DNA of 64,000 nt from an uncultured Chloroflexia bacterium (GTDB lineage: Bacteria > Chloroflexota > Limnocylindria > Limnocylindrales > CSP1-4). Below the pieces are notes generated by a model. The model was not told the origin of the DNA. It searched no databases and was given only the letters and a program-made list of their open reading frames with translations. Below, piece by piece: positions 1-64,000 of the stretch (the stretch's first letter is position 1; every line of letters starts with the position of its first letter). The stretch spans positions 480,001 through 544,000 of the forward strand of contig CAVVYR010000007.1 in the NCBI GenBank assembly GCA_963752475.1, read 5' to 3'. A program made the translations under genes and the position numbers.

Positions 1-34
1 GCTTGCTCATCGCTCGATGGTAGCCCCGCCGTGG

Positions 35-1621
35 TCAGTCGAGCTCGGCCGGGTCGAAGGCCTCGAGTACGAAGGTCGACGGTGCGCCGGGGTCGTAGAC
101 GATCGTGAGGGTCTTGCGAGCTCGGGTCCACGCGACGTACGCGAGCCGGCGTTCTTCCTCGAGCACGCGTCGCGGGTCGTCTGCCTCGCGAAGCGCGCGG
201 CCTGACGGGAAGGCACCGTCGTCGTGGCCGATGCAGGCGACGTGCTCCCACTCCAGGCCCTTGGTCCCGTGAGCCGTGGCGAGGGTGAGCGAGGCATCGT
301 CGCGCCGGAGCTCCGCGATGGCTGTCTTCCGTGCCGCGATGGCAGCCAGGAGTGCATCGAGGTGCTCGAAGCCGGCGGCCCAGCCCAGCAGGTCGGTCGT
401 GACGTCCTGGTCCAGGTCGTGCTCGAAGGCGGCACGGGCGATGGCCGGGAGCAACGGTAGCGCGGGTGCGACGCGTGCGAGCGCTTCCTCGACCGAGGCC
501 TCCGGCCAGCGCAGACCGTCCTCCTCCACGCGGAAGGGCAGTCCCAGCTCAAGGGCCACGGCAGCGAACGGCACCAGCTCGCGGTTCGTGCGGGCCAGCA
601 CCGCGTGCCGCTCGTCAGCCGGCTGTCTCGCCCAGGTCATGAGCAGCAGCCGTGCCCGGGCCACCTCGTCGCCCGGGTCGGGCAGCAGGTGGACCGAGCC
701 GGAGTTGCGCGGAGACGATCGGATGCGTTTGGCGAAGCGCTCCTCGTTGTGTTCCACGAGCCGAGCGGCGCGATGCACCACCTCCGGAGCACAGCGGTGG
801 TTGGTCTCGAGGTCGACGCGGCGCAGCCCCGGCAGCCGCGCGGCCAGGCCGAGGACGCGTCGCACATCGGCGAGCCGCCATGCGTAGATGGTCTGGTCGT
901 CATCCCCGACGAGGAAGATGTCGCGACGTTCACCGCTGAGCAGCAGGGCCAGCTCGAGCTGGGTGCGGTCGAGATCCTGTGCCTCGTCGACGAAGAGCAC
1001 GGCGGCTCGCCCTCGCCATCGATGGAGGAGCGCGGCATCCGCCCTCAGTGCCGGACCCGCCAGGGCCACCAGATCGTCGAGGTCGATCGAGCCGGTGTCC
1101 CGCAGGCGTCCCTGGTAGGCCTCGAACGCTGCGTGTGTCTCGTGGTCGTCGCCGGGCGGACCGCGCTCAGGGTCGAGCTTGAGCCTGGTGAAGCTGTCGT
1201 CGAGGTGGCGGAGCTGGGCTGGCGGCAGCTCGCCTCCGGCCAGCTCGGCAAGGACGGCGTGGCGCTCCGCGATGCGCGAGACGTCCGTGCCGGCATCGGC
1301 GAGGATCTCCCGGCCGAGAGCATGGAACGTCCGCACCCGCGCCGTGCCCGCCTCGCGACCCAGCTCCTCGAGCGCGGCGTCGGCACGCTCCTGCAACTCC
1401 TCGGCTGCCGCTCGGTTGAACGTGAGCGCGCAGATGGTGGCCGGTTCCGCGCCTGTGGCTACCCGCCACGCCAACCGGGCGACGACGGTCGTGGTCTTGC
1501 CCGACCCCGCCGGTGCCACGCACAGCACCGGACCAGGGTCCGCTGTCGCGGCCGCTCGCTGGTCCGGCGCCAATCGCTCGAGCCGTGCCTCGACGGGTGC
1601 TGGCAGGTGAACCGATGCCAT
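35..1621 (-). CDS. UvrD/Rep-family superfamily I DNA helicase (compact)
   Basis: Q motif LAPDQRAA, Walker A APAGSGKT, TFHAL, DEAQD, VGDDDQTIY, NHRC, TAHGTKGLEW and EERRLAYVAWTRA. Confidence 0.93.
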   Translation of the reverse strand: MASVHLPAPVEARLERLAPDQRAAATADPGPVLCVAPAGSGKTTTVVARLAWRVATGAEPATICALTFNRAAAEELQERADAALEELGREAGTARVRTFHALGREILADAGTDVSRIAERHAVLAELAGGELPPAQLRHLDDSFTRLKLDPERGPPGDDHETHAAFEAYQGRLRDTGSIDLDDLVALAGPALRADAALLHRWRGRAAVLFVDEAQDLDRTQLELALLLSGERRDIFLVGDDDQTIYAWRLADVRRVLGLAARLPGLRRVDLETNHRCAPEVVHRAARLVEHNEERFAKRIRSSPRNSGSVHLLPDPGDEVARARLLLMTWARQPADERHAVLARTNRELVPFAAVALELGLPFRVEEDGLRWPEASVEEALARVAPALPLLPAIARAAFEHDLDQDVTTDLLGWAAGFEHLDALLAAIAARKTAIAELRRDDASLTLATAHGTKGLEWEHVACIGHDDGAFPSGRALREADDPRRVLEEERRLAYVAWTRARKTLTIVYDPGAPSTFVLEAFDPAELD

Positions 1622-1656
1622 GGCCGCAAGGGTGGCGAGCGGCCCTTAGCGCTCGC

Positions 1657-1837
1657 TTATCCCTCTTCGTCGTCCGGCTCGTCCGGACGCAGGCGGAGGC
1701 CCACCAGGATGGCGCCGGCCGCCACGGCGAACCCGACCACCGATGAGAGCGGAATCGGGCAGGCCCGAGCTCACGAGCAGGCCGAACAGCCCGAGGGCGA
1801 TGGCTGCGAAGCCGAGCTTGAGGACGAGGTCACGCAT
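1657..1837 (-). CDS. Small two-TM membrane protein with an apparent +1 frameshift near 1740
   Basis: Removing one G joins MRDLVLKLGFAAIALGLFGLLVSSGLPDSALI to VVGFAVAAGAILVGLRLRPDEPDDEEG-stop (TAA at 1657-1659). Confidence 0.6.
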
Positions 1838-1991
1838 GAAGGCGCCCAGCCTGACACAGGCATCGTCGAGGCAAGGATGCCGCAGGGCTTGGAACGGAGT
1901 CGATGCGGTACTACCATCGTGTGCATGGGGGCGCCGCGAGCAATTCCAGACGCTCGGGGGCGTCCACTACATCAGAGGAGGATGCACCCCT

Positions 1992-3995
1992 ATGCGTACC
2001 AGGATCGGTGGCGCCGCGACCGCGCTCGCGTTCGCCGCGACCATCCCCATGTCCGCGGCCGTGTCGGCCGACATGCTCGAAGGGGGCGTCACCCTGACGC
2101 TCCTGCACAACAACGACGGCGAGTCGTCGCTCGCCACCCTCGGTTACGGCGTGGGCGAGGAGTCCACCCTCGAGGTCGGCGGAGCACCTGCCTTCAAAGC
2201 CGTGCTCGACCGCGAGATCGCGTCAGCGCAAGAGGTCGGCAACGCCGTGCTCAACGTCTATGCCGGGGACTCCTTCCTGGCCTCGGCGCTCCTGACCTGC
2301 AGCGCTCCCGAAGACGCCATGAGTGACGCCACCGTCTACGACGCCGTCGCCCAGGCCCAGATGCCCTATGACGTGCACGTCTTCGGCAATCACGAGTTCG
2401 ACTATGGCCCCGACTTCCTCGCGCGCTACATCAGCGCCTTCGGTGGGGACATGGGCCTCGACCAGCCGTTCATCTCGGCCAACCTCGACTTCTCCGCTGA
2501 GGCCGGCTTCGTCGACTGGATCGACGAGGACGGCATCATCGAGGCGCCCGCGGCTGACGGCCGCATCATCGGCGAGGCCGCCATCATCACCGACGAGACG
2601 ACCGGCGAGCGGTTCGGCGTGGTCAGCGCCACGACCGAGCGGCTGCCCCTCATCAGCTCCCCGCGCGACGTGGTCGTCAACGAGGCCGTTCCCGCCATCC
2701 AGGCCGGCGTCGATGCGCTGACCGAGGCGGGCGTCAACAAGATCATCTTCGTCAGCCACCTGCAGGGCGTGGAGACCGACGCTGAGATCCTCGCCCAGCT
2801 CTCCGGTGTCGATATCGCCGTGGCCGGCGGCGGTGACGAGCTGCTCGTCAACGACGAATCGCAGTTGCTCCCCGGTGAGGATCCCGAGGACGTCTACGGC
2901 ACCTACCCGCTGTACGTCACCGACCTCGACGGGATGGAGGTCCCGATCGTCACGACCGCCGGCAACTACAAGTACGTGGGCCGGCTCGATGCCGTCTTCG
3001 ATGGCGATGGAGCTCTCTTCGCCATCAACAGCGAGAACAGCTATCCACGCCGCGTGATCCCTGCCGAGCAGGCCGAGGAGGGCCTCCTCGAGGAGCTCGG
3101 CGTCGAGGACGCTGTGGCCAGTGACCAGGCCATCGTCGACTCCGTGGTGGCGCCGCTCGGTGAGTGCCTCGACATCCTGGGTGAGACCCCGGTGGCCATC
3201 TCGGACGTCGTACTCAACGTCGATCGCGGTCAGTACAGCCTGGCGGACGGAGTCTTCGCTCCTGGCGTGCGCACCAGCCAGACCAACGGCGGCACGATCA
3301 TCGCCGACTCGTTCCTGGCGGCCTACGATGCCTACGCCGAGAACTCGGGCCTCGAGCCTCGCAGCGCGGACAACCTCGTCGTGACGCTGCAGAACGGTGG
3401 TGGCATCCGCCAGAACGCCGGCCCGGTCCTGCCGGTCGGTGGCATCGCCGGTGATCCCATCACCCAGCTCGACACGATGAACGTGTTGCCTTTCCTGAAC
3501 ATGGTCGTGGTCGTCCAGGACCTGACCGCCGAGGACTTCGCGGCCACGCTCCAGACCGCCTGTGAGAACCGCGGCGGCGGTGGCTTCATGCAGGCCGCCG
3601 GTGTGAGCTATACCTGCGACTACAGCGCGGCCGCGGTCGATGACGAAGGGGTCGTCTCCGGCATCGTCCTGCGCGACGCGATGATCGACACCGGCGACGG
3701 CGCGACCGTCACCGTCGTCGACGCCGAGGGCACCGTGGACACCTCGGTGGGCACGGTCGATGTCATCACCAACTCCTTCACCGCCGGTGGCGGCGACGGC
3801 TACGACGCCTTCGGGGCCGCGGAGAATGTCTCGCTGCGCGCCGACGACGACTCGCAGATCCACTACGAGCGGGCCTTCCGCGAGTACCTCGAAGCCCTGC
3901 CCGCGGGTGACGACGGCATCCCCGTCGTCAGCGCTGACGACCCGGTCTATGCCGATGAGCTGAGCGACGGCCGCATCACGCTCGTCGACGGCTGA
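1992..3995 (+). CDS. Secreted bifunctional metallophosphatase/5'-nucleotidase family protein
   Basis: GAGGAGG upstream of ATG 1992, signal peptide, LLHNND, AGDSF, GNHEFD, ISANL, QNGGGIR, LPFLN and GGGDGY motifs. Confidence 0.88.
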   Translation: MRTRIGGAATALAFAATIPMSAAVSADMLEGGVTLTLLHNNDGESSLATLGYGVGEESTLEVGGAPAFKAVLDREIASAQEVGNAVLNVYAGDSFLASALLTCSAPEDAMSDATVYDAVAQAQMPYDVHVFGNHEFDYGPDFLARYISAFGGDMGLDQPFISANLDFSAEAGFVDWIDEDGIIEAPAADGRIIGEAAIITDETTGERFGVVSATTERLPLISSPRDVVVNEAVPAIQAGVDALTEAGVNKIIFVSHLQGVETDAEILAQLSGVDIAVAGGGDELLVNDESQLLPGEDPEDVYGTYPLYVTDLDGMEVPIVTTAGNYKYVGRLDAVFDGDGALFAINSENSYPRRVIPAEQAEEGLLEELGVEDAVASDQAIVDSVVAPLGECLDILGETPVAISDVVLNVDRGQYSLADGVFAPGVRTSQTNGGTIIADSFLAAYDAYAENSGLEPRSADNLVVTLQNGGGIRQNAGPVLPVGGIAGDPITQLDTMNVLPFLNMVVVVQDLTAEDFAATLQTACENRGGGGFMQAAGVSYTCDYSAAAVDDEGVVSGIVLRDAMIDTGDGATVTVVDAEGTVDTSVGTVDVITNSFTAGGGDGYDAFGAAENVSLRADDDSQIHYERAFREYLEALPAGDDGIPVVSADDPVYADELSDGRITLVDG

Positions 3996-4033
3996 ACGGT
4001 CGACGGCTGAACAGCCGACGCACTTCCGACACA

Positions 4034-4067
4034 CGAGGGAGGCCACCGGCGAGGATGGCCTCCCTCG
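4034..4067. terminator. 12-bp GC-rich hairpin after the nucleotidase gene
   Basis: CGAGGGAGGCCA-N10-TGGCCTCCCTCG; no U-tract. Confidence 0.55.
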
Positions 4068-4165
4068 CACCCTACCCGATGGTCCTGCCACCCTGACCAT
4101 CAGACCCCCTCCCACGGTATCGGTGTGCAGTGACGTGACCGCACCACGGGCATAGGCTCGGGTGT

Positions 4166-4822
4166 ATGCGCACGAGACTTCAGACCCTGCTCCCATCCGT
4201 GCTGGCGCTGACGGTCGTCTCGCTGCTGGTCATCCCGCTCGCCGCGATGGCGCAGTCGGGCGCGCCCGCCATCTCGATGTATCCAGAGACCGCCGGTCCG
4301 GGCTCCACCGTCGAGATCACGGGCATCGACTTCCCGCCCGAACGTGTGGTCGAGGTGCAGCTGGCCACGCCGGACGGCACACAGCCGCTGACCACCGCGA
4401 CCACGGGCGCGGAAGGTGACTTCCGCCAGATCCTGACCCTGCCTCTCGCCATCACCGAAGGCGCCTGGGAGCTACGTGCGACCGCCGCTGACGGTGCGAC
4501 CTCGACGTTCGCCTTCGTGACCTCGCCCGATGCCGCGGTGGATGCGAAACCCGCCCTGAGCGCCGCCGGCTCGGCCGCGACCGCCACCCCCGAAGGCAAC
4601 AGTGGCAGCGACACCGCCCTGATGCTCATCATCGCCGTCGTGCTCGGCGGCCTCGCCTTGGGCGTGATGGTCGTCTATCGCCAGATCCGCGATCAGAGCC
4701 CGCCAGGCATGGGCAAGGGCGACGACCTCATCTGGGGTGGTGGCTCGCCCGCCACGCCGCAGCAGACTGCCACCGACGAGCCGCACTGGAAAGACTCCCA
4801 GCCCGCCCAGAGCGAGAGCTGA
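4166..4822 (+). CDS. Secreted Ig-like (IPT/TIG-like) protein with C-terminal membrane anchor
   Basis: Signal peptide, GPGSTVEITGIDF beta-rich domain, Ala-rich linker, C-terminal TM; TAGGCT -10 7 nt before ATG. Confidence 0.65.
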   Translation: MRTRLQTLLPSVLALTVVSLLVIPLAAMAQSGAPAISMYPETAGPGSTVEITGIDFPPERVVEVQLATPDGTQPLTTATTGAEGDFRQILTLPLAITEGAWELRATAADGATSTFAFVTSPDAAVDAKPALSAAGSAATATPEGNSGSDTALMLIIAVVLGGLALGVMVVYRQIRDQSPPGMGKGDDLIWGGGSPATPQQTATDEPHWKDSQPAQSES

Positions 4823-4851
4823 GCCGCGCGTCCTCGCGCTAGCATCGTGGG

Positions 4852-6705
4852 GTGATCCCCGACCCTCGCATCAAGGCGACCCTGGCACGACTGCCCGATT
4901 CGCCCGGCGTCTACCTCATGAAGGACAACGCCGGGCGCGTCCTGTACGTGGGCAAGGCCCAGAGTCTGCGCAACCGCGTACGCCAGTACTGGCAGGCTTC
5001 GCGCTCCGCAGCCCCGCTGCGCATCGAATCGGCCATCGACCAGGTGGCCGACCTCGAATACACCATGACCGACACGGTCAGCGAGGCGCTGCTCCTCGAA
5101 GCCAACCTCATCAAGCGCTACCAGCCCCGCTTCAACGTGCGCCTCAAGGACGACAAGTCGTACCCCTTCATCAAGGTCACGCTGGCGGACGACTTCCCCC
5201 GCATCGAGCGCACGCGCAAGCTGCCCAACGACGGCTCGCGCTACTTCGGCCCCTACGCCTCGGCCAGCTCGGTCGACGAGTCGATGAACCTGATCCGGCG
5301 CATCTTCCCTTTCCGCACCTGCACCATCGAGATCCGCGAAGGGAAGCGAGCCCTCGACCGTCCATGCCTGCTCTATCACATCAAGCGCTGTCAGGGTCCC
5401 TGCATCGATGTCATCAGCAAGGAGGACTACGCCGCCGACATCGAGCAGGTGATGCTCTTCCTCGAGGGGCACCAGGAGCAGGTGAGCCGGGCCCTGCGCG
5501 AGGACATGGAGGCGGCCGCCGAGAACCTCGAGTTCGAGCGAGCGGCAGCGCTGCGCGACAAGGTCCGCGCCATCGAGCGCACGACCGAAAGCCAGAAGAT
5601 GGCCGGCTTCGCCAAGCGAGTGCTCGATGTGCTCGGCTACGCGCGGTCGGGCAAGGAGGCGGCGGTCCAGCTCTTCGCCATCCGTCAGGGCAAGACGCTC
5701 TCCCGAGACATCTTCGTACTCGAGAACGTCGCCGGCGGTACCGACGAGGAAGCATTGACCTCGTTCGTCAAGCAGTACTACGCCCGAGCGGGCTCGATCC
5801 CGCCACAGGTGCTGCTGCCCTTCGCCCTGCCCGAGGTCGATGAGCTGGAGGCCTTCCTCGTGGCCCGAGCCGGGCGGCAGGTCGAGATCCGTGTGCCCCA
5901 GCGCGGCGAGGGCCGGAAGCTGATGGCCCTGGCCGGACGCAACGCGGCCGAGACGCTCGAACGCGAGCAGGCGCGCTGGCTGGCCGACCAGGGCAAGACC
6001 GAGCGGGCGCTGCGTGAGCTGGCCGAGGCCCTCGCCTTGCCGACGCCCCCGGAGCGGATCGAGTGCTACGACATCAGCACCATCGGGGGATCCAACTCCG
6101 TCGGCAGCATGGTCGTCTTCGAGGACGGACAGCCGCGGACCGGCGAGTACCGTCGCTTCCGTATCAAGGACGTGAAGGGTCAGGACGACTTCGCCAGCCA
6201 CCAGGAGGTCTTGCGACGCCGCTTCCGACGAGCCCTCGATGCCGAGGAGGGTGGCGCCGAGCAGCTGCGCTGGCGCATGCCCGATCTCGTGATCATCGAT
6301 GGCGGCAAGGGCCAGGTCAGCGCCGCTCGCGAGGTCCTCGACGAGCTGGGGCTTCACGACCTGCCCATGGCCGGCCTGGCCAAGGAGCGTGAGGAGCTGT
6401 TCACACCCGGCCGGTCCGATCCGGTCGTGTTGCCGGCGACCTCGCAGGCGCTGTACCTGCTGCAGCGGCTCCGCGACGAGGCCCACCGCTTCGCCATCAC
6501 CTATCACCGGCAGCTTCGCGGGAAGGCTGCCACCAAGTCGGTGCTGGACGACCTTCGCGGCGTCGGCCCCGCACGCAAACGGGCCCTGCTGCGAGTCTTC
6601 GGGAGCGGGCGTGCCCTCCAGCGCGCGAGTACCGAGGAGATCGCTGCCGTGCCCGGCATCGGACGCGGCATGGCCGAGCGGATCCGAGAGCACCTTGACA
6701 GCTGA
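4852..6705 (+). CDS. uvrC: Excinuclease ABC subunit C
   Basis: GIY-YIG (PGVYLM..LYVGKA), UVR domain, RIECYDIS, IDGGKGQ, RDEAHRFAI, C-terminal HhH. Confidence 0.98.
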   Translation: MIPDPRIKATLARLPDSPGVYLMKDNAGRVLYVGKAQSLRNRVRQYWQASRSAAPLRIESAIDQVADLEYTMTDTVSEALLLEANLIKRYQPRFNVRLKDDKSYPFIKVTLADDFPRIERTRKLPNDGSRYFGPYASASSVDESMNLIRRIFPFRTCTIEIREGKRALDRPCLLYHIKRCQGPCIDVISKEDYAADIEQVMLFLEGHQEQVSRALREDMEAAAENLEFERAAALRDKVRAIERTTESQKMAGFAKRVLDVLGYARSGKEAAVQLFAIRQGKTLSRDIFVLENVAGGTDEEALTSFVKQYYARAGSIPPQVLLPFALPEVDELEAFLVARAGRQVEIRVPQRGEGRKLMALAGRNAAETLEREQARWLADQGKTERALRELAEALALPTPPERIECYDISTIGGSNSVGSMVVFEDGQPRTGEYRRFRIKDVKGQDDFASHQEVLRRRFRRALDAEEGGAEQLRWRMPDLVIIDGGKGQVSAAREVLDELGLHDLPMAGLAKEREELFTPGRSDPVVLPATSQALYLLQRLRDEAHRFAITYHRQLRGKAATKSVLDDLRGVGPARKRALLRVFGSGRALQRASTEEIAAVPGIGRGMAERIREHLDS

Positions 6706-6825
6706 GCTACACGGGCACCCACGGGAGGTCGAGTCGCCTGCCGGCCAGCCGCCCGTGCCGGCACCCGGTGACCGTCGTCGTGGTCCATCGGCAGAGTGCA
6801 CGTGCCTCTGCTAACGTCACGAGCG

Positions 6826-8160
6826 ATGCAACGCGTCGCCCCGATCCTTGTCCTGATCTTGTTCGTCGTCGCCTTCGTGGTGGCGGTTGCGCCCGTGCCT
6901 CGCTTCTGGCAGGACGATGGCGGGAGTATCGAAGTCAAGCTGGGACTCGACCTCGTCGGCGGCCTACGCGGTGAGTATCAGGTGGTGGCCACCGATGAGC
7001 AGGAGGTCACCCCGGAGATCCTGGAGCAGACGCGCACGATCATCGAGCAGCGCGTCAACTTCACTGGCGTGGCCGAGCCCATCGTCGTCACCCAGGGTGA
7101 GGACCGCATCTCGGTCGAGCTTCCCGGTGTCGACGACGAGGCCGACATCCGCAACCTCATCGGCACCACCGGCGTGCTCGAGTTCACGCCCGTGCCCACG
7201 TCTTGCGCGCCGGAGGTCATCCAGGACGCGCAGATGCCCGAGTGCCTCGCCGAGGTCGAGCCGCTCTTCAACGGCACCGAGATCGCCGCGGCTCGCATCG
7301 GCCAGGATCAGCAGACCGGTGAGATCGTGGTCAACCTCGAGCTCAAGGACACCGGCGCCCGGCTCTTCGACGAGCACGCCGAAGAGCACTACCTCGAGCA
7401 GTTCGCCATCGTCCTCGACGGCATCGTCGAGTCGGCCCCTTCGATCAACGCCACTCGCTTCGGCGGCCAGGCCACCATCAGCGGCAACTTCACCGTGGAC
7501 GAGGCCACCAACCTCGTGACCGTGCTGCGCTTCGGCTCGCTGCCCCTCGAGATCCGCGAGGTCGGCTTCAGCAGCATCAGCGCCACGCTCGGCCTCGACT
7601 TCCTGAACCAGACGATCCTCGCGGGCATCATCGGCATCGCCCTGGTGTTCGCCTTCATGTTGCTGTACTACCGCGTGCCGGGCATCGTGGCCTGCCTCGC
7701 GCTCATCGCCTACGGCGTGTTCGCGTTGGCCATCTTCGAGATCGTGCCCATCACCCTGACGCTGGCTGGTATCGCCGCCTTCATCCTGTCCGTGGGCATG
7801 GCCGTAGACGCCAACATCCTCATCTTCGAGCGCACCAAGGAAGAGCTGCGCAGCGGCAAGAACCTCTCGGGCGCGGTCGAGTCCGGCTTCAACCGTGCCT
7901 GGACCTCGATCTTCGACGCCAACATCTCCACGCTCATCACCGCCCTGATCCTGTACTACTTCGGGACCTCGGTGGTGAAGGGCTTCGCGCTGGTGCTCGG
8001 TATCGGCGTGCTGCTCTCGATGTTCACCGCCATCGTGCTCAGCCGCATGATGCTGCGCTGGATCGTGCAGCGGAGCTGGGCCCGGCAGGCGCACCTCTTC
8101 GGCATCAAGGACTCCGAACTCTCGGTCGATGCCCGCGGCCATCGTGAGGTGAAGGCCTGA
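6826..8160 (+). CDS. secD: Protein translocase subunit SecD
   Basis: LGLDLVGG, GMAVDANILIFER, IFDANISTLI, VKGFA; start moved to ATG 6826 after TAACGT -10. Confidence 0.96.
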   Translation: MQRVAPILVLILFVVAFVVAVAPVPRFWQDDGGSIEVKLGLDLVGGLRGEYQVVATDEQEVTPEILEQTRTIIEQRVNFTGVAEPIVVTQGEDRISVELPGVDDEADIRNLIGTTGVLEFTPVPTSCAPEVIQDAQMPECLAEVEPLFNGTEIAAARIGQDQQTGEIVVNLELKDTGARLFDEHAEEHYLEQFAIVLDGIVESAPSINATRFGGQATISGNFTVDEATNLVTVLRFGSLPLEIREVGFSSISATLGLDFLNQTILAGIIGIALVFAFMLLYYRVPGIVACLALIAYGVFALAIFEIVPITLTLAGIAAFILSVGMAVDANILIFERTKEELRSGKNLSGAVESGFNRAWTSIFDANISTLITALILYYFGTSVVKGFALVLGIGVLLSMFTAIVLSRMMLRWIVQRSWARQAHLFGIKDSELSVDARGHREVKA

Positions 8161-9389
8161 TGATCGACATCATCGGCAAGCGCCGCTACGGCTACATCCT
8201 CAGTGGCGTCGCCATGATCGTCGGCGCCATCTTCATCCTGGCCACGCTCATCCCCAACGGGAACGTGGGCCTGCAGTTCTCCATCGCCTACACCGGCGGT
8301 ACCGTCTGGGAGATCCACTTCGAGGACGGCACGCCCGACCCCAACGACGTGCGCGCCGTGCTCGACGATGTCGGCCTCAGCGGCGAGGTCGCCATCACCG
8401 AAGCCAACGACCGCGAGTTCGTGCTCATCCGCACCGAGGCGCTGTCGCTGCAGGCGCCCGAGCTGGCCGAGGGATCAGCCGCTGCCGCCGTCGCTGCCGA
8501 CGAGGGCGAGGCATCCGCTGAGGCCTCCGCAGTGCCGGCCCAGAGCGAGGCGCCCGAAACCACTGACGAACCGGCAGAGACTCCTGCCGCCACCGACGAA
8601 CCTGCCGAGTCCGCGGAGCCGGCCGAGGCCGCCGAACCGGAGGCATCCGCCGACCCCGAGGCGTCGCCCGCAGCCGACGAGGCGGTCGTGGCCGCCGAGG
8701 ACACCGGTTCCGGCCCGATCCTGCCCACCGAGGGCACGTTCGGCGAGCTGGCCACCGCGCTGCAGGACGAGTTCGGCCCCATCGACGAGGTCCGCCAGGA
8801 GAACTCCGTCGGTCCCGTCGTGAGCCAGGAGCTCATCTACCAGACCTTCCTGCTCGTGCTCATCGCGGCTGCTGCCATCATGGTCTGGGTGGCCTACCGC
8901 TTCCGCGACTTCCGCATGGGCGTGACCGCGCTCGCGGCCCTGCTCCATGACGTCGTCATCGTGGTCGGCATCTTCGCCGTCCTGGGCACGGTCATCGGAC
9001 TCCAGGTCGACAGCCTCTTCGTGACCGCCATGCTCACGGTCATCGGCTACTCCGTCCACGACACCATCGTCGTCTTCGACCGCATCCGTGAGAACCGCCA
9101 ACGCTACCTGGGCGAGCCGCTGAAGCAGATCGTCAACCACAGCCTGGTGCAGACCGTCGGCCGCTCGTTCACGACCTCGTTGACGCTGGTGTTCACGCTG
9201 CTGACGCTGCTGCTGTTCGGCGGTGAGGCCATCCGCCCATTCACCCTGGCGCTGCTCATCGGCGTCATCGCCGGAACGTACTCGTCGATCTTCGTGGCTA
9301 CGCCGCTGTTCCTCGACTGGCACCTCTGGGCCGACAAGCGCAAGGCGGACCAGCCGGCCGAGGCCAAGACCGAGACGATCGGCGCATAA
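8160..9389 (+). CDS. secF: Protein translocase subunit SecF with acidic low-complexity insert
   Basis: YTGG, VGPVVS, HDVVI, GYSVHDTIVVFDRIREN, GTYSSIF; overlaps secD stop. Confidence 0.96.
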   Translation: MIDIIGKRRYGYILSGVAMIVGAIFILATLIPNGNVGLQFSIAYTGGTVWEIHFEDGTPDPNDVRAVLDDVGLSGEVAITEANDREFVLIRTEALSLQAPELAEGSAAAAVAADEGEASAEASAVPAQSEAPETTDEPAETPAATDEPAESAEPAEAAEPEASADPEASPAADEAVVAAEDTGSGPILPTEGTFGELATALQDEFGPIDEVRQENSVGPVVSQELIYQTFLLVLIAAAAIMVWVAYRFRDFRMGVTALAALLHDVVIVVGIFAVLGTVIGLQVDSLFVTAMLTVIGYSVHDTIVVFDRIRENRQRYLGEPLKQIVNHSLVQTVGRSFTTSLTLVFTLLTLLLFGGEAIRPFTLALLIGVIAGTYSSIFVATPLFLDWHLWADKRKADQPAEAKTETIGA

Positions 9390-9425
9390 GCCGGGAGTGA
9401 GTCCGGCCCGTCAGACTGGGGCTCG

Positions 9426-11162
9426 ATGCCGGAGCTGACACCCCACTACCACTGGATCATCCCCGAGGCGAACCCCGTCTCGGCGGCCACCATCGAAGAC
9501 GCCAAGCGGCGTGGTCTGTCAGCCCGAGCCCTACGCGTCCTGACGCGTCGCGGACCGGTCGACCCGGCCGAGCTGGCCTCGCGCTTCGACGATCCCCAGG
9601 CCGGCCTCCATGATCCTGCGCGGTTGCCGGACGCGGACGTCGTGCGCGAGCGCGTCGCGGCCGCTCGGCGGGCAGGGGAGTCGGTCATGGTGCTGGGCGA
9701 CTTCGACGCCGACGGGCTCACCGGCCTGGCCATCCTCACGCTGGCGCTGCGCCGACTGGGGTTGAACGTGGAGCCGTACGTGCCTGACCGCACGGGCGAG
9801 GGCCACGGGCTCTCCGCAGACGCCGTGGAACAAGCGGTCACGGCCGGTCACGGCCTCATCGTCACGGCCGACACCGGATCGACCAGCATCGAGGAGATCG
9901 CCGGCGCCAAGGCGGCCGGCATCGACGTCATCGTGACCGATCACCACGTCCTGGGCCCGGAGCGCCCTGCCGCGGTCGCGCTCGTCAACGCCCAGCGGCC
10001 GGACAGCGGCTATCCGGACGCGCGGCTGTCGGGTGCCGGCGTGGCCTTCAAGGTGGCTCAGCTACTCCTGGCGGATGAGCCGGGTGGGCCGGAGGAGGCG
10101 CTGGGGCTGGCCGACCTCGCCGCGGTGGGCTCCGTCGCGGATGTCGTGCCCATCCTCGGCGAGAACCGTTCCATCGTGCGACTGGGCCTGGCACGGCTGG
10201 AACGGTCCCCGCGACCGGGCTTCGCTGCGCTCATGACCAACGCCCGCATCGACCGCGACGGCGTCTCCGTCGATGACATCGCCTTCGGCCTGGCGCCACG
10301 CATCAACGCCATGGGCCGGATCGGTGACCCCAGCGTGGCGGCGTCGCTGCTGCTTGCTCCGGACGAGACCACCGCCTTCGGTCTGGCGGCGGAGCTGGAA
10401 GCGGCCAACAAGCGTCGTCGCGAGCTGACGGCTGAGGCCATGTCGGAGGCCCGTGAGCGGCTGACGACCCTGCCTGATACGCCGTTCCTCGTGCTCGAGG
10501 GCGATTGGCCGGTGGGCATCATCGGCCTCGTGGCCGGGCGACTGGCGGAGGACCAGGGTCGACCCACGCTCGTTCTCTCCACGGGCGTCGAGCCCTGGCG
10601 TGGCTCGGCTCGTAGCGCCGGAGGTGTGGACCTGGCAGCCGCGTTCGCCTCCGTCAGCGACCTCTTCGAGCGTTTCGGAGGCCATCCTGCGGCGGCCGGT
10701 TGCCACATCGAGGCCCGTCACCTCGACGAGCTGCGGTCCCGTCTCGTGGCCTTCGTGGAAGGCCATCCAGCGGCTGACGCGCGGCCCACCCTCTCGCTGG
10801 ATCTCGTCCAGAGCGCAGATGCCGCGGATTACGTACTCTTGCGCGAGTTGGCGCCGCTCGACGGCGCCGGAGACGCACCGCCGCTCGTCGGCATCGCGGG
10901 CCTTGCCGTGAACCGGGTCCGTGCCGCGAACGGTGGGCATACACAGCTCACGTTGCGTCGCGGGCGTGAGGTGGTCGATGGCATCGCCTTCGGCCGTGCC
11001 GATCTCGCGGAGCAACTGACGGAGGGTTCCGAGATCGACGTCGTGGCACGACTCGCCAGCCGCACCTTCGCCGGAATGGAGACGCTCCAGTTGGAGGTCC
11101 GCGACGTCGCCCCGGCCGGCTGGCTCCGAGCGATGACCTCGACGGAGGCGAATACTCGATGA
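9426..11162 (+). CDS. recJ: Single-stranded-DNA exonuclease RecJ (DHH family)
   Basis: GDFDADG, TDHH, SGAGVAFK, PRINAMGR, GSARS, FGGH. Confidence 0.93.
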   Translation: MPELTPHYHWIIPEANPVSAATIEDAKRRGLSARALRVLTRRGPVDPAELASRFDDPQAGLHDPARLPDADVVRERVAAARRAGESVMVLGDFDADGLTGLAILTLALRRLGLNVEPYVPDRTGEGHGLSADAVEQAVTAGHGLIVTADTGSTSIEEIAGAKAAGIDVIVTDHHVLGPERPAAVALVNAQRPDSGYPDARLSGAGVAFKVAQLLLADEPGGPEEALGLADLAAVGSVADVVPILGENRSIVRLGLARLERSPRPGFAALMTNARIDRDGVSVDDIAFGLAPRINAMGRIGDPSVAASLLLAPDETTAFGLAAELEAANKRRRELTAEAMSEARERLTTLPDTPFLVLEGDWPVGIIGLVAGRLAEDQGRPTLVLSTGVEPWRGSARSAGGVDLAAAFASVSDLFERFGGHPAAAGCHIEARHLDELRSRLVAFVEGHPAADARPTLSLDLVQSADAADYVLLRELAPLDGAGDAPPLVGIAGLAVNRVRAANGGHTQLTLRRGREVVDGIAFGRADLAEQLTEGSEIDVVARLASRTFAGMETLQLEVRDVAPAGWLRAMTSTEANTR

Positions 11163-12658
11163 CGCAGCCACCCCAGGGGCCACCTCGCGGCTATCCGCCC
11201 GGTTACCCGCAGGATCCGGGCTATCTGCCGCCGCCGTATCCGCCCGGCCAGGAGCCCATCCAGCCGCGGGAGCCGCGTCGCTCGTCGCCCATGATCGCCC
11301 CGGTGCTGGCTTTCATCGCCCTCATCATCGTGGGTGCTGCCAGCTACTTCCTCGTCAACTACATCGACACCAACCTCGACAGCGCCGCCGCGGATGCCAC
11401 CGAGGAGCCGGCCGTGGTCGCCGCCGTCGAGGAGACGCCCCCGGTCGAGGTCACCGAGGCGCCTGCCGCCGGGGAGCCAGTGGCGACCGACGACGGCTCG
11501 GAGCCGGAGGCGACCGACGATGCCTTCGAGGAGACCCCGGAGCCCGAGCCGGAGACCACGGCGGAGCCGATCCTCGTGGTTCCGCCGTCGGACGAGCGTG
11601 CGGACATCACCGGCTCGCTCGTCTTCACCCGCCTCGGTGGCGACGTCTGGTCCGCTTCGGGCACCACGCTCGACTCGCTCACCGACAGCAACTCGACCAA
11701 GTCCGACTCGACGCCGGTGTGGTCACCGGATAGCAAGCACATCTACTTCATCCGCAGCGCCAAGAAGACGGTCAAGGACGGCAAGGCCCGCTACGACGGC
11801 AAGTACACGCTCTACCCCACCGACGTCATGCGCATGAATACGAACGGCGCCAACAAGAAGAAGGTCTACAACTCGCTCGTCAACGACGGCCGGGGCGCCT
11901 GGTTCTCGACCGTGCTGCAGCCGTCGGTGAGCCCTGCGGGCAACAACATCGCCGTCGTCAGCGACGGTCCAGACGGCTCCAACGACGTGGTCGCGTTGTA
12001 CATCCTCAACTCCAAGTCAGGGCGGCTGAACCGTGTGAACACGCCCTACGAGGTCTACAACAACGCCGCGCTCGGGCACAACGACCCCGATTTCAACCGT
12101 GACGGCACCAGGATCGCCTTCACCTACAACGAGAACGCGGGCACGGAGGCCGATCCCAAGATCGCCATCTTCACCTGCCAGACGAAGAGCAAGTGCACCA
12201 GGGGCAAGACCAAGTACCTCAAGAACGGCTATGCGAACCCCTCGTGGTCACCGGACGGCAAGCTGCTGGCGGTCGAGACCACTGACGGCGCCGGCCGAGA
12301 CATCGCGCTCATCACCTCGGCCAAGGGCCTCGAGCGGGTCCAGCTGACCAACGACGGTGACAGCTTCGCGCCGGAGTTCTCGCCCAACGGCGACCAGATC
12401 GCCTACCTCAAGCGCGACGGCCAGGACATCGACGTGCGGGTCATGACGCTGGAGATCGATGACAAGGGCACGATCACGCTCGTTTCGGACAAGGCCGTCA
12501 CGAGCGATGGCACCGTCGACGGTGAATCCGGTGTCTCCTGGGCCATCCCGGCGAACCAGCTGGACAGCGCCGGCTCGGTCGACGCTGCCGAACCCGATGC
12601 CAGCGAGGAGTCCGACGCGGCCCTCGAAGAAGCCCCACCCCCGCCGCCTGGGTCATAG
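11159..12658 (+). CDS. Membrane-anchored TolB-like (PD40 repeat) beta-propeller protein
   Basis: Pro-rich N-terminus, one TM, acidic linker, repeats PVWSPDSK, PSVSPAG, PDFNRDG, PSWSPDGK, PEFSPNG. Confidence 0.82.
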   Translation: MTQPPQGPPRGYPPGYPQDPGYLPPPYPPGQEPIQPREPRRSSPMIAPVLAFIALIIVGAASYFLVNYIDTNLDSAAADATEEPAVVAAVEETPPVEVTEAPAAGEPVATDDGSEPEATDDAFEETPEPEPETTAEPILVVPPSDERADITGSLVFTRLGGDVWSASGTTLDSLTDSNSTKSDSTPVWSPDSKHIYFIRSAKKTVKDGKARYDGKYTLYPTDVMRMNTNGANKKKVYNSLVNDGRGAWFSTVLQPSVSPAGNNIAVVSDGPDGSNDVVALYILNSKSGRLNRVNTPYEVYNNAALGHNDPDFNRDGTRIAFTYNENAGTEADPKIAIFTCQTKSKCTRGKTKYLKNGYANPSWSPDGKLLAVETTDGAGRDIALITSAKGLERVQLTNDGDSFAPEFSPNGDQIAYLKRDGQDIDVRVMTLEIDDKGTITLVSDKAVTSDGTVDGESGVSWAIPANQLDSAGSVDAAEPDASEESDAALEEAPPPPPGS

Positions 12659-12730
12659 GACCGTCATCCGATCCGCCCCGGTCGGGGTGCTAGGATGCTC
12701 GGGTCTGATCCACACTCCTCGGAGGATCAC

Positions 12731-13069
12731 ATGCCCTTCAACGTAGGGCCTCTCGAACTCGTCATCGTGCTCGTCATCGCGCTGCTCGTCATCGGGCCCA
12801 AGCGCCTGCCTGAGATGGGCAATTCCCTGGGCAAGACCATCCGGGAGTTCCGCAACGCCTCGACGGATGTGACTGACGCCGTATCGCTCGAGCCGGAGTC
12901 CAAGCCGGCCGCCCAGCAGGCGACCGCCACCACCGCGGCTGCCTCTGCAGCAGCACCGGCCCCCTCGCAGGCCGCGGCAGCGGAACCCTCGTCCGCCGAG
13001 CCCGCGCCCGCCGAGCCCGCCGAGACGGCGGAGGCCAGCCCGGCCGACCCCAAGTCCGACGACGCCTGA
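12731..13069 (+). CDS. tatA: Twin-arginine translocase TatA
   Basis: GGAGG RBS; GPLELVIVLVIALLVIGPKRLPEMG..LGKTIREFR. Confidence 0.95.
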   Translation: MPFNVGPLELVIVLVIALLVIGPKRLPEMGNSLGKTIREFRNASTDVTDAVSLEPESKPAAQQATATTAAASAAAPAPSQAAAAEPSSAEPAPAEPAETAEASPADPKSDDA

Positions 13070-13118
13070 TCAGCGCGACGTGCGGCAGAGACCGGCACGT
13101 CCGTGACCGGCAACGACC

Positions 13119-13907
13119 ATGAGTGAGGCGGTGGAGCCGGGTCCGGTCGCGTCCAAGCCCCCGGTGATCGAGGATCCGGAGCCGTCGCCCACGCCCTCGA
13201 CGATGACGCTCGTCGACCACCTCTCGGAGCTGCGTCGCCGCATCGCCATCAGCATCGTGGCCGTCGGCATCGGTGCGGTCATCGGCTTCATCCTCGCCGA
13301 GCCCATCATCAAGCTACTGCTGACCCCGTTGCCTGATGGCGAGGTCGTGTTCCTCACCGTCGGTGGCGGCTTCTTCGTCTTCCTGCGCGTCGCGCTGATC
13401 GTGGGCGTCCTGCTGGCGCTACCGGTCGTCCTCTACCAACTGTGGGCCTTCGTCGCACCCGGGCTCCTGCCGGAAGAGCGGCGGGCGGCCCTGCCCTGGA
13501 TCCCGATGACGGTCGTCTTCTTCCTCATCGGCACCGCCGTGGCCTGGATCACGCTGCCGTATGCCGTGGGCTTCCTTATCGGCTTCGAGATCGAGGGCTC
13601 GCTGACCGCGCTGCCCAGCGCGGAGGCCTACTTCAGCTTCGTGACCATCATGTTCCTGCTGTTCGGCCTGGTCATGCAGTTTCCGATCGTGCTCATCTTC
13701 CTCGATCGCCTCGGGATCCTGAGCGTCGACCAGTTGCGCGCGATGCGCCGCTATGTGCTCCTGGGCGTGGTCATCTTCGCGGTCGTCGTCACGCCCGGCG
13801 GCGACCCCATCAGCCCCATCGTCCTATCGGGCACGATGTACGTGCTCTACGAGTTCACGATCTTCATGATGCAGCGACGCCAACGGAGGATCGAACGCGA
13901 TGCCTGA
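13119..13907 (+). CDS. tatC: Twin-arginine translocase TatC
   Basis: LVDHLSELRRR, YQLWAFVAPGL, VTPGGDP, LYEF. Confidence 0.96.
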   Translation: MSEAVEPGPVASKPPVIEDPEPSPTPSTMTLVDHLSELRRRIAISIVAVGIGAVIGFILAEPIIKLLLTPLPDGEVVFLTVGGGFFVFLRVALIVGVLLALPVVLYQLWAFVAPGLLPEERRAALPWIPMTVVFFLIGTAVAWITLPYAVGFLIGFEIEGSLTALPSAEAYFSFVTIMFLLFGLVMQFPIVLIFLDRLGILSVDQLRAMRRYVLLGVVIFAVVVTPGGDPISPIVLSGTMYVLYEFTIFMMQRRQRRIERDA

Positions 13908-14802
13908 TCAGCCAGTGCTGCCGGACCCCGGCAACCAGCACGTCGCCATCATCACGGGGCTCTCGGGCGCCGGGAAGACCGCCGCCTCCAAGATCTTCGA
14001 GGATCTCGGCTACACCGTCGTCGACAACGTGCCCGCTGAGCTCCTGCGTGACCTCGCAGAGCTGGTCGCCAGCGACCCCGCGCGCTACGACCGCGTGGCC
14101 ATCGTGCTCGACGTCCGCGCTGGTGATGCTCCGATGGCGCTGGCGGCCGCCATGGGCGCCCTCCACGGCCGCGGCATCGAGCCCCAGATCGTCTTCCTGG
14201 AGGCTACCGACGAAGTGCTGGTGCGGCGCTACTCGGAGACCCGCCATCGCCATCCGCTCGACGACCAGAACGACGGCGTGCAGTCGGCCATCATGCGCGA
14301 GCGGATCATGCTCGACGAGATCCGCGACATGGCCCAGACGACCATCGACACCTCCGACCTCGCCTTCAAGCAGTTGCGCGAGCGCATCATCATCGCGCTC
14401 GGGGCGCAGCCGGGACCGGAGCAGCTCTCGCTGCAGGTGCTCACGTTCGGCTTCAAGTACGGTGTGCCGCTGGAGGCGGACCTCGTCTTCGACGTGCGCT
14501 TCATGGAGAACCCGTTCTACCGGCCCGAGCTGCGGGAGCACTCCGGCCAGACGGAGGACGTCCGCGAGTTCGTCCTGGGCCAGCCCATCACCGAGCAGTT
14601 CCTTGCGCACCTCGACGGCTTCTTCGCCACCGTCATCCCGGCCTACCTGGCCGAGGGCAAGACCCGCCTGACCATCGCCATCGGGTGCACGGGCGGCTTC
14701 CACCGGTCGGTGGCCATCGGCGAGGCCCTCGCCAAGCAGCTCGAGGAGCTGCACATGGGGCCGGTCAACGTGTGGCACCGCGAGCTCGAGAAACGCCGAT
14801 GA
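13900..14802 (+). CDS. rapZ: RNase adapter RapZ/YvcJ P-loop protein
   Basis: ITGLSGAGKT, VVDN, RRYSETRHRHPL, FGFKYG, DVRF, GCTGGFHRSV. Confidence 0.96.
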   Translation: MPDQPVLPDPGNQHVAIITGLSGAGKTAASKIFEDLGYTVVDNVPAELLRDLAELVASDPARYDRVAIVLDVRAGDAPMALAAAMGALHGRGIEPQIVFLEATDEVLVRRYSETRHRHPLDDQNDGVQSAIMRERIMLDEIRDMAQTTIDTSDLAFKQLRERIIIALGAQPGPEQLSLQVLTFGFKYGVPLEADLVFDVRFMENPFYRPELREHSGQTEDVREFVLGQPITEQFLAHLDGFFATVIPAYLAEGKTRLTIAIGCTGGFHRSVAIGEALAKQLEELHMGPVNVWHRELEKRR

Positions 14803-16133
14803 CGCGGCCGGGGGGTGAGGGCCGCCTGAGCCGCCTGAAGCGCTGGCTGCGGCCCGGCATGGGCGTCAAGCGCTGGCTGCTGCTGATGCTCGTGGGCCTG
14901 ACCATCCTGGCCACGGCCGGCGCGCTCTTCATCCGCATCCTCTTCCGCGAGGTCCCGGCGGACAGCGTCGCGGGCCGGCTCTTCGAGCTCGTCAGCCTCA
15001 ACTTCCTGCCCGACCCGCTGCGGCCGATCGTGGTCGTCTTCCTCGGAGCGGTCGTCTTCCTCTACGGCCTCTGGCGCCTGCTGAACGCCTTGCTCGAGCC
15101 ATTCCCTGCGCGGCGGGAGCCGCTCGTGGAGCTGGTCTACCAGAAGCGCTCGCTGGCTCGCGGCCCGCGCATCGTGGCCATCGGTGGCGGTACCGGCCAG
15201 TCCACGCTCCTGCGCGGCCTCAAGGAGGTCAGCAGCAACATCACCGCTGTCGTGACCGTGGCCGACGACGGTGGCTCGAGCGGCAAGCTGCGCGAGGAGC
15301 TGGGCGTGCCGCCGGTGGGGGACATCCGCAACTGCATCGCCGCCCTCGCCGATGCGGAGCCGGACATGAACCGCCTGATGCAGTACCGCTTCCCCACGCG
15401 TGAGGCCGAGCCCGGTGTCGCCGGCCACGCCCTGGGCAACCTGCTCATCGCGGCCATGGCCGACATCAGGGGCGACTTCGAGGAGGGCGTCCGTGGGGCC
15501 AACCACGTGCTCGCGGTGCGTGGGCAGGTCGTGCCCGTCGCGGGCGAGGCGCTCAACCTCAACGCCGAGCTGGCCGACGGCTCCGTGCTCCAGGGTCAGT
15601 CGAGCATCGGCCGCTCACGCGGGATCCGCCGGGTCTGGCTCAGCCCGGCTTCGGTCGCGGCCAGCCGTGAGGCCGTGGAGGCGATCCGCGAAGCGGACCT
15701 CATCGTGCTTGGGCCGGGTTCGCTCTACACCAGCCTGCTGCCGAGCCTGCTGGTACCGGGTATCCGCTCCGCGCTCGAGGCGGCGCGTGGGACGCGCGTC
15801 TACGTCGCGAACGTGGCCACCCAGCTCGGCGAGACCGAGGGCTACACCCTCTCGGAGCACGTGGCCGCGCTCTCGGCGCATGACGTGGGCCATCTCATCG
15901 ATGTGGTCCTGGCCAACGACGACACCAGCGCCCGCGTACCCAGCGGCTACCCCGCCGAGCCGGTGCGCATCGACCTCCCGCAGAGCGATGCCCGGCCGCG
16001 CCTGGAGCTGGCCCCGGTGGTCGACCCGTCGAACGCCCACCGCCACGATCCACAGCGACTGACGCGGGCGTTGGTGCGCCTCATCGACGAGCGGCCGGCT
16101 GCCCGCCCGGTGGCGCCGGTGCGGAGCGCCTGA
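14799..16133 (+). CDS. yvcK: YvcK/CofD-like UDP-GlcNAc-binding factor with N-terminal TM region
   Basis: IGGGTG, VADDGGSSG, GDIRN, GHALGNL, GPGSLYTS; ATG overlaps rapZ stop. Confidence 0.94.
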   Translation: MTRPGGEGRLSRLKRWLRPGMGVKRWLLLMLVGLTILATAGALFIRILFREVPADSVAGRLFELVSLNFLPDPLRPIVVVFLGAVVFLYGLWRLLNALLEPFPARREPLVELVYQKRSLARGPRIVAIGGGTGQSTLLRGLKEVSSNITAVVTVADDGGSSGKLREELGVPPVGDIRNCIAALADAEPDMNRLMQYRFPTREAEPGVAGHALGNLLIAAMADIRGDFEEGVRGANHVLAVRGQVVPVAGEALNLNAELADGSVLQGQSSIGRSRGIRRVWLSPASVAASREAVEAIREADLIVLGPGSLYTSLLPSLLVPGIRSALEAARGTRVYVANVATQLGETEGYTLSEHVAALSAHDVGHLIDVVLANDDTSARVPSGYPAEPVRIDLPQSDARPRLELAPVVDPSNAHRHDPQRLTRALVRLIDERPAARPVAPVRSA

Positions 16134-16146
16134 GCCAGCCGTCCAG

Positions 16147-16935
16147 ATGGCCGAATCACGCGAGCGCGAGCTGGCACAGACCATCCGCGCCGAGCTTGCC
16201 GCCATCGACCCACCACGTGCCTGCTGCCGCGAGGCCGAGCGCTCCGGACTCGGTGCCGCTGCCCACGGCCATGCCCGCTCGCCGGTCATCGCTCGTCTCG
16301 CCGTCCGACTGACCGAAGATGCGCTGGGGGAGGGGAGCGAGCCACGAGAGTTCGACTGGGCCGGCGCGCGGGACCATTGCCGTGCCTCCTGGCTGCGAGG
16401 TCGCTTCCTCTCGTCCGGATCGCTGAGCCTGGGTGCACGCGGTGCGCACCTCGAGTTCGTGGTCGGTTCGGATGAGGGCGAGGCGTTGCGACGCCGGCTC
16501 GATGAAGTGGGCTTCGCGACCTCGGTGCGGACGCGTCGTGGTCGCGCGGTGCTCACGAGCAAGCGCACGGACACGATCCTGGCTCTCCTGCGCTATTGCG
16601 GCGCTGGTGCCAGCGTGCTCGAGATCGAGTCGCGCCTGGTGATGCGGCAGCTGCAGGGTCACCTCAACCGTGTGCTCAACGCCGAGACCGCGAACCTCGA
16701 GCGGACCGTGGCCTCGAGCGCCCGTCAGATCGCGATCATCGATCAGCTCGAGGCCGAGGGCGGGCTGGGCGGGCTGTCGGCCGTGGATCAGTCGGTGGCG
16801 AAAGCTCGCAAGGCCGCACCGGAGGCGTCGTTCACGGAGCTCGCGGCGACGCTGGGGCTCTCTCGTGCACGTGTGCAGCGCGCCTTCGGTCGCATCGAGT
16901 CGGCGGCCATTGCCGGGAGCGCGACCGCCGACTGA
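16147..16935 (+). CDS. whiA: DNA-binding protein WhiA (short form)
   Basis: Follows rapZ-yvcK; WLRGRFLSSGS, HLEF, NRVLNAETANLERT, C-terminal HTH. Confidence 0.88.
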   Translation: MAESRERELAQTIRAELAAIDPPRACCREAERSGLGAAAHGHARSPVIARLAVRLTEDALGEGSEPREFDWAGARDHCRASWLRGRFLSSGSLSLGARGAHLEFVVGSDEGEALRRRLDEVGFATSVRTRRGRAVLTSKRTDTILALLRYCGAGASVLEIESRLVMRQLQGHLNRVLNAETANLERTVASSARQIAIIDQLEAEGGLGGLSAVDQSVAKARKAAPEASFTELAATLGLSRARVQRAFGRIESAAIAGSATAD

Positions 16936-17038
16936 CCCGGGATCGGCGGTCGCTACTGCCCGAACGCCACCGACTCAGGTCGCATCCTGGCGAGCGTGAC
17001 CGCACCCCTTCGTTCCGGGGATGCACGGCGGTCACGGC

Positions 17039-17115
17039 CTTGTGCCCCGAGGGACAATGGCTCCAGGCCAGTCGAGCCACTTCCCCCGGCTCCACACGTA
17101 GTCAGGGGGTACCCG
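17039..17115 (+). promoter_or_regulatory. Promoter/5' leader shared with RTX-repeat paralogues
   Basis: TTGTGCC-N4-GGGAYAATG..GTCGAGCC-N9-GGCTC..AGGGGGTAC-N-CG-ATG also present upstream of 31084 and 33885 (- strand); partial match upstream of 29016. Confidence 0.6.
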
Positions 17116-18153
17116 ATGACTGGACGCTCCATCTCACAAATCATGGCCGTGCTGGCGGCTGCCACTCTGACCGCCACGCTCGCCGGAGTGGTGATCGGGG
17201 CCGATGTCGAGCGGGCCGCGAAGAAGAAGGCCCGGTGCGACGGGGTGGTGGCCACGAAGGTCGGCACCGCCAAGGCTGACGTCATCCGTGGCACCGCGGG
17301 ACGCGACATCATCGCTGGGCTCGGCGGCAACGACATCATCATCGGCCGTGGCGGCAACGACATCATCTGCGGTGGTGCGGGCAACGACCGTCTCGTCGGT
17401 GGCGCCGGCCACGACAAGCTGCTCGGCCAGACCGGCCGTGACCGCCTCTTCGGCGGGGGTGGGGTCGATCGCCTCTTCGGCGGCCTACACAACGACGTCC
17501 TCGCCGGCCAGGCCGGACCCGATGTCCTCGGCGGGGGTGCCGGGCGCGACCGGCTCGACGGCGGGGTCGGCGTCGACCTCTGCAGCCAGGGCACCGGGCA
17601 TGGGCCGATGATGCGCTGCGAGCTGCCCAAGGCGGTGTTCGCGACACCGGCACCACCGCCACCGGCACCGGCGGCAAAGGTGCTCGCCATCGCGTGGTCA
17701 GACCTCAATCGTGACTATGTCTATGGTGACGGTGACGTGATGATCGCCAAGCTCGTCGACACGAACGGTGACGAGATCCCCAGCAAGGGCGACACGATCG
17801 AGATGGGTGCACACCCCGTCACTGCCAACCCGACCAGCCCGGCTCAGTACCTCGCCTGGCGCGAGAGCAGGCACGTCGTGGCCTCGATCGTCAACCAGAC
17901 ATCGGAGTACGTGGTCGTTACGAATGAGGCGGGTGGCTTTCACACGTGGACCAAGACATCGGGGTCGTACCGCGACCAATACGACGAAGAGAGTGCGACC
18001 GGCAGCTCCGAGGTCGATGACTGGCGGGGGTACGACGAAGAGGACAGGGTCGACGTCGAGGTAGGCTCTCCGAGTCGGCCGTCCAGGACCGACTCGTGGA
18101 CCCACAAAGGCCTCGGTGACGACCTGCTCGTCGACGTGGAGCTCTACTACTAG
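17116..18153 (+). CDS. Secreted calcium-binding RTX (GGxGxD) repeat protein, paralogue 1
   Basis: Signal peptide, Cys-flanked GGxGND nonapeptide repeats, Pro linker, C-domain with DxNGD loop ending DDLLVDVELYY. Confidence 0.88.
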   Translation: MTGRSISQIMAVLAAATLTATLAGVVIGADVERAAKKKARCDGVVATKVGTAKADVIRGTAGRDIIAGLGGNDIIIGRGGNDIICGGAGNDRLVGGAGHDKLLGQTGRDRLFGGGGVDRLFGGLHNDVLAGQAGPDVLGGGAGRDRLDGGVGVDLCSQGTGHGPMMRCELPKAVFATPAPPPPAPAAKVLAIAWSDLNRDYVYGDGDVMIAKLVDTNGDEIPSKGDTIEMGAHPVTANPTSPAQYLAWRESRHVVASIVNQTSEYVVVTNEAGGFHTWTKTSGSYRDQYDEESATGSSEVDDWRGYDEEDRVDVEVGSPSRPSRTDSWTHKGLGDDLLVDVELYY

Positions 18154-18160
18154 CGTCAGC

Positions 18161-18357
18161 TCTGCCCACCACGCTATCGGCCATTCCCTGTTGGCTGAAC
18201 TCGACGTCATCGACGGGGAAGTGCTCCATCTCAGCCTCCAGCAGGCTCAGGTCGTCAGTCCGAGCCTCCACCGGGCTGAGGCCTTGCACTCGGGGCCCAG
18301 ACTGGTCGAGTTCAGCCAGCAGGTGATGGCCGAGCCACGGCACCCTCGACGGGCAGA
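18161..18357. ncRNA. Rod-shaped palindromic element, candidate 6S-like structured RNA
   Basis: Stems 18177-18205/18305-18333, 18220-24/18286-90, 18230-36/18274-80, 18243-48/18262-67, all symmetric about 18255; outer TCTGCCC/GGGCAGA. The structure is seen; the identity is inferred. Confidence 0.4.
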
Positions 18358-18450
18358 TCCCTGGGGGGTCGTCATCAGGGTGCGTCCGGCGGGCCGGATT
18401 GGTGACGTCTGGCTCGGCCGTCAAGGGTGGCCGCCGACTAGACTGGGGTC

Positions 18451-19236
18451 ATGCGACCCGTCATCATCACTGCCAACTGGAAGATGAACACCACACCCGC
18501 GGATGCCGGCCCGTTGGCCGCCGACATCGCGAAGGCCACCGACGTGGCCAACGTCACGCGCATCATCTGCCCGCCCTACACCAACATCTCCGCGGTCTCG
18601 GACGCGGTCGATGGCACCGGCATGCTCGTCGGCGCCCAGAACGTCCATGCTGAGGCCAAGGGTGCCTATACCGGCGAGATCTCCGCGGACATGCTCAAGG
18701 GCCTCGTGCCCTGGTGCATCATCGGGCACTCCGAGCGTCGTCGAGACCAGTTCGAGTCGGACGAGCTCGTGGGTCAGAAGGTCATCCGCCTCGTCGAGGC
18801 TGGCATCAGCCCCATGATGTGCTGCGGTGAGCAGCTCGAAGACCGTGAGGCAGGAAAGGCGCTCGAGACCGTGCAAGCCCAGGTGAAGGCCTCGCTCGAG
18901 ACCGTCCTGGCTGCCGGAAACGGCCTCCCGTCCGACCTCGTCATCGCCTATGAGCCCGTGTGGGCCATCGGTACCGGCAAGACCGCCACGGGTGCCGACG
19001 CGGCCGAGATGGCCACCGCCATCCGCGCTACCATCGCCGACCTCGCCGGCGCCGAGTACGCTGAGTCCGTGCCCATCCTCTACGGCGGTTCCGTCACGGC
19101 CGATTCCTTCGGCGAGTTCATCGCCGAGCCGTCGATCGATGGCGCGCTCATCGGTGGCGCGGGCCTCAAACCCGATCAGATGTCCGTCATCGCCGCGCTG
19201 GCAGCAGAGGCTGCCGCCGCTCGCGCCACCGCCTAG
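18451..19236 (+). CDS. tpiA: Triosephosphate isomerase
   Basis: ANWKMN, GHSERR, AYEPVWAIGTG, LYGGSV, DGALIGGA. Confidence 0.98.
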   Translation: MRPVIITANWKMNTTPADAGPLAADIAKATDVANVTRIICPPYTNISAVSDAVDGTGMLVGAQNVHAEAKGAYTGEISADMLKGLVPWCIIGHSERRRDQFESDELVGQKVIRLVEAGISPMMCCGEQLEDREAGKALETVQAQVKASLETVLAAGNGLPSDLVIAYEPVWAIGTGKTATGADAAEMATAIRATIADLAGAEYAESVPILYGGSVTADSFGEFIAEPSIDGALIGGAGLKPDQMSVIAALAAEAAAARATA

Positions 19237-19317
19237 CCCACCGCCTCGCGCCCCCTCGCGCCACACAGCCCGGAGCGGCAACGCTTCGGGCGCCCTGCTG
19301 AAAGGGAGGAACCCTAC

Positions 19318-20895
19318 GTGACCACCAGGACCGAGCGACCCTGCCCGGTCGTGCTCGTCGTCGTCGACGGCTTCGGGTACGGACCCGAGCCCGCTGTCGA
19401 TGCCATCGCCGCTGCCGATATGCCTCGCTGGCGAGCGCTGCTCGACGAATGGCCCCACTCCAAGCTCGATGCCTCCGCGCTGGCCGTCGGTCTGCCCGAG
19501 GGGCAGATGGGCAACAGCGAGGTCGGCCATCTCAACATCGGCGCCGGCCGACCCGTGCTGCAGGACCTGCCGCGCATCGACGCCGAGATCGCTGACGGCA
19601 CGTTCAAGGCGAACGAGGTCTTGCTGGCGGCGGTCAAGAAGGCTGCCGCGCCTGGCGCTCGTCTCCATCTGGTCGGGCTCATCGGTCCCGGCGGCGTCCA
19701 CTCCACCGACGGTCACGCCGTGGCCATCGCGGAGCTGGCTCGCGAGGCCGGCGCCGAGGACGTCGTCGTCCATGGACTGCTCGACGGTCGCGACACCCCG
19801 CCTCGCTCGGCCGACGGCTTCATCCCCGACTTCGAGCGCCGGTTGTCCGCCGTCCACCCGAGCGCACGCTTCGCCATGATCGGCGGCCGCTACTACGGCA
19901 TGGACCGCGACAAGCGTTGGGAGCGGACCAAGGCCTGGTACGACGCCATGGTCCACGGCATCGGCTATGGGACCGAGGCCGCCGACTCCGCCGAGGCCGC
20001 CCTGGCTGCCGCCTACGAGCGTGGTGAGAACGACGAGTTCGTCAAGCCCACGCTCATCGACGGCGTCGACGGCACCGTCCGCGACGGCGACGTCGTCATC
20101 CACTTCAACTTCCGCGCCGACCGCGCGCGCCAGCTGACCCACGCCCTGGTCGACCGGGACTTCGAGTCCTTCGATCGTGGTGAGCCCGTCTTCCCGACGG
20201 TGGTCACGCTGACCGAGTACGAGGGTGGCCTGCCCGTCGAGGTGGCCTATCCGCCGATGGTCGTGGCCAGCCTCGCGGAGGTCGTCTCGGGCCTTGGCTG
20301 GAAGCAGTTCCACGTGGCCGAGACCGAGAAGTACGCGCACGTCACGTACTTCATGAACGGCGGCGTGGAGACGGCCTGGCCGGGCGAGGACCGCAAGCTC
20401 GTGCCCTCACCCAAGGTGGCCACGTACGACCTTGAGCCTGAGATGAGTGCGCAGGGCGTGGCCGACGAGATCGTCAAGGCGGTCGAGTCCAGCAAGTACG
20501 ACCTCATCATCGCCAACTTCGCCAATCCCGACATGGTCGGCCACACGGGAGTGTGGGACGCGACGGTGGAGGCCTGCACGTTCCTCGACGGGCGCCTCGG
20601 TGAGGTCGCCGACGCGGTCCTGGCAGCCGACGCGAGGTCGATCGCCGAAGGTGGTCAGGGCGCGATCCTTGCCGTCACCGCCGACCACGGCAACGCCGAC
20701 GTGATGAAGGACGCTGACGGCAATCCCGTCACCAAGCACTCGCTGAGCCTGGTGCCGTTCTTGCTGCTGGGCACTCCCGTCAAGGGCAAGTCCCTGGCTG
20801 ACGGCGTCTTGGCTGACGTCACACCCACGCTCATGGCGCTCACCGGCGTCTCGCCGGCCGAGGGCATGAGCGGACGGCCGCTGCTGGAGGATTAG
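19318..20895 (+). CDS. gpmI: 2,3-bisphosphoglycerate-independent phosphoglycerate mutase
   Basis: GQMGNSEVGH, DGRDTPP, NFRADRARQ, AETEKYAHVT, NPDMVGHTG, TADHGN. Confidence 0.98.
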   Translation: MTTRTERPCPVVLVVVDGFGYGPEPAVDAIAAADMPRWRALLDEWPHSKLDASALAVGLPEGQMGNSEVGHLNIGAGRPVLQDLPRIDAEIADGTFKANEVLLAAVKKAAAPGARLHLVGLIGPGGVHSTDGHAVAIAELAREAGAEDVVVHGLLDGRDTPPRSADGFIPDFERRLSAVHPSARFAMIGGRYYGMDRDKRWERTKAWYDAMVHGIGYGTEAADSAEAALAAAYERGENDEFVKPTLIDGVDGTVRDGDVVIHFNFRADRARQLTHALVDRDFESFDRGEPVFPTVVTLTEYEGGLPVEVAYPPMVVASLAEVVSGLGWKQFHVAETEKYAHVTYFMNGGVETAWPGEDRKLVPSPKVATYDLEPEMSAQGVADEIVKAVESSKYDLIIANFANPDMVGHTGVWDATVEACTFLDGRLGEVADAVLAADARSIAEGGQGAILAVTADHGNADVMKDADGNPVTKHSLSLVPFLLLGTPVKGKSLADGVLADVTPTLMALTGVSPAEGMSGRPLLED

Positions 20896-20984
20896 CCGAG
20901 CTCGGGTGCCGCCCCTGAGAGGAGGTGGCGCCCAAAGCCGTGCTACCCTCTCGGTCGAACCAACGACAGGAGTCGACTCCCACC

Positions 20985-21206
20985 TTGGACATCTTTCTTT
21001 TCTTCGCGCTGCTGGTCACGGCCATCGGCCTGATCGCTTCGATCCTCATGCAGTCGCGTGGCTCGGGCCTGGGCGCCACCTTCGGTGGTGGTGACACGTC
21101 CAGCTTCCGCACTCGCCGTGGGGTGGAGCAGCGTCTCTATCAGTTCACGATCGTGCTGTCGGTCCTTTTTGTGACCGTGAGCATGCTCATCTACATCGCG
21201 GAGTAG
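20985..21206 (+). CDS. secG: Preprotein translocase subunit SecG
   Basis: Two TMs, ILMQSRGSGLGATFGG, RTRRG; TTG start after AGGAG. Confidence 0.93.
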   Translation: MDIFLFFALLVTAIGLIASILMQSRGSGLGATFGGGDTSSFRTRRGVEQRLYQFTIVLSVLFVTVSMLIYIAE

Positions 21207-21305
21207 GCCCACTACCTGCTCTGATACACCGATGGGACCCGAGGGCGTTCCAAGCCTTCGTGCTACCATCTTCTCTCGCTCGATGGAGCGTGTGATCGTC
21301 GACGG

Positions 21306-21394
21306 GCCGCGGTGGCGGAATAGGCAGACGCGCTAGGTTCAGGACCTAGTGAGCATTACAGCTCGTGTGGGTTCAAGTCCCTCCCGCGGTACCA
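21306..21394 (+). tRNA. tRNA-Leu(CAG)
   Basis: Cloverleaf with long variable arm, anticodon arm CTAGG-TTCAGGA-CCTAG, encoded CCA. Confidence 0.96.
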
Positions 21395-21417
21395 CTCACG
21401 ATCACGGACGTACACCT

Positions 21418-21502
21418 GCCCAGGTGGCGGAATTGGTATACGCGCACGTTTGAGGGGCGTGTGAGGCAACTCATCCGGGTTCAAGTCCCGGCCTGGGCAC
21501 CA
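21418..21502 (+). tRNA. tRNA-Leu(GAG)
   Basis: GCCCAGG/CCTGGGC acceptor, loop TTGAGGG, variable arm, CCA. Confidence 0.96.
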
Positions 21503-21563
21503 CTCCTCCTTCCCTGATGCTCACCCCGCGTGAGGCCGTGCTCGGCGCTACCATCGGCACATC

Positions 21564-21640
<77 letters not shown>

Positions 21641-21777
21641 CATGGCCGCCCACGAGCACGTCGTCATCACCGGCGTCCATCCCTCCTTGGGAGGCGGGCC
21701 TCGCCGTATCTCGGGAGCCACCCGACCGCAGCGATGAGGTCTACGATGGCCGCATGAAACCATCGGAGGACTGACTC

Positions 21778-22770
21778 ATCCGCTCGCTCGCTATCGCTCT
21801 GGCCCTCACCCTTGCCCTGCCGGCCGTCGTGCTGGCGCAGGAACCCACCGAAGAGACCGCTTGGCCCTCGGCCGACGAGCTTCGTGCCGAGCTCCAGGCC
21901 ATCGGCTTCGAATTCACTTTCGACGGCGCGGGCCGCGCACAGCTGCCCGAGTTCCGTCCTGAGCTGCCCGCGCTGTGGACCCTGACCGAGCCCGCGCTCG
22001 ACGGCGACGAACTGCCTGACGGACAGGGCCTGGCCCCGTTCACGCTCCAGCTCATCGACGACGGCAGTGGCGACGCGCACTTGCTCTTCGCCGCCACGAG
22101 CGCAGATGAGGGCGACGGTGAGATCGCGACCATCGCCACGACGCTGATGGAGATCGAATCCCGGCTGCCAGACGGCAACGGCCTCGATGAGGTCGTCTGG
22201 TTCCTGGGCAACAAGTGGCAGTCCGACGGCGAGCGCTCGGCCGCACCCTGCGTGTATGCCGAGTCCGATGGCGGCGTGATGCTGGCCTGGTTCGGCGGCG
22301 AAGGTGAAGAGGTCACCACGTTCTTCGGCACGGTCGGCCCCAGCATGGTCCTGCCGGAGGAGCTCGAGCTGTGCAAGCAGACCCTGGCCCAGGCCGAGGG
22401 CGCTGCACCCGACGCCAGTGCGGACGAGACCACCGACGAGACCACGATCGAGCCGAGCGTCGACTTCAGCGTCCCGCCGGAGGAAGCGGTCGACATCATC
22501 GAGGCCGGGACCCACACGATCATCGACGTGCGTTCCCCGGCCGAGTACGACCAGGCGCACATCGTCGGTGCCGTCAACATCGATGTGGAGTCACCCGACT
22601 TCGTCGACCGTATCACCGAGCTCGACCCGGACGAGCCACACCTGCTGTACTGCCGCAGCGGCCGCCGCAGCGACCTGGCCGCGCAGCAGATGGCGGCGGC
22701 CGGCTTCACCGACATCACCGACGCAGCCGGCCTGGCGGACCTGGCCAGGGCCGGGGCGCCGATCGAGTAG
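21778..22770 (+). CDS. Secreted protein with C-terminal rhodanese domain (start uncertain)
   Basis: IIDVRSPAEYDQAHIVGA and YCRSGRRS; in-frame signal peptide begins at ATC 21778 after GGAGG. Confidence 0.8.
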   Translation: MRSLAIALALTLALPAVVLAQEPTEETAWPSADELRAELQAIGFEFTFDGAGRAQLPEFRPELPALWTLTEPALDGDELPDGQGLAPFTLQLIDDGSGDAHLLFAATSADEGDGEIATIATTLMEIESRLPDGNGLDEVVWFLGNKWQSDGERSAAPCVYAESDGGVMLAWFGGEGEEVTTFFGTVGPSMVLPEELELCKQTLAQAEGAAPDASADETTDETTIEPSVDFSVPPEEAVDIIEAGTHTIIDVRSPAEYDQAHIVGAVNIDVESPDFVDRITELDPDEPHLLYCRSGRRSDLAAQQMAAAGFTDITDAAGLADLARAGAPIE

Positions 22771-22972
22771 GTCGATCCAGGAATGGCTGGATGAAGTCGG
22801 GTCGCCCGAGTCACCGAAGCCGGTGCTACCGGTGTGCGCGTTGTTCGAGAGCACGAGCGTGTTCGGGCCGGTGTACCCGGTCGATCGGCGGTCGATCAGG
22901 GCAGGGTGCGCTCGCTGCCTAGACCTGGTGGGTACGCTAGGGCGACCAGGCCCGGTCGCCAGAGGGGGAGTC

Positions 22973-24019
22973 ATGTCAGCAGCCACATCACTCGTACGTC
23001 TAGCCACCATCGTTCCCTTCGTCGTCGCCGCGGCCGCGCCGGCTGTGGCCGCAGATGAGTGGGTCGCGTTCGACGGCGGCCCCGGGACCATCTGCGCGGA
23101 TGGCAGCGAGCCTTCCTTCTTCGAACGCACCGCCGATCCGCAGCGCGTCGTCCTCTACTTCGAGGGTGGTGGCGCCTGCTGGAGCGAGGAGACGTGCGCC
23201 TTCGACAACCCCGACCAGCCCTACCGCTACTCGAGCGACTACACGGCCGAGTCGATGTCTGAGCGTGGCGGCATCTTCGACTTCCAGAATCCGGAGAACC
23301 CGCTGGCCGATCACTCCTGGGTGTACGCGCCCTATTGCACCGGTGACCTGCACCTGGGCGACATGACGCGGACATACGGCGACCTCGTCATCGAGCATCG
23401 GGGAGCGGTCAACGCCGGCGCCGCGCTCGACCACCTCGTCGAGCAATTCCCCGACGCTACGGAACTCGTCGTCGCCGGCGTCAGCGCCGGTTCGGTCCCG
23501 ACGCCGCTGTATGCCGCGCTCGTGGCCGACAGCTTCCCGGAGGCTCGCATCGTGACCCTCGGCGACGGCTCCGGAGGCTACCCCGACGAGCCCGTCGTCA
23601 ACGCCTTCCTGAGCTTCATGTGGGGCGTGCTCGATGCCGCCCCGGACTGGCCTGAGACCGCTGACCTGAGCGTCGATGACTGGAGCGCTCCCAGTCTCTA
23701 CGTCCACGGTGGGCGGCGCGCACCACAGATCACCTTCGCTCGCTTCGACTTCGCGTTCGATGGGGCGCAGGTCGGCTACATCGCGATGCTGGGTATGGGT
23801 GACGATGAGCTGGTCGCGTACATGGACGGAAACGAGGCAGAGATCGAGGCAGAGGGCGTGCCCGTCGCGAGCTACACCGCGCCAGGGGACGAGCACACGC
23901 TCCTCTGGCGTGACCTCGTCTACGAGATCGAGGTCGAAGGTGTTCGGCTCATCGACTGGATCACCGAACTCGTGGCGGGCGGCACACCGGACGACGTCCA
24001 CTGCGTCGTCTGCCGCTGA
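22973..24019 (+). CDS. Secreted pectinacetylesterase/Notum-family hydrolase
   Basis: CADGS, YFEGGGACW, PYCTGD, GVSAG nucleophile elbow; signal peptide. Confidence 0.88.
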   Translation: MSAATSLVRLATIVPFVVAAAAPAVAADEWVAFDGGPGTICADGSEPSFFERTADPQRVVLYFEGGGACWSEETCAFDNPDQPYRYSSDYTAESMSERGGIFDFQNPENPLADHSWVYAPYCTGDLHLGDMTRTYGDLVIEHRGAVNAGAALDHLVEQFPDATELVVAGVSAGSVPTPLYAALVADSFPEARIVTLGDGSGGYPDEPVVNAFLSFMWGVLDAAPDWPETADLSVDDWSAPSLYVHGGRRAPQITFARFDFAFDGAQVGYIAMLGMGDDELVAYMDGNEAEIEAEGVPVASYTAPGDEHTLLWRDLVYEIEVEGVRLIDWITELVAGGTPDDVHCVVCR

Positions 24020-24136
24020 ACGGCCGATGGTCCCGGCCGGGGCGGGAGGTGCGGATGATGCGCCCGGGCGCCACATGCGGGTACCCTTGGTGCTGCAGGT
24101 CGGTCGAATGACCCCTGGCTTCGATCGGAGGGTTTG

Positions 24137-24835
24137 ATGGAGATCTTGTTGATCGTCGGGATCGTCGTGGTGATCGTGTTCGCCGCCGGCATCCTGATCT
24201 ACAACGGTTTGGTGCAGCGGCGCCTGCGCATCGATGAAGCGTTCGCCCAGATCGAGGTCCAGCTCAAGCGACGCTGGGACCTCATCCCCAATCTGGTCGA
24301 CGCGGTCAAGGGCTACATGGGCTTCGAGGAGTCCGTTCTGACACAGGTGACGGAGGCGCGAGCCAACGCCGTTGCCGCTGGCGCCAAGGGTCCGCACGAG
24401 CAAGCCCAGGCTGAGAACATGCTCACCGGCACGTTGCGCTCGCTGTTCGCCACGGTCGAGAACTATCCCGAGCTCAAGGCCAACCAGAACGTGCTCGAGC
24501 TGCAGGAACAGCTGACGACGACCGAGAACCAGATCAGTTTCGCGCGGCAGCACTACAACGCCACCGTGCTCGACTACAACACCTCGATCGCCACGTTCCC
24601 CAACGTCCTCATCGCCGGACCGTTGGGCTTCGACAAGCGCGAGTTCTTCGATGCCGAGCCGGAGGCCGAACAGGTGCCGGAGGTCAACCTCGGCTTCGGC
24701 AGGGATGACGATGACGACCAGCCGACCGCACCTGCGGCACCGGCCCAGAGCGCGCCTCCGCCTCCCCCGCAGCAGGCCCCGCCGCCTCCTCCGCGCCAGG
24801 CTCCACCCCCACCGCCGCCCCAGCAGCGGAGCTAG
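24137..24835 (+). CDS. lemA: LemA family protein with Pro-rich tail
   Basis: YNGLV, QLKRRWDLIPNLV, ENYPELKAN, YNT..FPN. Confidence 0.95.
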   Translation: MEILLIVGIVVVIVFAAGILIYNGLVQRRLRIDEAFAQIEVQLKRRWDLIPNLVDAVKGYMGFEESVLTQVTEARANAVAAGAKGPHEQAQAENMLTGTLRSLFATVENYPELKANQNVLELQEQLTTTENQISFARQHYNATVLDYNTSIATFPNVLIAGPLGFDKREFFDAEPEAEQVPEVNLGFGRDDDDDQPTAPAAPAQSAPPPPPQQAPPPPPRQAPPPPPPQQRS

Positions 24836-24879
24836 CCCACGGAAGCTCCCGCGACCACGCCAGCCGGTAGCACGACGCC

Positions 24880-25866
24880 ATGACGGTCGAACGCCAGACG
24901 TTCCACCAGCAGATCAGTCAGAACAAGCGACGCTCCATCCTGCTGATGGGCGCGGTCGTGCTGCTCTTCTGCGTGCTGGCCTGGTTCTTCGGCTTCTACC
25001 TCGCGGGCGACCCGGCCAACGCCATCTGGTTCGTGCCGGTCGGCGGCATCATCGCCGTGGTCATCAGCCTGGGCGCGCTGTTCGGTGGCGACGGCATGAT
25101 CCTGGGCATCTCCCGCGCGCGGCAGGTCACCGACACCGACGAGCCACAGCTGATGAACGTGGTGCGCGAGCTCTCGCTGGCGGCCAACCTGCCCGAGCCC
25201 AAGGTCTACGTCATCGAAGACACCGCGCTCAACGCCTTCGCCACCGGGCGCGATCCCGAGCACGCGAGCGTAGCGGTCACGCGTGGCCTGCTCGAGCGGC
25301 TGGATCGGGAGGAGCTGCAGGGCGTGGTCGGGCACGAGCTGGCCCACGTGGCCAACTACGACATCCGCTTCAGCCTGCTCGTGGGCGTGCTCGTGGGCTC
25401 GATCGCGCTGATGGCCGACCTGCTCGCTCGCATGACCATCTGGGGCTCCATGACCCGCGGCCGCGGCAGCAACCGCAGTGGCGGTGGCGGCGGACAGGTC
25501 ATCATCCTCGCCATCGGCCTGATCGTGGCCATCCTGGCGCCGCTCTTTGCGCGCCTCGTGCAGATGGCCGTCAACCGGCAGCGTGAGTACCTCGCCGACG
25601 CCACCAGCGTCGAGCTCACGCGGAACCCGTATGGACTGGAGCGCGCACTGGCCAAGCTGGCCACCGACACCGAGAAACTCGACGGGGCCAATAAGGCCAC
25701 CCAGCACCTCTACTTCGTCAACCCCGTGAAGAAGCTCGAGCACAGCGCGAGGGGCTTGTTCAGCACCCATCCGGCCATCGTCGACCGCATCAACCGGTTG
25801 CGGAAGCTGACTGGCCAGCCGGAGATCGACGAGAGCGGGATCGGAGAGATCGCCGGCCTGCGCTGA
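24880..25866 (+). CDS. htpX: M48 family membrane zinc metalloprotease HtpX
   Basis: NAFATG, HELAH, REYLAD, FSTHP..DRI; follows lemA. Confidence 0.92.
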   Translation: MTVERQTFHQQISQNKRRSILLMGAVVLLFCVLAWFFGFYLAGDPANAIWFVPVGGIIAVVISLGALFGGDGMILGISRARQVTDTDEPQLMNVVRELSLAANLPEPKVYVIEDTALNAFATGRDPEHASVAVTRGLLERLDREELQGVVGHELAHVANYDIRFSLLVGVLVGSIALMADLLARMTIWGSMTRGRGSNRSGGGGGQVIILAIGLIVAILAPLFARLVQMAVNRQREYLADATSVELTRNPYGLERALAKLATDTEKLDGANKATQHLYFVNPVKKLEHSARGLFSTHPAIVDRINRLRKLTGQPEIDESGIGEIAGLR

Positions 25867-27143
25867 GACGCGGCGACTTCCATCGCACCCGTCTCGAACG
25901 CCCGGATGCGCTCGGCCGTGCCGTCGGGCAGTCGCACGACGCCGATGATGCGTCCGTAGAGCAAGGCGCCCGCGCCGGCGACGAGGAGACACAGCACCAG
26001 CCCTCCGGTCTCGCCCATGAGGCCGATATGCACCGGGGCCATCAGCACGAAGGGCACGACCAGGCCACGCAGGCCCATGATCGAGTTGAGCCCCGCGGCC
26101 ACGGCTGCTTGTTCGCCTTCGGGCGAGTGGTTCGCGATGAGCAGCGGCCAGGCAGCGTTGACCGCGGCGTTGCTCGTCCCCAGCAGCACCGTGGCCACGA
26201 TGATGGCCTCGAGCGAGGGTGCGAACGCGAAGGCACCCAGGGCGAACGCGCCGATCAGCGTGCCTCCGAAGATGGTCGGCAGCGGACCGAAGCGACCTGC
26301 GATCCGGCCCCAGATCCCGATGGTCACAGCGGTACTGCCGTAGCTGAGCAGGCCGGCCAGCGCGATGTCGCCGATCGAGAGGCCGAGCCGGTCGACGTGG
26401 ACCATGGCGATGAAGGCCGGCGCGGCCATGGTGCCGGCGCCGAAGAGCAGCTGGGCCCCGGCGATGCGTCGCACCATCGGTGTCGCCACGACCGCGCGCA
26501 GCGCGCCCCTGGCGCTGAAGGACTGGCCCGAGGCGATGCCGGGGACCTCCATGCGCCCGACAGCCAGGCTGCTGATGGCACCGACCGCGGCGACGATGGC
26601 CACGATCGGTACCCAGCCGTCGGCCGAGGCCGCGACCGTGATGGCCAGCAGTGCCAGCGTGCCGGCGGTGAAGCGGCCGGTGCCGACGATCCCGAGCAGG
26701 CGGCCCCGGTCCTCCGACGGGTAGATCGTGGCCCAGATGCGCTGCTGCAGCGGGGCGCCCAGTGCGAACGTGACCCAGAAGACGAACGTCGCTCCGGCGA
26801 TGAGCAGCGGGTGCGGTGCCACCAGCACGAGCAGCAGGCCAAGTGCGCCGGCAGAGCGAAGGATGGCCAGCCGGGCAGGGGAGCGCGGGCCGATACGCCC
26901 GGCGAACATCGTCAGCAGGGTAGCCAGGAAGGGCAGTGCGGCGAGGGTGGCCAGACCCATGGCATCGAGTCCCTCGCGGCGAGCGACCGAGGGCAGCAGG
27001 ACGCTGACGACTGCCATGGTCGTGCCGGTGCCGACCGCGGACGAGAGGTCGAGCGACAGGTTGCGCACGAGCGTCGATGGACGCGGAAGCGAAGCGGCCG
27101 GATACGTGCCCGGTCGGAAGGCTGGGGGCTGGGGCCAAGCCAC
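25710..27143 (-). CDS. MFS transporter, riboswitch-controlled, substrate unknown
   Basis: About 12 hydrophobic segments, YPSEDRGRLLG and WGRIAGRFG loops; GTG start 27143 preceded by GAGGTG; 3' end overlaps htpX. Confidence 0.85.
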   Translation of the reverse strand: MAWPQPPAFRPGTYPAASLPRPSTLVRNLSLDLSSAVGTGTTMAVVSVLLPSVARREGLDAMGLATLAALPFLATLLTMFAGRIGPRSPARLAILRSAGALGLLLVLVAPHPLLIAGATFVFWVTFALGAPLQQRIWATIYPSEDRGRLLGIVGTGRFTAGTLALLAITVAASADGWVPIVAIVAAVGAISSLAVGRMEVPGIASGQSFSARGALRAVVATPMVRRIAGAQLLFGAGTMAAPAFIAMVHVDRLGLSIGDIALAGLLSYGSTAVTIGIWGRIAGRFGPLPTIFGGTLIGAFALGAFAFAPSLEAIIVATVLLGTSNAAVNAAWPLLIANHSPEGEQAAVAAGLNSIMGLRGLVVPFVLMAPVHIGLMGETGGLVLCLLVAGAGALLYGRIIGVVRLPDGTAERIRAFETGAMEVAASQRRPAISPIPLSSISGWPVSFRNRLMRSTMAGWVLNKPLALCSSFFTGLTK

Positions 27144-27164
27144 GAGAACACCTCGAAACGAAAC

Positions 27165-27290
27165 GGCTTGGCCTGCGAGGTGAGCTGTCGGGCTCGGCCA
27201 CCAGCGTGGTGGCCTGCGCGGACGGTCCGCGGTTCGCCCCAAGGAGAGGTTGGTTCCCCCGTCCCCCGAGCGTGGGGGTTCGGCCTGCCC
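27165..27290 (-). promoter_or_regulatory. Cyclic di-AMP (ydaO/yuaA) riboswitch
   Basis: Minus strand has the conserved blocks in order: GCCGAA..GGGACGGGGGAACC..TTGGGGCGAA..CCGAGCCCGACAGCTCACCTCGCAGGC; TACGCT -10 at 27298-27293. Confidence 0.9.
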
Positions 27291-27430
27291 CCAGCGTAGC
27301 GGGCGCAAACGTTTCCTTCGGTCGGCGGATGGTGAAGAAAGCGCAACGGTCAAGCCTGGATCGGACCCGGCCGTCAGCTGTTTGTGCGTCGCGGCCAAGA
27401 TGTGGTGTAATGTCCTGACCGCAGCGGCGG

Positions 27431-27506
27431 GCCGAGATAGCTCAGTTGGTAGAGCACACGACTGAAAATCGTGCGGTCGCCAGTTCGAATCTGGCTCTCG
27501 GCACCA
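27431..27506 (+). tRNA. tRNA-Phe(GAA)
   Basis: GCCGAGA/TCTCGGC, CACGA-CTGAAAA-TCGTG, CCA. Confidence 0.97.
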
Positions 27507-27538
27507 CTACACGGCGCTATCCCAGCGCTCGAGATCCG

Positions 27539-27615
27539 GCGGAAGTAGCTCAGTTTGGTAGAGCATCACCTTGCCAAGGTGAGGGTCGAGGGTTCGAGTC
27601 CCTTCTTCCGCTCCA
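27539..27615 (+). tRNA. tRNA-Gly(GCC)
   Basis: GCGGAAG/CTTCCGC, TCACC-TTGCCAA-GGTGA, TCCA. Confidence 0.97.
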
Positions 27616-27656
27616 CTCCCTCCCTTCTCACCTCGTAGACTGTCCGCGGGATTCGT

Positions 27657-27730
27657 TGCCCCTTCGTCTAGTGGTAGGACACCGGACTTTGGATCCGAGA
27701 ACCGAGGTTCGAATCCTCGAGGGGCAGCCA
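27657..27730 (+). tRNA. tRNA-Gln(TTG)
   Basis: TGCCCCT/AGGGGCA, loop CTTTGGA, GCCA. Confidence 0.96.
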
Positions 27731-27763
27731 CTCCGACAGGGCTGGTAGCATCTGCCCGCACGA

Positions 27764-27840
27764 GGTGACGTGGCGAAGAGGCTTAACGCACTGGTCTGCA
27801 AAACCAGCATTCACCGGTTCGAATCCGGTCGTCACCTCCA
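27764..27840 (+). tRNA. tRNA-Cys(GCA)
   Basis: GGTGACG/CGTCACC, CTGGT-CTGCAAA-ACCAG, TCCA. Confidence 0.97.
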
Positions 27841-27856
27841 ACTCCGCGAAACACGA

Positions 27857-27887
27857 CGAAGCCGCTCGGCTGATCCGGGCGGCTTCG
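27857..27887. terminator. Hairpin between the tRNA cluster and the convergent RTX gene
   Basis: CGAAGCCGCTCGG-CTGAT-CCGGGCGGCTTCG. Confidence 0.7.
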
Positions 27888-27933
27888 CTGATTCACGGGT
27901 TGCTTTCGATGCGTTGGGTGACGCACCCGTGGT

Positions 27934-29016
27934 CTAGGGGGTGTAGAAGAGGTCCACGTCGACGAAGGGATCGTCGGTTCCATCGGCCGTCGTCTCATGG
28001 TCGGTGTGGTAGCTCGTGGGCGGTTGGCTTGGTGAACCGTCCTGGATTCGGATGGAGTCGCGGTCCGGGCTGATGATCGCGTCCTTGATGTAGCTCAACG
28101 CGCCGGCGGACGCGGGGTAGATGTCGGAGAGTTCCACAGCCTCCCGGTACTGCTCTATCCCGTTCACTGCCGTCCACCACCCGTGCCAGCCACTCTCCGC
28201 CTTCACCAGCAGGTGGTCGGCCCGTGCCTTCTTGACCGACGTGATGACGTGGCTCGTGACATCCCACTTCCCGAACGTCGCGGCGTCGGTATCCTCGGGG
28301 TATCGGTCCATGACGATCGTGTCGCCGGGACTGGGGGTGCCGTCGAGGTCGGTGTCGACGAGTTTGGCGATGAGCACGTCGCCGCTACCGAACTGGCCGT
28401 CCTGGACGAGGTCGGAGTAGGCGATCGCGAGGGTCTTGGGCGTCGGTGCCGGTGGCGCCGGTGGCGCGGGTGGCGCGAACACGGACTTCGGCAGCTCGCA
28501 TCGGACGTGCGGGCCATGGCCGGTGTTCTGGTAGCAGGCGTCGACACCGATGCCACCATCGAGCCTGTCGAAGCCAGCACCACCGAAGAGGACGTCGGGT
28601 CCGGCCTGTCCTGCGAGGAAGTCGTTCTGCTGGCCCCCGAAGAGCCGGTCCACACCGGCCAGGCCGAACAGCCGGTCGCGCCCCGTCTGGCCCAGGAGCT
28701 TGTCGTGTCCGGCACCACCGGCGATGCGGTCGTTGCCCGCGCCACCGCAGATGACGTCGTTGCCGCCACGGCCGAGGATGATGTCGTTGCCCCCGAGCCC
28801 GGCGATGATGTCGCGCCTGGCGGTGCCGATGATGACGTCCTTCTTCGGAGTGCCGACCTTCGTGGCCACCTTGCCGTCGCACTTGACGAGGCGCTTGGCC
28901 CCGAGCGCCTTCGCGGGCTCGACGTCATCGGCTGCGGCGGTGACGGCCGCGAACGAGGCGGTGAGTGCGGCAGCCGCCAACACGGCCACGGCTCGTCGGA
29001 TGGAGCGTCCAGTCAT
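27934..29016 (-). CDS. Secreted calcium-binding RTX repeat protein, paralogue 2
   Basis: MTGRSIRR signal peptide; repeat block near-identical to paralogue 1; C-terminus TDDPFVDVDLFYTP. Confidence 0.88.
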   Translation of the reverse strand: MTGRSIRRAVAVLAAAALTASFAAVTAAADDVEPAKALGAKRLVKCDGKVATKVGTPKKDVIIGTARRDIIAGLGGNDIILGRGGNDVICGGAGNDRIAGGAGHDKLLGQTGRDRLFGLAGVDRLFGGQQNDFLAGQAGPDVLFGGAGFDRLDGGIGVDACYQNTGHGPHVRCELPKSVFAPPAPPAPPAPTPKTLAIAYSDLVQDGQFGSGDVLIAKLVDTDLDGTPSPGDTIVMDRYPEDTDAATFGKWDVTSHVITSVKKARADHLLVKAESGWHGWWTAVNGIEQYREAVELSDIYPASAGALSYIKDAIISPDRDSIRIQDGSPSQPPTSYHTDHETTADGTDDPFVDVDLFYTP

Positions 29017-29153
29017 CGAGGACCCACTGCCGCATGCCGAGCCGGATGGCGTCACTCGACGATCTTCCTCGATTGTGACCAGTCCTTCCCTGCGTCGCTC
29101 CGCGTGGATGCACCGACTCCGGTCGGCGGCCTCATCAGTGGACCGAGGCGGTC

Positions 29154-29365
29154 CTACGGCAGGAAGATCTCGACGTCGGTGAAGTCGTCGTCTCCCGAGC
29201 CCGGCGCATCGATCCTGGTGATACGACGATGATCCGGACGATGTCGCCAACCTCGCCGTAGCTCCGAGTCCCCGAGCCAGCCCGACCGAGAAACGAGAAG
29301 TCGGTGTCCCGGCGGAGATCTCGTAGTACTCCTGCTCATCCAGCCACCAGTCGTGTTGGCCGCTC
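29154..29365 (-). pseudogene. Orphan, frameshifted C-terminal remnant of the RTX paralogue family
   Basis: Three frames give GQHDWWLDEQEYYE, GDIVRIIVVSP and GSGDDDFTDVEIFLP-stop, matching the family C-terminal motifs in order. Confidence 0.7.
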
Positions 29366-29476
29366 CGCGCTCAACACATCCTGTGGCAGCGTCCCACCGA
29401 GCGTAGCCGGAGCGATCGGAGTGTCGGACGGGCGATCGGCGTGCCGAGGAGCGCTACAGTGGCGCGGTGCGTCCGG

Positions 29477-29565
29477 CCCGGAGTGGCGGAACGGCAGACG
29501 CGGCGGTCTTAAACACCGCTGAGGGCTATGCCCTCGTGTGGGTTCGACCCCCACCTCCGGGACCA
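29477..29565 (+). tRNA. tRNA-Leu(TAA)
   Basis: CCCGGAG/CTCCGGG, GCGGT-CTTAAAC-ACCGC, variable arm, ACCA. Confidence 0.95.
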
Positions 29566-29590
29566 CACTCGCGCTCAAGTCGGACCACGA

Positions 29591-29959
29591 TCAAGGCCCC
29601 TCGCCGCTGATGCCTTCGAACACCAGCAGAAACACGATGACGGAGTAGATCGGGCATGCCAGGAGCAGGGTGCCCGCGCCGACCTTGAACCAGGCGGCGC
29701 CATGGAGGTGTTCTGAACGCACACCGAGCACGATCCCGATGGCAAGTGACGTGAGTAGCACAGCTGCCATCAGTTCTTCGCTCAGTACTGCTTCCAGCGG
29801 GTCGAATACAAGGGTCGCTGCGATGAATAGCACCAGCCCCAAAGAAGAAACGGCTACGGCCGTGATGCTCGCCTTCAAGCACCCGACGTTCTCGTCCTTC
29901 TCTGGGTCGGTGGGACTCGGCTTCCAGAGGTCCAAGAGCCACTTGTGGTGGAGCCTCAC
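29591..29959 (-). CDS. Hypothetical three-TM membrane protein (lower GC)
   Basis: Three hydrophobic segments; start uncertain. Confidence 0.55.
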   Translation of the reverse strand: MRLHHKWLLDLWKPSPTDPEKDENVGCLKASITAVAVSSLGLVLFIAATLVFDPLEAVLSEELMAAVLLTSLAIGIVLGVRSEHLHGAAWFKVGAGTLLLACPIYSVIVFLLVFEGISGEGP

Positions 29960-30118
29960 GTTGCCATCGTCGTCGTGCCCCAGCCGGGGCGGAACTGCGG
30001 GTGGTCAGCTCCGTCGCTGGAGTCGGGGGCGCTTCCTGGCTCTGTCCGAAGCGTCACAGTCGGACCGCTACGACTCGTGAGAGGGAGCCGCAACACGGTG
30101 CATCACGGCCGAGATGCC

Positions 30119-31084
30119 CTAGTAGTTCAGCACTACATCGATGAACGCGTCATCGGTGCTGCTCGGCCCCGACGCTTGAACGAGTACCGGGGTCTGGGGA
30201 CCGCTCGGGCTACCCGCCTGAACCCCGATCACATCAGGGCTGGTGCCGTCGAACCCGTCCAGGAAGGTTGCCTCGATGCCTCCGTCCTCACCGTAGAGCT
30301 CCCCCAGACCGAGTCTGTACCAGGTGTGGCCGGCGTTGGCAGTGGACCACGCGTGAAGGAGAGTGGCGGTGCTCTGGCCGCTGATGCTCGCCACGTCATG
30401 GCTCGTTGTGGTCCAGTCACCGAACGCCGAGGCGTCGAAGTTCGTCGGGTACCGGCCCATCTCGATGGTGTCACCGGCGTCGGGGCCATTGCCGTCGGTG
30501 TCCATGAGCCGGGCGATGAGCACGTCACCGGTGCTGTATCCGTCGAGGCCGTCGATGTCGCTGTAGGCGACCGCGAGGATGCCCGTCAGCGGGATGAGCG
30601 AGGGACCGGGCGGCGGCGGTGCCGGGCGCTCACAGCGAACGACCGGACCCGACCCCGTGCCCTGGAAGCAGGTGTCCACGCCGATGCCACCATTGATGAT
30701 GTCGTTGCCGATCTGGCCCGCGAGGAAGTCGGGACCGACGTTGCCATTGAGCGTGTCGCGGCCGAGCTGACCCCAGATGGTGTCGGCGCCGGGACCCCCG
30801 AAGACGACGTCGTTGCCCTTGCCCGCACAGATGAGGTCGCTGCCGCCCTTGGCGTAGATGCGGTCGGCCCCGCCCCTGGCCACGATGACGTCGCGCTTGG
30901 CGGTGCCCTTGAGGATGTCGGCCTTCTTGGTCCCGACGATCGTGGCCACCTTGCCTTGGCACTTGGGCTTCGGCTTCTTGGCCGCACCCTCCACATCCAC
31001 CGCGAGCGCGCTCGTCGCGAGCGCGGCGGTCAACGTGGCAGCGGCAAGCACGGCCACAACTCGACGGATGGGATGTGCCGTCAT
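30119..31084 (-). CDS. Secreted calcium-binding RTX repeat protein, paralogue 3 (copy 1)
   Basis: Signal peptide, CQGKVATIVGT, GGxGxD repeats, Pro linker, C-terminus TDDAFIDVVLNY. Confidence 0.88.
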   Translation of the reverse strand: MTAHPIRRVVAVLAAATLTAALATSALAVDVEGAAKKPKPKCQGKVATIVGTKKADILKGTAKRDVIVARGGADRIYAKGGSDLICAGKGNDVVFGGPGADTIWGQLGRDTLNGNVGPDFLAGQIGNDIINGGIGVDTCFQGTGSGPVVRCERPAPPPPGPSLIPLTGILAVAYSDIDGLDGYSTGDVLIARLMDTDGNGPDAGDTIEMGRYPTNFDASAFGDWTTTSHDVASISGQSTATLLHAWSTANAGHTWYRLGLGELYGEDGGIEATFLDGFDGTSPDVIGVQAGSPSGPQTPVLVQASGPSSTDDAFIDVVLNY

Positions 31085-31171
31085 CGCGTACCCCCTTCGC
31101 GGTGGGGAGCCCCAGATCGAGGCTCGACCACGAGTGCATTATCCCGCAAGGCACAACGCCACTCTCCCTGC

Positions 31172-31507
31172 ATGACCGACCTCGAGAACGCCAGGGCCGC
31201 CGTCGATGAAACCACGCCCGAGGGCTGGTACGCGGGCCGAGCGGGCCACGAGGAGCGGCACAACCAGTGGTGGCGACACGCCTTCGATCCCTCCGAAACG
31301 CCCATCGTCGGCAAGCGGTCGCGCGAATGGGTCACGGTCGGTCGCACCGAGCTGGAATGCGTCAGGGGGGTGGCACGTCGCTTCGGAGAACGGCGGGAGG
31401 GTCGCTGGCCGGATCAGGGGGGCGGGCAGTCGGCGCGGCACGATGGGGCTACTCGGCAGGTGGCTCCATCGGGTCGGGCACTGGCGGCATGCCGCCAGTC
31501 GGGATGA
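31172..31507 (+). CDS. Small hypothetical Trp-rich protein (copy 1)
   Basis: MTDLENARAAVDETTPEGWY..HAFDPSETP..REW; protein-like composition; tail overlaps the convergent gene. Confidence 0.5.
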   Translation: MTDLENARAAVDETTPEGWYAGRAGHEERHNQWWRHAFDPSETPIVGKRSREWVTVGRTELECVRGVARRFGERREGRWPDQGGGQSARHDGATRQVAPSGRALAACRQSG

Positions 31508-32024
31508 TGACGCCCCAGTTCGCCGCGTTGTCGAAGTCGTCGGGCGCACTCATGATGAGGGTCAAGCCCTGATAGCCACCCGCCCCGGTCAGCACGATCA
31601 ACCCCGTCGTACGCGGCACCTCATCACTGAGCGCCATCTCGCTGGTGAATGCGACCATGCTCAGGCCGGTCCCCGACCACGTCCCGCCGTCGTTGACGAG
31701 TCGCACGCTCGACGTGACGGTCGTGGCGGCACTGTCGCCGAACGTGAAGGTGTCGGCGTTGTCTACGTACGTCATCAGGCCCGACGCGCGGGGATCGGTC
31801 GCCTCGACCGGTTGGTCGACCCAGATCCCACCACGTATCTCGGTCGTGGTGCCGTCGACAGCGGTGACCTGACCTTCGTCGAACGCCCCGGACGACTCTG
31901 TTTGGAACGTGAAGTAGGCCGGGGCCATCGGGTCGGCTTCGTCCTGCGCGGCTACGGCCACGGACAAGCTGATGGCCAACAGCAGGATGACCGCCCCGCC
32001 AAGGGGCACCCGCAACGGACGCAT
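31449..32024 (-). CDS. Secreted hypothetical beta-rich protein (copy 1)
   Basis: GGAGG RBS, signal peptide, VEATDPRASG, LVNDGGTWSG, LTGAGGYQGL. Confidence 0.75.
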   Translation of the reverse strand: MRPLRVPLGGAVILLLAISLSVAVAAQDEADPMAPAYFTFQTESSGAFDEGQVTAVDGTTTEIRGGIWVDQPVEATDPRASGLMTYVDNADTFTFGDSAATTVTSSVRLVNDGGTWSGTGLSMVAFTSEMALSDEVPRTTGLIVLTGAGGYQGLTLIMSAPDDFDNAANWGVIIPTGGMPPVPDPMEPPAE

Positions 32025-32299
32025 GACATCCCCTCCCATCCGCGGGCCGGGTTCGCCAGTGGCTCGGCACGGTCCAGGCGGCCAGTGCTGGGGCCGTGCG
32101 TCATCGCCTCCCGCTACGTGCCATTGTCTCGCGGGCGTCCACGACTACCTGCTGCGTCGCAACTTGCCGGTGCCGCGACCACCGGATCGACTCCGCGAGT
32201 GACCGATCTCCGCCTCAGCCATCCTGGCTTCGACTTCTGTGACGATGACACGGTCGCGTCGAACTTGACGGCATAGAGGAAGCAGTCAGGATGGGCCGC

Positions 32300-32941
32300 A
32301 TGATACCCAGCGATAGGGCACGCCTGCGATGGGTCGCCGTCCTCCTCGGTGCCCTGGCTGCGACGGCAGCCGGAGGTGGCACTCTGGCCCAAGAGTCTGA
32401 TCCAGAGCCCGAGCCAAGCGTGCTGGTCGACGCCGAGGTCCCCAGCCCGTTCCCGACCGCCGAAGAGGTCAGCGGGGTGCTGGGCCATGAGGTCGGGATC
32501 CGAGGTATCGAACCCGGCCTGAGCCAGCTGTGGGAGGGCATCGAGTTCGACTGGCAGGAGTTGCCGCGCGCCATGATCGGGATCTATGTGGCGCCTCCGT
32601 ATGGGGCGGGAGAGCCGCTCGCTGGGGTCACGATCGATGTCGCCGAGTTCGTCACCGTGGAGGACGCCGTGCGGCATGCCGACGACAAGTTCGCCGACTA
32701 CCCCGAAGGCTTCGAGACCGACTTGGACGGCGACTACGTGCTCACACAGACGTTCCCGTCGGACGACTTCGACGCCTCCTTCATCGTCTACAGAGAAGAC
32801 ACCCTCATCGTCGTCGTCACGGCGGTGTCATTCGACGGCACGGTGATGGAGGCTGCCAGTGAGGCCACAGTCGAGCTCGTCTTGAGCAAGCTGGGTGCAT
32901 CACGGCCGAGATGCCCTAGTAGTTCAGCACTACATCGATGA
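32300..32941 (+). CDS. Secreted hypothetical acidic protein (copy 1; C-terminus altered by the duplication junction)
   Basis: Signal peptide; aligns with 35101-35709 until SKLG, then reads into the junction. Confidence 0.7.
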   Translation: MIPSDRARLRWVAVLLGALAATAAGGGTLAQESDPEPEPSVLVDAEVPSPFPTAEEVSGVLGHEVGIRGIEPGLSQLWEGIEFDWQELPRAMIGIYVAPPYGAGEPLAGVTIDVAEFVTVEDAVRHADDKFADYPEGFETDLDGDYVLTQTFPSDDFDASFIVYREDTLIVVVTAVSFDGTVMEAASEATVELVLSKLGASRPRCPSSSALHR

Positions 32942-33885
32942 ACGCGTCATCGGTGCTGCTCGGCCCCGACGCTTGAACGAGTACCGGGGTCTGGGGACCG
33001 CTCGGGCTACCCGCCTGAACCCCGATCACATCAGGGCTGGTGCCGTCGAACCCGTCCAGGAAGGTTGCCTCGATGCCTCCGTCCTCACCGTAGAGCTCCC
33101 CCAGACCGAGTCTGTACCAGGTGTGGCTGGCGTTGGCAGTGGACGTCACGCGTGAAGGAGAGTGGTGGTGCTCTCGGCCGCTAATGCTTGCCACCGACAT
33201 GGCTCGTTGTGGTCCAGTCACCGAACGCCGAGGCGTCGAAGTTCGTCGGGTACCGGCCCATCTCGATGGTGTCACCGGCGTCGGGGCCATTGCCGTCGGT
33301 GTCCATGAGCCGGGCGATGAGCACGTCACCGGTGCTGTATCCGTCGAGGCCGTCGATGTCGCTGTAGGCGACCGCGAGGATGCCCGTCAGCGGGATGAGC
33401 GAGGGACCGGGCGGCGGCGGTGCCGGGCGCTCACAGCGAACGACCGGACCCGACCCCGTGCCCTGGAAGCAGGTGTCCACGCCGATGCCACCATTGATGA
33501 TGTCGTTGCCGATCTGGCCCGCGAGGAAGTCGGGACCGACGTTGCCATTGAGCGTGTCGCGGCCGAGCTGACCCCAGATGGTGTCGGCGCCGGGACCCCC
33601 GAAGACGACGTCGTTGCCCTTGCCCGCACAGATGAGGTCGCTGCCGCCCTTGGCGTAGATGCGGTCGGCCCCGCCCCTGGCCACGATGACGTCGCGCTTG
33701 GCGGTGCCCTTGAGGATGTCGGCCTTCTTGGTCCCGACGATCGTGGCCACCTTGCCTTGGCACTTGGGCTTCGGCTTCTTGGCCGCACCCTCCACATCCA
33801 CCGCGAGCGCGCTCGTCGCGAGCGCGGCGGTCAACGTGGCAGCGGCAAGCACGGCCACAACTCGACGGATGGGATGTGCCGTCAT
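32916..33885 (-). pseudogene. RTX paralogue 3, copy 2, frameshifted at ~33145-33198
   Basis: Identical to copy 1 except a patch with +2, +1, +1 insertions and a few substitutions; may be sequence error. Confidence 0.75.
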
Positions 33886-33972
33886 CGCGTACCCCCTTCG
33901 CGGTGGGGAGCCCCAGATCGAGGCTCGACCACGAGTGCATTATCCCGCAAGGCACAACGCCACTCTCCCTGC

Positions 33973-34308
33973 ATGACCGACCTCGAGAACGCCAGGGCCG
34001 CCGTCGATGAAACCACGCCCGAGGGCTGGTACGCGGGCCGAGCGGGCCACGAGGAGCGGCACAACCAGTGGTGGCGACACGCCTTCGATCCCTCCGAAAC
34101 GCCCATCGTCGGGAAGCGGTCGCGCGAATGGGTCACGGTCGGTCGCACCGAGCTGGAATGCGTCAGGGGAGTGGCACGTCGCTTCGGAGAACGGCGGGAG
34201 GGTCGCTGGCCGGATCAGGGGGGCGGGCAGTCGGCGCGGCACGATGGGGCTACTCGGCAGGTGGCTCCATCGGGTCGGGCACTGGCGGCATGCCGCCAGT
34301 CGGGATGA
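33973..34308 (+). CDS. Small hypothetical Trp-rich protein (copy 2)
   Basis: Duplicate of 31172-31507. Confidence 0.5.
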   Translation: MTDLENARAAVDETTPEGWYAGRAGHEERHNQWWRHAFDPSETPIVGKRSREWVTVGRTELECVRGVARRFGERREGRWPDQGGGQSARHDGATRQVAPSGRALAACRQSG

Positions 34309-34825
34309 TGACGCCCCAGTTCGCCGCGTTGTCGAAGTCGTCGGGCGCACTCATGATGAGGGTCAAGCCCTGATAGCCACCCGCCCCGGTCAGCACGATC
34401 AACCCCGTCGTACGCGGCACCTCATCACTGAGCGCCATCTCGCTGGTGAACGCGACCATGCTCAGGCCGGTCCCCGACCACGTCCCGCCGTCGTTGACGA
34501 GTCGCACCCTCGACGTGACGGTCGTGGCGGCACTGTCGCCGAACGTGAAGGTGTCGGCGTTGTCTGCGTACGTCATCAGGCCCGACGCGCGGGGATCGGT
34601 CGCCTCGACCGGTTGGTCGACCCAGATCCCACCACGTATCTCGGTCGTGGTGCCGTCGACAGCGGTGACCTGACCTTCGTCGAACGCCCCGGACGACTCT
34701 GTTTGGAACGTGAAGTAGGCCGGGGCCATCGGGTCGGCTTCGTCCTGCGCGGCTACGGCCACGGACAAGCCGATGGCCAACAGCAGGATGACCGCCCCGC
34801 CAAGGGGCACTCGCAACGGACGCAT
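34250..34825 (-). CDS. Secreted hypothetical beta-rich protein (copy 2)
   Basis: Duplicate of 31449-32024 with 3 amino-acid changes. Confidence 0.75.
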   Translation of the reverse strand: MRPLRVPLGGAVILLLAIGLSVAVAAQDEADPMAPAYFTFQTESSGAFDEGQVTAVDGTTTEIRGGIWVDQPVEATDPRASGLMTYADNADTFTFGDSAATTVTSRVRLVNDGGTWSGTGLSMVAFTSEMALSDEVPRTTGLIVLTGAGGYQGLTLIMSAPDDFDNAANWGVIIPTGGMPPVPDPMEPPAE

Positions 34826-35100
34826 GACATCCCCTCCCATGCGCGGGCCGGGTTCGCCAGTGGCTCGGCACGGGCCAGGCGGCCAGTGCTGGGGCCGTGC
34901 GTCATCGCCTCCCGCTACGTGCCATTGTCTCGCGGGCGTCCACGACTACCTGCTGCGTCGCAACTTGCCGGTGCCGCGACCACCGGATCGACTCCGCGAG
35001 TGACCGATCTCCGCCTCAGCCATCCCGGCTTCGATTTCTGTGACGATGACACGGTCGCGTCGAACTTGACGGCATAGAGGAAGCAGTCAGGATGGGCCGC

Positions 35101-35709
35101 ATGATACCCAGCGATGGGGCACGCCTGCGATGGGTCGCCGTCCTCCTCGGTGCCCTGGCTGCGACGGCAGCGGGGAGTGGCGCTCTAGCCCAAGAGCCTG
35201 ATCCCGAGCCCGAGCCGAGCGTGCTGGTTGACGCCGAGGTCCCCAGCCCGTTCCCGACCGCCGAAGAGGTCAGCGGGGTGCTGGGCCACGAGGTCGGGAT
35301 CCGAGGTGTCGAACCCGGCCTGAGCCAGCTGTGGGAGGGCATCGAGTTCGACTGGCAGGAGTTACCGCGCGCCATGATCGGGATCTATGTGGCGCCTCCG
35401 TATGGGGCGGGAGAGCCGCTCGCTGGGGTCACGATCGATGTCGCCGAGTTCGTCACCGTGGAGGACGCCGTGCGGCATGCCGACGACAAGTTCGCCGACT
35501 ACCCCAAAGGCTTCGAGACCGACTTGGACGGCGACTACGTGCTCACACAGACGTTCCCGTCGGACGACTTCGACGCCTCCTTCATCGTCTACAGAGAAGA
35601 CACCCTCATCGTCGTCGTCACGGCGGTGTCATTCGACGGCACGGTGATGGAGGCTGCCAGCGAGGCTACAGTCGAGCTCGTCCTGAGCAAGCTCGGTGAC
35701 GGGACCTAG
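35101..35709 (+). CDS. Secreted hypothetical acidic protein (copy 2, probable native C-terminus)
   Basis: Signal peptide; ends SKLGDGT-stop. Confidence 0.75.
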   Translation: MIPSDGARLRWVAVLLGALAATAAGSGALAQEPDPEPEPSVLVDAEVPSPFPTAEEVSGVLGHEVGIRGVEPGLSQLWEGIEFDWQELPRAMIGIYVAPPYGAGEPLAGVTIDVAEFVTVEDAVRHADDKFADYPKGFETDLDGDYVLTQTFPSDDFDASFIVYREDTLIVVVTAVSFDGTVMEAASEATVELVLSKLGDGT

Positions 35710-35733
35710 CCACCTCCGCCTCACCCGACCACG

Positions 35734-36341
35734 ATGCTACTCACCAGCACGGACGAGTACGAGGGACTGTCGGCCTACGTCGCGGTAGTCGAGGACGATG
35801 ACGAACCACCCAGGTTCCGGGCCGCCGTCTTCCCCGGCGAGATGCCCGAGCACCTCGCCGGGGCGGCCGCTACCCCGGCGCCCACGTCCCCGGCGCCAAC
35901 CGACGAGGGTTCCCGTCGTCGACCGTGAGCCGGCGGTCGTGACCGGCACGGCCGGCCACCCCCTCTCTTCGGCCGGCGCTTCGCGTCAGTGGGATGGCAC
36001 ACGGGTCGTCGGCATTGACCAGTACGAGGTGTGGACCTTGGAAGCCAGCGACCCGCGACTCAGCGGCGCGTTGCTCTCGGTCTTCGATCTCATCTTCTAC
36101 GAGGATCTGGGTGTCTACGTGGCGGACGGCCACAGCAAGCTCGAGACGGCCGAGGGTCGCTGGAGCGGTGAGTTCACCTTCGTGGGCGGCGAGGCGCTGG
36201 CCAACGTCGCGATCGTGTCGCTCACGGCGAAGGCGCGTACGAGGGCTTGATGACCGTTTCGTCATGGACCAGGACGCCGGGCGCTCGTTCACTACCGGCA
36301 TCGTCAAGGGCGACCTGCCAACGCCTCCGGAACCGAACTGA
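35734..36341 (+). pseudogene. Fragmented tandem-domain paralogue of the 31449/34250 secreted family
   Basis: LTSTDEYEGL..FPGEMP, LEASDPRLSG, LETAEGRWSG and VSLT..GDLPTPPEPN in shifting frames mirror DPRASG/GGTWSG/LTGAGGYQGL/GGMPPVP; no signal peptide. Confidence 0.65.
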
Positions 36342-36362
36342 CGAGCGTGGCACGATGGGCGT

Positions 36363-36647
36363 ATGACCCATCAGAACGCAGTGTTCGTAGAGTCGTACCG
36401 TGGCACGTACCAACAGGCCCACGCCGCCTTCCGTGAGGCCGCCGCCCGCCATGGCCCTGCCGGCTATCAGCCGACGACTCAGGACTGGGTGGGCCAGGGA
36501 CCGCGCTGGGGCTGCTTCAGCTGCGCACTGATCATCATCCTGCTCATCAGCATCATCGGTATCCTGCTGCTGCCCTTCGTCTTCCTCGGGCGCAACAAGG
36601 GCACGCTCACGGTCACCTACGCGTACGTCGGGCCGCCGCGCGCATAG
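36363..36647 (+). CDS. Small single-pass membrane protein
   Basis: Long hydrophobic segment, GTLTVTY tail; CACGAT -10 6 nt before ATG. Confidence 0.7.
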   Translation: MTHQNAVFVESYRGTYQQAHAAFREAAARHGPAGYQPTTQDWVGQGPRWGCFSCALIIILLISIIGILLLPFVFLGRNKGTLTVTYAYVGPPRA

Positions 36648-36774
36648 CCGGGGACGACACGGGGCTCGACCCATGGCCACCATGACGCAGCCTTGCACCG
36701 AGTCGCCCCGCGCTGCGGCAGGCGGGCTAGGCCGTCCGGCTTGCCAAGCGTGCCGGTGACCGAGCGAAGAACGC

Positions 36775-38469
36775 CTAGACCGGCTCGACCGTCAGGCCTT
36801 CACCAGCCTCCTCGATCTCGTCGACGCCCTCGCCGGTGCGGGCACGGGACCGCGTCGGTAGCGGCACCTCGCGCAGTGGCAGCAGGACCACGAAGGCCAC
36901 GGCCACCGCGCCGATGCCGATCCAGAAGACGTCGCCCGTGGCGACGCTCACGGCCTCGTGGACGCCCTCGACGATGGCACCGAGCCAGGGCTCGAGGGTG
37001 GCGCGGGCATCGGCCGGTAGGGCGGCCAGGAGGGACGCCCCGAGGTCATCGACGGCCGTGGTCTCATCGGAGCCGATGGCGGTTCCGCCTTCGGTCAGAC
37101 CGACCACGAGCTCGCCGGGCACGCCGGCCTCGCGGAGCTGTCCGGGCAGGCGGTCGTCGAAGACGCCCGTGAACCACGAGCCCGCGATGGCCAGCCAGAT
37201 CGAGGCGCCCAGCTGGCGGAACGTGGTCAGCGAGCTGGTGGCCGTGCCCATCGTCTCGGGCGGCGAGGTCGACTGGACGACTGCCGTCAGGATCGACGTG
37301 ATGGGTCCCAGCCCGATACCGGTGAGGAACATCGCGCCCCACACCAACGGCAGCTCGGAGTCGGCCTCCAGCCTGGTGAGCAAGACCATACCGGTGATGC
37401 CGGTGAGCATCGCGCCGAGCAGGAGCATCTTCCATCGTCCCGTTCGCGCCACCAACATGCCGCCGGCGATGGCGCCCACGATGAGGCCGCCCAACAGCGT
37501 CATGATCTGCCAGCCGGATTCGGTCGCGCTCGCGCCGTGGACCAGCTGGAAGTAGCGCGGCAGGAAGACCACGCCGATGAAGAGGCCCGCGACCGAGAGG
37601 AAGACCACTGCGCTCGCGACCGCGAACGTGCGCTCAGCGAAGAGCCGCACGGGCACGATGGGGTCCTCCGCGTAGGCCTCGATGATGAGGAAGACTAGCC
37701 CGATCGCGAGGCCGAGGATCATGAAGCCGCCAACGTCGAGATCGGTGAGCGAACCGGTGGGCAGGTTGCGCACACCGACGAGGAAGGGCACGACCGCAAG
37801 CACGAACGTGACCACACCCGCGACATCGAAGCGCTTGACCGGGGCGTCTGTGCGCAAAGACGGCATCAGCCGCCAGATCACGAGCAACGACGCAAGGCTG
37901 ATGGGCAGGTTGATCCAGAAGACCCAACGCCAGCCGATGGTGTCGGTGAAGACCCCGCCGAGCGTGGGGCCGATGAGGAACGCCAGCACGAAGAGCGAGC
38001 CGAAGAGCGCCTGCACCCGGGCTCGTTCAGCCGCGGGGTAGAGATCACCGATGACGGCCAGCGTCACCGGCACGATGGCCCCGGCGCCGACGCCCTGCAG
38101 TCCACGGAAGAGGACGAGTTGCCACATCTCGGCCGCCAGCCCACAGAGGACGGAGCCGATGACGAAAAGGGTCGCGCCGGCGAAGATCACCGGCTTACGT
38201 CCGATGCGGTCGGAGAGCGAACCGAAGATCGGCATCGTCGCCGTCATCGTGAGCAGGTAGATGGTGAAGATCCAGGTGTAGAGGTCGCTGTTCCCGACAT
38301 CGGCCACGATGCGGGGGAGGGCGGTACCGACCGCCGTCGAGTCGAGCGAGGCGGCCAGCAGGATGAGTGCGAGGCTGACCATCACGCCGCGAACGGCCGC
38401 GGCTGACAGGTCGTGGTGGGGTCGATCCGGCTCGGTCGGCCGAGTCGTCGAAACGGGACGGGGTCCCAT
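36775..38469 (-). CDS. DHA2 (EmrB/QacA-type, 14-TM) MFS efflux transporter
   Basis: LDSTAVGTALP, GSLSDRIGRK, FRGLQGVG, GPTLGG, WRWVFWINLP. Confidence 0.93.
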   Translation of the reverse strand: MGPRPVSTTRPTEPDRPHHDLSAAAVRGVMVSLALILLAASLDSTAVGTALPRIVADVGNSDLYTWIFTIYLLTMTATMPIFGSLSDRIGRKPVIFAGATLFVIGSVLCGLAAEMWQLVLFRGLQGVGAGAIVPVTLAVIGDLYPAAERARVQALFGSLFVLAFLIGPTLGGVFTDTIGWRWVFWINLPISLASLLVIWRLMPSLRTDAPVKRFDVAGVVTFVLAVVPFLVGVRNLPTGSLTDLDVGGFMILGLAIGLVFLIIEAYAEDPIVPVRLFAERTFAVASAVVFLSVAGLFIGVVFLPRYFQLVHGASATESGWQIMTLLGGLIVGAIAGGMLVARTGRWKMLLLGAMLTGITGMVLLTRLEADSELPLVWGAMFLTGIGLGPITSILTAVVQSTSPPETMGTATSSLTTFRQLGASIWLAIAGSWFTGVFDDRLPGQLREAGVPGELVVGLTEGGTAIGSDETTAVDDLGASLLAALPADARATLEPWLGAIVEGVHEAVSVATGDVFWIGIGAVAVAFVVLLPLREVPLPTRSRARTGEGVDEIEEAGEGLTVEPV

Positions 38470-38505
38470 CGGTCATCTCCTCAGGGTGAATACAACTGCC
38501 CCAGA

Positions 38506-38563
38506 GTGACACTCGGTGTCACATCCGGGATAGTGCCAAGTGGCACATAGTGCCATTTGACAC
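38506..38563. promoter_or_regulatory. Candidate TetR operators between divergent MFS and tetR genes
   Basis: GTGACAC-TCG-GTGTCAC (38506-22), GTGCCA-AG-TGGCAC (38533-46), GTGCCA-TT-TGACAC (38550-63). Confidence 0.7.
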
Positions 38564-38591
38564 CGTGAGACGCGTAGAGCATGCTGCACCC

Positions 38592-39230
38592 ATGGACCCA
38601 CTCCCTCAGGGGTTGCGTGAACGCAAGAAGCGCCAGACGCGCATCGATCTCGCCCGAGCGGCCATGGCGCTGTTCGAGCAGCACGGCTACGACGCGGTCA
38701 CGGTCGACGACATCGCGGCTGCTGCCAACGTTTCGCGGCGCACGTTCTTCCGCTATTTCGATACGAAGGACGACGTGATCGCCGTCGATCCCGAGGGCAA
38801 GCTCGCGGCCATGCGCATCGCCCTGCGTGACGGTCCACCGGAGGAGCCGACCCTCGACGCCCTGCGCCGTGGGGCGTTGGCGATGATGGCCGCCTACTGG
38901 GATCCGGAGCTCTCGCGGACCATCATCAGGCTGTTGGAGCAAGAACCGAAGATGATGGCTGCGGCGATGGCCTTCCAGGTGCGCTACATCGGATCGCTCG
39001 CCCACGAGCTGGCCATCGACATGGAGACCGACGAGCGGCTCGATCCGCGTCCGCGGATCCTGGCGCACACGGCGGTGACGATGATGCGTGCCGCGGTCGC
39101 GGGCTGGCTGGCCGATGACTCCGGCGGTGATCCCGGCGAGCGGGCGGAGCTGGCCTTCGAGCAGGGAAGGCCAGCGCTGGAGGCGATCCTGGCGCTGCCG
39201 ACGGAGCAGCCGAGGGCCTCGGCCGCGTAG
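38592..39230 (+). CDS. TetR/AcrR family transcriptional regulator
   Basis: GLRERKKRQTR..GYDAVTVDDIAAAANVSRRTFFRYF..KDD. Confidence 0.95.
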   Translation: MDPLPQGLRERKKRQTRIDLARAAMALFEQHGYDAVTVDDIAAAANVSRRTFFRYFDTKDDVIAVDPEGKLAAMRIALRDGPPEEPTLDALRRGALAMMAAYWDPELSRTIIRLLEQEPKMMAAAMAFQVRYIGSLAHELAIDMETDERLDPRPRILAHTAVTMMRAAVAGWLADDSGGDPGERAELAFEQGRPALEAILALPTEQPRASAA

Positions 39231-39348
39231 CCCCGGAGGGTCGTTGCCTCGACGCACCAGTGGCCCGGTGCATACGGGCACCGCAGCGGTGACGATGGTG
39301 AATCCGGGCTCGGCGATGCTCTTCGGCGGGTCGTGTCACGATTCGGGC

Positions 39349-40614
39349 ATGAGCGACGATCGAACCCGACACGAATGGGACCTGCGCGTGCCCACCGCCG
39401 AGCAGCTGAAGCCGTGGATGGCACCGACACAGATGGCCTTCGCCGAGGCCACGAGCGGCCCGGAGGTCGACGACTGGGCCAAGCTCATCGAGCCCGATCG
39501 ATGGCTGGGCGCCTTCGAGGACCCCGAGAGCGATGTGCCGGTCGGTGCGGCTACCGCACTCAGCGTGCGCCTGACCGTGCCCGGTGGGGAGGTCCCCGCC
39601 GCTGCCATCACGGCCGTTGGTGTCCGGCCTGACCACCGGCGTCGCGGCGTGCTGAGCGCACTGATGCGGCGCCAGCTTGACGACGTCCACGCGGGTGCAG
39701 AGCCGGTAGCCATCCTGTGGGCCTCGGAGGGCGCCATCTACCAGCGCTTCGGCTACGGCCTTGCCACCTTCGACGGTGGCTTCGAGGCGGCCGCTCCCCG
39801 CACCGCCTTCACGCGTGGGCCAGCACCCGAGGGCCGCGTTTGCATGGTCACCGAGGAGGAGTCGCGCCGTCTCTTCCCGCCCGTCTACGAGGCCATGCGC
39901 ACGAGCACGCCCGGCGCTATCACTCGCAGCGAGGACTGGTGGAACATCGGCGTCCTGGCCGACCCGGAGTACAGCCGGCAGGGCATGAGCGAGAAGTACC
40001 GGGTCGTGTATGAGGCCGAGGGCAAGGCCGAGGGCTACGCCATCTATCGTGTCAAGCAGGACTGGGACCACCTCGGCCCGAAAGGGATGCTGGAGGTGCG
40101 CGACGCGGTGGCCACGACGCCACGGGCGCAGCGCGCGATCTGGCGGTATCTCTTCGACGTCGACCTGGTCAAGACGGTCAAGGCGCGTCACGTGGCCGTG
40201 CCGAACCCGCTCCAGCACATGCTGGCTGAGCCGCGAGCGCTCGGCTTCAACATCTCCGACGGCATCTGGGCCCGACTGGTGGACCTGCCCGAGGCGCTGC
40301 GGGCGCGCCGGTACACCACGACGGATGAACTGGTGATCGAGGTTGCGGATCGCTATTGCCCCTGGAATGAGGGTCGCTGGCGCATCCGGACGAACGGCAA
40401 GCCCGGCGAGGCGGAGGCGAGCGTCGAGACCACGACCGATCCCGCAGATCTGGCGCTCGACACGACCGACCTGGCCGCGGCCTACCTCGGGGGAGCGAGA
40501 ATGCTCGACCTCGCCGCGGCGGGTCGTATCGAGGAGCTCACTGCCGGCGCCGTCGCTCGAGCCCACGCGCTCTTGACTGCGGGCCGCGAGCCCTGGTGCA
40601 ACACCATGTTCTAG
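39349..40614 (+). CDS. Eis-like GNAT N-acetyltransferase with sterol-carrier-like C-domain
   Basis: VGVRPDHRRRG, LWASEGAIYQRFGYG, WARLVD...AL.AR.Y, D..CPWN.G. Confidence 0.9.
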   Translation: MSDDRTRHEWDLRVPTAEQLKPWMAPTQMAFAEATSGPEVDDWAKLIEPDRWLGAFEDPESDVPVGAATALSVRLTVPGGEVPAAAITAVGVRPDHRRRGVLSALMRRQLDDVHAGAEPVAILWASEGAIYQRFGYGLATFDGGFEAAAPRTAFTRGPAPEGRVCMVTEEESRRLFPPVYEAMRTSTPGAITRSEDWWNIGVLADPEYSRQGMSEKYRVVYEAEGKAEGYAIYRVKQDWDHLGPKGMLEVRDAVATTPRAQRAIWRYLFDVDLVKTVKARHVAVPNPLQHMLAEPRALGFNISDGIWARLVDLPEALRARRYTTTDELVIEVADRYCPWNEGRWRIRTNGKPGEAEASVETTTDPADLALDTTDLAAAYLGGARMLDLAAAGRIEELTAGAVARAHALLTAGREPWCNTMF

Positions 40615-40649
40615 AGCGGGCGATCCCTGGTCCGCGTGCTATCCTTCAT

Positions 40650-40727
40650 CGGTCCTTTCAGTTCCGCCGTGGGGCGACCACGCCCGGCACACGAGCGGGA
40701 CGAACCCGTTGGGAGGAGTGAACGCCT
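40650..40727 (+). promoter_or_regulatory. Structured rpsF leader (possible S6:S18 autoregulatory element)
   Basis: CCTTTCAG can pair with TTGGGAGG (SD); internal hairpins CGTGG/CCACG and AGCGGG/CCCGTT; expected position. Confidence 0.35.
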
Positions 40728-41198
40728 ATGCGTCGCTACGAACTCATGCTGGTCCTGCGGCCGGATACCGCCGATGACCGCGTCCAGCAGATCCTCGACC
40801 GAACCACCCGTGGCATCGCTGCGGGCGACGGCCAGATCGTCAAGGTCAGCCCCTGGGGCCGCCGCCGCCTTGCCTATCCCATCTCGGGCTACCGCGAGGG
40901 TTCCTACTTCATCGTCGTCTTCGACGCGCCCAGCGAAGCCATCGACGAGCTCGAGCGCAGCCTGAACATCACCGAAGAGGTCATGCGGCACCTCGTCACG
41001 CGCATCGAGCGCCCAGCTCCCCGTCGTCCCGAGAAGGCTGACGAGGAGGCTGCGGAGGCCGAGGCTGAGGCCGAGGCCGAGCCCGAAGAGGCCGAGTCGG
41101 CCGACACGGACGATGCGCCGCCGGTCGACGATGAGCCTGAGCTCGAGGGCGAGATCATCGACGAGTCCGAGAGCGAAGCCGCACCCAAGGCCGTCTAG
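40728..41198 (+). CDS. rpsF: 30S ribosomal protein S6 with acidic C-terminal tail
   Basis: MRRYELMLVLRP, WGRRRLAYPI. Confidence 0.97.
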   Translation: MRRYELMLVLRPDTADDRVQQILDRTTRGIAAGDGQIVKVSPWGRRRLAYPISGYREGSYFIVVFDAPSEAIDELERSLNITEEVMRHLVTRIERPAPRRPEKADEEAAEAEAEAEAEPEEAESADTDDAPPVDDEPELEGEIIDESESEAAPKAV

Positions 41199-41222
41199 GA
41201 CGTCCCTCCAGGGAGGATCAGC

Positions 41223-41729
41223 ATGTCGCTGAACAAGTGCATGATCATCGGCAACCTCGGCCGAGATCCCGAGATGCGCTACACGCCCAGCGGGCAGGCC
41301 GTCACGCAGTTCAGCGTGGCCACCAACCGCAACTTCCGCGATCCGCAGGGCGAGTGGCAGAGCGAGACCGAGTGGTTCCGCGTCGTCGTCTGGGGTGACC
41401 AGGGCGAGCGCGTGGCCGAGTACCTGCGCAAGGGTCACAAGGTCTACGTGGAGGGTCGCATCCAGACCCGCCAGTGGGAAGACCAGAGTGGCAACAAGCG
41501 CTACACGACCGAGCTCATCGCCAACCGCGCAACGTCGCTCGAGCGACGCGATCGTGATGGCGAGCCGCCGTTCCCGGGCGACACCTCGGCTGGTGGCTCG
41601 AGCTCGGGCTCGGGCGGCTCCGGCAGCGCCCAGAGTGGCTCCGGCAGCGCCCAGAGTGGCTCCGGCTCCAGCTCATCGTCCTCCGGCACGACCAGCTCGG
41701 CCGAGGATTTCGACGACCTTCCCTTCTAG
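41223..41729 (+). CDS. ssb: Single-stranded DNA-binding protein
   Basis: LNKCMIIGNLGRDPE, KGHKVYVEGR, C-terminal DDLPF. Confidence 0.98.
   Translation: MSLNKCMIIGNLGRDPEMRYTPSGQAVTQFSVATNRNFRDPQGEWQSETEWFRVVVWGDQGERVAEYLRKGHKVYVEGRIQTRQWEDQSGNKRYTTELIANRATSLERRDRDGEPPFPGDTSAGGSSSGSGGSGSAQSGSGSAQSGSGSSSSSSGTTSSAEDFDDLPF
41616..41666 (+). repeat. 21-nt in-frame tandem repeat in the ssb linker
   Basis: GGCTCCGGCAGCGCCCAGAGT x2 plus a partial copy (GSGSAQS). Confidence 0.85.
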
Positions 41730-41776
41730 CCCTACCCGGCTAGCGATACCGACACCGACGAGAAAGGAACCCGCCA

Positions 41777-42037
41777 ATGCCTCCTCGCAAGCGCCGCGAC
41801 GACTACTATCGCGACCGCCGTCGCCGCAAGGTCTGTGCCTTCTGCGCCGATAAGTCCAAGACCATCGACTACAAGGAGGTCAACCGCCTCCGCCGCTACA
41901 TCAGCGAGCGCGCCAAGATCGAGCCGCGTCGCAAGACCGGCACCTGTGCCCAGCACCAGCGTGCGCTGGCAGTGGCCCTGAAGCGCGCCCGCCACGTAGC
42001 TTTGCTGCCGTACGCGCCGCAGCACATGCGCCCGTAG
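41777..42037 (+). CDS. rpsR: 30S ribosomal protein S18 (Zn-binding form)
   Basis: [32 protein letters not shown]. Confidence 0.98.
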
Positions 42038-42079
42038 GCCTAGCCGCCGCTCGGCTTCCGCGCCGAGCTCGCCGCACGA

Positions 42080-42105
42080 ACGACCCGGTCGAGAGACCGG
42101 GTCGT
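42080..42105 (+). terminator. Hairpin ending the rpsF-ssb-rpsR operon
   Basis: ACGACCCGGTC-GAGA-GACCGGGTCGT, perfect 11-bp stem. Confidence 0.75.
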
Positions 42106-42112
42106 CTGCTAT

Positions 42113-42491
42113 CTGTCGGCCTGGCGCTACCTGCGAGCTGGGAGCTGACCGCGGACCCACCAGCGAGCGAACTGCAACCGCCAGCCTGCCGCTACCTGCG
42201 AGCTGGGTGCTGACCGCGGGCTCACGGCTACCCGCGAGCGAACTGCCGGCCTGCGACCCACGGCTCCCCGCGCGCGAACTGCGGCTGCCAGCCTGCCGCT
42301 ACCCACCAGCTGGGCCACTGGGCCAAGCGGTTCGCCAAGCGTCGCCGATCGACCCGGCGTGCAGGTAGATCGGCCAGGACCTGGCCGCCTGGCCCTGGTG
42401 GCGGGTCGGATGGCCAGCTGCTTGGCTGTGTCACCCGCTGCGCGTAGGAGGTGGTCGCTTCAGGACAGCTGCTTGGCCCGGTGACCCGCTG
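42113..42491. repeat. Intergenic mosaic of imperfect direct repeats
   Basis: CGCTACC..AGCTGGG x3, GCG(A/C)GCGAACTGC x3, CAGCTGCTTGGC-N6-ACCCGCTG x2. Confidence 0.75.
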
Positions 42492-42667
42492 ACTGGGTAG
42501 CTCGCTAGGTTCGAGGGCTCACGCGGGCCCTGAAGGCATCGACTGGTGGCGCCCGAGTGGCATCGCGGCGACCCTTCTACTCCGCGTTCCGCACCCACGG
42601 TGGCACCGCACGGGCGTCAAGACCAGCCCAGGTCGACGACGACGGCGCTCCGCGTATACTCCCGAGC

Positions 42668-43663
42668 ATGTTGGACCAGAAGCCCGCCCAGACCACGCCC
42701 GAGACCACTGCCGAATCCCAGGCTGCGCGCCCTGGCGCGCGCCCCCAGGACGCCACGGTATGTTGGTTCGAGGACGCGTGGACGCCGCTGGCGGAGGCCA
42801 AGGTCAGCGTGATGACCCACGCCTTCCTCTATGGCACGGCGGTCTTCGAAGGTATCCGCGCCTACTGGAATGCGGACGAGGAGCAGCTCTACCTGCTGAA
42901 GGCACGCGAACACTTCGAGCGCATCATCGACTCATCGAAGATCCTGATGATGGATCCGCACTACAGCGTCGACGAGATGGTCGACCTGACCGTCGAGCTG
43001 CTGCGCCAGAACCGCTATCGCGAGGACTGCTACGTCCGCGCCACGGTCTACAAGTCGGACGAGGCCATCGGCGTCAAGCTGCACGGCCTCGAGTCGAAGC
43101 TGAACCTGCTTTCGCTCCCATTCGGCGACTACATCTCCGTGGACGAGCCCATCAGCTGCGGCACCGTCTCGTGGCGCCGGACCGGGGACCTCAACATCCC
43201 CTCCCGCGCCAAGATCACCGGCTCCTATGTGAACCCGGCGTTCTCCAAGACGGAGGCCGCGCTCAACGGCCATGAGGAGGCCATCGTGCTTACGCATGAC
43301 GGCAAGGTCTCCGAAGGCAGTGCGGAGAACCTGTTCATGGTGCGCAAGGGCCAGTTCGTCACGCCCGGCGTGACCAACGACATCCTCGAGGGCATCACCC
43401 GGGCCGGCATCGTGGAGATCGCGCAGAAGGAGCTGGGCCTCGAGACGCTGGTGCGACCGATCGATCGCAGCGAGCTGTATGTGGCCGACGAGGTCTTCCT
43501 CTGTGGGACCGGCGGTCAGATCTCAGCAGTGGCGTCGATCGACCATCGGCCCATCGGGGACGGCGGCATCGGGCCCATCACGCAACGGATCATGGATACC
43601 TACTTCGCGGCCGTGAAGGGCCAGCGGGAGGACTATCGCGGCTGGGTCGTCCCGGTCTACTAG
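42668..43663 (+). CDS. ilvE: Branched-chain amino acid aminotransferase (class IV)
   Basis: YGTAVFEGIRAY, RAKITGSY, EGSAENLF, ILEGITR, ADEVFLCGT. Confidence 0.95.
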   Translation: MLDQKPAQTTPETTAESQAARPGARPQDATVCWFEDAWTPLAEAKVSVMTHAFLYGTAVFEGIRAYWNADEEQLYLLKAREHFERIIDSSKILMMDPHYSVDEMVDLTVELLRQNRYREDCYVRATVYKSDEAIGVKLHGLESKLNLLSLPFGDYISVDEPISCGTVSWRRTGDLNIPSRAKITGSYVNPAFSKTEAALNGHEEAIVLTHDGKVSEGSAENLFMVRKGQFVTPGVTNDILEGITRAGIVEIAQKELGLETLVRPIDRSELYVADEVFLCGTGGQISAVASIDHRPIGDGGIGPITQRIMDTYFAAVKGQREDYRGWVVPVY

Positions 43664-43720
43664 AACGGCATCACCGCGGTCGCGCTGCCGCCCGCCAAAC
43701 CGCCCCCAACGACGCTGGAG

Positions 43721-45634
43721 CTACGGCTTCAGCGACTTCGATCCGCTCCCCACGATGACGATGAAGTCGGCCTGAGAGTCGGGGTCGTCGATGCGCTCGA
43801 TCGTGCGCCCCTCGCTGTTCAGCGTGCTTCGGATCTTCTTGAACGTCTCCGGCATGGCTTCGTCGGCGCCGTTGTAGACACGGATCACGGTGCTCGTGAA
43901 GTCGTTGCCTTCCGCCTTCCCGCCGTTGACCGGGGGAACGATGGCGTCCATGCCCTTGCGGCTGAGGTTGGAGGCGGCGTCGATGGCCTTGGCGTTCTTG
44001 CCGCCCTGGCCGTTGAGCACGTAGACGATGGCCTCTTCGTCGCGGATCCTGTTGATCTCCCGCTGCTTGCCCTTGGGCGTGCTGAAGATGTTCTTCACCG
44101 CGGACTTGATGGCGGCCGGCTTAGCCTTGAGCATCCACAGGCCGGAGCTGCCGCAGGGGTAGCACTCGCTCACGTACCTGACGCTGCTGAGCACGAGGTT
44201 CTCGCGACCGTCGAGATCCAGGTCCTGGGCCAGCGTCAGCATCTTGGGCACGAGCTTGGGCGGGATGTTGGTCTTGACGTCCTTGGACAGCTGGTTGATG
44301 AGCTCGGTGATGCGCGAGGGGTTGCCGAGGAGCTCGCCGATGTCCGTCTGGTCGCGGACCGAGGTGATGACGCGCTGCTGGCGAGCGGAGCGATCGAAGT
44401 CCGACGAGCCATGGCGTGAGCGCGCGTAGGCGAGGGCCTCCTGGCCGTTCATCGTGGTCATGCCCGGCGGCACGTAGAGCTTGAGCTTGCCACGCCCGTC
44501 ACCGGTCGAGTAGGAGGTGTCCATGACCGGCAGCTGCACGTCCACGACGACACCATCGAGCGTGTTCACGACCGAGCGGAAGCTGTTGAGGTCGACGGCC
44601 ATGTAGTACTTGATATCCAGCCCGTACAGCTCGCCCAGCGTGCCCATGAGCGCCTTGTAGCCGCGCTGCTTGTCATTGCCGGGGAAGAGGTCCGAGCGCG
44701 AGCGCGCCACGGTGTAGAGCGTGTTGATCTTGTTGTTCCACTTGCCGCCGAGCGCGTTGTGGGCGGGCCACTCCCTGGGCAGCGGGATGTTGCTCGCGTC
44801 TCGCGGCAGTGAGATGAAGGCCAGCCGTCCCGTCGTGGGGTCGATGCTGATGGTGATCATCGTGTCCGTCAGCAGGCTGGCGTTGTTGATGCCCTGGCGT
44901 CCGCCGTCCTGGCCGATGAGCAGGATGTTGAGGCGGTCCTTGCCGTCCCAATCGGCCGTCTTGGGCGTCGCGGTGGGCTCTTCGGTCGCTTCGGGCGTGG
45001 GCTCTGGGGTCGCTTCGTCCGTCGGCTCCTCGGTCGGTTCGTCCGTCGCGCCATCGGTGGCGTCCGGGCCCTCCGTCGCCCTCGGGTCGGGCGTCTCCTG
45101 TTGGGACAGCTCCTCCGTGATCAGTTCGAAGTCCTCACCGCCGAGCTCGACGAGCTCCTCCGCCGCGATGACCTCGCTGTCATCACCGGCGTTGCCTTCC
45201 AGCGCGGCGTAGAGGTCCGTCGCGTACATCACCGGGCGGGCGATGGCGATATGGCTGGCGACCAGCACCACCACCAACGCGACCAGACCGGCGGTGGAGA
45301 GGATGCGTGTGGAGCCGTTGCCGATGCTCCTGTCGGTGGCCAGGCGATACGCGTCGAGGACCGCGACGAGGCGGTAGATGAGGTCGAAGACGAGGAAGAC
45401 CAGGACGAAGGTGAGGAAGTCCGGGTCGACCACCTGCTCGATGAGCTCGTCGCGCGTGTAGCTGAGTGCGAGACCCGCGCTCGCGGCGATGCCGAAGATG
45501 GGCAACGCCGCCCACAGCAACGCCCTCAGCCAGCGATGCAGATAGGCATGGCCGAGGCCGGGGAAGATGAACGAGAGGAACGCCGCGGCGAATGCGCTTC
45601 GCCTTGGACGCACGGCTACGTCTGCTGGGGCCAC
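43721..45634 (-). CDS. LCP (LytR-CpsA-Psr) family protein with N-terminal TMs and LytR C-terminal-like domain
   Basis: LNILLIGQD, TDTM, SLPRD, KINT, ALAYARSRH, SDFDRSARQQ; C-terminal VYVLNG..FIVIVG. Confidence 0.92.
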   Translation of the reverse strand: MAPADVAVRPRRSAFAAAFLSFIFPGLGHAYLHRWLRALLWAALPIFGIAASAGLALSYTRDELIEQVVDPDFLTFVLVFLVFDLIYRLVAVLDAYRLATDRSIGNGSTRILSTAGLVALVVVLVASHIAIARPVMYATDLYAALEGNAGDDSEVIAAEELVELGGEDFELITEELSQQETPDPRATEGPDATDGATDEPTEEPTDEATPEPTPEATEEPTATPKTADWDGKDRLNILLIGQDGGRQGINNASLLTDTMITISIDPTTGRLAFISLPRDASNIPLPREWPAHNALGGKWNNKINTLYTVARSRSDLFPGNDKQRGYKALMGTLGELYGLDIKYYMAVDLNSFRSVVNTLDGVVVDVQLPVMDTSYSTGDGRGKLKLYVPPGMTTMNGQEALAYARSRHGSSDFDRSARQQRVITSVRDQTDIGELLGNPSRITELINQLSKDVKTNIPPKLVPKMLTLAQDLDLDGRENLVLSSVRYVSECYPCGSSGLWMLKAKPAAIKSAVKNIFSTPKGKQREINRIRDEEAIVYVLNGQGGKNAKAIDAASNLSRKGMDAIVPPVNGGKAEGNDFTSTVIRVYNGADEAMPETFKKIRSTLNSEGRTIERIDDPDSQADFIVIVGSGSKSLKP

Positions 45635-45740
45635 GTCGGGCATCGTAGCCGCTCTTCTCGAAACCCGCCCATGCGCGACATGGTGGTGCGTCGGGGCACC
45701 ACCCGGTGCTGGTTGGCGCTCGGCTAGACTGGGCCGACCG

Positions 45741-48700
45741 ATGACACAAAGCCCATTCCCGGCTGTCGCAGCGCAGCCTGACCTCGCTGCCCAGGAACAC
45801 CGCACGCTCGACTTCTGGCGCGAGCGGTCCATCTTCAGCAAGCTCCGCGCCCAGAACGCGGATCACGAACACTGGTCCTTCGTCGACGGCCCCATCACGG
45901 CCAACAACCCCATGGGTGTGCACCACGCCTGGGGCCGCACGTACAAGGACGCCTTCAACCGCTACCACGCCATGCTCGGCCAGGAGCTGCGCTTCCAGCA
46001 AGGCTTCGATTGCCAGGGACTGTGGGTAGAGGTCAACGTCGAGCGTGAGCTGGGCTTCACCAGCAAGAAGGACATCGAGACCTTCGGCATCGCCGACTTC
46101 GTACGCCTATGCAAGCAGCGCGTGCTGACGTACGCCGCGGTCCAGACGGAGCAATCGATCCGCCTCGGCTACTGGATGGACTGGAACGATCCCGAGGAGC
46201 TTCGCCGCCTGCGCGACCTGCTGGAGCAGGATCCGTCGCAGGTCATCACCGTCGATGGCCCTGACGGACCGGTCACCGACACGGTCGAGATGATCGTCGG
46301 CCGCCTGGGTCTGCCGGAGATGGGCGGCTCCTACTTCACCTTCAGCAACGAGAACAACGACCTCATCTGGGCCTTCCTGGCCGAGTGCGACAAGCGCGGC
46401 TGGCTCTACCGCGGCATCGACTCGATGCCCTGGTGCACCCGCTGCGGCACGGGCATGAGCCAGATGGAGATGAACGAGGGCTATCAGGACCGCGAGGACC
46501 CGGGCCTGACCGTGCGCTTCAAGCTCGTGGAGCGGCCGGGCGAGTCGCTGCTGGTGTGGACGACCACGCCGTGGACGATGACGGCCAACGTGGCCGCGGC
46601 AGTGCACCCCGACCTCGAATACGTGCTCATCGACCAGGGTGGGGACGAGCGGTTCTGGGTCGGCAAGGCTGCGCTCAAGACCGCGGTGCAGGGCGACTTC
46701 AAGGTCGTCGATACGCGACCCGGGTCGTTCCTGCTGGGACTCCACTACACCTTCGCCTTCGATGTCCTGCCGGTCGTGCAGGAGGCCTTCGCGGGCGGCC
46801 GTGACGAGAACGGCGCCTCACCCTACGTCCATCGCGTCATCGAGTGGGACCAGGTCGGCGAGGACGAGGGCACGTCGATCGTGCACATCGCACCGGGCGG
46901 TGGCGCCGAGGACTTCCAGCTGGGCAAGCAGCTGGACCTGCCGGTCATCGCGCCACTCGACGAGGCTGGGCATTACCTCAAGGGCTTCGGCAAGTTCGAG
47001 GGCATGGACGCGGCGGGTGTCGCAGCCGAGATCATCGAGGAGCTCGAGGCGCTCGACTTCTACTACCACCTCGAGCCGTACACGCACCGCTATCCACACT
47101 GCTGGCGTTGCGGCACGGCGCTGCTCTTCCGCGTCGTGGACGAGTGGTACATCTCCATGGGCCAGGTCTACGACCAGCCGCGCGAGACGCTGTCCCGTGA
47201 GCAGGTCGACGCCAGCCTGCGCTACCAGATCATGGAGATCGTGGACCAGATCGACTGGTACCCGAGCTTCGGCTACGAGCGCGAGCTCGACTGGCTCTTC
47301 ACGATGGGCGACTGGATGATCTCCAAGAAGCGCTACTGGGGCCTGGCCCTGCCCATCTGGGAGTGCACGGCCGAGGACTGCGATGGCTACCAGGTCATCG
47401 GCGGGCGCGAGGAGCTGGGCGAAGCCGCGTCGGCCGGATTCGAAGCGCTCGACGGCCGCACGCCGCACCGCCCCTGGGTCGACGAGGTCGTCGTGCCGTG
47501 CAAGACCTGCGGTGCCGAGTCGCGTCGTATCAAGGACGTGGGCAACCCCTGGCTCGACGCCGGCATCGTGCCCTTCTCGACACTCCACTACCGCACCGAC
47601 CGCGACTACTGGGAGAAGTGGTTCCCGGCCGACTGGGTCAGCGAGTCCTTCCCCGGCCAGTTCCGCAACTGGTTCTACTCGATGCTGGCGATGGGCACCG
47701 TGCTGCGCCGCGAGCGCCCCTTCAAGTCGCTCTTCGGCTATGCCACGCTCTATGGCGAGGACGGCCGACCCATGCACAAGTCGTGGGGCAACGCCATCGA
47801 GTTCAACGAGGCCGCGGAGCGCATGGGCGTCGACGTCATGCGCTGGATGTACGCCACCGCCCGGCCCGAGGACAACATCCTCTTCGGCTACCACACCGCG
47901 GACGAGGCCCGTCGCGAGCTGCTCGTCCTCTGGAACACGCTCGCGTTCTTCACGACGTATGCCCGACTGAGTGACTGGAGGCCGAGCCGAGCGGTCATCG
48001 GTCAGCAGTCGGCCGATGCGGATCGCTCGCTGCTCGATCGCTGGATCCTTTCGCGCGCGGCGGAGATGGCCGCGAGCGCGGGCTCGTCCATGGACGTCTA
48101 CGACACCCGCGGCGCCACCCGCGCCATCAGCGAGTTCGTCGACGATCTCTCGCAGTGGTGGCTCCGCCGCTCACGCCGTCGCCTCTCACGCGGCGATGAC
48201 GCGACCGACCGAGACGTCGCGTTCGGCACGATGCACCTGGCCCTGATGGCCGTCGCCCGCACGATCGCACCGCTGCTGCCGTTCCTGGCCGAGGAGTTCC
48301 ACCAGGTGCTGGTGGCCTCGACGAGCGAGGAGGCGCCCGAGTCGGTCCACCTCACCGCCTGGCCCACGCCCGACCTGGCGCCGCTGCGCGACGAAGCGCT
48401 CGAGGCCGCCATGGCCGACCTGCGACGGGCCGTGGAGCTGGGTCGCACCCTGCGCAGCCAGGCCGGCATCAAGGTCCGCCAGCCGCTGGGTACGCTCTGG
48501 CTGGCGATGCCGCCCGACTGGCCCACCGATGAGACCGCCGACGAGCTGCTGGCCCAGCTGGCCGAGGAGCTCAACGTCAAGACCGTGGAGGTCATCGGTG
48601 ACGAGTCCGACCTCGTGGACCGGCGCGTGAAGCCGCTGCTGCCGGTCATCGGCAAGAAGTACGGCCAGCGGATCCCGGCCATCATGGCCGCCGCCCGCGC

Positions 48701-49127
48701 CAACGAGGTCGAGTACCACGACGACGGCTCGGTCAGCCTGGCCGACCTGACGCTGGCACCCGACGAGGTCGAGATCCTGGCCACCCCGCGCCCGGGTACG
48801 GCCGTGGCGCACGATGAGGGCATCGTCGTCGTCATCGACACCGAGCTCACGCCGGAGCTGGTGGCAGAGGGCGACGCGCGCGAGCTGACCCGGGCCGTGC
48901 AGGACCTGCGCAAGCAGGCGGAGCTGGCGCTCGACGCCCGCATCACGCTCTGGGTCGACGGCCCGGCCGAGATCGTCGAGCGACTCACGCCCTACTTCGA
49001 TGGCGTGGCCGCCGATGTCCTCGCTGACGACGTTCGCCGAGAGGCTGCGTCCGATGACGCAGGCGTGGCGGAGGTGGCCCTGACCGAGGGCACCGTCCGT
49101 ATCGCGCTGCAGGCCGTGGATGGCTGA
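45741..49127 (+). CDS. ileS: Isoleucine-tRNA ligase, type 2, GVHH signature
   Basis: DGPITANNPMGVHH, GFDCQGL, WTTTPWT, YPHCWRC, SKKRYWG, PMHKS, KVRQPL; no C-terminal Zn finger. Confidence 0.96.
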   Translation: MTQSPFPAVAAQPDLAAQEHRTLDFWRERSIFSKLRAQNADHEHWSFVDGPITANNPMGVHHAWGRTYKDAFNRYHAMLGQELRFQQGFDCQGLWVEVNVERELGFTSKKDIETFGIADFVRLCKQRVLTYAAVQTEQSIRLGYWMDWNDPEELRRLRDLLEQDPSQVITVDGPDGPVTDTVEMIVGRLGLPEMGGSYFTFSNENNDLIWAFLAECDKRGWLYRGIDSMPWCTRCGTGMSQMEMNEGYQDREDPGLTVRFKLVERPGESLLVWTTTPWTMTANVAAAVHPDLEYVLIDQGGDERFWVGKAALKTAVQGDFKVVDTRPGSFLLGLHYTFAFDVLPVVQEAFAGGRDENGASPYVHRVIEWDQVGEDEGTSIVHIAPGGGAEDFQLGKQLDLPVIAPLDEAGHYLKGFGKFEGMDAAGVAAEIIEELEALDFYYHLEPYTHRYPHCWRCGTALLFRVVDEWYISMGQVYDQPRETLSREQVDASLRYQIMEIVDQIDWYPSFGYERELDWLFTMGDWMISKKRYWGLALPIWECTAEDCDGYQVIGGREELGEAASAGFEALDGRTPHRPWVDEVVVPCKTCGAESRRIKDVGNPWLDAGIVPFSTLHYRTDRDYWEKWFPADWVSESFPGQFRNWFYSMLAMGTVLRRERPFKSLFGYATLYGEDGRPMHKSWGNAIEFNEAAERMGVDVMRWMYATARPEDNILFGYHTADEARRELLVLWNTLAFFTTYARLSDWRPSRAVIGQQSADADRSLLDRWILSRAAEMAASAGSSMDVYDTRGATRAISEFVDDLSQWWLRRSRRRLSRGDDATDRDVAFGTMHLALMAVARTIAPLLPFLAEEFHQVLVASTSEEAPESVHLTAWPTPDLAPLRDEALEAAMADLRRAVELGRTLRSQAGIKVRQPLGTLWLAMPPDWPTDETADELLAQLAEELNVKTVEVIGDESDLVDRRVKPLLPVIGKKYGQRIPAIMAAARANEVEYHDDGSVSLADLTLAPDEVEILATPRPGTAVAHDEGIVVVIDTELTPELVAEGDARELTRAVQDLRKQAELALDARITLWVDGPAEIVERLTPYFDGVAADVLADDVRREAASDDAGVAEVALTEGTVRIALQAVDG

Positions 49128-49680
49128 GGCGTCCGCCTCGGCCGCATCGGAGGAAGCCCGCGAGACGCCGCAGGGGCGGCGCCGGCGCTGGGCGCTGTTC
49201 GGGGGGACTGCCATCGCGATCGTGGTCCTCGACCAGCTCACCAAGACCTGGGTCGACGCCAGCTTCGCGCGTGCGGCCGAGGGCGGCTCGACAGAGCTCA
49301 TCGGCGACCTCGTGCGCATCTCCAAGGTCTACAACGACGGCGCCATCTTCGGCTTCCTCGACGCCTCGGCCATGCTCATGGCCCTGCTCACGGTCTTCGT
49401 CGTGGCTGCGGTCCTGTGGTACGAGTGGCGTCACGGCGCGGGCCTCGGGCCGCTGGTGACCGTCGGTCTCGGCCTGCTCACCGGCGGCGCCATCGGCAAC
49501 CTCATCGACCGACTGCGCTTCGGGCACGTCATCGACTTCGTGGACATGGGCATCGGCGACACCCGCTGGTACGCCTGGAACATCAGTGACGCCGCGGTCT
49601 TCCTGGGCATCGTGGCTCTCTTCCTCGCGGCCCTGCTGGGCGATCGCGCTCCCGGCGTCCGACAGCAGGGGTCCACATGA
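49120..49680 (+). CDS. lspA: Lipoprotein signal peptidase II
   Basis: DQLTK, NDGAIFG, GGAIGNLIDR, VIDF, NISD. Confidence 0.95.
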   Translation: MAEASASAASEEARETPQGRRRRWALFGGTAIAIVVLDQLTKTWVDASFARAAEGGSTELIGDLVRISKVYNDGAIFGFLDASAMLMALLTVFVVAAVLWYEWRHGAGLGPLVTVGLGLLTGGAIGNLIDRLRFGHVIDFVDMGIGDTRWYAWNISDAAVFLGIVALFLAALLGDRAPGVRQQGST

Positions 49681-50621
49681 GCGGGATCACGCGCGTCGAG
49701 GTCCCGGCCGGAGCGGATGGCAGCCGCGCCGATCGGTTCGTGGCTGATGCCGTCGGCCTCTCGCGCGCCCTTGTCCAACGGCTCATCGCCGACGGCCGCC
49801 TGACCTGCGATGGACAGCGCGTCCGATCGCGAGACCCGGTGCGTCCCGGCCAGGTCCTGCAGCTCGATGTGCCGGAGGTGCAGGCCGATGAGCTGGTGCC
49901 CGAGGACATCCCCCTCGACGTGGTCTATCGGGACGACGACGTCATCGTCGTGGACAAGCCGGCGGGGTTGGTGACACACCCCGCGCCGGGCCACGACCGC
50001 GGCACCCTCGTCAACGCCCTGCTCGCGATGGAGGCAGGTGAGGGCGGCCTGGGCACCGCCGCCGGCGCGGGACGTCCCGGCATCGTGCACCGGCTCGACC
50101 GTGATACCTCCGGTCTCATCGTCGTCGCCCGCAACGACGCGGCCCAGGTCTCGCTGCAGGCACAGCTCAAGGCGCGTCGCGTGCGCAAGACCTACCTCGC
50201 GCTGGCCGGCGGCGTCGTCAATGCCCAGGTCGGCCGCATCGAGAAGCCCATCGGGCGTGATCCGCGCAACCGCATGCGCCAGGCCGTGACCGCGCAGGGC
50301 AAGGCGGCCACCACCGGCTACCGCGTCCGCGAGCGCTTCGCGGAGTGGACGATGCTCGAGCTCGATCTCATCACCGGACGAACGCACCAGATCCGCGTCC
50401 ACCTTGCGTCCATCGGCCATGCCGTGGCCGGTGACACCGTCTACGCCACCGGTGCGGTGCGCAAGGGCCCCGATCGGCTCGAGCGCCTCTTCCTCCACGC
50501 CTGGAAGCTGGAGTTCGTGTCGCCCGGGTCCGGTCGGCTCGTCCGATGTGAGGCACCATTGCCGGACGAGCTCGAGTCCGTGCTGGATGGGCTGCGAGCC
50601 AGCGACGAGCGAAGGAGTTGA
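49677..50621 (+). CDS. rluD: RluA-family pseudouridine synthase with S4 domain
   Basis: RADRFV S4 domain, VDKPAG, GIVHRLDRDTSG, TGRTHQIRVH, LHA. Confidence 0.9.
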   Translation: MSGITRVEVPAGADGSRADRFVADAVGLSRALVQRLIADGRLTCDGQRVRSRDPVRPGQVLQLDVPEVQADELVPEDIPLDVVYRDDDVIVVDKPAGLVTHPAPGHDRGTLVNALLAMEAGEGGLGTAAGAGRPGIVHRLDRDTSGLIVVARNDAAQVSLQAQLKARRVRKTYLALAGGVVNAQVGRIEKPIGRDPRNRMRQAVTAQGKAATTGYRVRERFAEWTMLELDLITGRTHQIRVHLASIGHAVAGDTVYATGAVRKGPDRLERLFLHAWKLEFVSPGSGRLVRCEAPLPDELESVLDGLRASDERRS

Positions 50622-51241
50622 CGATTCGCGAGACCGAAGGGCAGCCGGGAGCCCAGGTGATCATCATCTCCGGCCCGTCCGGTGTGGGCAAGGACACGAT
50701 CATCGAGGCCATGAAGCGGCGGGAGCCGGAGCATCCGCGCCGCTACGTCATCACCGTCACCACGCGCGAACTGCGCGAGAACGAGACCGACGGTGTGCAC
50801 TATCACTTCTACTCCGTCGACGACTACCAGCGCCTGGTGGCCAGCGAGGGGTTGCTCGAGGCCAGCCTCGTCCACGACCATTGGTACGGCACGCCGCGCG
50901 ATCAGGTCCAGTCGGCCATCGGCAGCGGGCGTGACGCCATCCTCAAGATCGACGTCCAGGGCGCGGACAAGGTGCGTGCCAGGATCCCCGAGGCCCTGCT
51001 CATCTTCGTCGTGCCGCCCTCGATCGAGGAGCTGGAGCGGCGCTTGCGCGAGCGTCGCACCGAGTCCCGCGAGCAGACCGAGCTACGGCTGCGCAATGCT
51101 CGTATCGAGATGGCCCGCACGGGCGAGTTCGATCACGTCGTGGTCAACGAGACCGACAAGGTCGACGCGACGGCCGAGGCCATCGACGGCATCATCGCCG
51201 CCGAGCACCGCAGGTACGCCGACCGCCGCATCCGCGTCTAG
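50618..51241 (+). CDS. gmk: Guanylate kinase
   Basis: SGPSGVGKDT, TTR, DGVHYHF, YGTP, IDVQGA. Confidence 0.96.
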   Translation: MTIRETEGQPGAQVIIISGPSGVGKDTIIEAMKRREPEHPRRYVITVTTRELRENETDGVHYHFYSVDDYQRLVASEGLLEASLVHDHWYGTPRDQVQSAIGSGRDAILKIDVQGADKVRARIPEALLIFVVPPSIEELERRLRERRTESREQTELRLRNARIEMARTGEFDHVVVNETDKVDATAEAIDGIIAAEHRRYADRRIRV

Positions 51242-51247
51242 CACCCG

Positions 51248-53690
51248 ATGACGGAGCCGCGCTTCGTCGAGGTCGCGGTGGACGCACCAGGCGTTCCCGG
51301 TGGCCGGACCTTCAGCTATCGCGTGCCCGGCCAGCCTGGCCGACATCGAGCTGGGCGAGGCCGTGATGGTCGAGTTCGGGCGACGACGGGCGGTGGGCCT
51401 GGTCCTGGCCGATGGCGTCGAGCCGCCGGTGGAGGCCAAGCCGCTGCTGGCACGCGTGCGCTCGGAAGGCGCGCTGCTGGGCCCGCTGGGGCGGCGGCTG
51501 GCCCTTCACGTCTCGGAGCACTACCTCGCACCGCCCGGGCTGGTGGTGCGCGCGATGCTGCCGCCTGGGACGCTCGAGCGTATCGCGCTCTTCGCCGTCG
51601 CGGACTCGACCGCTGGACTGGTGCTGGCGCCGGACCCGCTGCTGGCGGCCGTGATCGCCGGAGGTGAGGCCGGTGTACCGGTGGATGACCTTCCGCCGGC
51701 CTCCAGCCGCGCCACCCTGCTGCGCTCGCTACGCGCCCTGGAGGACGAAGGCGCCCTGCGCCTCGAGTGGCGCGTCGTGCGCGGCGACGGTCCGACCGAA
51801 GCAGCGACGCTGGGCCGTCATCACCGATGTCGGACGGGAGGCGGCCACCGCCCTCGGGTCCGGTGACTCGCCGCCGGGTCCGCGCCTGGGGCCACGCCAG
51901 CAGGCCCTGCTCGCGGAGCTGACCGAGCCCGGGAACGACGGAGCCGAGGTGGCCGCGCGCCTGGCCGAGCGACACGGAGCGATCGGCCGTGAGTGGGCTG
52001 ACCAAGCGTGGCCTGCTCGAGCTCGAGGTCCGCACGGAGGCGCGCCGGCCGCTGGCCGGGCGAGCCGAGCCGAGCCGTGGCAGCCGCCCGGTCGGGAGTG
52101 AGCTCGACGCGGAGCAGCAAGCCGCCTTCATGGTCGTCAGCTCGGCCATCGAAGCCGGACGCCACGAGACCCTTCTGCTCGACGGCGACACGGCCAGCGG
52201 CAAGACCGCCGTCTACGCCGAGGCCATCGCGGCCGCCCTGGCGGCTGGTCGTGGCGCGCTCGTGCTGGTGCCGGAGATCGCCCTGGCCACGCCCCTCATC
52301 GACCGACTGCGGCACGACCTCGGCGAGGACGTGGCCATGCTCCACAGCAGCATGAGCGACGGCGAACGTGCTGACGAATGGCGGCGCATCCGCGCTGGGG
52401 GGGCACGCGTGGTGGTGGGTACGCGAGTGGCCGTCCTGTCGCCCCCCGAGCCGCTGGGCCTCATCGTCGTGGACGAGGAGCACGACGCGGCCTACAAGTC
52501 CGATCGCACGCCGCGGATACCAGGCCCGGGACACGGCCGTGGCACTCGGCGGGCTGGCCGAGGTGCCGGTCATCCTCGGCTCGGCCACACCGGACATCGT
52601 CAGCCTGGGCCGCGCCCGCGCGGGAGAGGCGCGTCATCTGCGGCTTCGCGGCCGCCGCTCGGGCGCCCCGGTGACCGTCGAGATCGCCGACATGCGCGAG
52701 GAGCTGGCAGAGGGCAATCGGGGGTTGCTGTCGGTGTCGCTCGCTGCTGCGCTCGAGACGCTCGATACCACCGCCGGCGATCGCGCCATCCTGGTCATCA
52801 ACCGTCGCGGGGCGGCCAGCGTGGTGCTCTGCCGCGACTGCGGCTACGTCCAGATCTGCCCCGAGTGCCAGCGGCCACTCGTCTTCCATGCCCGGGCGGT
52901 AGCCTTGCGCTGCCACCACTGCGGGGCCAGCGCCCCGGTGGCCAGGCGCTGCCCGTCCTGCGACTCGGTGCGCATCCGCTACCTGGGTGGCGGCACCGAG
53001 CGCGTAGAGCAGGAGCTCCGCGTCCGGTTCCCGGCGCTGCGTGTCGCTCGTCTCGATCGTGACGTGGCGGAGCGCAAGGGCGAGGCCGCTCGGGTCATCG
53101 ACGACTTCACCAGCGGCGCCTCTGACGTGCTCGTGGGCACGAGCCTCGTGGCCAAGGGTCTCGACGTCCCCGAGGTCACGCTCGTGGGTGTGGTCAGTGC
53201 CGATATCGCGCTCAACCTGCCTGACGAGCGTGCCGCCGAACGGACATGGCAGCTGCTGACGCAGGCGGTCGGACGGGCCGGGCGAGGGGAGCGGCCCGGG
53301 CGCGCCATCGTCCAGACCTACCAGCCCGACCATCCCGCCATCGAGGCCGTGGCCGCCGGCGACGCCGGCCCCTTCATCGAGGCCGAACTGGAGCGCAGAC
53401 GCCGCTTCGGCTCCCCGCCCTTCGGGCGTCTCATCAAGCTCACCGCGGCCCTGCCCGACCGAGATGCCGCCGAGTCGGTGGCCAAGGACAAGGTGGCCGA
53501 GTTGCGCGCCCGTGCGACCGAGCTGCGTATCCGCGTGGATGTGCTCGGCCCGGTCCCGGCCTACATCGCTCGGCGTGGCGGTCGCTGGCGCTTCCACGTC
53601 GTCCTGCGCGGGTCGGACCCCGCGGCGGTGCTGGGCGGCGATCCGGGCACGCCCTGGTCGGTCGACGTCGACCCTGAGAGCCTGCTCTAG
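51248..53690 (+). CDS. priA: Primosomal protein N' (four +1 frameshifts, probably errors)
   Basis: Consecutive ORFs 51248/51300/51664/51989/52368 give VEVAVD..FSY, VEFGRR, GDTASGKT, LVPEIAL, DEEHD, CxxC Zn motifs, QAVGRAGR, DVDP. Confidence 0.93.
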
Positions 53691-53722
53691 AGCCACGCTC
53701 GAGAGCGCCGTATACTCGCGCC

Positions 53723-54238
53723 ATGACCGTGAAGCCCATCCTCACCCTCGGTGACCCCCTGCTACGCCTCAAGGGCGAGCCTGTCGACAGCTTCGCCCCC
53801 TATCTCGGCGAGCTCCTCGACGACCTCACGCACACGATGCGTGACGCACCCGGCGTCGGCCTGGCCGCGCCCCAGATCGGCGAGGCGCTGCAGGTCTGCG
53901 TCATCGAGATCGAGGGCCGCCTGTACGAGCTGGTCAACCCGGTCATCACGCGCTCCAGCGGTGAGGACAACGACATCGAGGGCTGCCTCTCGGTGCCGGG
54001 CTACGTGGCCTACGTGCCGCGCAAGGAGAAGGTCTGGGTCGAGGCCCAGGACCGCACCGGCCGCAAGATCAAGGAGCACGGCGCCGGACTGCTCGCGCGC
54101 GCGATGCAGCACGAGCTCGACCACCTCAAGGGCATCCTCTACATCGACTACCTCGAGTCCCTCGACGACCTCATCCCGGTCAGCAAGCTCGAGGAGGAGT
54201 TGGAGCAGTCCGGCGAGGAGATGCCGGCCCTCGGTTGA
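53723..54238 (+). CDS. def: Peptide deformylase
   Basis: GVGLAAPQIG, EGCLS, QHELDHL. Confidence 0.98.
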   Translation: MTVKPILTLGDPLLRLKGEPVDSFAPYLGELLDDLTHTMRDAPGVGLAAPQIGEALQVCVIEIEGRLYELVNPVITRSSGEDNDIEGCLSVPGYVAYVPRKEKVWVEAQDRTGRKIKEHGAGLLARAMQHELDHLKGILYIDYLESLDDLIPVSKLEEELEQSGEEMPALG

Positions 54239-55165
54239 GCGCCATCGCGCCCCCGGTCCGGACGCTCTTCTTCGGCAGCGGCACGGTCGCACTGCCGGCC
54301 CTGTCGCGGCTGCACGCAAGCGGCCTCGTCGAGATCGATTCGGTCGTCACCGCGCCACCGCGTCCCGCTGGGCGCAAGGGCGTCCTCACGCCCACGCCCG
54401 TGGCCGACCTGGCGGCCGAGCTGGGACTGCCCATCCGCACGCCGCGCACGTTGCGTGAAGTAGCCGTGCAGGAGGAGCTGGGCGCCGTCGGGGCCGAGCT
54501 CATCGTGCTCGCCGACTATGGCCGCATCATCCCCGGCGCGGTCCTCGACATGCCTCGCCACGGGGCCCTCAACATCCACCCGTCGTTGCTGCCGCGCCAC
54601 CGGGGGGCGGCGCCGGTCGTAGGCACCATCCTCGAGGGTGACGACATCGGCGGGGTGACCGTCATGCGCATGGACGAGGGGCTCGACACCGGACCCATCG
54701 TGGCGCAGCGCAAGGTCACGCTCGACGGGTCGGAGGTGGCTCCGGAGCTGGAAGCGCGTCTGGCCGAGATGGGCGCCGAGCTGCTCGTCGAAGTGTTGCC
54801 CGGTTGGCTCGAGGGATCGGTGACGTCGCACGCCGCAGCCGACCGCCGGTGCCACCCTCACGCGCCTGCTGCGGCGGGAGGACGGCCGGCTCGATCCGAG
54901 CAAGCCGGTCGCCGACCTCGAGCGCCAGGTGCGGGCATATCAGCCATGGCCGGGTTCGTTCCTCCAACATGACGGGGCGCGCCTGAAGGTCTGGGCCGCG
55001 AGCGTGCTGGATCAGAACGTGGCCGTCGAGCCCGGCGCCATCATCCTCACCGAGGGCACGCTGGGTCTGGGCGCGGTCGACGGCGTGCTCCGGCTCGACG
55101 AGGTGCAGCCGGCCGGCAAGCGGCGCATGAGCGGTGCCGAGTACCGTCGCGGCAAGCGCCTGTAG
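54235..55165 (+). CDS. fmt: Methionyl-tRNA formyltransferase (+1 frameshift near 54830)
   Basis: NIHPSLLPRHRGAAP, MDEGLDTG; C-terminal RAYQPWPG..VQPAGKRRM in the next frame. Confidence 0.93.
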
Positions 55166-55282
55166 GACCCGACCGGCAGACTCCGCGCTGTCGAGGGCCG
55201 GAACGGTCGGATGGCCCCGGACAGGGCCTCCGTCACCTCGTGCCCGGCTACATCCGCCGTTCCGGGCTACCATCACGCCTCG

Positions 55283-56536
55283 ATGCCCAATCCCGATCCT
55301 GCTCCTGTGCCCGACCCCGCCATTCCGCCGCCCAACGGCGCTGATGGGGCACTCCCCATCCTCGACCTGCCTGCGAGCGGACCGCGGGACGAGCGCCCGG
55401 GCATCAGTGACGCCTCGCCCCAGGAGCTGCTGTCGTGGTTCGCCGATCGCGGCGAGGCTGCCTTCCGTGCTCGCCAGCTGGCCGACCATGTCTGGTCCGG
55501 CCGAGCGCAGTCGTTCGACGACATCCACACGCTCCCGGCGCCGTTGCGCGCCGACCTCGAGCAGACCTACCGCTTCTGCACGCTGACCGACACCGAGCGC
55601 CGCTCGGCCGATGGCGGCCTGACCGACAAGGCACTGCACAAGCTCGACGACGGGCGCGTGGTGGAGTCGGTCCTGATGCGCTATCCCGCCCGCGGCTCAC
55701 GCCGTGAGCGCACCACGCTGTGCATCTCCAGCCAGGCTGGCTGCGCCGTCGGCTGCCCCTTCTGCGCCACCGGCGAGCTCGGCCTGTGGCGAGACCTGCG
55801 CACCTCGGAGATCATCGACCAGGCACGCTTCTGGCGCAACGAGCTGGCGGCGGAAGGCCGGCGCCTCTCGAACATCGTCTTCATGGGCATGGGCGAGCCG
55901 CTGCTGAACCCGGACGCCGTGCTGGCGGCATGTGCCGCGCTCAGCGACGGCAACCGCTTCGGGATGGGCCAGCGCCACATCACGGTCTCGACCAGTGGCG
56001 TCATCCCGGGCATCGAGCGCATGACCTCGCTGCGCCGCCAGTACAAACTGGCCGTGTCGCTGCACGCGGCGCGCCCCGACCTGCGCGACGTGCTCGTCCC
56101 GCTCAACCGCAAGCACCCGCTCGAGGACGTCGTGGCCGCGGCCACCGACTACAGCGATGCCACCGGCCGTCGGGTGACCTACGAGATGGTCATGATCGAC
56201 CGCATCAACGACACGCCCGCTGACGCGCGAGCCACCGCAGAGCTGCTGCGTGGCCGGCTGGCGCATGTCAACCTCATCCCCATGAATCCCGTGGCCCACA
56301 CGCCCTGGCAGCCCTCACCTCCGGATCGCGTCGAAGGTTTCGCCTCGGTGCTCCGAGCGGTGGGCCTGCACGCCACCGTGCGTCGCAATCGCGGTATCGA
56401 CATCGGCGCCGCCTGCGGCCAGCTGGCCGCGGAGATGGCCGGCGAGCCCGCACCGGCCGCGGTCCAGCGACGACGCGACGTCATCGAACGACGAAGTGCG
56501 GCGGCCTTGAACGATGGCGCCGCTAGCGGACCATAG
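55283..56536 (+). CDS. rlmN: Dual-specificity RNA methyltransferase RlmN (radical SAM)
   Basis: CISSQAGCAVGCPFCATG, MGMGEP, SLHA, AACGQL. Confidence 0.96.
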   Translation: MPNPDPAPVPDPAIPPPNGADGALPILDLPASGPRDERPGISDASPQELLSWFADRGEAAFRARQLADHVWSGRAQSFDDIHTLPAPLRADLEQTYRFCTLTDTERRSADGGLTDKALHKLDDGRVVESVLMRYPARGSRRERTTLCISSQAGCAVGCPFCATGELGLWRDLRTSEIIDQARFWRNELAAEGRRLSNIVFMGMGEPLLNPDAVLAACAALSDGNRFGMGQRHITVSTSGVIPGIERMTSLRRQYKLAVSLHAARPDLRDVLVPLNRKHPLEDVVAAATDYSDATGRRVTYEMVMIDRINDTPADARATAELLRGRLAHVNLIPMNPVAHTPWQPSPPDRVEGFASVLRAVGLHATVRRNRGIDIGAACGQLAAEMAGEPAPAAVQRRRDVIERRSAAALNDGAASGP

Positions 56537-56547
56537 GAGAGGAGCCC

Positions 56548-57258
56548 ATGACAGACGCCCACCAGGTCCTGGTCTCGGCCAGCATCCTCAATGCCGACTT
56601 CAGCCGCCTGGATCGCGTCGTGCACAAGATGGAGCGGGCCGGCGCGGATCGCCTGCATCTCGATGTCATGGACGGGAACTTCGTCGACAACATCACCTTC
56701 GGACCGGACGTCGTGGCTGCCTTCCGCCGCCTGACCGACATGCCCCTCGACGTCCACCTCATGATCTCGCAGCCCGCGCGCTACATGGACCGCTTCATCG
56801 AGGCCGGGCCGCAGACCATCAGCTTCCACGTCGAGACGACGGAGCCCCACGAGCGCAAGACCGAAGCCATCGCCGCCATCCATGAGGCCGGCCAGGGCGC
56901 CGGCCTCGCGGTCAGCCCGGACACGCCGGTCTCGGCCGTCGACCCCTGGCTCAGCGAGCTCGACGTGATCATGATCATGAGCGTCTACCCCGGTTGGGGC
57001 GGACAGGGCTTCATCCCCGAGACCGCGCCGAAGATCGCCGAAGCTCGAGCCAAGCTGGCCCAGGCCGGCCGGGGCGGCCTCGTGCACGTCGACGGTGGCG
57101 TCAACAGCAAGACCGCCGATGTCGTCGGCGCGGAGGGCATCGACGTCTGCATCGTGGGCTCGGCCCTGTTCCAGCGTGGCAGTGACGCCTCGCAGGAGGT
57201 GGAGCTGGTCAAGGAGCGAGCGCTCGAGGCCTACGGCGCCGCTGTCGGCGCCCGCTAG
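56548..57258 (+). CDS. rpe: Ribulose-phosphate 3-epimerase
   Basis: HLDVMDG.FV.NITFG, DVHLMI, MSVYPGWGGQ, VDGG. Confidence 0.97.
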   Translation: MTDAHQVLVSASILNADFSRLDRVVHKMERAGADRLHLDVMDGNFVDNITFGPDVVAAFRRLTDMPLDVHLMISQPARYMDRFIEAGPQTISFHVETTEPHERKTEAIAAIHEAGQGAGLAVSPDTPVSAVDPWLSELDVIMIMSVYPGWGGQGFIPETAPKIAEARAKLAQAGRGGLVHVDGGVNSKTADVVGAEGIDVCIVGSALFQRGSDASQEVELVKERALEAYGAAVGAR

Positions 57259-57262
57259 CGCC

Positions 57263-57706
57263 ATGCGCGTCCTGCTCCAGCGAGTGACCCGCGCCCAGGT
57301 CACGGTCGACGGCGAGGTCGTCGGCTCGATCGGCCCCGGGACCGTGGCGCTCGTCGGCGTGGGTCCTGACGACACCGCCGAGATCGCCACCACGCTGGCG
57401 AACAAGTCATGCGATCTACGCATCTTCCGAGACCAGGACGGTCGCACCAATCGCTCCCTTGTCGACACCGGCGGGGCCATGCTCGTGATCAGCCAGTTCA
57501 CGCTCTATGGCGACACCCGCAAGGGCCGCCGGCCCTCGTTCATCGGCGCCGCTCCACCGGACCTCGCAGCAGAGCTGGTCGAGCTCTTCGCCGAGGCCGT
57601 GGAGTCGCGTGACATCGAGGTGGGCCGTGGCCGATTCGGAGCGGAGATGGCCGTCGAGCTCGTCAACGACGGGCCCATGACCATCTGGCTCGACAGCGCC
57701 GCCTAG
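57263..57706 (+). CDS. dtd: D-aminoacyl-tRNA deacylase
   Basis: MRVLLQRV, SQFTL, KGRRPSF, NDGP. Confidence 0.97.
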   Translation: MRVLLQRVTRAQVTVDGEVVGSIGPGTVALVGVGPDDTAEIATTLANKSCDLRIFRDQDGRTNRSLVDTGGAMLVISQFTLYGDTRKGRRPSFIGAAPPDLAAELVELFAEAVESRDIEVGRGRFGAEMAVELVNDGPMTIWLDSAA

Positions 57707-57709
57707 CGC

Positions 57710-58588
57710 ATGGCTGTCAGCCCGCTGCTGACCCGCGTGCGCAACCGCGTCGGGCGGCTCCGACAGCGACGCTGGCGCATGGCGCCGTACGCCTCCGGAG
57801 AACGCCACATCGTCATGGGCGGCGCGCCGCGTAGCGGCACGACCGTCCTGCGCCGACTCTTCGACCGCCATCCCGAGATCTGTTCCGGCGCTGAGACCAA
57901 GCTGTTCGTGCCGGCGGCCTACAACCTCGAGTGGCTGGCCCAGGCGTACGATATCCCGCTCGCGGACATGACCGCCATGCTCGACGGAGCAGCCTCACAG
58001 GCGGCCTTCATCGATGCCTTCGCGGCGCGGGTCCGCGCCGATGCCGGCAAGGTCCGGTGGGCCGAGAAGACGCCGCAGAACATCCGCAACCTCGACTGGA
58101 TCACCGAGCGCTTCCCGCAGGTCTCGATCATCCACATCATCCGCGACGGCCGCGACGTGGTCTGCTCCATGCGTCAGCACCCCGACTGGCGTTGGATCGA
58201 CGGGAAGTGGCAGAAGGTGATGGTGCCGCGGTCGGTGGAGTCATACGCTCGTCGCTGGCTGGCAGACGTGGCTGCCGGCCTGGCCTGGCGCGAAGACCCG
58301 CGCTACGTGGAGGTGCGCTACGAGGACCTGGTGGCGGATCCGCGCACGGTGCTGCGCTCCATCTGCGACGGCATCGGTGCTGGGCACGAGGCGACGTGGT
58401 TGGAGCAGGTGGCACGGACCGAGCCCCCCGATGGACCTGACGATGAGCAGACGAAACGCCCCGACTACGAGGGCGCGGTGAGCGCTGTCTCGGTGGGGCG
58501 TTGGCGTACGGACCTCAGCGCTGACGAGCAGGCCGAGGTGGAGCGGCTGTGTGGGCCGCAGCTGCGTGAGCTGGGCTACGAGCGCTGA
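57710..58588 (+). CDS. PAPS-dependent sulfotransferase family protein
   Basis: GAPRSGTT (5'-PSB), EKTP, IRDGRDV..S (3'-PB), VRYEDLV, GRWR. Confidence 0.9.
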   Translation: MAVSPLLTRVRNRVGRLRQRRWRMAPYASGERHIVMGGAPRSGTTVLRRLFDRHPEICSGAETKLFVPAAYNLEWLAQAYDIPLADMTAMLDGAASQAAFIDAFAARVRADAGKVRWAEKTPQNIRNLDWITERFPQVSIIHIIRDGRDVVCSMRQHPDWRWIDGKWQKVMVPRSVESYARRWLADVAAGLAWREDPRYVEVRYEDLVADPRTVLRSICDGIGAGHEATWLEQVARTEPPDGPDDEQTKRPDYEGAVSAVSVGRWRTDLSADEQAEVERLCGPQLRELGYER

Positions 58589-58598
58589 GCGGTCTCGC

Positions 58599-58796
58599 CT
58601 AGGAGGCGGCCTTCATCATCGTCCGGCGGCAGCGCGTGCAGATGAGCGTGCGCGTGACCTTGCCATTCTCGTAGACCTTGAGCTGCTGCAGGTTGACGTT
58701 GTAGCGGCGCTTGGCTCGAACGCGGTTCATCCCAGAAGACTGGGGATTGAAGCCGCCCATCGAGGACTTGCCGCACTTCGTGCAGGAGCGAGCCAT
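58599..58796 (-). CDS. rpmB: 50S ribosomal protein L28
   Basis: MARSCTKCGK..KRRYNVNLQ..ICTRC; divergent from the DAK2 gene. Confidence 0.93.
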   Translation of the reverse strand: MARSCTKCGKSSMGGFNPQSSGMNRVRAKRRYNVNLQQLKVYENGKVTRTLICTRCRRTMMKAAS

Positions 58797-58954
58797 GATC
58801 TTCCTCAGGAGTACATGAAAAGGGGACGGTCGGAACTACGACCGCACGGCCGCGTACTATACCATCGGCCCCGCGAGAACGGAGGAAACCGAGCCATAGC
58901 ACGCTACTTCGAGGCCAGGTCGCGGCGCCCGCGCCCAGCGGCGAACACCACCCG

Positions 58955-60643
58955 ATGACGCGCCTGACAGTCGATGGCCCCACGCTCATCCGGGCCGTTC
59001 GCGCTGCCACGCGGAACCTCGAGCGACACGTCGATGAGGTCGACTCGCTCAACGTGTTCCCCGTACCCGACGGCGATACCGGCTCCAACATGCTGGCCAC
59101 GATGAAGGCCGCGCTGGCCGAGGCAGAGGCGTTGCCGGACGGCCAGCGGGACCTGGACTCCGTGGCCGATGCCCTCAGCCAGGGCGCCCTCACTGGCGCC
59201 CGAGGCAACAGCGGCGTCATCCTCTCCCAGATCATCCGCGGTATGACCCATGGCGCCGACGGCAAGCGTCGCGCCAGTGGCGTCGAGCTGGCGGAAGGCC
59301 TGCGCAAGGGCTCGGAGGTGGCCTACGAGTCGGTGCTCACGCCGGTCGAGGGCACGATCCTCACGGTCATCCGCGACGCCGCCGATGCGGCCGAGACGGC
59401 CGCCGGCCGCCAGCCCCACGTGGAAGCGGTGTTGGCCGAGACCATCGAGGCTGCCGCCAGCTCCGTACGGCGCACACCCACACTCCTGCCCGTGCTCGAG
59501 GATGCCGGTGTCGTGGACTCGGGCGGCCAGGGCCTCTACCGCGTGCTCGAGGGCATGTTGCAGGTCCAGGGCGGCGCCCGACGACCGCGACCTCCACGAC
59601 CGCGCGAAGCTCCGGCCTCGGAGGTCGTCGCCACCGCTACGGGGCACATCGTCCACGCCCCCACCGACGCGGCGGTCGGCGAACACGGGTACGAGACCCA
59701 GTACATCGTCAACTCGCCCGAGGCCGACATCGACATCGCCGCTCTGCGAGAAGCCGTCCAGGCCGTGGGCGACTCGGTCGTGGTCGCGGGTGACGAGAAG
59801 CTTGCGCGTGTCCACGTGCACGGCGAGCGACCCGACATGGCCATCGCGGTGGGCCTGCGGTGGGGTCGGCTCAGCAGCGTGGAGGTCCTCGACCTCGACG
59901 ACCAGGTGGCGCACAACACCGCCCACGACCACGACCACGACAATGACGCGCACGACTCCGCAAGCACGGCAGTGACGCCGGCCGAGACCCCCGCCATCGC
60001 CATCGTCGCGGTCACCGGCGCTTCCGGCATCGGCGACGTCCTGGCCTCCTTCGGTGCGCGTGTCGTCGTCCCCGGTCACGGCAGCCGGCCCTCGGTGGGC
60101 GAGATCGCCGAGGGCATCCTGGCCTGCGGTGCCAAGGAGGTCATCGTCCTGCCCAACGACCGTGACGCCATCCTGGCTGCCAACCAGGCCTCCGCGCTGA
60201 CGCCTCTGGTCGGTGTCGAGGTCGTACCCACGCGCAACGCGGCGGAGGGGATCGCGGCCGCCTTCGCCTTCGACGCCGACGCCTCCCTGGAGGACAACGT
60301 CGAGGCCATGCGCGCCGAAGCGGAGGCGCTGCGCTCATTCCGTGTCATCACGGCTGCCAAGGACTCGGTCGTCGATGGCGCGGACGTCGAGCAGGGTCAG
60401 ATCCTGGCCATCGATGCTGGCCGCCGCCTGCTGGCCGCCGGGGAGGACGTCGAGGACGTGACCGTCAGGGCGCTCTCGACCTATCAGGACTTCGAGTTGG
60501 TCACGCTCTACTGCGGTGACAGCGAGGGCGCCGGCGCCAGCTCCCAGCTCTGCGAGCGCATCGAGCTCAGCGGGTTCGGCGCGGAGGTCGAGATCATCAA
60601 CGGCGGCCAGCCGCACGACCACCTGCTGGTCGCGGTCGAGTAG
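58955..60643 (+). CDS. DAK2-domain protein (fatty acid kinase FakA/YloV-like)
   Basis: LNVFPVPDGDTGSNM, GARGNSGVILSQ, PVEGTILTV, VVDSGG, GGQP. Confidence 0.95.
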   Translation: MTRLTVDGPTLIRAVRAATRNLERHVDEVDSLNVFPVPDGDTGSNMLATMKAALAEAEALPDGQRDLDSVADALSQGALTGARGNSGVILSQIIRGMTHGADGKRRASGVELAEGLRKGSEVAYESVLTPVEGTILTVIRDAADAAETAAGRQPHVEAVLAETIEAAASSVRRTPTLLPVLEDAGVVDSGGQGLYRVLEGMLQVQGGARRPRPPRPREAPASEVVATATGHIVHAPTDAAVGEHGYETQYIVNSPEADIDIAALREAVQAVGDSVVVAGDEKLARVHVHGERPDMAIAVGLRWGRLSSVEVLDLDDQVAHNTAHDHDHDNDAHDSASTAVTPAETPAIAIVAVTGASGIGDVLASFGARVVVPGHGSRPSVGEIAEGILACGAKEVIVLPNDRDAILAANQASALTPLVGVEVVPTRNAAEGIAAAFAFDADASLEDNVEAMRAEAEALRSFRVITAAKDSVVDGADVEQGQILAIDAGRRLLAAGEDVEDVTVRALSTYQDFELVTLYCGDSEGAGASSQLCERIELSGFGAEVEIINGGQPHDHLLVAVE

Positions 60644-60646
60644 CGC

Positions 60647-62867
60647 GTGGGGCGAGCGGCCGGCGGAGCCGACGGACCACGTGACCTGAGCACGCCCATC
60701 GGTCGCTCGGGTCTGCCCGGCATCACCGCGTTGAAGCGTCACGGACGACGGCTGGGCATCGCCACCGTGGGCGACCTGCTCACGACGTTCCCGCGTCGCT
60801 ACGAGGACCTGCGCGAGTTCACGCACGTCAGCCACCTGGCCAAGCTCGAGCCCAAGACGCCCGTGACCGTGCGAGTCACGGTGGCCTCGCTGCGCGTCGA
60901 GAAGACGTTCCGCCGGAGGGTACAGCGCACGATCGCCGTCCTGGAGCAGGACGGTGCCGAGTGCGAGGCCGTCTGGTTCGGCCGTCGCTTCATCGAGCGT
61001 CAGATCAAGGAGGGCGACAAGCTCATCCTCAGCGGCAAGGTCAAGCTGCGCGGCTGGCAAGCCCAGCTGGACAACCCCGAGTTCCAGCGCGACGACGGTG
61101 GAGACCTGCTGCACGCCGGGCGCATCGTGCCCATCTACCGCTTGACGCGTGGGGTCACGGCCAAGTCCTTGCGCACGGCCATCCGTAGCGGGCTCGATGA
61201 CTACGGCCGCCACCTGGAGCCCGACTACCTGCCGGACGAACTGCGCGGCGCATACCCGAGCATCCGCGAGGCCATCACCGCGGCCCACTTCCCTGACGAC
61301 TTCGACCAACGCGACGCGGCGGTGCGGCGCCTCGCCCACGACGAGCTGTTGGCCCTCCAGATCGGCATGGTCCAGCGTCGGCGGCAGCGCGATGAGGAGA
61401 CCACGCGCGCCCCACTCCAGGTGGACGAGGCCGGAAGCGGGCGGCTGATGGCCTCGATCGTGACCGGCCTCACCCGCCGCGTCGGCCGCCCGCTCGAACT
61501 GACCGATGACCAGCAGGCCGCCATGCGCACGATCCGCGAGGACGTCGCCGGCAGCGTGCCCATGCTGCGGCTCGTCCAGGGTGACGTGGGGTCGGGCAAG
61601 ACCGCCGTCGCCGCGTACGCCCTCGGAGTGGCCGCGATGAGCGGCGGACAGGGAGCGCTGCTGGCACCGACCGACCTGCTGGCACGCCAGCTCGCCGAGA
61701 CCGTCGCGGACCTGCTCGATGACGCGGGCATCGCGGTGACCCTGCTCACCGGCTCGCTCAGCAGCGCTGGTCGCAAGACCGCCAACGAAGCTGTGGCCAC
61801 GGGGCAGGCGCAGGTCGTGATCGGCACGCATGCCCTGCTGCAGGCGTCGGTCTCGTACGCGCGCCTCGACCTTGTCGTCATCGACGAGCAGCACCGCTTC
61901 GGCGTGGCCCAGCGCGAGGCGCTCGCGGCCAAGGGCGTCAGCCCGCACGTGCTGCTGATGACGGCCACGCCCATCCCGCGCACGCTGGGCCAGGTGCTCT
62001 ACGCCGACCTTGACGTCTCCGACCTGCGCTCAGCGCCTTCGGGCCGGCCCGAGATCGTCACCGGCGTCAAGGCGCCAGGCGATCTCGCGAGCACGTGGCA
62101 GCGGGTTCGCGCCGAGGCCGCGGCGGGCCACCGCACCTTCGTGGTCGTGCCGCACATCGACCCGCAGGGCTCCGAGGACGGGGACGACAGTGCCGAGCTG
62201 CCGCCGTCACTGCCGGCCGCCGAGGGCTATGAGGAGGCGAGGGGAGCGGAGGAGGTCCACGAGCGTCTGCTCGCGGCAGCTGGCACCGGCTCGCGTGGGG
62301 CTCGTGCACGGCCGCATGCGGGCCGACGAGCGTGACGCCGAGATGTCCCGCTTCCGCGACGGCGAGGTCGACGTGCTCGTAGGCACGACCGTGGTCGAGG
62401 TCGGCGTGGATGTACCCGAGGCGACGCTGATGATCGTGCTCAACGCCGACCGCTTCGGCCTCTCGCAGCTGCACCAGCTGCGCGGTCGCGTCGGTCGTGG
62501 CACGGCCGAGTCGTTCTGCGTCCTGGTAGCCGACATCGGCGAGGACACCACCGCTCGTGCCCGGCTCAAGGCCATCCACGACTCCAGCGACGGCTTCGCG
62601 CTGGCCGAGGAGGACTGGCGTCTACGCCGCGAGGGTGACGTCCTGGGCCTGAGCCAGAGTGGTCTGCCGCGGATGCGTCTGGCTTCGTTGACGAACGAGG
62701 CGGATCGTGAGCTGGCCGTGCACTGCCGGAGGCTGGCCGAACGGATCGTCGACGTTCATGGTCGCCTCGAGCCGACCTACCCGGGCCTCGAACGCGCGCT
62801 CACCGACGGGTGGCTGGCACAGGTCGCCGCCGGCGAGGGTAGCGACGAGGAGTCGATCGGTGCCTGA
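60647..62867 (+). CDS. recG: ATP-dependent DNA helicase RecG (+1 frameshift near 62275)
   Basis: QGDVGSGKT, DEQHRFG, MTATPIPRTL; then HGRM, TTVVEVGVDVP, QLHQLRGRVGR in the next frame. Confidence 0.94.
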
Positions 62868-63462
62868 CGCCGGACGCGTCGTGACCGGCGTCGCGGGCGG
62901 TCTGCGGCTGGAGGCTCCGGGACCGGGGACGCGTCCGCTCTCCGACAAGGTCAAGCAGGCCCTCTTCTCGATGGTCGAGGCTGAGCAAGAGGATGTCTGG
63001 GACCGACCGATGCTCGATCTCTTCGCCGGCTCCGGAGCCGCCGGCATCGAAGCCCTCAGCCGCGGTGCGCCAACGGCGGTGCTGGTCGAGAAGGACCGTC
63101 GAGCGATCGCTGTCATCCGGCGCAACCTCGAGCGCACACGCCTGTCTGCCGACGCGATCGTGGTGCGCAAGGACGTGCCCAGCTGGCTCGCGGCCGGACC
63201 TGCCTCGCCGGCTCCCTTCGGCTGCGTCGTGCTCGATCCGCCCTATCCGCAGGCCGCCGACCTGCTCGCTGCCCTCGGGTCGCTCGGAGCATCGAGCAGC
63301 GGCTGGCTGGACGCTGATGCCGTAGTCGTGGCCAAGCACTTCTGGAAGGACGCTCCGCCTGAGCGCATCGGCGACTTGGTGCGCGAACGCGACAGGCGCT
63401 TCGGTGAGACCGCCCTGAGCGTGTATCGTCGAGGACCGGAACACGCAGAGGGAGGCCGCTGA
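62860..63462 (+). CDS. rsmD: 16S rRNA m2G966 methyltransferase
   Basis: TRPLSDKVKQALF, LDLFAGSG..GIEALSRGA, DPPY; between recG and coaD. Confidence 0.93.
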   Translation: MPDAGRVVTGVAGGLRLEAPGPGTRPLSDKVKQALFSMVEAEQEDVWDRPMLDLFAGSGAAGIEALSRGAPTAVLVEKDRRAIAVIRRNLERTRLSADAIVVRKDVPSWLAAGPASPAPFGCVVLDPPYPQAADLLAALGSLGASSSGWLDADAVVVAKHFWKDAPPERIGDLVRERDRRFGETALSVYRRGPEHAEGGR

Positions 63463-63959
63463 TGCGAGTGGCCGTCTATCCCGGATCGTTCGACCCCATC
63501 ACACGCGGCCACATCGACGTCATCGACCGCGCCCGGAGCGTATTCGACCGTCTCGTCGTGGCCGTGCTCATCAACACGCGCAAGACGCCCTCCATCCCGG
63601 TCGACGAGCGAGCCGACCTCATCCGCCAGGCCATCGCCGAGGAGCTCGGTCCGGAGGCAGCCGCAAGCGTGGAGGTCGTGACCTACGAGGGTCTTACCGT
63701 GGAGCTGGCTCGTGAGCGTGACGCGGCCTCCATCGTCCGCGGCCTGCGAGCGGTCTCCGATTTCGAGAGCGAGCAGGCCATCGCCCATCTCAATCGTCAG
63801 CTGGCACCGGAGGTGGACACGGTCTTCTTCATGACCGGCATCGAGTACGCCTACCTCAGCTCCAGCCTGGTGCGAGAGATCGCGGCGTTCGGCGGTGACC
63901 TCAGCGCGATGGTGCCCGATGTCGTCGCGCGCCGGCTGAGAGAACAGCGCACCGAGTAG
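63462..63959 (+). CDS. coaD: Pantetheine-phosphate adenylyltransferase
   Basis: YPGSFDPITRGH, RGLRAVSDFE, LSSSLVRE. Confidence 0.98.
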   Translation: MRVAVYPGSFDPITRGHIDVIDRARSVFDRLVVAVLINTRKTPSIPVDERADLIRQAIAEELGPEAAASVEVVTYEGLTVELARERDAASIVRGLRAVSDFESEQAIAHLNRQLAPEVDTVFFMTGIEYAYLSSSLVREIAAFGGDLSAMVPDVVARRLREQRTE

Positions 63960-64000
63960 GGCTGTTCTCGACGCGTCCGTTACAGTAGGGGAGCAGGCGA

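Follow-up and report, generated by a model that had tools for sequence, protein, structure and literature searches.

The MFS gene and the RNA that precedes it

The window, a stretch of 64,000 nucleotides from an uncultured Chloroflexia bacterium, carries on its minus strand a gene of 477 codons to the first stop (25710..27143) that encodes an MFS transporter and whose final 157 nt overlap a convergent M48 peptidase ORF. The protein matches the Pfam family MFS_1 (PF07690; E 8e-25, residues 36-361). Translation had been predicted to start at a GTG codon (27141..27143, minus strand), and this assignment is well supported. The codon is in frame with the MFS_1 ORF and gives an M-A-W-P N-terminus that is common to homologues; in 20 orthologous leaders the start codon is TTG (10), GTG (9) or ATG (1), the first base alone varying and only among allowed starts; and a GAGG-type SD lies 5-12 nt upstream in those same 20 leaders. 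The Shine-Dalgarno region in the window is CGAGGUG (segment A', 27149..27155, minus strand); its GAGG core does not vary among 41 leaders, in which it lies 5-12 nt upstream of the start.

The original prediction also placed a ydaO/yuaA-type aptamer just before the GTG codon, and a search with the Rfam model confirmed this. RF00379 matches positions 27155..27295 of the minus strand (model flanks included) across the whole covariance model (1-134) with 61.1 bits, well over the gathering threshold of 38 bits. In the cmscan alignment the aptamer core runs from P1 to P1 (27285-27170, minus strand). P1 is only 4 bp long, with GGCC as its 5' strand (27282..27285, minus strand) and GGCC again as its 3' strand (27173-27170), which ends 26 nt upstream of the start codon; the 3' strand of P3 is CCUCGC (27180-27175). 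The P1/P2/P3/P5/P6/P7 layout and the invariant core sequences of the class are all there, and P7 is a hairpin of 8 bp with a 3-nt loop (27196..27214, minus strand; inverted repeat I6, arms 100% complementary and 3 nt apart). When 33 related aptamers were compared with RNAalifold, P1, P3 and the core junctions were found to be invariant, and compensatory changes were seen at four of the five P2 pairs; P7 stems vary in sequence among relatives while their complementarity is retained. Judged by its sequence, the RNA upstream of the MFS gene is a genuine c-di-AMP-class aptamer. It probably binds c-di-AMP, and a DAC-domain cyclase (diadenylate cyclase) is encoded in the same genome.

The pairing of riboswitch and MFS gene is conserved in related Chloroflexota genomes. 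All 23 RF00379 sites found in the genomes of 41 relatives (the window's own included) precede an MFS homologue, and of 18 further orthologue loci, 11 have RF00379 at or above the cut-off upstream. Seven orthologue loci have no match even at E <=1. The association holds down to 37% protein identity. The genes listed elsewhere as controlled by c-di-AMP riboswitches encode K+ or amino-acid transporters or are cell-wall or osmotic-shock genes (PMC7266159). Canonical riboswitches of the same aptamer class in other Chloroflexota families (loci L055-L083) precede GT20, CdAMP_rec, 3D+SH3, ABC and LEA-type genes; their leaders combine a P7 loop of the CUCUUU type and a tail of the GAGAGAGG type with hairpins that run into U-tracts, all as expected of OFF terminator designs.

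A -10-like hexamer, TACGCT (27293..27298, minus strand), can be read from the sequence and ends 7 nt before P1, and a TAnnnT motif ends 5-9 nt before P1 in 36 of 40 orthologous leaders. The hexamer suggests that the transcript probably begins at, or just before, the aptamer, although a strict sigma-70 scan found no promoter. A contig from an RNA library that matches the window without differences spans 27049-27258; it shows no transcript ends and is not proof of transcription. The remaining sequencing runs, in which the share was small, gave nothing usable.

Complementarity between the aptamer and the initiation region

Two segments towards the 3' end of the aptamer had been predicted to pair perfectly with the initiation region. 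Both pairings are exact, and every coordinate in the original prediction was correct. Segment A, the P3 3' strand (CACCUCG, 27176..27182, minus strand), would serve as an anti-SD in the alternative fold and forms inverted repeat I7 with the SD (7 nt, 27149-27155 with 27176-27182, 100% complementary; duplex -10.4 kcal/mol). Segment B (GGCCAAGCC, 27165..27173, minus strand), made up of the P1 3' strand (27173-27170) and five linker bases, would be the 5' arm of a sequestor helix whose 3' arm is segment B' (GGCUUGGCC, 27133..27141, minus strand); together they form inverted repeat I4 (9 nt, 27133-27141 with 27165-27173, 100% complementary; duplex -17.7 kcal/mol). Segment B' runs from the third base of the start codon through codons 2 and 3 to the second base of codon 4, and includes GGCC at start +7 to +10. 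The sequestor helix and the aptamer share nucleotides, as 27173-27170 belong to both P1 and the 9-bp helix. The idea that all of the complementary 3' nucleotides are part of the folded aptamer holds for 27182-27176 and 27173-27170, but AAGCC (27169-27165) lies just outside it. Nor can the two pairings be combined in one nested hairpin, as the segment order A-B-A'-B' makes them a pseudoknot. In a nested fold, the start region could instead pair with segment X (GGCCGAGCC, 27191..27199, minus strand), which comprises the P7 3' strand and a junction.

The two pairings differ in how far they can be told from background. In the window the 9+9 pattern is found a single time, and none of 100 dinucleotide shuffles contains it; for 18 of 41 leaders the complementarity of the start window ranks within the top 5%. 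The 7-nt match between aptamer and SD is at background level, as only 1/41 leaders has an SD window that ranks among the top 5% of coding windows. Complementarity to an SD is to be expected in any case, given the likeness of the invariant aptamer core, ACCUCG, to an anti-SD. As independent evidence the SD/anti-SD pairing counts for almost nothing, four of its seven pairs never varying.

Covariation among orthologous leaders, proposed as a check on the pairings, gave a divided answer. The 9-bp start helix is kept in 20 of the 41 leaders, which form one clade (group 1), and GGCCAAGCC is present in 17 of these 20; one B:B' pair switches from C-G to U-A in seven sequences, and wobble changes are seen too. 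However, in the other 21 leaders the helix is not conserved and the start window is unexceptional. The covariation is modest, and since the sequences are related, shuffle statistics overstate the support. MAFFT alignment A2 misaligns the group 2 start codons, so that pair counts for B:B' and X:B' understate or misplace group 2. Segment X showed weaker covariation than B:B' and is kept only as a thermodynamic alternative, and an apparent covariation of the start regions of groups 1 and 2 (GCCCA:UGGGC) was dropped, as its energy ranking was within background.

Codon usage at the start of the gene points in the same direction as the B:B' helix. Codon 2 is GCU in all 20 group-1 leaders, compared with 7.1% usage genome-wide. 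GGCC at start +7 to +10, which is complementary to P1, is found in 41 of 73 leaders but in only 6 of 909 control genes, and where position 3 is an Arg codon it is NGG in 27 of 29 cases, against 23% genome-wide. In a sister clade a shorter version of the helix occurs, based on a start-proximal GGCC that is complementary to P1 and recurs through the choice of Arg codon. GGCC is thus retained by synonymous-codon choice (GCU; CGG/AGG/UGG), and the preservation of a start GGCC in this manner (UGG/CGG/AGG + CCN) would be a clear case of regulatory-RNA constraint in first codons.

These observations bear on the possibility of an aptamer that is in decay or has ceased to bind c-di-AMP, with complementarities that are leftovers or effects of GC-rich composition. 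In favour of this view, the RNA has no pseudoknot, 61 bits is well under the 75-107 bits scored by the other Chloroflexota members, some relatives fall under the Rfam threshold and seven orthologue loci have no match, and GC-rich 12-mers often find aptamer partners of about -12 kcal/mol. We nevertheless consider this explanation very unlikely: the score remains well over the gathering cut-off, the helices and core junctions are invariant or, at P2, covary among the 33 sequences, the association with MFS persists in distant homologues, and the GGCC and GCU synonymous constraints argue for function.

Modelled folding and the level of control

Folding was modelled with ViennaRNA, which treats neither pseudoknots, tertiary structure nor ligand energy. 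In the unconstrained minimum free energy fold, 27199-27191 pairs with 27141-27133, and this nested hairpin reaches the same sequestration; the full leader has an energy of -83.5 kcal/mol, compared with -69.9 when P1 and P3 are enforced. The comparison of constrained with unconstrained folding had been suggested as a check on the predicted switch, and its outcome was favourable: enforcing the aptamer helices lowers the cost of opening -15..+13 from 22.5 to 13.0 kcal/mol, where the median for 250 control genes is 15.1 kcal/mol. Across 40 leaders the median opening cost is 19.7 unconstrained and 13.1 constrained, and modelled accessibility rises in 39 of them. Removal of the upstream sequence changes the opening cost by a median of 0.7 in controls (95th percentile 7.1) and 6.7 in leaders, a difference whose Mann-Whitney significance is overstated as the leaders are not phylogenetically independent; for the window's leader the change is 9.5, which 1.6% of controls match or exceed. 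With a narrower window around the ribosome binding site (-13..+2) the unconstrained cost is 12.6, which is unremarkable as 19.6% of controls are as high.

No terminator-like site was found between 26900 and 27500, and the SD sits 14 nt past P1; for these reasons control at the level of translation is most likely. In the mechanism that we propose, the short 4-bp P1 would open when no ligand is present, and the freed P1 3' strand together with the next five bases (27173-27165) would pair with 27141-27133, while the P3 3' strand (27182-27176) could pair with the SD. Alternatively, the unbound RNA may adopt the long nested hairpin in which 27199-27191 partners the start region, and in either unbound fold the initiation region would be closed. 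Binding of two c-di-AMP molecules would lock P1 and P3 in the aptamer. Of the closed structure there would remain just five base pairs (AAGCC:GGCUU) and a weak SD hairpin of 4 bp, both of which persist in the modelled bound state, and the ribosome could load.

A different possibility is that the riboswitch acts elsewhere, through Rho-dependent termination or mRNA decay, and that the start helix is a ligand-independent translational attenuator or stability element. The lack of an intrinsic terminator would fit such a scheme, as would the local SD hairpin (CGAG/CUCG), which is present in both modelled states, and the narrow-window model, in which several group-1 leaders shift by less than 1 kcal/mol between states, although the window's own leader shifts by 4.7. 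However, the leader is short and shows no obvious unstructured stretch rich in C. The arm of the helix overlaps P1 exactly, and two clades preserve the start-proximal GGCC at the nucleotide level, which is hard to explain unless GGCC interacts with P1. We therefore regard control at another level as distinctly unlikely.

Direction of switching and the transporter

The sequestering pairings use strands of the aptamer itself, one arm overlapping the P1 3' strand, and this architecture points to an ON switch. We infer the direction of switching from these features. The original prediction of a translational ON switch stands in so far as the aptamer is real, control is likely to be translational and the sequestor is built from aptamer strands, but is tempered by the lack of conservation of the start helix in 21 of 41 leaders. 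Overall, we judge with slightly better than even confidence that the RNA is a c-di-AMP riboswitch which lacks the canonical pseudoknot and, on ligand binding, turns on translation of a family-specific MFS transporter.

The prior for an ON switch is low because every c-di-AMP riboswitch with a stated direction in the surveyed literature is OFF, and a conventional translational OFF switch has to be considered, in which the bound aptamer occludes the ribosome binding site and the MFS protein, repressed at high c-di-AMP, imports an osmolyte or a solute related to K+. The OFF members include a translational one, the riboswitch of Thermoanaerobacter pseudethanolicus, whose SD is sequestered by a pseudoknot (nt 83-88 with 125-130) in the bound state (PMC11963983). 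A grouping by 'interdomain docking' is also OFF (PMC10907184). The T. pseudethanolicus riboswitch acts on translation, as is probable here, and like the window's leader has a P1 of 4 bp, a GUG start and an SD near the aptamer (PMC11963983). However, the P7 loop, which would be the pseudoknot partner, has only three nucleotides in the window; the canonical P7-loop pseudoknot with the 3' tail cannot form as the triloop leaves no partner, and docking of the SD in this way is ruled out at the locus. Unlike the T. pseudethanolicus riboswitch, the window's SD and start are instead complementary to aptamer strands. The P7 loop is 5 nt or shorter in 18 of the 20 group-1 leaders, and a sister subgroup retains a pseudoknot (UCCGU:ACGGA).

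An OFF switch might also rely on an unrecognised tertiary dock for the SD, such as the pyrimidine-rich P4 loop (27249-27239), or on steric hindrance, with P1 14 nt from the SD. The P4 loop in the window does contain ACCUC, which is complementary to GAGGU, but across leaders P4-loop:SD complementarity is no better than that of shuffled loops (median p 0.5, n=40), and this dock was set aside. Other Chloroflexota members precede genes typical of OFF regulons (GT20 trehalose-phosphate synthase-like and 3D-domain proteins). At this locus the OFF-type features, a terminator and an SD-docking P7 loop, are missing; furthermore, the conserved pairing of the start with the P1 3' strand would shut the gene in the unbound state, against the logic of an OFF switch, and enforcing the aptamer helices raises modelled accessibility in nearly every leader. 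An OFF switch is thus unlikely.

In the surveyed literature, c-di-AMP riboswitches are treated as inherently OFF, and an ON version of the T. pseudethanolicus riboswitch had to be engineered, with an SD/start stem-loop that competes with aptamer folding and is released by ligand through strand displacement (PMC11963983). The artificial device competes with pseudoknot formation, whereas the natural leader in the window would compete with P1 and P3. A literature search of limited coverage found neither a natural ON-type member nor an association with MFS. Compared with the ydaO/yuaA class as described, the window differs in its downstream MFS gene, in having no P7-loop:3'-tail pseudoknot and no terminator, and in a platform that points to ON. 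We put at about even the chance of the fuller proposal, namely a natural c-di-AMP riboswitch of the ON type, the first of its kind and without a pseudoknot, in which GGCC in codons 3-4 competes for P1 and a Chloroflexota-specific MFS efflux transporter is induced by high c-di-AMP. A natural ON member would show that cells also induce genes through a c-di-AMP RNA when c-di-AMP is high, and would point to a candidate for the little-understood 'export' arm of c-di-AMP/osmolyte homeostasis in an uncultured Chloroflexota lineage; its leader could serve as a natural scaffold for ON sensors that is ready to use.

The suggestion that the MFS protein is an exporter of c-di-AMP, osmolytes or K+ is speculation; most speculatively, it may export c-di-AMP itself or a compatible solute and so close a feedback loop. 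The Listeria proteins MdrM and MdrT are MFS pumps implicated in c-di-AMP export, and the likeness to the window's protein is one of MFS superfamily membership only. No NCBIfam model matches the protein, and its protein-atlas neighbours are all generic MFS. There are 104 homologues at E <=0.001, mostly unnamed, and the best relative in the PDB is NorA (E 1e-6), with a weak, partial match of ~110 residues.

The aptamer, its gene and the start codon

An Rfam scan found a single c-di-AMP riboswitch (RF00379) in the window, at 27295-27155 on the minus strand, scoring 61.1 bits against a gathering threshold of 38 and covering the whole model. Alignment to the RF00379 model placed P1 (GGCC 27285-27282 with GGCC 27173-27170), the long-range P3 (CGGGG with CCUCG, 27180-27176) and the usual internal hairpins. 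A GTG at 27143-27141 lies 26 bases past P1, in the reading frame of an ORF of 477 codons, which matches Pfam MFS_1 (E 8e-25), a generic model only; no NCBIfam model matched the protein, and among solved structures it matched NorA alone, weakly. This GTG is well supported as the predicted start codon, since the MFS homologues commonly begin M-A-W-P, the first base in 20 orthologous leaders (the regions from aptamer to start) gives allowed starts only (TTG 10, GTG 9, ATG 1), and a GAGG-type Shine-Dalgarno (SD) sequence precedes the start by 5-12 nt in orthologous leaders.

A TAnnnT hexamer ends 5-9 nt 5' of P1 in 36/40 leaders, so the transcript probably starts at the aptamer, although a strict promoter scan found no promoter. 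An RNA-library contig identical to 27049-27258 is compatible with, though no proof of, a leader-CDS transcript. Upstream of the riboswitch lies a divergent tRNA gene cluster (27431-27837, plus strand), with the same synteny at orthologous loci (upstream parts of L028-L053). At its other end the MFS ORF extends 157 nt into a convergent Peptidase_M48 ORF (24880-25866, plus strand); homologues keep the tail in this overlap (25710-25866), and its lying antisense to the peptidase's conserved C-terminus is the probable reason.

Complementarity between the aptamer and the initiation region

The original prediction held that two 3' segments of the aptamer are complementary to the initiation region, and both matches proved exact: segment A (27182-27176, P3 3' strand) is complementary to the SD region A' (27155-27149) over 7 nt (-10.4 kcal/mol), and segment B (27173-27165, P1 3' strand plus linker) to the start region B' (27141-27133) over 9 nt (-17.7 kcal/mol). 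A 9+9 match of this layout exists at one place in the window and in 0/100 shuffles. The SD match carries little weight as evidence, because the invariant aptamer core ACCUCG resembles an anti-SD, four of the seven A:A' pairs never vary, and only 1/41 leaders has an SD window complementary enough to rank within the top 5% of coding windows. Since the segments run in the order A-B-A'-B', the A:A' and B:B' helices would amount to a pseudoknot if both formed. No such knot arises in the unconstrained minimum-energy fold, which is one long nested hairpin that includes A:A' and pairs the start region with GGCCGAGCC at 27199-27191 (segment X, P7 3' strand and junction). In this genome only, 14 nt comprising the P1 5' strand and its 5' flank (27282-27295) are 86% complementary to the start region and following codons (27128-27141); most of that flank would be untranscribed if the putative -10 element is correctly placed.

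Among the 20 group-1 leaders (N-terminus M-A-W), B was GGCCAAGCC in 17 and codon 2 was GCU in all, compared with 7.1% of the genome's Ala codons overall and 13/101 of those at codon 2; the third base of codon 4, immediately outside the helix, varied freely. In 18/41 leaders, all of group 1, complementarity to the 3' part of the aptamer placed the start window among the top 5% of coding windows. In a MAFFT alignment in which the start codons of group 2 are misaligned, 84.9% of cells were paired, and one B:B' pair changed from C-G to U-A in seven sequences. The covariation score was 0.102 versus 0.075 in shuffles, with 0/500 shuffles reaching 0.102, although kinship alone can beat shuffles; the alternative X:B' pairing showed no excess covariation.

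Scanning metagenomes for the aptamer 3' motif returned at least 120 stretches, and the matches listed included a sister clade whose MFS genes start V-x-R-P. The 73 distinct MFS-type leaders listed carried GGCC at start +7 to +10 in 41 cases, compared with 6/909 control genes, and had as codon 3 UGG (27), CGG (24), AGG (3), CGC (1), CGU (1) or another codon (17). Arg at this position in the leaders listed was NGG in 27/29, although the genome as a whole uses CGG or AGG for 23% of its Arg codons. As Trp and Arg have little in common beyond an xGG codon, the constraint looks to be at the RNA level, GGCC being complementary to the P1 strands. The 9-bp helix is confined to one clade, and the sequestering pairings of other clades are shorter and idiosyncratic.

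Energy models, which leave out pseudoknots, tertiary contacts and ligand energy, gave a full-leader minimum of -83.5 kcal/mol unconstrained versus -69.9 with P1 and P3 enforced. Enforcing these helices made the start region (-15..+13) cheaper to open, at 13.0 rather than 22.5 kcal/mol in the window's leader and a median of 13.1 rather than 19.7 across 40 leaders; 250 control gene starts of the same genome had an unconstrained median of 15.1. This change was in the ON direction (induction by bound c-di-AMP) in 39/40 leaders, and those within the top tenth of controls fell from 12/40 to 0/40. As a check on constraint bias, control genes were stripped of their upstream 114 nt. Their opening cost shifted by 0.7 kcal/mol in the median (95th percentile 7.1), compared with 6.7 for the corresponding step in leaders, and the window's 9.5 was reached by 1.6% of controls. 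Over a narrower region (-13..+2) the effect was weaker: the window went from 12.6 to 8.0, 19.6% of controls were as high as 12.6, and several group-1 leaders shifted by <1 kcal/mol.

Direction of switching

PMC9337991 (on the Na+ riboswitch), PMC11963983 and PMC10907184 describe c-di-AMP riboswitches as OFF (repressing) switches, and two mechanisms are described in such sources: a terminator separate from the aptamer, and docking of the SD by a pseudoknot of P7 loop and 3' tail. The window's leader has neither, as 26900-27500 holds no terminator-like site and P7 is an 8-bp stem with a three-base loop; the loop is ≤5 nt in 18/20 group-1 leaders. The pyrimidine-rich P4 loop, considered as a substitute dock for the SD, did not outperform shuffled loops (median p 0.5, n = 40).

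The start-covering helix has the P1 3' strand itself as its 5' arm, so that, on the usual reading of riboswitch architecture, ligand binding would prevent sequestration. The predicted translational ON switch is partly supported, by its aptamer and a start helix sharing a P1 strand; its SD pairing contributes little, and only one clade has the 9-bp helix. On balance we lean towards a natural ON-type, pseudoknot-less c-di-AMP riboswitch variant, the direction of switching being inferred. No natural ON c-di-AMP riboswitch or MFS association was found in the literature searched. That the transporter might export c-di-AMP or osmolytes, as originally proposed, is a conjecture compatible with an ON switch.

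Distribution and neighbouring elements

RF00379 matched once in the window's genome, which also encodes a DAC-domain cyclase. Among 40 relatives, the riboswitch was present in 19/24 same-genus genomes and 0/16 genomes, all small, from another genus of the order, and an MFS homologue (37-100% identity) followed it at 23/23 places, the window's own included. A protein search for the MFS gave 30 loci in Chloroflexota MAGs, 12 duplicating earlier loci and 18 new; RF00379 reached the cut-off in 11 of the new loci and gave no match even at E ≤1 in the other seven. In these seven (L044-L049 and L051), leaders ~110 nt upstream of the MFS starts keep the strands of P1, P2 and P3 (its 5' strand included) as well as CAGCUCACCUCGCAGGCC, the 3' core; the second half is rewritten, and the anti-SD pairing is extended (CACCUCGCAGG with CCUGCUUGGAGGUG). 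They may represent a variant aptamer whose ligand binding is altered or single-site. A second MFS subgroup with N-terminus V-G-I-I (L002, L003, L005, L006, L009-L011) keeps a pseudoknot at the canonical position, between P7 loop UCCGU and tail ACGGA 3-9 nt past P1, with the SD outside it, 6-10 nt further downstream; pseudoknot-bearing and pseudoknot-less leaders therefore coexist within one genus.

Across the phylum, RF00379 was found in 21/151 sampled Chloroflexota genomes. Matches in other families scored 75-107 bits, and their leaders differ in having canonical CUCUUU-type P7 loops, GAGAGAGG-type tails and hairpins with U-tracts. For 21 of these loci, the nearest downstream ORF with ≥110 aa was assigned by Pfam to GT20 (trehalose-phosphate synthase-like; 2), ABC membrane (2), 3D plus SH3 (2), c-di-AMP receptor (1), GH2 (1), LEA/KGG (1) or MFS (1, the window's own family), and had no Pfam match in 11. 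Given the canonical leaders and other downstream genes elsewhere, the MFS association and unusual leader are specific to the window's family. At one locus of another family (L064, genome G047), a canonical c-di-AMP riboswitch precedes a PF06153 cyclic-di-AMP receptor gene, so that RNA and protein sensors for one ligand stand in series.

The window also contains two minus-strand matches to the c-di-GMP-II-GCG aptamer (RF03170; gathering 47.9), at 32036-32120 (67.1 bits) and 34838-34921 (63.7 bits). Because ORF coordinates repeat at an offset of ~2801, the pair looks to sit in a tandem duplication of ~2.8 kb (ORF sets 30119-32070 and 33181-34871); the ORFs directly 3' of these aptamers had no Pfam match. 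RTX calcium-binding repeats occur in the ORFs at 30119-31084 (minus strand) and 27934-29250.
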